A DNA stretch of 27,185 nucleotides, taken from positions 1 to 27,185 of the forward strand of contig JAYUGC010000125.1 in assembly GCA_043767805.1 (NCBI GenBank), given 5' to 3'. Below the pieces are notes generated by a model. That model had not been told where the DNA came from. It searched no databases and worked only from the letters and a program-made list of their open reading frames with translations. The position numbers and the translations under genes were made by a program. Of this stretch, positions 1-27,185 are shown piece after piece (position 1 is the first letter of the stretch; every line of letters starts with the position of its first letter). The stretch comes from Pseudomonadota bacterium. Its GTDB lineage: Bacteria > Bdellovibrionota > FAC87 > UBA2466.

Positions 1-63
1 GATTGCTGGTAACCATTCCCCGCTAAACCCCAGATGCAGACTCAATAAGGGGAAGTAAAAAAA

Positions 64-245
64 CTTCCCCATCTCGAGGCCGTGGTCATTAAAGCTCATA
101 ACCTGTGTAAAAACACGTGGTCGCCCCGGTTAATGCTTTAGGCTTCCTGCCGAAGCAGGCATGCACACCGCACTAAGAGAGGGCTACCGGTTAAGAACTC
201 GTAGGTCAGAGCATTTTTCTGACTCACGCACCAGACAGGGAAGCC
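64..245 (-). ncRNA. ssrS: 6S RNA
   Basis: ~180 nt on the minus strand, closed by 5'-CUUCCC...GGGAAG-3'. It contains the motifs GGUGUGCAUGCC...GGAAGCCUAAAG and CAGGUU...CACGGC that I recognise from deltaproteobacterial 6S RNAs. A sigma70 promoter lies directly upstream. Confidence 0.88.
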
Positions 246-251
246 TCTACC

Positions 252-280
252 ATTATCCCAAAAACTGGCTACCCGTCCAA
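252..280 (-). promoter_or_regulatory. sigma70-type promoter of 6S RNA
   Basis: TTGGAC (280-275), 17-nt spacer, GATAAT (257-252). The predicted start at ~246-244 matches the 6S 5' end. Confidence 0.75.
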
Positions 281-316
281 GTCCCTTCCCGCTAAATCGG
301 GAAATCTAAGAGATCC

Positions 317-736
317 TTATACTTCCGCGCTTTTACCCGCGGTCGTATCCGAATCCTGCATGACCCCGCCCCGCTTCTCCAGGCCGTCAAGCTTGGAGTT
401 CAGAGCCTTCACTTTGGTCTCGAGCTCGCGGATGACATCGAGTTGATTGCCATCCGTGTTCTTGGACAAGAAAGAGCTGAAGGACCCATCACCGTGCTGG
501 ATGATGTGGCGAAGCGTGGAGATAGGCACAGGCATATCGGACCGCTTCTGCTTCTCGAAAATGATCTGAGTGAGCGTCGCAGCGGTGATGTCTTTTTGAT
601 TGCGGTTATCCACAACCGTGACCTCTTCACCCTGTTGGATCATCTCGGCAATTTCATCCAACGTGACGTAACAGCTGGCGTCCGTATCGTACAGTTTACG
701 ATTCTGATAACGCTTAATGATCTTGGCCTTCTCCAT
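317..736 (-). CDS. PhaR-type (polyhydroxyalkanoate synthesis regulator) DNA-binding domain protein
   Basis: N-terminal IIKRYQNRKLYDT..SCYVTL..I..MI..GEEVTVVD...KDIT..TL.QIIFE is the PHB_acc_N signature, followed by a C-terminal coiled coil. Confidence 0.9.
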   Translation of the reverse strand: MEKAKIIKRYQNRKLYDTDASCYVTLDEIAEMIQQGEEVTVVDNRNQKDITAATLTQIIFEKQKRSDMPVPISTLRHIIQHGDGSFSSFLSKNTDGNQLDVIRELETKVKALNSKLDGLEKRGGVMQDSDTTAGKSAEV

Positions 737-999
737 GATTTACCCCCAACCTAATTTGTGAATGACCGAAGGAAGGTGAAAAACATCCGAATCCCAGGGT
801 CGCTTTTACAACTTCCACTCCTGCAGCCACTTCCCAAAGCGACTGCAGTTCCCTATGCTCAACTATTTAACTTTCTAGGGTTCTAGAACCAAAGCGACGG
901 GACCGAACTATTATCCCCATCCCCCATCCGATGTGCGGCGGTCCGTTTCGGCCTTTCCCAAAGGGCCCGGATCCCAGCGCACTGCCGATTATGGTCCAC

Positions 1000-1028
1000 A
1001 TTGTTGGAGCGGCGCCCCTGACTGTCAA
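1000..1028 (-). promoter_or_regulatory. putative sigma70 promoter for the PhaR-type gene (implies a ~255-nt leader)
   Basis: TTGACA (1028-1023), 17-nt spacer, AACAAT (1005-1000). Confidence 0.55.
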
Positions 1029-1135
1029 TAGGATTTTTGAGCGCCGTTCCGTAAAATGACGACGCCCGAAAACACAGAGCCTAAGCGGCTTTGCGAGTGT
1101 CTCGGTGCGAGAGACGCGGAGCCCTAGCGGGGGAG

Positions 1136-1567
1136 CTAGACTAGCTGTTCGCGAAGGAGCGTTTTGAGGTCGAGCCAGCCCTGAGGTTTCGGCCGGGATT
1201 GCGCGGCCTGAAGGTCGGAAACCGTCGGAACGGGCTCCTGAGGAGGCTGCTGGGGAACGAGAGCTTCCTTCAATTCCTGTTCTTCGCGGCTATTGCCGGA
1301 AGAGTTCAAGGCGTTCGAGCCTTGGGTCAGAATGCCCTTCGCTTCTTCGCAAATACCGTGAAGCGCGCGGAGCTGTTCTTGAAGCTGAGTCCGGAGCGCG
1401 TTCCATTCCTGCTCGTGCCGCGCGCCGTGAGATTCGAGTACGTTCAGACAAGCGGTGACCCGATCTTTTTCCGTCTTCTCCCGGCGGTAGGCTTGGTACC
1501 ACACCACCGCGATCGCGAGCAGTCCCACGTCTAAGAAAGCTTGCACCACACCCAGCGCTAACATCAT
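1136..1567 (-). CDS. hypothetical membrane-anchored coiled-coil protein at the end of the pil operon
   Basis: N-terminal hydrophobic helix followed by a charged heptad-like region. It lies 25 nt downstream of pilQ with a G-rich RBS-like sequence. Confidence 0.7.
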   Translation of the reverse strand: MMLALGVVQAFLDVGLLAIAVVWYQAYRREKTEKDRVTACLNVLESHGARHEQEWNALRTQLQEQLRALHGICEEAKGILTQGSNALNSSGNSREEQELKEALVPQQPPQEPVPTVSDLQAAQSRPKPQGWLDLKTLLREQLV

Positions 1568-1592
1568 GGAAACAACCCCCCGGTTGCTAAAA

Positions 1593-3980
1593 CTAGAAGC
1601 TACGTTTGAAGGCCTCTTCCGCGTTCATGATTTTCGCCGTCAAGAAGACGAAAACCTCGTTGCGGGTATCTAAATAAGAATCGGAAGACACGAAGAAACC
1701 CAGGATCGGAACTCGCATCAGGAACGGAATACCGGATTTAATCGACGTGACGTTGTTCGAGAAGATACTGCCGACGACGGCGGTGTCGCCGTTCTCGATG
1801 AGCACCTGGGTCTCGACGTTACGCGTATCGATCTGGATGCTGCCTTCCGCGCCGTTGGGAAGCGTCGGGATTTCGTTGGTGACCCGGATTTGCATGAAGA
1901 TGGTGCCGTCGCCGGCCACGATCGGCGTGACCGAAAGGTTCAAGGTGGCGTTCACCTGCTGCAGACCTTCGGTGAGCGTGCCGCCCGCGGTAACCGAAGT
2001 TACCCGGCGCACGATGGAGAAGGTTTGCGAGATGTTAGCCGCCTGGTTCGCCACCACCGACACCGCCGGATTGGCTAACGTCTTTACCTTGTTCTCGGTC
2101 TCCGCCATGGAGAAGATGGCGACGAGGTTCGCGAAATCCGGCGCGGAAATCGACGTATTGCTGACCGATCCGGTCGCGCCGGGGCTGATGTTCTGGGTAA
2201 GGTTCAAGCCCGCGAGATCGCCCTCGAAACGAATGGAGTTAAAGCCGATGTCGCGCGAGAAGGTCGAGCGCATTTCCACGAAGCGCGCGGAGATCGAAAC
2301 CCGCGGCGGCTGCGTATCGAGCGCGCTGAAGAGCTTTTGGATCCGGTCCGTGGCCTTTCTCACGTCCTTCACGATGACCGTATTGGTGCGGACATCGACG
2401 TCGATCGTACCGCGTTCGGTGAGGAAGTTGCGACCCTGCTGGGAAAGCTCGTTGGCTTTCGCGTAGCTGACCGGAATGAGGACCGTGCGCAGCGGTTCGA
2501 CGGCGATTTTGGCGCGCTCGTTAGCCAGAGATTCGCTCTTCTCCGTCTGCAAGCCGCCCAAAGTTCCGACCCGCAGCACGTTGCCCTGCCGGATGTAGCC
2601 GAGCTTTTTCGTTTGAAGAACCAGGGCAAAGGCCTGATCCCAGGGAATGTTCTCGAGGCTGAGCGTTCCGACTTTCCCGGAGACGTCGTCACCAACCACG
2701 ATGTTGTAGCCGCTGGTGCGCGCAATCAGGCGAAGCACGTCCTGAACGTCGCTGTTCTTGATTTCCAGGCGGCGGATCAAGCGGCCCGTGTAATTCTGCC
2801 CGCCGGAGTAGATGTTTTCTTCCGACGCGACGATTTCATCTTCCTTGCCGACGACCAGGCGAGGCTCGCCGTCTTTCGTCGGAGGCCCAAAATCGATGTA
2901 TAGGCCGCGATCACTCGGAATGACCGACGGAGCGATGTCTTCCCGGAGCTGCACGATGAGCTTACTCGCGGGAGTCGCGCCGTTGCCCGTCTGCAAGAGC
3001 GTGAAGAGCGCGACGGGACTCGCGAACTCGGTGGTGTCGTACGCGCGCTGGAGCTTCTCGGCCGCGCCCGTGTTCTCGAAATAGTAAACAACCTGTTTCA
3101 TGCCAGGATTTTTCACTTCCCGGTAGGTCAAGGGAGAGCGCGAGCTCACCAAGATGCGGGAGTTCGCCCCGTCCATCTTGAACTCGAGATTGGTGATGTC
3201 GTTTCTGAGCGCGGGGTTGGCGCCCGGCACTTCGGCGAAATCGTCGGCGGCGGTCGCGCGGCTCGACTTCGTGCCCTGCTTGGTGAAATCGTCGGCGGGA
3301 AGCTCGGTGAGCTCCGGATCGACGGCGTCCGTTGCCGTACTTGCTTCCTCGGTATCGGGCGCCCGGCGTGCTTCCCGGCGAGGAGCGGGCTTTTGGTCGG
3401 CCAACTCTTCCATCTCATCGAGAGAAGGATCCTCGGAGGCCGCCGCCCGGCGAGGCGGAGTGCGCTTCGACTGCGGCTCGTCGGCCGGCATGCCGAGAGC
3501 GTCGTCATCGATGGAAATCTCTTCTTCGGGAGCGGGATCACGAACCGCTTGGCGCGCGCTGTTTTGGAGCGCGCTACGGCGGCCGTTCCCGCTGCCGCGC
3601 TCGGAAGGCGCGGGCTCATCGTCTAAAACGGTGATGTCATCTTCGGCGCCGATGGAAACCGGATCGCTTTTCGCGGCACTGCGCGGGGTGCTCTCGCCGA
3701 GCTCCTTGGCCTCTTCTTCTTCAATGACTTTTTCGAGCTCGACCAGGGAATCGTCTTTGCCTTTCACCCGGCCGCCGCCGCCGCCACCACGCACGGGCTC
3801 ACTGCTCAAATCCTCGATGTCCGGAGTTTCCTCGGCAATGAGGCGGCCGCGAGAGGTGGACGTGACCGACGGAGACAATACGAGGCTATACAGCAGCGTC
3901 CAGAAAACGACTTTGCGCCACACACTTCGGCGCTCCGTTGCAGTGGCGTGTGGCATAGATTCTCCCAAGAACCGCTTCAT
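1593..3980 (-). CDS. pilQ: type IV pilus secretin PilQ
   Basis: N0 domain (DVQDVLRLIA..SGYNIVVGDDVSGKV..LSLENIPWDQA), N-domain (IPVSYAKA..RGTIDVDVRTNTVIVKD) and secretin C-terminus (GIPFLMRVPILGFF). It follows pilMNOP. Confidence 0.95.
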   Translation of the reverse strand: MKRFLGESMPHATATERRSVWRKVVFWTLLYSLVLSPSVTSTSRGRLIAEETPDIEDLSSEPVRGGGGGGRVKGKDDSLVELEKVIEEEEAKELGESTPRSAAKSDPVSIGAEDDITVLDDEPAPSERGSGNGRRSALQNSARQAVRDPAPEEEISIDDDALGMPADEPQSKRTPPRRAAASEDPSLDEMEELADQKPAPRREARRAPDTEEASTATDAVDPELTELPADDFTKQGTKSSRATAADDFAEVPGANPALRNDITNLEFKMDGANSRILVSSRSPLTYREVKNPGMKQVVYYFENTGAAEKLQRAYDTTEFASPVALFTLLQTGNGATPASKLIVQLREDIAPSVIPSDRGLYIDFGPPTKDGEPRLVVGKEDEIVASEENIYSGGQNYTGRLIRRLEIKNSDVQDVLRLIARTSGYNIVVGDDVSGKVGTLSLENIPWDQAFALVLQTKKLGYIRQGNVLRVGTLGGLQTEKSESLANERAKIAVEPLRTVLIPVSYAKANELSQQGRNFLTERGTIDVDVRTNTVIVKDVRKATDRIQKLFSALDTQPPRVSISARFVEMRSTFSRDIGFNSIRFEGDLAGLNLTQNISPGATGSVSNTSISAPDFANLVAIFSMAETENKVKTLANPAVSVVANQAANISQTFSIVRRVTSVTAGGTLTEGLQQVNATLNLSVTPIVAGDGTIFMQIRVTNEIPTLPNGAEGSIQIDTRNVETQVLIENGDTAVVGSIFSNNVTSIKSGIPFLMRVPILGFFVSSDSYLDTRNEVFVFLTAKIMNAEEAFKRSF

Positions 3981-3991
3981 AAATATCGCCT

Positions 3992-4711
3992 TTAGTAGGC
4001 CAGCCCCTTACCCGACCCGCCCCGTACCGTCGTCGAAGACGGAGCCGGAGGGGGAGGAGGCGCCGCCCCGAAAGTTTTGATATTCGCAAACCCATTTCCC
4101 GAAGGCGGAGCCGCTGGAGCCGCTGGAGCCGCTGGGGCCGCTGGCGCGGAGCGCTCTTGAGTCACGATGCGAATGACCCTATTCAAAGCCGTTGGCTCGG
4201 AGTCCGTGCGTGCGCCGCCAGTGCCGGCGCCGGTCTTGCTCTTGGACCCACCCGTGTTCGGAGCTACAGAGCCCTGATCGACGTCGTCTTCCGACGGCAA
4301 AGAAAGTACTCGCTCAAATAGACTCGTCACGCCGAGATAATTCACGGTGCGCTCGGTGACGATAACCTCGCGGTTCAAGATGCGGCTCACCGTACCTCGT
4401 TCGCGCCCGAGCAAAGTGCCCTCGGTGACGATGTGCACGCGGCCTTCCGGGTCCTCGAACATCGCCTGCGCGGTCGCGGTGCCCCTCAGGATGGCGCGCA
4501 GCTGAAACTGTTCGAGCCCGAACTTTTCGAGCGGGTTGATGGCGGACAAGTCCCGCCCGGTGCCGTCGCCGGAGCTGGGACGCTTAAAGGGATCCCGCTT
4601 GCCGATGGGCACGTAGACCGTGCCCTCGTCGGCGCGGCCAACGGAGTCCGCGCGCGCGCCGAGGCAGGCGAGAGAAAGCAAGAGGGCAAACTGGCGGTAA
4701 GCTAATTTCAT
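3992..4711 (-). CDS. pilP: type IV pilus assembly protein PilP
   Basis: GKRDPF...PLEKFGLEQFQLRAIL...AMFEDPEG...G..LGRERGTV..I signature. Its ATG overlaps the pilO stop, and it has a Pro/Ala-rich tail. Confidence 0.92.
   Translation of the reverse strand: MKLAYRQFALLLSLACLGARADSVGRADEGTVYVPIGKRDPFKRPSSGDGTGRDLSAINPLEKFGLEQFQLRAILRGTATAQAMFEDPEGRVHIVTEGTLLGRERGTVSRILNREVIVTERTVNYLGVTSLFERVLSLPSEDDVDQGSVAPNTGGSKSKTGAGTGGARTDSEPTALNRVIRIVTQERSAPAAPAAPAAPAAPPSGNGFANIKTFGAAPPPPPAPSSTTVRGGSGKGLAY
4107..4144. repeat. 4 x 9-bp in-frame tandem repeat (GGAGCCGCT) in the pilP tail
   Basis: Three exact copies and one near-exact copy, encoding the Pro-Ala-Ala run. Confidence 0.9.
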
Positions 4712-5289
4712 TCAGCGAATCGGTAGGTCACGAGGGTTCCGCTGGCATGGACTCGGGAAGCTCCATTGCGATCGGTGCGGATTTCCACCGCCGTTTGGGA
4801 CGGCTCGATACTGATGCCCGCCACGTTGATGATGCGCTTGAGGCGCGAGACCTGATCGAGGAATAAGAGGCACTGCGCGAACGCGCCGTTGACCTCGAAA
4901 ACGATGTTGGTGGTGGCGTAAAAAGCGCCTTCCGCGCGCTTTTCTTCCGTATCCGGATTGAACTGTACGAGCTCCACTCCGGAATTTTGCGCAAGCGCGG
5001 TCAATCGCCGCAAAAGCTCGGCCAGCCGGAAGTCGGGAGGCATGTAGTCGAGCGCGGTTTTCAGCTGCAGGCTCAGCTCCCGCAATTCGCCTTTGATGGA
5101 CTCGATGTTCTGAACGAACGTGCGCAGTCTCTGGTACTCGCCCTGTTTGCCGCTGAACTCACTTTCCAAAACGATGCGGTCCTGCACGAGCGCGGGCACC
5201 TCGACCGTATAGAAATCGAAGAACTCGTATCCGGTATAGGCGAAGCCCAGAAAAATCAGGACACCGGCTAGTCTTACCTTTGGGTCCAC
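4708..5289 (-). CDS. pilO: type IV pilus assembly protein PilO
   Basis: TM helix, coiled coil, then LAELL..L..LAQNSGVELVQFNP...FY...G.F....FLDQVSRLKRIINV. Start re-called at GTG 5289, just after the pilN stop and with GGGGAGG upstream. Confidence 0.9.
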   Translation of the reverse strand: MDPKVRLAGVLIFLGFAYTGYEFFDFYTVEVPALVQDRIVLESEFSGKQGEYQRLRTFVQNIESIKGELRELSLQLKTALDYMPPDFRLAELLRRLTALAQNSGVELVQFNPDTEEKRAEGAFYATTNIVFEVNGAFAQCLLFLDQVSRLKRIINVAGISIEPSQTAVEIRTDRNGASRVHASGTLVTYRFAE

Positions 5290-5290
5290 G

Positions 5291-6103
5291 TTAATTACCC
5301 TCCCCTGCCGCCGCCGCCGCCGCACCCGGCGAGCCTCCAGGAGATCCCGCCACATTGCGCGCGTCCGGCGCGGGGACGGCTTCCGCCGGCGCCGCGCCCG
5401 CATTGCCCACGGCCACTGGCGCCGCGGCGCGCACCGTAGCGGGCGCCATCATGGGCTTCACCTTGGGCGTCACGTTGACGATGAACTGTTTCACCTCGAG
5501 GGTGCTGACGATTTGCTTGTTCACGCTCTTCAAAACCGCTTCCGAGATGAAGACCGATTTCTGAAGCGCGTCGATGTAATCGGATATGTCTTCGTTGGCG
5601 TAGGCTTGCCCGATCAGCACGATCTCGGCCTTCGGCCCATCGAGCTTCATGTCGGTTTTAACCAGCCAGGCTCGCTTGGGAAGCGCTTGTCCTATGGCAT
5701 CGAGAACTGAGACCGGGGCGTTGCGGTTGGTGAGCAGCTGCCGCACGATATCCAGGCGATCCCGCACCAGCTTTTTCTGCGCCTCGTAGCTTTCCAGCTC
5801 GCGCTTGTAAGGAAGCAGGCGCTCCGTTTCCTGATTGAGCACGGTCAGCTTGTCCCGGATCTCTTTGACCCTTTGGTTCTGCTGCTCGACGACAAAAGAC
5901 CGGTACTGCTGAAAAAAGAGATGCGGTAGCAACGCCAGGGCGCCCGCCACCGCGAAGACGACCGCGGTTCGCGCGCCAATCGTGGCTTTGCCAAGGCCCT
6001 TGCCCAGCTTGCCGCCGGACTTGCCCTTACCCAGGGACAAGAGCTTACCGAGCTTGCTCTTGCCGCGCTGGACGTCGTCTTTGCCTAAGTCGACGCGAAT
6101 CAT
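5291..6103 (-). CDS. pilN: type IV pilus assembly protein PilN
   Basis: MIRVDL N-terminus (variant of INLL), TM helix, coiled coil and LDAIGQALPKRAWL...GQA..NEDISDYI. Located between pilM and pilO. Confidence 0.88.
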   Translation of the reverse strand: MIRVDLGKDDVQRGKSKLGKLLSLGKGKSGGKLGKGLGKATIGARTAVVFAVAGALALLPHLFFQQYRSFVVEQQNQRVKEIRDKLTVLNQETERLLPYKRELESYEAQKKLVRDRLDIVRQLLTNRNAPVSVLDAIGQALPKRAWLVKTDMKLDGPKAEIVLIGQAYANEDISDYIDALQKSVFISEAVLKSVNKQIVSTLEVKQFIVNVTPKVKPMMAPATVRAAAPVAVGNAGAAPAEAVPAPDARNVAGSPGGSPGAAAAAAGEGN

Positions 6104-7182
6104 CCGCCTTCTCCCGTCGTCCTGAGCGCGAGGCCGATGGCGACCGATCCTAGATAGGAAAGCTCGCGAATGGCTTGAGAGTTCATTTTCTTGCCGGAGC
6201 CGGCGATGCCTTGAATCGGGTTCAAGGCTTGAATGGGCGCGGGCAACTTGGCTTCCAAAGCCTGCGCCAATCCCGCGGTGCGAGAAGCGCCGCCACAGAC
6301 GAAGACGCCGGTGATGGATTTTCCCGCCGCTTGGCTGATGTAGAAATCGAGAGTGCGCGAGATCTCGTCGACCAGGCCCGAGATGTAATCGTTCATCACG
6401 CTCTTGATGTTGCCCTTGGTCGCTTCCATGATTTTCGCTTTTTCCGCGTCCATCAGGTTCAAGCCGAGCTGCTGACTCAAGTGCTGCGTCATGCCGAGGC
6501 CCGACTGGCGGACCTCGCGGGTGAAGGTGGTCTTGTCGCCCTCCACCACGGAAAGCTTCGTGCTGCCCGCGCCGAAATCGATGATGACGCTCACCCCGCC
6601 GCCGTCCGAGGACCCGAGCAGATGCCCGTAGTTGAACTCGAAAGCGTTACCCAAAGCGAAAGCCTGGTTATCGACGACATCCGGCTCGAGTCCCGCTTCC
6701 TGAATGAGGGCCGTGAGGTTGTTCACATAGTCCTTTTTGGCGGCCACTAGGAGGACGTCCATCTTGGGCGCCTCCCCTTCGGTCTTGGCCGAAGGGCCCA
6801 GAATCGCAAAATCCAAGTTCACTTCGTTGATATTGAAAGGGATATACTGCTCGGCCTCGAAGTAGAGCTGATGCCCCAGGTCTTCCACCGACATGCGCGC
6901 GGTTTGAATCTTCTTGGTCATGATGGACTTGCCTGAAGCTCCCACCGCGACCCGTTTCGTACTGAATCCTTTGAACGAGAAAAGTTTTTTCAGCGCAGCC
7001 ACTACAACGGACCGCTCGATGATGTCGCCGTCCATGGAAAGCGCTTCCGGCGGAAGCGGAATCCGGTTGTAAGCAACGAGCCTCGGACTTTTACCACTGG
7101 TCAGTTCAACGGCCTTGATCCCGGACACTCCGATATCCAGTCCTACGAGCTGAGACGCGAACAAAGATGAGAAAAATCCCAT
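6100..7182 (-). CDS. pilM: type IV pilus assembly protein PilM
   Basis: VGLDIG...IKAVEL, EAEQYIPF..EVNLDF, VLLVAAKK, IDFGAGST and CGGASR actin-like motifs. Confidence 0.96.
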   Translation of the reverse strand: MGFFSSLFASQLVGLDIGVSGIKAVELTSGKSPRLVAYNRIPLPPEALSMDGDIIERSVVVAALKKLFSFKGFSTKRVAVGASGKSIMTKKIQTARMSVEDLGHQLYFEAEQYIPFNINEVNLDFAILGPSAKTEGEAPKMDVLLVAAKKDYVNNLTALIQEAGLEPDVVDNQAFALGNAFEFNYGHLLGSSDGGGVSVIIDFGAGSTKLSVVEGDKTTFTREVRQSGLGMTQHLSQQLGLNLMDAEKAKIMEATKGNIKSVMNDYISGLVDEISRTLDFYISQAAGKSITGVFVCGGASRTAGLAQALEAKLPAPIQALNPIQGIAGSGKKMNSQAIRELSYLGSVAIGLALRTTGEGG

Positions 7183-7211
7183 GGGTCGCTCTTGGCGGGC
7201 CTTTTAGTCTT

Positions 7212-7224
7212 TAAGTTGTTGATT
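7212..7224 (-). promoter_or_regulatory. IHF-like site upstream of pilM
   Basis: AATCAACAACTTA is an exact match to WATCAAN4TTR. Confidence 0.55.
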
Positions 7225-7261
7225 GCCGCGGAAAGCGCGGAGGTGGATTGGGGCTGGTTTA

Positions 7262-7289
7262 ATTATACCGGGTACTTGGGATTTTCCAA
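7262..7289 (-). promoter_or_regulatory. putative sigma70 promoter of pilMNOPQ
   Basis: TTGGAA, 16-nt spacer, TATAAT. Confidence 0.55.
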
Positions 7290-7306
7290 AGTAGGCAAAG
7301 TCAGGA

Positions 7307-7783
7307 CTATGACAAAGGCTCGATTAGCTCCTGCCCTCGCTCGGCGATTTGGGTATTGGCGAGAACGTCTCCAAGACGCACGCCGGAATCGACCGAGAGC
7401 AGAATGAAAAGCTCGAGGGCGAGCAGCGGAACGGCGAAAACGAGAAAGAAAATCCACAGAAGCGGCGCGGAGGCTAGAAAAAGCGCAAGCACAAACGGCA
7501 GGTTACGAACGCAAGAGGCGCCCAGGTCGCAGCCGGTGGAGGTCGCGTAATCCTCGACGCGAAGGCCCAAAATCTTTTTCCCGACGCTCTGCCCCTCTGA
7601 AAAACCATCCGACGCGGCGCAATATCCGCAAGCGAAAAGAACGCCCACGGGCCACCATAACGCCTTGCCCAAAATGAGGAGCGCCACCGCGATGAGGCTA
7701 TCGATGCCACGCGCCAGGAGGCGGTTGAAGAGGGAAGTGCGCCGCTCCCCTAACAAAATGTTTTGACGTGGCAGAGGCTCCAT
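7307..7783 (-). CDS. RDD family membrane protein
   Basis: RLLARGID...GQSVGKKILGLRV...RN...RLGDVLANTQI motifs. Confidence 0.9.
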   Translation of the reverse strand: MEPLPRQNILLGERRTSLFNRLLARGIDSLIAVALLILGKALWWPVGVLFACGYCAASDGFSEGQSVGKKILGLRVEDYATSTGCDLGASCVRNLPFVLALFLASAPLLWIFFLVFAVPLLALELFILLSVDSGVRLGDVLANTQIAERGQELIEPLS

Positions 7784-7907
7784 GAAAATCCCCGAGAGCA
7801 GCCCTGCGCGGGCAAGACAAAGAGATCGGCGCGCTCCCCTAAGCTGCTTGACTGTAGTCTACCGCGACTCTTAGAACACTAGAAAATAAACACGGAGTCG
7901 AAGTCTT

Positions 7908-8378
7908 ATGGCGAGTGGCGTTAATAAAGTAATTTTGATTGGTCGGTTGGGTAACGATCCCGAGGTTCGGTACACGAGCAACGGCGGCGCGGTGGCGAAT
8001 TTCAACGTCGCGACCAACGAGTCGTGGGTCGATAAAGCCGGCGCGAAGCAAGAGCGCACGGAGTGGCACCGGGTCGTGGTCTGGGGCAAGCTCGGCGAGC
8101 TCTGCGGTCAGTATCTTTCCAAAGGCCGTCAGGCTTTCGTGGAAGGCCGCTTGCAAACCCGTGAGTGGACCGACAAAGAAGGCCACAAGAAGTACACGAC
8201 GGAGATCGTCGCGCAGAACATTCAGTTCCTCGGCGGACCCGGTGACAGACCGGGACAGGCTGCGGGCGCGGGCTCGAGCGATTTCGCTCCCGGTCCTTCG
8301 GACTTTGAAGGCGGCGGCCCGGCGGGCGGCCCTGGCAAAGCCGGCGGCGGTATGGCCGACGACGAAGTCCCGTTCTAG
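7908..8378 (+). CDS. ssb: single-stranded DNA-binding protein
   Basis: [36 protein letters not shown] and the acidic DDEVPF tail. Confidence 0.98.
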
Positions 8379-8401
8379 CCCATATTTTTTCAAAGGCTTT
8401 G

Positions 8402-8435
8402 AAAGGCCGCTTCCTCTTTGGGGGAGCGGCCTTTT
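8402..8435. terminator. bidirectional intrinsic terminator between ssb and hemW
   Basis: AAAGGCCGCTTCC...GGGAGCGGCCTTTT hairpin flanked by A/T runs between convergent genes. Confidence 0.85.
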
Positions 8436-8441
8436 GCCGTT

Positions 8442-9623
8442 TTAGAGCCGGATTTTTTCCATGTCGACGAGATCGCGGGTGATGGCGTCAGCGAGGAGAA
8501 AGCCTTTTTCGGTGAGCGCGAGCGTGTCGCCGGAGCGGGCGATAAATCCGTCTTCGAGAAAGAGGGGGTACTTGCGGGCGCGAGTGAGATCGTAACCGTA
8601 GCGCGCTTCGAAACCGGAAAGACTAATGCCCCAACGCTTTCTCAGTTCGAGAAAGCTTGCTTCGAGCACCGTTTGTCCGGCGTCGGTTGATTCGAACACC
8701 ATTCCTTTTTGCGCGCCTCCGGCGTAGAGCAGAAAATCGGCGACTTGTTTGCGGTGAAGAAAACGGCCGTTGCGAAAAAGCCGGCTCGCGGCGGAAGGGC
8801 CGATGCCCAAGTAATCTCCGCCCGCCCAATAAAGTAAATTGTGACGGCATTCCCTGCCCGCTTTGGCGAAGTTCGAGATCTCGTAGCGTTCGTAGCCCAG
8901 ATCTTCCAAAAGCGCTTTTCCCTGTTCGTAGAGATCGGCGGCGTCATCGTCCACCGGAAGCTCGCCGTGGAGCTTGTGACCTTTGGTCAAAGTCAGCGTG
9001 TAGAAGCTCAGGTGAGTCGGGCCGAGCGAGGCGGCTCGGCGCAGATCGGAATTGAGCTCGGCCGCGGTCTGGCCCGGGATCGCGTAAATGAAATCCAGAT
9101 TGAAATCGTCGAAGCCGGCTTCTTGCACCAACCCAGCGGCTTTCACGATGCTTTCGGCGGAACCAAGCCGCTCGAGACTCGCCAAGTGCTTGGCTTGAAA
9201 ACTTTGCGCGCCGAGGCTCACGCGGTTGAAACCGGCTTGGCGCCAGGCCCGTGCCTTTTCGAGGGTCACGGTCTCGGGATTGGCTTCGAGCGTGATTTCC
9301 GCGTCGGAGGTGATCCCAAACTTGGCGGCGATGGTTTCAAGGCACCCCGAAAGGGCCTCCACCGGCAAAAGCGAGGGGGTTCCGCCTCCGAAAAAGATCG
9401 TTTGAGCCTGGGGCGGCTGGCCATCGTTCTCCGTAAACCAGGCGGCAGAGACGGTCAGCTCGGCACTCCAAGCAGCGAAAAGCCGCTGAAAGTCGGGCTC
9501 TCCATACCGCGTAAAAGAATAGAAATCGCAATAAGAGCACTTATGTACGCAGAAGGGCGAATGGACGTAAATCCCGAACGCGTTTGTCAGCGGGGATGCC
9601 TGCCTGGTACCTTTATCCGACAT
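8442..9623 (-). CDS. hemW: radical SAM heme chaperone HemW (HemN-like)
   Basis: GIYVHSPFCVHKCSYCDF, TIFFGGGTPS, EITLEANP, YEISNFAK...HNLLYW. Start re-called at ATG 9623. Confidence 0.92.
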   Translation of the reverse strand: MSDKGTRQASPLTNAFGIYVHSPFCVHKCSYCDFYSFTRYGEPDFQRLFAAWSAELTVSAAWFTENDGQPPQAQTIFFGGGTPSLLPVEALSGCLETIAAKFGITSDAEITLEANPETVTLEKARAWRQAGFNRVSLGAQSFQAKHLASLERLGSAESIVKAAGLVQEAGFDDFNLDFIYAIPGQTAAELNSDLRRAASLGPTHLSFYTLTLTKGHKLHGELPVDDDAADLYEQGKALLEDLGYERYEISNFAKAGRECRHNLLYWAGGDYLGIGPSAASRLFRNGRFLHRKQVADFLLYAGGAQKGMVFESTDAGQTVLEASFLELRKRWGISLSGFEARYGYDLTRARKYPLFLEDGFIARSGDTLALTEKGFLLADAITRDLVDMEKIRL

Positions 9624-12267
9624 GATCGCAAAATACCGACTCCCCAACGGAATTCCAGTCTTTGTTGTCGAAACCGATGCGGCTCCCGTCGTCTCCATCC
9701 AAGCCTGGGTGAGCCGCGGAAGCGCCTACGAGCACGAGAAAGTCGCGGGTGTGTCGCACTTTCTGGAGCACGCCCTCTTCAAAGGGACGAAGAAGCGAGC
9801 GGTAGGGGAAATCGCTCTCGAAATCGAGAGCCGGGGCGGTGAGGTGAACGCCTTCACCTCCTACGAAGAGACCTGCTACTACGCGACGCTGGCGAGCCGG
9901 TACTTCGAGGAAGGCCTCGATGTCATCGCGGATGCAATCTCTCACCCTGCTTTCGATCCGGAAGAGATGCTTCGCGAAAGAGAAGTCATCTTGGAAGAGA
10001 TCAAGCGCGCGCAAGACTCGCCGGGGAAGATGGTCGCGACTAATCTCTGGGGCACCTGCTTCGCCGGCACGCCTTACGGCCGCCCGGTGCTCGGGTTTCA
10101 AGAGACCGTCCGCAAGATGGACGCGAAAGTTTTGAGTAAATATTACCGCGATAACTACCACGCTCGCTCGGTGAGTCTCTTCATCGTGGGCAACGTGGAC
10201 AAGGACGAAGCCTTCGCGACCGCTAAACGGAAACTCGGCGGCATGAAAAAGGGTCCCGATACGCAGTTACCGAAAAACTTGAAGATGCCGAAGGCGAACG
10301 CGGTTCGCGTCGTCGCCATCGATCGCGACATTCAGCAGTGTCAGGTGCAGATCGGCGTGCCGGTCGGCTCCATCACCGATCCCGCGACGCCCATTCTCGA
10401 TTTGCTCTGCAGCGCCGTCGGCCAAGGCGAGAGCAGCCGGCTCTACCAGCGCGTGGTGAAAGAAAAGCGCCTCGCCCTAGACGTCTCCATGGGACTTGCG
10501 GCGACCGGTCGCTGCGGCCTGGCCGCGCTTGGGTTGGTGGCGAGCCCCGATAAAATGGAAGAAGCGCTCACCGAGTGCATGAACGTGCTCTGGGAAACCG
10601 CGCGAGACGGCCTCGAAGAAGGCGATCTCGATCGCGTGAAGAACTCTCTCGAATCCGACGTCATCGGCGGCAAGGAAACCGTGGATGGGTACGCGCGTCG
10701 CCTCGGCTACTACTACATTCAGTTCGGCGATCCGGGTTACGAGAAGAAGTACCTGGACGATATTTTGAGCGTCGATCTCGACGATACCACGACCGCTTTG
10801 CGCGGCATTCTCGCGCAAAAGCCGGCCGTCTCCATGGCGCATCCGAAATCTTTCAAAGTGGATAAGAAGTCGATCGCCTCGCGCTTTCAAAAACGCGCAG
10901 CCGCTAAAGCGGGTCCGCGACCGACCCACGAGCCGGTGAAAGAGACGAAGCTCGGGGCCACCATGGTCTCTAAGCGGGTCACGCATCTACCCATCGTTTC
11001 CATGAAACTCGTCTTCGCGGGCGGCTCGAAGGAAGAGACGCCGGAGCAATACGGACTGACGACGCTGTTTCAGCGCCTTTGGACCGGCGCTTCGCGCTCC
11101 TACGGCTCGCGCGAGCTCTCCCACGTTTTGGAAAGCCTCGGCGCCGATATTTCCGGTTTCGCGGGCAGAAATACTCACGGCCTCGATGTGGAGTTCATCT
11201 CCAAGCAGTGGTCGGTGATTCGCCCCATCCTGGGCGAGCTTCTAACGGAGCCCACCTTCCCCGAAGACGACTTCGAGACGGAACGGGCGATTCTCATCAA
11301 GGAAATTCAGTCCGAGCGCGATACGCCCGGGCAGATCTGTAATCAGAATTTCCAATCCGCCATGTACGGAGCGGACCATCCTTATGGGCGCTCACATCTG
11401 GGCGCCTTGAAAGCGGTCGAGAAGCTCACCACGGCGGACTTGAAAAAGTTCTTCCGCGAGTACGTTCACCGCGGGCATCTCGTCGTCTCTTCCGTGGGGT
11501 CTTTCCCCAATGCGGATTGGGCTTCCGAGATGGAACCGCTCTTGAAGCTCCTTCCGCCGTCGGGAAGAGTGGAGAAAAAGCTGGCTCCGCCTCCGATACC
11601 CACGAAGCCGCGGGTGCTGACCGCCAAGAAAGAACCGCTCTTTCAATCGCACGTGCTCGTTGGATTCCCGGGCGCGCGTTTCGATCAGCCGGAACGTTTA
11701 GCGTTGAAGGTCCTTTCCTCTTGTCTCGCCGGACAAGGCGGGCGGCTCTTCATGGAATTGCGGGACCGGCAGAGCCTCGCCTATACGGTGGCGCCCGTCG
11801 TAACCGATGGACCCATTCCCGGCGTTTTCGCGTTCTACATTGGTTGCTCGCCGGAGAAACTCGAAAGAGCGCTCCGTGGTATTCGCATGGAGATCGAAAA
11901 GGTCGTCAACAAGGCGCTACCTCCGACCGAGCTCAAACGCGCGAAAGATTACTGGATCGGGCGATTCGAGCTCGACTTACAAAGATACGGCTCGCAAGCC
12001 TCGCTCTTTGGTCTCGACGAGTACTACGGTCTCGGCCATCGCCACGGACTCGAGCTTCCCGGCAAGATGAAGGAAATCTCGGCGAACGACGTATTGGAGG
12101 CCGCGCGGAAATTCCTGACGCTCGGATCTCCGACCTTCTCCATCGTGCATAACGAGGAGCTGACGGAAGACCAAGTGCTGAAAGCGTGGAGCTCGAGCGC
12201 GCCGGTGCCGGCGGGTAAAACCGCGCCAGTCCCGGTTCGTACCACCAAGCGACGCGCCGAAGCCTAG
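9622..12267 (+). CDS. M16 family (pitrilysin-like) zinc peptidase, tandem-domain
   Basis: HFLEH (HxxEH), NAFTS and REREVILEE motifs, plus a second inactive-type half with RLFMELRDRQSLAY. Confidence 0.95.
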   Translation: MIAKYRLPNGIPVFVVETDAAPVVSIQAWVSRGSAYEHEKVAGVSHFLEHALFKGTKKRAVGEIALEIESRGGEVNAFTSYEETCYYATLASRYFEEGLDVIADAISHPAFDPEEMLREREVILEEIKRAQDSPGKMVATNLWGTCFAGTPYGRPVLGFQETVRKMDAKVLSKYYRDNYHARSVSLFIVGNVDKDEAFATAKRKLGGMKKGPDTQLPKNLKMPKANAVRVVAIDRDIQQCQVQIGVPVGSITDPATPILDLLCSAVGQGESSRLYQRVVKEKRLALDVSMGLAATGRCGLAALGLVASPDKMEEALTECMNVLWETARDGLEEGDLDRVKNSLESDVIGGKETVDGYARRLGYYYIQFGDPGYEKKYLDDILSVDLDDTTTALRGILAQKPAVSMAHPKSFKVDKKSIASRFQKRAAAKAGPRPTHEPVKETKLGATMVSKRVTHLPIVSMKLVFAGGSKEETPEQYGLTTLFQRLWTGASRSYGSRELSHVLESLGADISGFAGRNTHGLDVEFISKQWSVIRPILGELLTEPTFPEDDFETERAILIKEIQSERDTPGQICNQNFQSAMYGADHPYGRSHLGALKAVEKLTTADLKKFFREYVHRGHLVVSSVGSFPNADWASEMEPLLKLLPPSGRVEKKLAPPPIPTKPRVLTAKKEPLFQSHVLVGFPGARFDQPERLALKVLSSCLAGQGGRLFMELRDRQSLAYTVAPVVTDGPIPGVFAFYIGCSPEKLERALRGIRMEIEKVVNKALPPTELKRAKDYWIGRFELDLQRYGSQASLFGLDEYYGLGHRHGLELPGKMKEISANDVLEAARKFLTLGSPTFSIVHNEELTEDQVLKAWSSSAPVPAGKTAPVPVRTTKRRAEA

Positions 12268-12311
12268 AATCTTGCACGGACTTTGCATCTAATCTCCGAA
12301 AGGGGACCAAC

Positions 12312-12704
12312 ATGCACAAACATCCGGCGATCTTCTTGGCATTTCTTTTCTGCGTGTACAGTTACGGCAGAGAAATCCATATCCAAAACGAGCGTCCGTC
12401 GGCGGTGGGCATGAGCCCTCAGATGACCGAGTTCGTGCGCACGGGGCTCAGCTTCGGACAGCACCCCCGCAGTCTCAATTCCGGATACATTCCGGCCGCG
12501 ATGGAGAGGTTCGAGAGCGATAAACGCCTTCTCGAGGCCGAGGGCATTCCCTACAGCATTCACAAAGCTACAGGCCCGAACGGACCGGACAGCGACACAG
12601 TTCTGGAGATCGAGTGCGATTGGACGGATGGAGGCGACGCGGCCACGCTCGGCGGCCCGCCCACCGTGCCTCACGGGCTCATGTGCATCATGGACAACTA
12701 CTAG
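12312..12704 (+). CDS. hypothetical secreted protein
   Basis: AGGGG RBS and a signal-peptide-like N-terminus. It fills the gap between neighbours and its stop overlaps the HDAC stop. Confidence 0.6.
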   Translation: MHKHPAIFLAFLFCVYSYGREIHIQNERPSAVGMSPQMTEFVRTGLSFGQHPRSLNSGYIPAAMERFESDKRLLEAEGIPYSIHKATGPNGPDSDTVLEIECDWTDGGDAATLGGPPTVPHGLMCIMDNY

Positions 12705-13729
12705 TTGCCGCGAAAAACGCGCTCGAAGCGATCCAGATCCACCGCGCCCTCGGACTCTCCCGGGGCTGTGTGGGGAGCGAAAGGCTTTCGTGGGCATTCC
12801 ACTAGCTTGGCGAGTACCTCGCCCACACTCTCCCGCAGCGCCTCGGGATCGTAGCCTCCCTCGAGGCAGAATAGGATTTTGCCGTTTCGCTTTTCGGCGA
12901 GCGCGATGAGTCTCTCCGCCAGGTCGCCGTAGGCCGCGGACGTCATGCGAAAGCCGTCCATGGGATCTCTTTCATGCCCGTCGAATCCCGCGGAGACCAA
13001 AATGATGTCGGGCGCGAAGCGATCCACCAAAGGCAAAGCAATGTCGGCGTAGAGCCGCAGAAAGAAATCCGGGCCGAAGCGCTCGGCGAGCGGAAAGTTC
13101 ACCGTCGCGCCCAATCCTTTCCCTCGGCCTCTTTCCGTTGAAGCACCGGTGCCTGGATAAAAAGGGAATCGGTGCGAGGAGACGAACATGACTTGCGGGT
13201 TATCGTAAAAAATATCCTGCGTACCGTTACCGTGGTGCAAATCGAAATCCACGATGGCGACGCGGGCCTGTGGCGCCTCGTTCAAAATACCCGCCGCGGC
13301 GACCGCGACGTTATTGACCAGGCAAAAACCCATGATGCGCGAGTCGGTGGCGTGATGGCCGGGAGGCCGCACTAACGAAAACCCGCGGCGGTAAGTGCCT
13401 TTCCAAATTTCCAAGGCGAGAGAGAGCGTGGAGCCAGCGGCGGTGAGCGCGGTGTCCACACTGGGAGCCGCGAAGTACGTGTCCGGATCGAAGACGCCTC
13501 GACTGCCGCGCGCAGAAAAAAGCCGCTCGACCATTTCTCTCGCGTGGACGCGCCTTAAATCCTGTTGCCCGGCGAGACTAAGACCCAGCACGGGGAGGTT
13601 CGCATACGCCGCGCCGGGCTCGAACCACTTGTGAATGGCGAGGAGGCGCTCCGGGTTTTCAGGGTGCGAGCTTAAGGAAGCGTGCTTCAAAAACTCGGGA
13701 GAACGAACCAAAGCCACGTCGCCGGACAT
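12701..13729 (-). CDS. histone deacetylase family protein
   Basis: HPENPERL, RPPGHHA, GFC..NN, DFDLHHGNGTQ, SAGFD and LEGGY motifs. Start probably ATG 13729 (13738 and 13735 are possible). Confidence 0.95.
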   Translation of the reverse strand: MSGDVALVRSPEFLKHASLSSHPENPERLLAIHKWFEPGAAYANLPVLGLSLAGQQDLRRVHAREMVERLFSARGSRGVFDPDTYFAAPSVDTALTAAGSTLSLALEIWKGTYRRGFSLVRPPGHHATDSRIMGFCLVNNVAVAAAGILNEAPQARVAIVDFDLHHGNGTQDIFYDNPQVMFVSSHRFPFYPGTGASTERGRGKGLGATVNFPLAERFGPDFFLRLYADIALPLVDRFAPDIILVSAGFDGHERDPMDGFRMTSAAYGDLAERLIALAEKRNGKILFCLEGGYDPEALRESVGEVLAKLVECPRKPFAPHTAPGESEGAVDLDRFERVFRGN

Positions 13730-13793
13730 GCCCATCATCCTAGTCCAAAGCGCGGCAGTAGACTACCTAAGGCGTCTGTCCTATCCTGGCGTC

Positions 13794-14327
13794 ATGAAAT
13801 TTGCCGAGACTCCCCTTCCTGGTGCCCTCATCATCGACCTCTCTCGTTTTCCGGACGAGCGCGGCTTCCTGGACGTTCTCTTTTCCACCGAGATCTTGGG
13901 AACGAAACAACTCAGTTTCAAAGTGGTGCAGAGCATGGCGGCCTGGAACCGTAAGAAGGGCACGTTGCGCGGCATGCATTACCAAGAAAAACCGCGCAGC
14001 GAAGTAAAGCTAGTGACGTGTCTTACGGGCGGTATCTACGACGTCGTCATCGACCTCAGAAAAGAGTCTCCGACTTATAAAAAGTGGTTCGCGGTGGAGC
14101 TCACGGCGGAAAATCACAAGGCCCTCTACATTCCGGAAGGTTTGGCGCACGGGTATCAAACTCTCATGGAAGACACGCGCGTGCTCTATCACACCTCGCA
14201 GCCTTACGACGCCGGGCTTGCGCGTGGCGTGGCCTGGAATGATCCCGCCTTTAACGTGTGCTGGCCGGAAGCAAAAGAGCGAGTCATCTCGCCCAGAGAC
14301 CTCGAACACCCCGCGTACACGGCCTGA
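13794..14327 (+). CDS. rfbC: dTDP-4-dehydrorhamnose 3,5-epimerase family protein
   Basis: DERGF, GTLRGMHYQ, KLV.C..G.IYDVVIDLRK.SPTY.KW and LYIPEGLAHGYQTL. Start re-called at ATG 13794. Confidence 0.92.
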   Translation: MKFAETPLPGALIIDLSRFPDERGFLDVLFSTEILGTKQLSFKVVQSMAAWNRKKGTLRGMHYQEKPRSEVKLVTCLTGGIYDVVIDLRKESPTYKKWFAVELTAENHKALYIPEGLAHGYQTLMEDTRVLYHTSQPYDAGLARGVAWNDPAFNVCWPEAKERVISPRDLEHPAYTA

Positions 14328-14411
14328 CTACACTTCGTCAGCCTGGCCAAAACTTGGGCGAATTGCGCCTAGTATACAGGTGAATAGGGTCCTGATACCG
14401 AACACTTAGCC

Positions 14412-14428
14412 TAGGCACGGCGGTTGCA
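14412..14428 (+). promoter_or_regulatory. sigma54 promoter
   Basis: TAGGCACGGCGGTTGCA (GG-N10-GC), ~25 nt upstream of ATG 14453. Confidence 0.75.
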
Positions 14429-14452
14429 ATCATAGAGCGAGAATACATCTCT

Positions 14453-15373
14453 ATGAAGAAACCTGGCTTACATACGATCCTGACTCTCGTGGCGGCGATG
14501 GCCTTTTTGGCCGAGCCCGTCCGCGCGGAATTAAACCGCACGAAGCCCGTGAACAAGCTCCTCTATATGTACCGGCTCTACTATCTCCCCTTCAGCGTGG
14601 AGTTCGAAGTAGGCCGCGATGAGAATTTGATTCTTCCCTATTTTCCGGAACGCTATCCGGAGCCCGCCCATATTTTTACGGCGGAAGAGCTGGGAAAACT
14701 GGATGCCGAATGGGTGACTCTGCGGCAGCCGTGGGCGGCGCGCAGCCTGCTGGAAAGCACCAAAGTTCCCGTGAACCAAACGGTTCGCATCAGCCAGCGC
14801 CTCATCAGCCACCACGTGCCGATGACCCGCACGGCGTTCGATAAGCTTTCGATTAACGAGCGCATTCAGATTAAAGACGCTCTCGCCAAAAAAGCGCCAA
14901 AGGTGAAGGCGAACTTTCTTCAACTCGCTTTCCTGAAATCTTTCCTCGCGCCTCTCGAAGAAGAAAAGTTCAACTTCTTCGTGGTGGGCGCCAGCTGGTG
15001 CGGCAGCTCGCGCGATTATCGCGTGCTGGTCGAAGCTTACGTCAAAACATTCGCGAACCCTGGACTCAATCTCCACTCGGTGGTCATTGAAGATCCGAAG
15101 GGCAAGATTTTCGAGAGCCAGATCTTAAAAGATCTCTTTCCCAACACGGAAAAGTACACCCAAGACACCATCCCTCGCTTCCTGGCGTATCAGATCGTGA
15201 ACGGACAGCCCAAAGTCTGGGAAGAAGGAGAAGCCCTTCGCGAGCTCTACGATCGGTTTCTCAAGAACGAACGTGGCTTCATGAACGAAAAGAGCACTCT
15301 CTTCAAAGGCTGGCCCGTCCCGGCCGCGCGCAACCTCGCGGTGGACCCCGCCCTCTCCTCCTTGAGTAAGTAA
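14453..15373 (+). CDS. hypothetical secreted protein with a thioredoxin-like WCxxS segment
   Basis: Signal peptide (…VRA|E), FFVVGASWCGSS and a later TIPRF cis-Pro-like loop. Confidence 0.7.
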   Translation: MKKPGLHTILTLVAAMAFLAEPVRAELNRTKPVNKLLYMYRLYYLPFSVEFEVGRDENLILPYFPERYPEPAHIFTAEELGKLDAEWVTLRQPWAARSLLESTKVPVNQTVRISQRLISHHVPMTRTAFDKLSINERIQIKDALAKKAPKVKANFLQLAFLKSFLAPLEEEKFNFFVVGASWCGSSRDYRVLVEAYVKTFANPGLNLHSVVIEDPKGKIFESQILKDLFPNTEKYTQDTIPRFLAYQIVNGQPKVWEEGEALRELYDRFLKNERGFMNEKSTLFKGWPVPAARNLAVDPALSSLSK

Positions 15374-15428
15374 CGGGAGAGCTCATGACGAAACCCTTTC
15401 ATTCTGCACTCCCAAAGGAGAGTAGGCG

Positions 15429-16433
15429 ATGAATTGGCGGAGAGTGCTGCTTGGCCTTTCGCTCCTGGCCGCGCCCGCGTGGGGGGCACCGCTGACCGGC
15501 GACGAGCTTTGCGGACTCCTCTATGGGGGTCTCAGCACGGCGACTTTTTCCTTACCGGAAGGAATGCCCCAAGACCTCATAAAGAGAGTCGACATGGAAG
15601 GTTTTCTCACCGACGCGCATGATTCCGCCAAAATCATGGCGTGGCAAATCGCGGGGGAAGAGCGCGGGGCGAAGAACCGAGACCTGACCATCCGACCGCC
15701 CGCACGGTTCACGCTCGACCACCACAACTACATGATGGCCATGACGAGTAAAGCCGTGAATCAAGCGATGGCACCGATGCTTGCGGCTCAAGGCTTCTCC
15801 ACGGAGCACTTAGCACCTTCGAAGCGTCTCGTTTTGGTCATTCACCAATGGTCGGGGAAAAGCGGCAATAGGGATCTACAGAAAGCCACGTCCGACTTCA
15901 TTGCCGCAAAAGCGAAAGATGACCCCGTAGTACTCGTAGCCTCTCCCACTTTTCCCATCACCGATCCCGCCCTCTTGCAGCAGGCCAAGCGCGGGGGCAT
16001 CGTGTTTTCAAAGAACGGAACGCTTCTCCACAAAGATGAAACAGGCCGCGTCTTTCAGCGGGATTTAAAGATCGAAACGGACGAGCTGGTCATCATCGGA
16101 GGTTTTTGCGACGACTGCATGCAACGCGGGGCTCAAGGCGCCATCGCCATGGCTTTGGAGAATCCGGACCGGACGACGCTCACCGTGCGCCTTCCTCCGA
16201 AGCTCATCTATCAAACGGGATTGCGAACTCTCGAAGAAGACCTGGGGCAGTCCGCTAATCAGCTCCCGAACCACCTCATCGCCATCGCCAAAAAACAGCT
16301 ACCCGCCGGTTGGGACCTTGCCTTGCCTTGGAACGCGGCGAAAGTTGAAATTGGCCGCACCCGGCGGGTCATTCTTCAGGAGCGTAATCTGTCGGGCCCT
16401 CCTCGCCAGGTCATCTTCGATTTCAACGACTGA
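15429..16433 (+). CDS. hypothetical secreted protein
   Basis: AAGGAG RBS, signal peptide (…AWG|A), 334-aa ORF. Confidence 0.75.
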   Translation: MNWRRVLLGLSLLAAPAWGAPLTGDELCGLLYGGLSTATFSLPEGMPQDLIKRVDMEGFLTDAHDSAKIMAWQIAGEERGAKNRDLTIRPPARFTLDHHNYMMAMTSKAVNQAMAPMLAAQGFSTEHLAPSKRLVLVIHQWSGKSGNRDLQKATSDFIAAKAKDDPVVLVASPTFPITDPALLQQAKRGGIVFSKNGTLLHKDETGRVFQRDLKIETDELVIIGGFCDDCMQRGAQGAIAMALENPDRTTLTVRLPPKLIYQTGLRTLEEDLGQSANQLPNHLIAIAKKQLPAGWDLALPWNAAKVEIGRTRRVILQERNLSGPPRQVIFDFND

Positions 16434-16479
16434 GGCTCCGGGTTGACCCATCGCGGGGTCCGGCTGATTATGGCCGGGC

Positions 16480-17394
16480 ATGAAGGAAGCTCTACAGAAG
16501 CTGGCCCAGCGCCAAATCTACGTGGGGACTTCGAGCTGGAAATACCCCGGCTGGAAGGGCTTCGTTTACTTGCGCCCCTACCGCAGTGAAAAGGCCTTCA
16601 ACGAAACTTGCCTCGCCGAGTACGCGGAAACTTTTTCCACGGTAGGCGTGGATCACACCTACTATGCGTGGCCCACCGAAAAAGGGTTTGAGAAATACGT
16701 TTCGCAGGTTCCGAACGCCTTTCGTTTCGGCATGAAGGTAACGGAGAAGATCACCGTCTTTAAGTACCCCAAATTGTCCCGTTACGGAAAAGACGCGGGA
16801 AAGATGAACGAAGACTTCTTGAACGCCGGGCTCTTCGCCGATCAGTTTCTGAAGCCGCTTCGCGCTCACAAGGAACAAGTCGGCCCGCTGATGCTGGAGT
16901 TTTCTCAATTTCATCCTGGAATGCTGGAAAGCGGCGGTGAGTTCGTCGCCCGTCTCGATGCCTTTTTCACCGATTTGAAATCGGAAACGGAGTTTGAGTT
17001 CGCCATCGAAATCCGCAACGCGAACTGGCTCAAGGTCCCTTACTTCGAGTGCCTCGCCCGCCACGGTGTTTCCCACGTCATGAATAGCTGGACCAAAATG
17101 CCGTCGCTAGACGAGCAAAGAGAGGCCGCCGCTCCTTTCGACTTACCGAATTTCGTGGCGCGCGTGCTGCTTCAGCCCGGAACGAAGTATCAGGAGGCCG
17201 TCGAGGCTTTCTCGCCGTACAATAAAGTGTGTGAGCCTCAGCCCCAGCTTCGGGCCGCGGCGGCGGAGATTATTTTGCAGGCGCAGCGCATGGGAAAACC
17301 GGCTTATGTTTTCGTCAATAACCGCGCGGAAGGCTCGGCGCCTTTGACCATCGCAGCCATTCTCGATCTCGTGGAGAAGCAATCGGAAAAATGA
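16480..17394 (+). CDS. DUF72 domain protein
   Basis: IYVGTSSWKYPGWKG..Y, EYA..F.TVGVD.TYY, FRFGMKV...IT, EIRN and YVFVNNRAEG.AP motifs. Confidence 0.93.
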   Translation: MKEALQKLAQRQIYVGTSSWKYPGWKGFVYLRPYRSEKAFNETCLAEYAETFSTVGVDHTYYAWPTEKGFEKYVSQVPNAFRFGMKVTEKITVFKYPKLSRYGKDAGKMNEDFLNAGLFADQFLKPLRAHKEQVGPLMLEFSQFHPGMLESGGEFVARLDAFFTDLKSETEFEFAIEIRNANWLKVPYFECLARHGVSHVMNSWTKMPSLDEQREAAAPFDLPNFVARVLLQPGTKYQEAVEAFSPYNKVCEPQPQLRAAAAEIILQAQRMGKPAYVFVNNRAEGSAPLTIAAILDLVEKQSEK

Positions 17395-18290
17395 AAGATC
17401 GGCGCACACTTCTCTTTTTGATGCTGGCGCTCCTTCCGCTTGCCGCGTATTTCGCGTTTCGAAGCGGCGGCGTTCCTGCCTTGGAACCGGACAATAAGCC
17501 CGTCCTCGCAGCTCGCGAGCCTTCCCCCACCCCCAAAAAGCTCGTCGACAACCTCGCTCCGCCCAAGCCAAAATCGGTAGCCACGGCGCCAGCGCCCACC
17601 GAAGACGATCGACCTGAAAATGTAGTGTCGTTCGTAGTGGAAGAGGGGGTAGCGATCGCGTTCGGAGACGTGATTCTCGGCGCCCCCGAACAGGAAGGCA
17701 TTAAGACCGGGTTTTATCAGCTGGCGCCGCCAACGCCCTGGGAAACACCCGAGATTCCGTACGCCATCAATGGCGACGTCGATGAGCCCGAGCGAGTCCT
17801 GGAAGCCATCCGTCACATCGAAAAAAAGACGGGCGTACATTTCGTTCTGTACGTCGACCAGCCCGACGGCATTCTCTTTCAAAAAGGCCCGAAGGATTGC
17901 TGGTCTACCCTTGGCCGCCAAGGCGGCTTGCAACCCATCCGCATCGCCCGTCGCTGTGGTTGGAAAGAGATCACCCACGAAGTGCTCCATGCGTTCGGCT
18001 TCCTGCACGAACAGTCCCGCTTCGACCGCGACAACTACGTGGAAGTGCTTTGGGACAACATCGACAGGGAGTACCGTCCCCAGTTCGAAAGACTCCCGCG
18101 AGAGCTTCTCGGAGGCTTAGTCGGGAAGCCTTTCGACTACCATTCGGTCATGCTCTACAACACGGGCATTTTCGCCAAAGACAAGCAGCCCAATATGCGC
18201 ACGAAGACGGCCGAGCCCATCGCCCCGTCCGAAGACGGTTTGAGCGAGCTCGATATCGCCAAGGTCAAAGCGCTCTTTCGGCTCGATTAA
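17391..18290 (+). CDS. astacin (M12A) family metalloprotease, N-terminally anchored or secreted
   Basis: HEVLHAFGFLHEQSRFDRD zinc motif and FDYHSVMLY Met-turn. Confidence 0.95.
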   Translation: MKDRRTLLFLMLALLPLAAYFAFRSGGVPALEPDNKPVLAAREPSPTPKKLVDNLAPPKPKSVATAPAPTEDDRPENVVSFVVEEGVAIAFGDVILGAPEQEGIKTGFYQLAPPTPWETPEIPYAINGDVDEPERVLEAIRHIEKKTGVHFVLYVDQPDGILFQKGPKDCWSTLGRQGGLQPIRIARRCGWKEITHEVLHAFGFLHEQSRFDRDNYVEVLWDNIDREYRPQFERLPRELLGGLVGKPFDYHSVMLYNTGIFAKDKQPNMRTKTAEPIAPSEDGLSELDIAKVKALFRLD

Positions 18291-18291
18291 G

Positions 18292-19266
18292 CTACCAAAG
18301 ATTCGAGCGCGGATTGAACGGCTCTTCCTGCGCGAGCCGGGCCGCTTCCTGATATTTTCCTTCGGTGACCTTCGGGATCTTGATGAGCACTTCCACGAAC
18401 TGATCCCCGCGATTGCCCGTCTTCGTCGACTTGATTCCCTTGCCCGCGAGCTTCAAGCGCTGGCCGCTTGAGATTCCCGGCGGCAAGCGAAGCGTCGCCT
18501 TTCCGTCCAGGGTCGGCACTTCGATCTCACCGCCCAGAACCGCCTCACTGAAAGAAATGGGAACCTTCAGGAGAATGGCGTCCTCTTCGCGGGTGAAATG
18601 TCCGTGAGGCAAAACACTCAAAGTCAGAATGAGATCGCCCGCCGGGCCGCCGCCCGCGCCCGGCTCTCCTTGGGCCTTTAGCTTGATCTTGGAGCCCGTG
18701 GACACGCCTTCCGGAATGGTCACCGTGAGCTTTCGGCCGTCAGTCAATTCGATGTAGCGTTCGCCGCCCCGGGCCGCTTCCATGAAGGAAATGGTGAGCT
18801 GCGTCTCCTGGTCGCCGCCTTTTCTGCGCAAGCCGGCGCTCTCCTCGCTCCAACGCGGGCCGCCTCGCCCGCCCCCGGCGCCACCACCCCGGCGGCCGCT
18901 GAAAATCTCTTCGAAGAGATCCCCTAAACCAAAATCGCCAAACCCTTCGCCCGCCGAGCCAAACGGGTTTCCCTGTCCAGGACCCGGCTGACCGGGCCGC
19001 CATTGCCCGCCGGGACCGCCGCCCGCGCGAGCCCGCGCGAAGGGATCGGCACCGGCCGCGCGCATGGCGTCGTACTGAGCTTTTTTCTTCGGGTCCTTCA
19101 GAACCTCATAAGCCAAGTTAACTTCCTTGAACTTTTGCTCCGAGGCTTTGTCGCCGGGATTGAAATCCGGGTGATACTTCTTGGCGAGCTGGTGAAAAGC
19201 CTTACGGAGCTCGGCATCCGTCGCGCCCTTCTTCACGCCCAAAATCTCGTACAAGTCCTTTTCCAC
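18292..19266 (-). CDS. class II DnaJ (CbpA-like) co-chaperone
   Basis: J domain with HPD, G/F-rich linker and DnaJ_C domain. No CxxCxGxG zinc finger. Confidence 0.93.
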   Translation of the reverse strand: MEKDLYEILGVKKGATDAELRKAFHQLAKKYHPDFNPGDKASEQKFKEVNLAYEVLKDPKKKAQYDAMRAAGADPFARARAGGGPGGQWRPGQPGPGQGNPFGSAGEGFGDFGLGDLFEEIFSGRRGGGAGGGRGGPRWSEESAGLRRKGGDQETQLTISFMEAARGGERYIELTDGRKLTVTIPEGVSTGSKIKLKAQGEPGAGGGPAGDLILTLSVLPHGHFTREEDAILLKVPISFSEAVLGGEIEVPTLDGKATLRLPPGISSGQRLKLAGKGIKSTKTGNRGDQFVEVLIKIPKVTEGKYQEAARLAQEEPFNPRSNLW

Positions 19267-19310
19267 GCCTTACCCTTCCCCGTTGCCGGGTTTACCGCTA
19301 TGACTTTCTG

Positions 19311-19610
19311 ATGACCTTTAAGGAATACCTCGCCGCGTACCCACTTTACCACCGCCATCCGGTGAACAAAGCGCTTCACCTAGTCTGTATTCCTATTATC
19401 ATTCTAGGCACTGTGGCCCTCTTTTCCAGTTATTGGAAAATTGGGCTCACGGGCTTCATTCTTGGCTGGATTGGCCAGTTCGTGGGACACTGGATCGAAG
19501 GATCGCGTCCCGCCTTCATCGGCAGCCCGATTTTTCTGTTCGCGGCCCCCATCTGGTACGTACAAATGGTCGCGAAGGGCCTCAAAAAACTCTTCGGAGG
19601 CGGCCGCTAA
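19311..19610 (+). CDS. DUF962 (Mpo1-like) membrane protein
   Basis: Y...HRHPVNKALHLVCIP...GWIGQFVGHWIEG.RPAF. Confidence 0.92.
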   Translation: MTFKEYLAAYPLYHRHPVNKALHLVCIPIIILGTVALFSSYWKIGLTGFILGWIGQFVGHWIEGSRPAFIGSPIFLFAAPIWYVQMVAKGLKKLFGGGR

Positions 19611-19622
19611 AAAACAGCCTTC

Positions 19623-21566
19623 ATGACACGCTTGGTTCTCATCGCCGGACTTCTGGTAACTCTCGCCGGCGCGCCGCCGGCCGCCAAACGACGTCATCAA
19701 GCCGAGGAAGGCAAGCTCCCCCCGACCAAAAGCGGCCAGACCACGACGTCGCCGACAAAGGAAGAGAAAACCCTTCCCGGGTTTTCCGAGATTCGGGCTA
19801 CCGAGAACGGTAAAGGCGTAGGTCAACTGACAGGCTCGCCGTCACGTCCCCATTTTCTCACGGGAAGCGATCGCCTGGGTCTCGCCAAGCCCTGCGATCA
19901 CAAGATTCCGCTAGAGCAGCTATTCGCGTTTCCCCACCCGACCGATTTGCAAAACGCGGCGGAAGGACCGGCCTATTTAGCCGAGGGCAAACTTTCCCAG
20001 ATCACGGCGGAAGGAAAAACGCCGGTGACCGTTTTCTCGGGGACGACTTCCCTATTCCGGGTTAGTCCCGACGGCCATGCGATTGCCGGCGCTTCCGAGG
20101 GCACCACGAAATCGACTTTGCACTTTCGCCAATCCGGTCCGGCCCGAACGCCGGTGGAAATCCCGGGTGTCGTGCTCTCGATGGAATGGAAGCCTCCCGC
20201 GGGGGATCTCCTGCTCAGCGTCGGATCGGCGGACGGCTTTCAGCTCTATCGCTTGGCGCCGGGCGCCGCTCAGCCTTCTCCCGGGCAAAAGCTCGACGGC
20301 CTCGCCTATGTGACCGATGTTTCCCCCGACGGCAACCAAGCGGCCTACACGATTGAGCGTTCCGACGTACGCAGCGAGATTTGGCTTTGGGATCTCACGA
20401 CGAATCAAACTAAGCGGTGGCTGAAAAGCAAAGGCCTTGCCCGCGCCGGAAAGTTCAGCGGCGATTCGAAGGGACTCTTTTTTATCGACGACGGCAAGAC
20501 CGGGCACGCGAAGCTATATTACGCCGCCATGAAGGATCCAGAGACCACGCGTCTCATCGCGGGCGGGAAGCCCGAAGTGCAGAGCTTCACTTTGAGCCCT
20601 AGCCGAAACACGTTGGCCGTGGAGACGAGTGAAGACGGCTACAGCCGGCTTACCGGAGTCACGTTAGATCCCGCGGGCCGCATCCGCGGACAATGGGTGG
20701 CGCCGAAGTTGTCTCCGGGAGTCATCGAGTCTCTCGCTTTTACCGACGATTCTCGTCTCTTTTTCGTTCGTAGCTCTACTCAAGAGCCTCACGAGATTTG
20801 GGCCGCGGACCAAGGCCAAACGGCGAAATGGTCTCGCTTCTACGGCGGCACGGTTCCCCCCGATTGTTGGGCCGGCGAGCTCGCCGTAACCTACCCGACC
20901 TTCGACGGCAAAGCGGTACCCGCCTTCCTCTATCCGTCCTCGACGCCGTTAACGTCGGCCGGCGCGGTTTTCCTGCAAGGCGAGCCCGAAGAAACGTATC
21001 GCCCCGGTTTTCATCCGCTCGTGCGGTACTTGATCGAGCGCGGAGTGACGGTGATCGCGCCCAATCCGCGGGGACGCGCGGGTTATGGACGCGATTGGCG
21101 GCTGCTCGGCGAAGGCAGCCACCGCGCGCAAGCCGCGCGCGATCTTGCCTGGGCGGGAAAATGGCTCGAGAAAGAAAAACGGGCCGACGCAAACCGCATC
21201 GGAGCCGTGGGCTCCGGCTATAGCGGCTGGGTCGCGCACGCGGCCGATGAGTTAGTTCCCGGTCAATTCGCCTCCGTTACTTTGACCGATCCTTGGCAGG
21301 CGCCGGGGAATGGTTTTATCGGAGGCCGGCCTTTCGAAGAGCGAAAGCAGCAATCCACGCAGCTGCGCGAAGGGGTCGCGGCGATCGTCGCGGCGGGGGA
21401 TAGCGCGTCGCTAACTCCGAAAATGATTTTTGGTCCCGCGCAGACGGGCGCCCGCCTTCCCGCTTCCGAACAAGCGGCGGCCGATCTCACGACCGCTTCA
21501 GGCCGCACGGCGCACGCTCGCGCCGTCGTTTCTTTTCTGGAGTCCAAAAAAAGAAAGGGCCCCTGA
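19623..21566 (+). CDS. S9 (acylaminoacyl peptidase-like) homologue with beta-propeller; catalytic motifs degenerate
   Basis: Signal peptide, SPDG repeats, YPTFDG..VPAFLY, APNPRGRAGYGR and DANRIGAVG. QGEP replaces HGGP and GSGYSG replaces GxSYGG. Confidence 0.85.
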   Translation: MTRLVLIAGLLVTLAGAPPAAKRRHQAEEGKLPPTKSGQTTTSPTKEEKTLPGFSEIRATENGKGVGQLTGSPSRPHFLTGSDRLGLAKPCDHKIPLEQLFAFPHPTDLQNAAEGPAYLAEGKLSQITAEGKTPVTVFSGTTSLFRVSPDGHAIAGASEGTTKSTLHFRQSGPARTPVEIPGVVLSMEWKPPAGDLLLSVGSADGFQLYRLAPGAAQPSPGQKLDGLAYVTDVSPDGNQAAYTIERSDVRSEIWLWDLTTNQTKRWLKSKGLARAGKFSGDSKGLFFIDDGKTGHAKLYYAAMKDPETTRLIAGGKPEVQSFTLSPSRNTLAVETSEDGYSRLTGVTLDPAGRIRGQWVAPKLSPGVIESLAFTDDSRLFFVRSSTQEPHEIWAADQGQTAKWSRFYGGTVPPDCWAGELAVTYPTFDGKAVPAFLYPSSTPLTSAGAVFLQGEPEETYRPGFHPLVRYLIERGVTVIAPNPRGRAGYGRDWRLLGEGSHRAQAARDLAWAGKWLEKEKRADANRIGAVGSGYSGWVAHAADELVPGQFASVTLTDPWQAPGNGFIGGRPFEERKQQSTQLREGVAAIVAAGDSASLTPKMIFGPAQTGARLPASEQAAADLTTASGRTAHARAVVSFLESKKRKGP

Positions 21567-21583
21567 TAAACAGGAGCCCTTTC
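21546..21583 (-). terminator. intrinsic terminator oriented for the minus strand
   Basis: GAAAGGGCUCCUG-UUUAU-CAGGGGCCCUUUC followed by U7. The single U-G pair is a C-A mismatch on the plus strand. Confidence 0.88.
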
Positions 21584-21819
21584 GAAAACGGCTTTGGAAT
21601 ATGTTTTGTGTCGTCAGTGTTGTTGCTTAGTTGTCGTCTCGTTGTGCTCTAGTTGTTTATCTAATGTGTCCTAAGTTGTGTCTCTCGGGTGTCGTACTCT
21701 AGTTGCTATCTCGTTGTGTCGTCGTTTGAGTTTCAAAGTTGTCGTACTGTGATGTTTGCTTTTGTGTTTTGTATATTCCCGCGCCGTGTCCTTGTGTCGG
21801 GTTGTTGCTACCGTACGAG
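21546..21819 (-). ncRNA. candidate sigma54-dependent A/C-rich repetitive small RNA (~270 nt)
   Basis: Bounded by a sigma54 promoter and a terminator, with no ATG/GTG on this strand. It contains 11 CAAC and 7 GACAC motifs and a long-range closing stem. Confidence 0.75.
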
Positions 21820-21828
21820 AACTCTTAA

Positions 21829-21846
21829 TTGCAGTGCGTGTGCCAA
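21829..21846 (-). promoter_or_regulatory. sigma54 promoter
   Basis: TTGGCACACGCACTGCAA (GG-N10-GC), predicted start ~21819. Confidence 0.85.
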
Positions 21847-22292
21847 GGTCATAGGCTCACGATCATTGAAGAAATACAGATGTCGAAAGAAGGCAGAAGC
21901 TTAAGCTTCTGACACCCCCACCCCCCGAAAACGTAAGTGGTTGAAACCAGACGGCTGAACCTGAATACAGTTGAGACACAGGGTTTAAGCCTGATTGGAT
22001 ACAGACTCCACACCAATTGGGAAAAAGAGTTGGGACTTTAGACCCTTAGCCTGTATTCCAGGGTGCGAAAAGACCGTCATAAAGCGGGCACTTCGGCTAA
22101 GTCTTTATTTTCACGTGGGTTTTGGATGCCCGTCCACACGCATCTGGAAGAGGAAATAGGGCGGCAGGCTCACTCCGCCTTGGCTCGCGCCCGTACAAAG
22201 GTAGTCGTCGCGGCAAGGCGCCCCGTCTCCGCAAGCGCGAAGGCCTGCGGGCCGTACCTGCTCTTTTAAGCAGGCTGGAAATGAGGAACAAC

Positions 22293-23261
22293 TTACCCTC
22301 CGAACTCGAAGAAGGCGTCAAAGCCAATGCGTTGGATCGCGACCGGCGCCCGCGTGAAACTCATGCCGTAGCGAGCGCGCAGGGCGATGGTGAGCACCTC
22401 GTTCATCGAAAGGCGATAACCGACGGTGACGAGCCCGAAGAGGGTCGACATGTCCATCGGTGTGGCATAGCCGAGTTCCGGAGGAATGTCGTTGAAGCTG
22501 AGGCCCATGGAGTACTGAATGCCGCCGCCCACTTCGAAACGCTCGATGAGGTAGCGGACTTGCGCGTTTACATCGAAGAAGCCGAACTGAAGCTGCTTCC
22601 CGTTCGTATTCCCGATCCCTTGCACCATGGTGTAGTTGGTCTCGACGTGGAACGCGAGGCTCGGGCCGGAGAAAATTCCGATGTGCGCACCGACCGAGTA
22701 GCCAAAGCCCGTGTACACGTCGGGGCTGAGGTCCGTGGTAAGAATGGATAACTCGGGCGCAATGTGGAGCCCATAAAAGAACGACTGCTCGCGCCGAAGG
22801 AGAAGACCTTCATCCTTAGGGACGCGCAGACGATTCGAGGGGCGCACTCGCTCACGAGGCACTTCCTCCTCGTCCTCGTCTTTCGCCACTTTCTTATCTG
22901 GATCGTTGCCGCGCGAGGCTTCACTCAAGGCCTCTTCGGCGACCCAGCCGTCGACGACGCCGTCCTCGAGCTCCACTTCGATGTGATGGTAACGATCCTT
23001 GCGCTCGCCTTTTTGCGTGACGATGGTGCCCTTCGGCAAACGTCCCAGACTATTGGACTTCGGGGAAGGCTTCTCCCGGAGATCCGTCTCTTTGGTGATT
23101 TGACCGGCGTCTCCCGCGCTCTCCGCTCGCGCGAGTGCCGTGAGCGCGACGGCCGCGAGAACTACGAGCGCGAAAAGACCCCGACGAACTCGATGTGGCG
23201 CGTGTGCGGGAACATGTCCAACGGCTGAACTTTCTGAAAGGTGAAGTTCTGTTTCAGACAT
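22293..23261 (-). CDS. SH3-domain plus outer-membrane beta-barrel protein
   Basis: Signal-like helix, bacterial SH3 (TDLREKPS....LGRLPKGT.V.....YHHI.....DGWV), acidic linker, and amphipathic strands ending in AFFEF. Confidence 0.78.
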   Translation of the reverse strand: MSETELHLSESSAVGHVPAHAPHRVRRGLFALVVLAAVALTALARAESAGDAGQITKETDLREKPSPKSNSLGRLPKGTIVTQKGERKDRYHHIEVELEDGVVDGWVAEEALSEASRGNDPDKKVAKDEDEEEVPRERVRPSNRLRVPKDEGLLLRREQSFFYGLHIAPELSILTTDLSPDVYTGFGYSVGAHIGIFSGPSLAFHVETNYTMVQGIGNTNGKQLQFGFFDVNAQVRYLIERFEVGGGIQYSMGLSFNDIPPELGYATPMDMSTLFGLVTVGYRLSMNEVLTIALRARYGMSFTRAPVAIQRIGFDAFFEFGG

Positions 23262-24265
23262 TGAACGTCCTTGGCGAACGCGACCGGGAAACAGGAAACG
23301 TAGATGACCGTTTTAATGCCGTCGTGGAGGAAAGTTTCCAGCGGAACCGTCATGCCGGTGCGCGGCGGATCCAGAATTAGTGTATCACAGCGCTCTCTTA
23401 CCTCTTCGGGCAATTTGGCTTCCGCCGTCTCGATGGTGCCCACCGTGAACGTCGTTTTCGTAATACTTCGTTCGGTCGCGACATCTCGGGCGCGCTGCAC
23501 AGCAGCCTTCGAGGAATCCACGCCGTAAACGGACTCGACATGCGGCAGATAAGCGAACGTCAGATTGCCGTTGCCGCAAAAAAGCTCCAGAACGTGCTTG
23601 CTGCCGTTATCGATTACCGCTTGAGCCACCGCTTCCCGGAGATTTTCATTCTGGCCCGGGTTGATCTGAGTGAAACCGCCGGCGCCGTGGGCGACGTCGT
23701 ACAGCCAACCTACTTCCCCGCGGTCATCCACGAAGAGCTCGGCTTTCCGGAGGATGGGAGTGGGATCCTGGCGCAATTTCTCGATGGCGCCGTTTAAGAG
23801 CGGGTGGATTACCCGGCAATGTTTCACGTCCACGATCTCGTGACTGCCCCGCTTGTAAAAGCCGACTTGGTCGCCCAGCTGCCGCACTTGAATGCGGTTA
23901 CGGTAGCCAAAAACTTCGGGCGAAGGCGCGATGGGCTCGGTCGTTTGCGCGACGAGGTCGCCTCTTTCCAGCACGTGCTCGAGTGTCGCCTCTTTCGCGC
24001 GCAGCTGAGCGGAATATTCCCATTGAAGCCAATCACAGCCGCCACACACTTTAAAATGCTCGCACTGGGGATCGACTCGCTCGGGAGAAGGCGTCTCGAC
24101 TTTATCGAGCTGCGCGTCCCGGTAACGCTTGCGAGTCTGCTCGGGCGTAACGCTCACGTGATCGCCGGTAATGGCGCCCGGCACGAAATAAATATTTCCT
24201 TCCGTGTCGTGGCCGACGCCCTGGCCTTCCAGGCCCATGCGCGTGATTTCGATTTGAACGTTCAC
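23162..24265 (-). CDS. rlmD: RlmD/TrmA family RNA m5U methyltransferase with TRAM domain
   Basis: CEHFKVCGGC, YRNR, FTQIN, ELFCGNGN, ILDPPRTG, YVSC.P and DMFPHTRHIE. Start re-called at GTG 24265, overlapping the upstream stop. Confidence 0.85.
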   Translation of the reverse strand: MNVQIEITRMGLEGQGVGHDTEGNIYFVPGAITGDHVSVTPEQTRKRYRDAQLDKVETPSPERVDPQCEHFKVCGGCDWLQWEYSAQLRAKEATLEHVLERGDLVAQTTEPIAPSPEVFGYRNRIQVRQLGDQVGFYKRGSHEIVDVKHCRVIHPLLNGAIEKLRQDPTPILRKAELFVDDRGEVGWLYDVAHGAGGFTQINPGQNENLREAVAQAVIDNGSKHVLELFCGNGNLTFAYLPHVESVYGVDSSKAAVQRARDVATERSITKTTFTVGTIETAEAKLPEEVRERCDTLILDPPRTGMTVPLETFLHDGIKTVIYVSCFPVAFAKDVQCLKQNFTFQKVQPLDMFPHTRHIEFVGVFSRS

Positions 24266-24825
24266 TTCAAGCTCTCCATTACAGCCTGAGCCACTTGCTC
24301 GGGGGTCGGCATTTTGCGGCGGCCTTCTGCTTCGGCCACCTCGGGAATGGTCGCGCCCCATTCTCTCAGCTGCTCTAAGGAAGGCTCATAGCGCGGATGA
24401 GCCAGCAACTTTTCGTTCATGGTCGGATAGAGCACTACCGGGAGTTTCGCTCCAAGATGCCCGGCTAGGGTCAGAGTCACCACATTGTCCGTGATTCCGA
24501 GCGCGGCCTTGACGATCGTATTAAGGGTGGCGGGCGCAATGACGAGCACGTCAAACTCTTCCAAGTATTCCACGGGAGCGTCCGCTTCCCGCACGGGTTT
24601 TCGCCCGGCGGCCCACTCTATAGAGAGAGGCGTGATGAACTTTTCGACCGAAGGCGTGAGGAATGGAAACACTTCGGCGCCGTGGCGGCGTAACTCGCGA
24701 ATGATTTTCACAACTTCCACGGACCCAATCCCACCGGTCACGCCAAAAGCAATGCGCTTGCCCGTGAGCCGCTCGGACTTCGGCGTTACCGCTCGATCTG
24801 CAATTTTGCCTTTAACTTTTTTCAT
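24262..24825 (-). CDS. stand-alone HFCD flavoprotein (CoaC / phosphopantothenoylcysteine decarboxylase-like)
   Basis: GVTGGIG, APATLNTI.K.A.GI.DN and PTMN motifs. No CoaB domain. Confidence 0.85.
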   Translation of the reverse strand: MKKVKGKIADRAVTPKSERLTGKRIAFGVTGGIGSVEVVKIIRELRRHGAEVFPFLTPSVEKFITPLSIEWAAGRKPVREADAPVEYLEEFDVLVIAPATLNTIVKAALGITDNVVTLTLAGHLGAKLPVVLYPTMNEKLLAHPRYEPSLEQLREWGATIPEVAEAEGRRKMPTPEQVAQAVMESLK

Positions 24826-24969
24826 AGGGGGACCTAGGCGAAAACGCGCGCAATATACACGGTTCGCGGTTACCTGGGTTCCTCTTTTTTTCGAGGGGAT
24901 TGGCTCTTGTGGCCATAGGGGTGTTGTGCTAGTTTTCGGGGTCTTCGAAAGAAGGTTGAGGAGGATCTC

Positions 24970-25320
24970 ATGGGCGAAATCGTAATGTACGCGAAGAAGA
25001 GCTGCACCCAGTGCAAGAAGGCTATCGCGTTCCTAAATAAAAAAGGCGTCACCTACCAGGTGAAGGACATCGTTCACGAGCCGCCCCCGCGCAGCCTCCT
25101 CGAAAAAGTCATCAAGGCGGAGAATATCTACGCCTCTCTCAATCAGCGCTCCACGACCTACCGGGACAACCAGCTCGGCAAGCGTCGCACCACGAAGAAT
25201 GAGGCCATCCGCCTCATGCTCAAAGATCCGAACCTGATTAAGCGTCCTCTCCTTATCAAGGACAACAAGGCTTATCAGGGCTTCGAAGAAATCTCTTTGA
25301 TGGATTTCGTGAATTCCTAA
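24970..25320 (+). CDS. ArsC/Spx (MgsR-like) family protein
   Basis: SCTQCKKA..FL, DI..EPP and P.LIKRPLL motifs, with a GAGGAG RBS. Confidence 0.9.
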   Translation: MGEIVMYAKKSCTQCKKAIAFLNKKGVTYQVKDIVHEPPPRSLLEKVIKAENIYASLNQRSTTYRDNQLGKRRTTKNEAIRLMLKDPNLIKRPLLIKDNKAYQGFEEISLMDFVNS

Positions 25321-25583
25321 ACCGGCTGAATACGTCGATCTTTCAGTGCCCCTAAAAAAGTAAACGCTTCTCGCTAGTTGCGGACGTGTATTCCCTTTGG
25401 TGGACGTTTGCGCTCTCCAGGCTGGAGCGTTTCGGGAGCGCACCCTGTGAATACTTGCCGCTAGGGATACTTCGGTGGGGTGCTTGAAATTTCGTGCGTA
25501 ATTCACTGTCTAAGAAGTTCGAGATCGTCAAAAAGATCGTCCCCTGTCTACGGTTTCGCCTCACTGTTTCAAAGCCACACAAA

Positions 25584-25600
25584 CGGTACGCTCGTTGCAA
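25584..25600 (+). promoter_or_regulatory. putative sigma54 promoter
   Basis: CGGTACGCTCGTTGCAA (GG-N10-GC), ~35 nt upstream of ATG 25634. Confidence 0.6.
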
Positions 25601-25633
25601 TTCAATCCCTTGTGAATAAACGGGGGGTGACAG

Positions 25634-26485
25634 ATGGGAGATAAATGGAATGGAGGAACTCCACTAGAGTTCTTCCTCTGGCGAAGAGAGGACAAGAAGA
25701 GTCCTCAAGCTTCGTCGGAAAAAACGGTCCAAGGACCGGCCGATGAGGCCAACCTCATTGGCGATGCGCTTAGAATCTTCAACTCCAGGACCCGCACGGT
25801 CCGCCGGAGCAGCGGAGGCTTCAGCGTAGCCGAGCCTTATCAAATTGTGTTCCTCGATCCTACGAAGCCTGATTGCAACAAGCCTGAAGTTCGCATCAAA
25901 GTGCGCTTTAAGGATTTCAAAGTCACTCGCAACGGAGAGATTTCCACCGGGGAACCCATTACGCACACGAAAGTCGTGTCGCCGTCGGAGCTCGGGGAAG
26001 CTTTCAGTTACGACCTGACCAAAAAAGAAACTCAAACCTACGTAGCCGATTTCGGCCAGGGCATCGTGCCCGTGCACGTGATCGAGTTTCGCACCGAAGG
26101 ATTAGGCCAGACCATGGCTTACTTCATCGAAAGCGAAGACTTCAGCCGACTTCTCTCGCGAGAAACGGGCGCCACGCAGGTTCAGCTCTATAAGGTAGAC
26201 CGGGAAGTCATCCGCTTCGCGGAAGCGAAACGCTCTCAGGGTGGCAAGTCCGAATGGGACCACGCGCGGGAAAACTACCTGCACTTGAAACGTAAGGGAA
26301 TCACGGTGGTGCCGCCGGCTTTGGTTTGCGGTAAGCCGACTCCGCTTGCGACGGGACGGACGCCCTTGGAAGTGCGCTCGCTGCTCACGAAAGTGATTCG
26401 GCTGGCCGACCAAGGCGAGTCGGCGACGCCGACCCGGAACACCGACACGGGTGAGATGATTCCCTTTGGTGTGTTTGAAGGTTGA
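25634..26485 (+). CDS. hypothetical protein
   Basis: 283-aa ORF with a GGGGGTG RBS, a promoter upstream and a strong hairpin downstream. No family recognised. Confidence 0.7.
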   Translation: MGDKWNGGTPLEFFLWRREDKKSPQASSEKTVQGPADEANLIGDALRIFNSRTRTVRRSSGGFSVAEPYQIVFLDPTKPDCNKPEVRIKVRFKDFKVTRNGEISTGEPITHTKVVSPSELGEAFSYDLTKKETQTYVADFGQGIVPVHVIEFRTEGLGQTMAYFIESEDFSRLLSRETGATQVQLYKVDREVIRFAEAKRSQGGKSEWDHARENYLHLKRKGITVVPPALVCGKPTPLATGRTPLEVRSLLTKVIRLADQGESATPTRNTDTGEMIPFGVFEG

Positions 26486-26518
26486 AAAAAGTTAACGCTC
26501 CTGACGATGTTACCCTAG

Positions 26519-26561
26519 CGAGCCGCGTACCCAATATCGGGTGCGCGGCTCGTCCCCTTTT
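26519..26561 (+). terminator. strong hairpin, probable terminator
   Basis: CGAGCCGCGTACCC-AATATC-GGGTGCGCGGCTCG followed by TCCCCTTTT (displaced U-tract). Confidence 0.55.
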
Positions 26562-26648
26562 AGGGCCTTCCTCGAGGAAGGTTCGTTTGGCCCGGCGCGC
26601 TCCCCTCATCCAGTTGTCTTTGTGAGTTGGGTCGGGGAAAACGGCGGC

Positions 26649-27122
26649 ATGACGAAACTGTTTAGAAATATCGACGATAAGGCTTTGGCGGCGGCGCTGG
26701 TGTATCGCCAGAACGAGGCGGATCTGCTCGGCTGCATCCGGGACGTGAATGAGGGCCGGGTGTTCGAGAAGCTGGGGTACCCGAGTCTCTATGTGTACTG
26801 CACGGAGCGGCTGCTCCTTTCGGACTCCGTTACGTACGCGTTTATCAGTGTCGCGCGAAAGTCCGTGCTGGTTCCGGCGTTGAGCGAGGCCGTAGCAGAA
26901 GGGAAGATCAACGTCTCCCAGGCTAAGCGCATCGTTTCGGTGGTGAAGCCGGCTAATGCCGAGAAGTGGATCGAAAAAGCGGCGACTTCCAAACAGCGCG
27001 AGCTCGAGCAGGCCGTGGCGGCGGAGCTGCCGGCGCCTGAGGCGGGCAGTCGCGTGCGCTCGGTCGGCGGCGGGATGTCCGAGATGAAACGTAAATCGTC
27101 GACCTGCCCCGCATGCCGTTAA
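26649..27122 (+). pseudogene. N-terminal part of a DUF222-like/HNH endonuclease gene, apparently truncated
   Basis: EADLL..I.......F.KLGYPSL..YC...L.LS....Y..I.VARK....P.L...V.EGKI..SQA resembles the N-terminus of DUF222-HNH proteins. No HNH domain occurs before the stop. Confidence 0.6.
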
Positions 27123-27185
27123 TGAGTGGTGAGGGATGCCGGGGTGTAGGGGGCTTTGCCTTGGTGGATATCTTCGGTGAGCTGT

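Follow-up and report, generated by a model that had tools for sequence, protein, structure and literature searches.

Does the short, A-rich interval between two genes of a Bdellovibrionota genome encode a regulatory RNA and, if so, how would such an RNA act? The window, i.e. the whole stretch of DNA analysed, comprises 27,185 nt (contig JAYUGC010000125.1), and an earlier note on it had read the minus strand at 21546..21846 as a sigma54-driven sponge RNA with a repeat-filled loop enclosed by a long stem. All sequence elements listed in that note, among them five longer duplications, were recovered where it had placed them. Matches of a covariance model, together with a sigma54-type promoter in 21/21 loci, support its view of a discrete, conserved, sigma54-promoted non-coding RNA gene. 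On comparative sequence evidence, the locus is a real, previously undescribed sRNA gene conserved across one order of Bdellovibrionota. By analogy with known systems, action as a decoy is its most likely mode.

Extent, composition and promoter of the RNA gene

The sigma54-type promoter TTGGCAC-ACGCA-CTGCA is located at 21830..21846 on the minus strand, as had been proposed, with the -24 GG at 21844-21843 and the -12 GC at 21832-21831. Transcription from sigma54 promoters usually starts 12 nt from the -12 GC, and this distance places the predicted start at 21819. From there to the end of the U tract, the predicted sRNA covers 21546..21819 (minus strand, 274 nt) and contains no ATG, no GTG and one TTG, in agreement with the earlier estimate of ~270 nt free of ATG and GTG. 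Covariance model R1 matched 21546-21828 with 209.9 bits, the promoter lying outside the model. Within 21601-21780 the minus strand is composed of 47.8% A, 11.1% U, 25.0% C and 16.1% G, which bears out a hand count of ~48% A and ~11% U, and the contrast to the GC-rich surroundings was likewise evident (43-45% G+C at the locus versus 58-67% in the genes on either side). The fold of the whole RNA had a z-score of -4.0, and 0/200 shuffles folded equally well.

The earlier note had not recognised the RNA as a described family. Queries against Rfam gave no match at the gathering threshold and, at E up to 10 over 21400-22350, terminator-level noise only; a full-text literature search returned no account of an RNA with such an array.

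The pattern [CT]TGGCA[CT]-N5-NTGCA was found directly 5′ of the RNA in all 21 loci examined, and since model R1 begins after the promoter, this conservation is independent of the model. The genome contains rpoN and at least 17 full-length enhancer-binding proteins. Further upstream, a comparison by eye of 21 upstream regions identified conserved DNA at 21861..21920 (minus strand), with the candidate activator or IHF sites TCAATGATC (21869-21861), ACATCTGT (21883-21876), the palindrome CAGAAGCTTAAGCTTCTG (21911-21894) and GGGGGTGTC (21920-21911). The elements TCAATGATC, ACATCTGT and GGGGTGTC are conserved between genomes. The palindrome is not identical in a genome of the same genus, so it may instead be an RNA hairpin.

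Contigs of close relatives were present in RNA libraries from three studies. Two of these (194 and 202 nt) lie wholly within the RNA. A contig of 241 nt (21683-21909) crosses the predicted start, as does a contig spanning 21770-21848 from a doubtful RNA run, which means either that DNA was carried over or that transcription began further upstream. The flanking genes were without cover among the RNA-library contigs compared, an observation that does not count as evidence.

Closing stem, terminator and leader block

The proposed long-range stem ACGGC-N3-GGAAUAU / AUAUUCC-N3-GCCGU was formed in both the MFE and the centroid fold, with the 5′ arm ACGGC-GCG-GGAAUAU at 21773..21787 and the 3′ arm AUAUUCC-AAA-GCCGU, placed also by cross-member comparison, at 21588..21602 (both minus strand). 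Covariation in relatives, which had been named as a check of this stem, was borne out: 20/21 members form an equivalent stem with other helix sequences, and cognate arms pair more strongly than non-cognate ones (-7.98 versus -4.47 kcal/mol, the shared CGGC/GCCG anchor left out). The anchor itself is paired in 95.5% of the cells of alignment A3 and varies to UGGC/GCCA in one member.

The transcript is predicted to end at an intrinsic terminator (21546..21583, minus strand), which comprises a stem at 21583-21553 (13 pairs, eight of them G-C, with a loop of 5) followed by T7 (U7 in the RNA, 21552-21546) and overlaps the stop of the convergent S9 peptidase gene (gene end 21566). A terminator fitting one strand only had been claimed, and it was indeed found on the minus strand alone. 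Among 23 aligned members, 7/9 terminator pairs were changed on both sides and 92.4% of the cells were paired; in this alignment the terminator covaries.

Directly 5′ of the closing stem, alignments A2 and A3 revealed a conserved leader block, AACCCGACACAAGGACA (21787..21803, minus strand), in which AAGGACACGGC was invariant among the first 7 members. The block reads AAAGAAACGGC in one genus and is missing from divergent short forms. In most members it is the most conserved primary sequence, which favours a base-pairing sRNA, where this block (AACCCGACA..AAGGACA) or the units of the array would be seeds for mRNAs and the array a mere spacer or chaperone platform. Many trans-acting sRNAs have a 5′ single strand and a terminator with a U tail, and the RNA resembles them in both respects. 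However, the divergent members without the 5′ block still keep promoter, array and terminator, and together with the evidence from the array and the RNA chaperones given below this makes pairing a rather unlikely principal function.

Repeat array in the loop

The loop (21603..21772, minus strand, ~170 nt) carries an array of R-CAAC-N2-3-GA units, eight of which were identified by regular expression in the window RNA. This motif is family-wide and is set on a sharp lattice of ~12 nt: unit-to-unit distances peak at 11-13, 23-24, 34-38, 46-50 and 57-61 nt, and no distance falls within 15-20 nt. The number of CANC-N2-3-GA units varies between genomes from 4 to 10 per RNA, and the length of the RNA from 201 to 287 nt in the 21 loci compared; two forms found by synteny are shorter, as judged by eye. 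In one genus the forms are short and degenerate, and canonical units are few.

The repeat had previously been described as CAAC/GACAC, and the counts of 11 CAAC and 7 GACAC were confirmed for the whole RNA, 9 and 5 of them inside 21601-21780. In 1000 dinucleotide shuffles of the latter segment (means of 3.9 CAAC and 2.2 GACAC), the observed CAAC count was reached in 6 and the GACAC count in 28. Throughout the family, the repeated unit is R-CAAC-N2-3-GA on the ~12-nt lattice instead. GACAC falls in the window RNA where GA precedes CAC or CAAC, and is probably a by-product of that arrangement.

The loop energy was not below that of shuffled sequences (mean z +0.36 in 20 RNAs), in support of the repeats being presented in an unstructured loop, as the earlier note had held. 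Substitutions were rarer in the half-sites (39/379, 10%) than elsewhere (146/776, 19%; Fisher p = 1.6e-4 over 10 non-independent pairs), and the middle bases, which separate CAAC from GA, change at the pace of the spacers, a pattern that shows selection on the half-sites. In the 4.52 Mb genome, both strands included, the window locus is the sole site with at least four CAAC-N2-3-GA within 120 nt. Another 11 weaker clusters on a 12-nt lattice were chance-like by eye and lie in ordinary G+C-rich sequence. Further site clusters able to mark target mRNAs were not found in the genome, nor was a complementary array on either genome strand.

These properties of the array bear directly on pairing. The middle bases vary freely, drifting like spacers, so only 4+2 base pairs per unit would be possible with a fixed partner, and the complementary array that pairing units would call for is absent from both genome strands. 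A GU-rich sRNA, one of the partners suggested earlier, is unlikely for the same two reasons.

The CA-rich, G-poor and unstructured nature of the tract would also suit a decoy or substrate for the decay or translation machinery, i.e. S1 or the 30S subunit (by mimicry of a CA-rich enhancer), RNase E/G or Rho. An S1-dependent enhancer is mentioned in the preprint 10.1101/808485. Such enhancers are CA-rich, and a CA-rich leader of tandem repeats precedes a HU-like gene in a different family of the phylum. Conservation of the bipartite site, like its strict 12-nt lattice, points instead to a sequence-specific binder. Rho prefers YC dinucleotides, which the units do not have, and S1 and the RNases occur universally, whereas the RNA is restricted to a single order. 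We consider engagement with this general machinery distinctly unlikely.

Distribution and gene neighbourhood

Model R1 identified the RNA as a single copy in 23/38 genomes of the order. The syntenic locus was then inspected in the 15 genomes that lacked a model match, and 8 of them proved to carry a sigma54 site, an array and a terminator there, the search rule for these 8 including the promoter. The total is 31/38 genomes. The architecture of sigma54 site, CA-rich tract and terminator, which the earlier note had proposed to look for in relatives, is thus widespread in the order. In six genomes (G003, G010, G033, G016, G028 and G030) the fetched syntenic locus was empty or too short to reach, and G009 (73% complete) gave no methyltransferase match.

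Outside the order, the RNA was found in none of 113 other sampled genomes of the phylum, and the sole model match there (G149, E = 0.005) was just a terminator behind a coding gene. A pattern of promoter, N20-50 and GGACACGG run over the genome collection proved too loose, with 120 rows and 2/80 loci with DNA fitting R1. A triple-unit pattern, run over 401 genomes of the phylum, matched RNA loci of 7 genomes inside the order. Another 23 matched loci, one of them elsewhere in G034 and 22 outside the order, lie in open frames of 93-634 codons and have no sigma54 site; these features indicate coding repeats or chance. One of the 23 (L225) is the CA-rich leader of a HU-like gene and has a different unit.

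Tandem units of ~12 nt can be created by slippage, and for a genome this large, simple arithmetic gives ~17 chance occurrences of the promoter pattern alone. A non-functional intergenic minisatellite next to a chance promoter-like site is nevertheless hardly credible, as promoter, stem, array and terminator occur together at one syntenic place in 31/38 genomes across wide divergence, with selection on the half-sites.

The conserved neighbours are a TrmA-like methyltransferase gene upstream, and an S9 peptidase gene and a DnaJ/CbpA-like gene downstream. The last of these lies on the same strand as the RNA in 16/21 loci, starting 50-211 nt past the terminator in 6 of them and being also visible in a seventh, an arrangement open to the reading that the RNA is a cis-acting leader controlling this gene by protein-dependent termination or read-through, as in the TRAP-bound trp leader. 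This is very improbable: in 13/21 loci, that of the window among them, the two are separated by a convergent S9 peptidase gene of ~2 kb, and the terminator is strong and conserved. Moreover, the RNA module alone is inverted in one genome, which counts against a leader and fits an autonomous unit.

RNA-binding proteins and candidate partners

Hfq (PF17209) was found in 0/38 genomes of the order (completeness of at least 90% in 28 of them), and control genomes gave matches; because of this, the Hfq-like partner considered in the earlier note is unlikely. ProQ and R3H/KhpB were not found in this genome. The lack of Hfq matches in the order and of a ProQ match here also speaks against a pairing sRNA.

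The inventory of this genome includes 4 RRM proteins, 1 cold-shock protein and 2 KhpA-like KH proteins. Exactly two KhpA-type genes were present in 14/14 sampled genomes of the order, compared with one in 74/79 matching genomes outside it; the joint occurrence of this KH paralogue with the RNA carries little weight, because it is a single evolutionary event in related genomes. RRM proteins occur in 147/151 sampled genomes of the phylum and their presence is therefore non-discriminating. CsrA was identified in 32/38 genomes of the order and in 0/4 of one genus (completeness 77-94%), whose RNA is kept in 4/4. Paired sites were not detected upstream of the 4 RRM, 1 cold-shock, 2 KH and 1 CsrA genes.

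According to passages of 10.64898/2026.10.12.757534, KhpA and KhpB are global binders in bacteria without Hfq and ProQ, and the KH/R3H groove accommodates a C-rich 10-mer. As leads only, we name the second, order-typical KhpA-like KH protein and the glycine-rich RRM proteins, and as less specific leads S1 or the cold-shock protein.

Proposed mode of action

Repeated short conserved sites, an accessible loop and a variable number of units make up the anatomy of multi-site decoys that the earlier note had recognised. We infer transcription from the predicted promoter, decoy action and a protein partner, and assign a probability of roughly one half to an autonomous, sigma54-transcribed ncRNA of ~270 nt being a multivalent decoy for a single-strand RNA-binding protein. 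In the proposed mechanism, sigma54 RNA polymerase and an enhancer-binding protein would transcribe the RNA up to the intrinsic terminator. The long-range stem would close the loop, which would stay single-stranded and offer 4-10 bipartite R-CAAC-N2-3-GA sites ~12 nt apart, each 12-nt unit taking up roughly one protein or dimer. Once the activator fires, the RNA would accumulate and titrate the single-strand RNA-binding protein off its mRNA targets.

A more specific version is speculative and, as a whole, quite unlikely: in an order without Hfq, ProQ and KhpB, a sponge lattice turned on by sigma54 and an enhancer-binding protein might be read, one unit per dimer, by the second KhpA-like KH protein, alone or with the canonical KhpA, as a new type of global post-transcriptional switch. 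CsrA, Hfq/Crc and RapZ have known decoy RNAs, and we know of none for KH or RRM proteins. If true, a bacterial KH (or RRM) protein would for the first time have a dedicated decoy RNA, and this protein class would gain a defined recognition code.

KH and RRM proteins are emerging as global RNA binders in bacteria without Hfq and ProQ, and the RNA family would provide a clean natural ligand, with a bipartite site in a fixed 12-nt register and 4-10 copies, usable to fish out such a protein and to define its recognition. It also brings a regulatory RNA of the sigma54 type to a lineage that is mostly uncultured and has received little study, in a phylum known for its predatory members, and is ready for modelling and annotation as a candidate Rfam family.

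Comparison with known systems

Regular arrays of short sites are read by oligomeric proteins in the TRAP and ToxI systems. The trp leader has 11 (G/U)AG triplets with a period of 5-6 nt, and ToxI has repeats of about 36 nt. Many units of the present RNA carry UAG or GAG before A, as in TRAP targets; however, UUGA, AUGA and CCGA units are as common, and the period is 12 nt instead of 5-6 nt or about 36 nt. Unlike the near-identical tandem repeats of ToxI, which in type III toxin-antitoxin systems precede a gene for an endoribonuclease toxin, the units are imperfect and ~12 nt long. No toxin gene was seen adjoining the RNA, the neighbours being the S9 peptidase, DnaJ-like and methyltransferase genes.

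GlmY of Enterobacteriaceae is a sigma54-dependent decoy of RapZ, which acts by protein mimicry or titration and not by pairing. A sigma54-type sRNA with a titration mode is also what is proposed here by analogy. In contrast, GlmY is a structured, single-site mimic of GlmZ from a different phylum, with no repeat array and no sequence or Rfam similarity to the window RNA.

The window RNA belongs to neither the CsrB nor the CrcZ family. With CsrB and RsmX/Y/Z, the sponges of CsrA/RsmA, it shares many copies of a short site and a species-variable number of units; one RNA gene per genome was noted in the order. GGA, in contrast, occurs 3 times in the window RNA and 1-4 times per RNA in the family (8 in one member, whose compared stretch extends beyond the promoter), and the sites lie in an unstructured loop, not in hairpin loops. 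The genus with CsrA in 0/4 genomes has the RNA in 4/4. Promoters of CsrB/RsmX/Y/Z are of GacA type, as opposed to the sigma54 type here.

With CrcZ/CrcY, the Hfq/Crc-sequestering RNAs of Pseudomonas, the window RNA shares several features: a sigma54-type promoter, several A/C-rich single-stranded sites, a length of a few hundred nt, a terminator at the end and, presumably, the logic of an activator-controlled decoy. The differences concern the site and its reader. The window RNA contains no AANAANAA and no run of four ARN triplets, 20 relatives have 0-4 AANAANAA each, and the RNA is without an Rfam match in an order with Hfq in 0/38 genomes. In place of these motifs, the present family carries, within its closed loop, CAAC-N2-3-GA sites on a lattice of 12 nt.

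Promoter and upstream region

The predicted sRNA gene is read from the minus strand of the window, spanning 21819 (the inferred start) to 21546, and the sigma54 promoter claimed for it in an earlier note was located at 21846–21830 as TTGGCAC-ACGCA-CTGCA, with one mismatch to the sigma54 consensus TGGCAC-N5-TTGCW; at such promoters transcription starts ca. 12 nt past the -12 GC. The element [CT]TGGCA[CT]-N5-NTGCA was present immediately 5′ of the sRNA in all 21 loci compared, and also within one further match of R1, the covariance model of the sRNA family; it was not visible for G025, a partial R1 match. Since R1 begins past the -12 element, the promoter lies outside the model. The source genome carries rpoN and encodes at least 17 full-length sigma54 activators.

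Short elements (TCAATGATC, ACATCTGT, GGGGTGTC and a palindrome) recurred, as judged by eye, upstream of the promoter in many genomes, and could be candidate activator sites. In the window, GGGGGTGTC with the palindrome CAGAAGCTTAAGCTTCTG is situated at 21894–21920 (minus strand), ca. 50–90 nt upstream of the -24 element, and may serve as a binding site for an activator or form an RNA hairpin. In the same-genus genome the flanks of this stretch are kept (GGGGTGTCG...CGACACCCC), whereas the palindrome between them differs. Elements similar to GGGGTGTC are seen again in other genera, and one RNA-library contig starts near 21894–21920.

Predicted transcript body, terminator and closing stem

The claimed ca. 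270 nt lacking ATG and GTG proved to be 274 nt with neither codon, and the terminator held to fit one strand alone, a 13-pair stem (21583–21553) followed by T7, was seen on the minus strand only, where it overlaps the stop codon of the convergent S9-type peptidase gene (19623–21566). The base composition described for 21601–21780 was confirmed (47.8% A, 11.1% U), and the G+C content of the locus is 43–45% versus 58–67% in the adjoining genes.

The whole sRNA folded better than 200/200 shuffles (z = -4.0), and the proposed closing stem (21787–21773 with 21602–21588) is contained in the MFE and centroid folds alike. Covariation bore the stem out: it was found in 20 of the 21 members through differing helix sequences, the anchor CGGC/GCCG being mostly kept (UGGC/GCCA in one member, a G-U pair in two) and the helix beyond it differing by lineage, e.g. 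GGAAUAU/AUAUUCC, UAGAAUAGUA/UACUAUUCUG and AGGUGUAAC/GUUAUCACCU. With the anchor excluded, cognate arms paired at a mean of -7.98 kcal/mol, compared with -4.47 for arms from different genomes. The terminator also covaries: 7/9 pairs had changes on both sides, 92.4% of cells were paired, and the covariation score observed was reached by 0/500 shuffles. The enclosed loops, claimed to be unstructured, folded no better than dinucleotide shuffles (mean z +0.36, 20 RNAs), with energies of -0.02 to -0.15 kcal/mol per nt.

Repeated unit and lattice

The 11 CAAC and 7 GACAC motifs counted in the earlier note were reproduced, and its five longer duplications were all in place. Across the family, the commonest 8-mers were CAACUUGA, CAACUUAG and CAACUAGA, and position weights gave R-CAAC-N2-3-GA as the general unit, in which the position before C is never C and the third base is A in 63–80% of units. 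In the window, GACAC occurs where GA precedes CAC or CAAC, so it would be a by-product of the unit array. The lattice is strikingly regular: pairwise distances between unit starts cluster at 11–13, 23–24, 34–38, 46–50 and 57–61 nt, with none at 15–20 nt and a single one at 28–32 nt. Each sRNA (201–287 nt) holds 4–10 units by regular expression. The sRNA locus was the sole cluster of at least 4 sites per 120 nt on either strand of the 4.52-Mb source genome; weaker lattice clusters elsewhere in it resemble chance matches within ordinary G+C-rich sequence.

Between close relatives, the half-sites CANC and GA differed at 39/379 positions (10%), compared with 146/776 (19%) for the spacers and the intervening bases of the unit (Fisher p = 1.6e-4, which overstates the evidence because the 10 pairs share sequences and ancestry). 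A neutral minisatellite could produce a tandem array, but is scarcely credible here, with half-sites under selection and four features conserved jointly. The free middle bases of the unit suggest two half-sites recognised by a protein rather than paired with RNA, and argue against the GU-rich sRNA partner once proposed. The 12-nt register would correspond to one binding module per unit.

A gene for an HU-like DNA-binding protein in G210, a genome of a different family within the phylum, has a 5′ leader (locus L225, 1490–1610, minus strand) with ca. 7 tandem 13-nt CA-rich units (AGCCARAAAUAAC) directly ahead of the ribosome-binding site, similar to the sRNA in style but with a different unit.

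Distribution and gene neighbourhood

In the same-genus genome, BLASTN returned a full-length homologue of 80% identity; weak matches came from a second family within the order. R1, built from 7 sequences, gave exactly one match in each of 23 of the 38 genomes of the order; the sole match outside it (151 phylum genomes sampled, 38 from the order) was a plain terminator. In the 15 R1-negative genomes, the region where synteny would put the sRNA, downstream of the TrmA-like methyltransferase, was inspected, and eight had a sigma54 site, CA-rich array and terminator there, the promoter being part of the search rule for these eight; they are more divergent, and two appear shorter by eye. Together, the architecture sought in relatives is present in 31/38 genomes of the order. 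R1 also matched two public records, named “Bdellovibrionota bacterium” and “uncultured delta proteobacterium”.

The conserved order is ArsC-like, flavoprotein, TrmA-like methyltransferase, (predicted membrane protein), sRNA, convergent S9 peptidase and DnaJ/CbpA-like gene; in the window, the latter is flanked by an astacin-type metallopeptidase (17391–18290, plus strand) and, on the other side, the S9 prolyl-oligopeptidase-type gene (plus strand). In six loci without the S9 gene, the sRNA ends 50–211 nt ahead of the CbpA-like gene, and a seventh case is visible. A cis-acting leader of this gene is nevertheless highly unlikely, as a convergent gene is interposed in 13/21 loci and in G008 (L022 / L165) the module alone, from promoter through terminator, has the opposite orientation with respect to its otherwise conserved neighbours. 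This inversion fits an autonomous unit, the contig being short and an assembly error possible.

Transcription hints

Four libraries from different studies, made of RNA or putatively so, were compared as assembled contigs; all four runs contained contigs 90–99% alike to the sRNA, a weak hint of transcription, as presence in a library is no proof. Two contigs lie wholly inside the predicted sRNA (194 nt, 21589–21769; 202 nt, 21594–21791). Two cross the promoter (241 nt, 21683–21909; and 21770–21848, from a doubtful RNA run), and either represent DNA carry-over or make a clean start at 21819 less likely.

Candidate partners and mechanism

In multi-site decoys, an activator controls the promoter, copies of a short conserved site are arrayed accessibly, and the terminator is strong; the number of units drifts between species, and each genome has one such gene. 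Because the sRNA has this anatomy, a putative protein sponge is favoured, with a probability of about 0.5 by analogy. Base pairing through the conserved 5′ block is possible though doubtful, since this block is missing in divergent members that retain the array. If S1, RNases or Rho were the target of the decoy, the composition would be accounted for, but this reading is unlikely, as it explains neither the site-specific lattice nor the narrow distribution.

For the protein sponge, the known partners Hfq, ProQ, R3H/KhpB and CsrA fail. The suggested Hfq-like partner is unlikely, Hfq being found in 0/38 genomes of the order, with control genomes giving matches; the source genome yielded neither ProQ nor R3H/KhpB; CsrA was present in 32/38 genomes of the order and in 0/4 of one genus that keeps the sRNA, and the sRNA has 1–4 GGA in 20/21 members compared. 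The source genome encodes two KhpA-like KH proteins, 68% identical and with GXXG intact in both, besides one cold-shock protein and four RRM proteins, of which three have glycine-rich tails. RRM proteins occur in 147/151 sampled phylum genomes, so their presence says little about the partner.

A second KH gene characterises the order: exactly two KhpA-like genes were present in 14/14 of its sampled genomes, compared with one in 74/79 matching genomes outside. In the source genome, it encodes 83 aa (contig C62; L183 1492–1743, minus strand) and is 68% identical to the rpsP-operon copy; in at least six genomes of the order it lies between sdhB and an FHA-GGDEF gene. Its distribution matches that of the sRNA, a single coincidence among kin and a lead only. 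A 2026 preprint (10.64898/2026.10.12.757534) describes KhpA/KhpB as binding RNA globally where bacteria lack Hfq and ProQ, and work cited there has a KH/R3H groove engage a C-rich 10-mer. Such a groove would, by analogy, be compatible with the ca. 12-nt unit, without being proof for the sRNA.

Comparison with known systems

The existence and architecture of the sRNA gene are well supported, while its mechanism and partner are inferred; the finding is real and merits follow-up. Rfam families gave no match over the locus at gathering thresholds, nor up to E = 10, and openly accessible full-text literature held no prior description of such an sRNA, which is a new RNA family. The sole window match at gathering thresholds was a 6S (SsrS) RNA gene (62–244, minus strand; RF00013, 99.6 bits, full-length model). 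Of the analogy to CrcZ and CsrB drawn in the earlier note, the likeness in outline stands, but membership in either fails on motif, partner and Rfam model; if the decoy reading is true, a known kind of decoy RNA would gain a new version.
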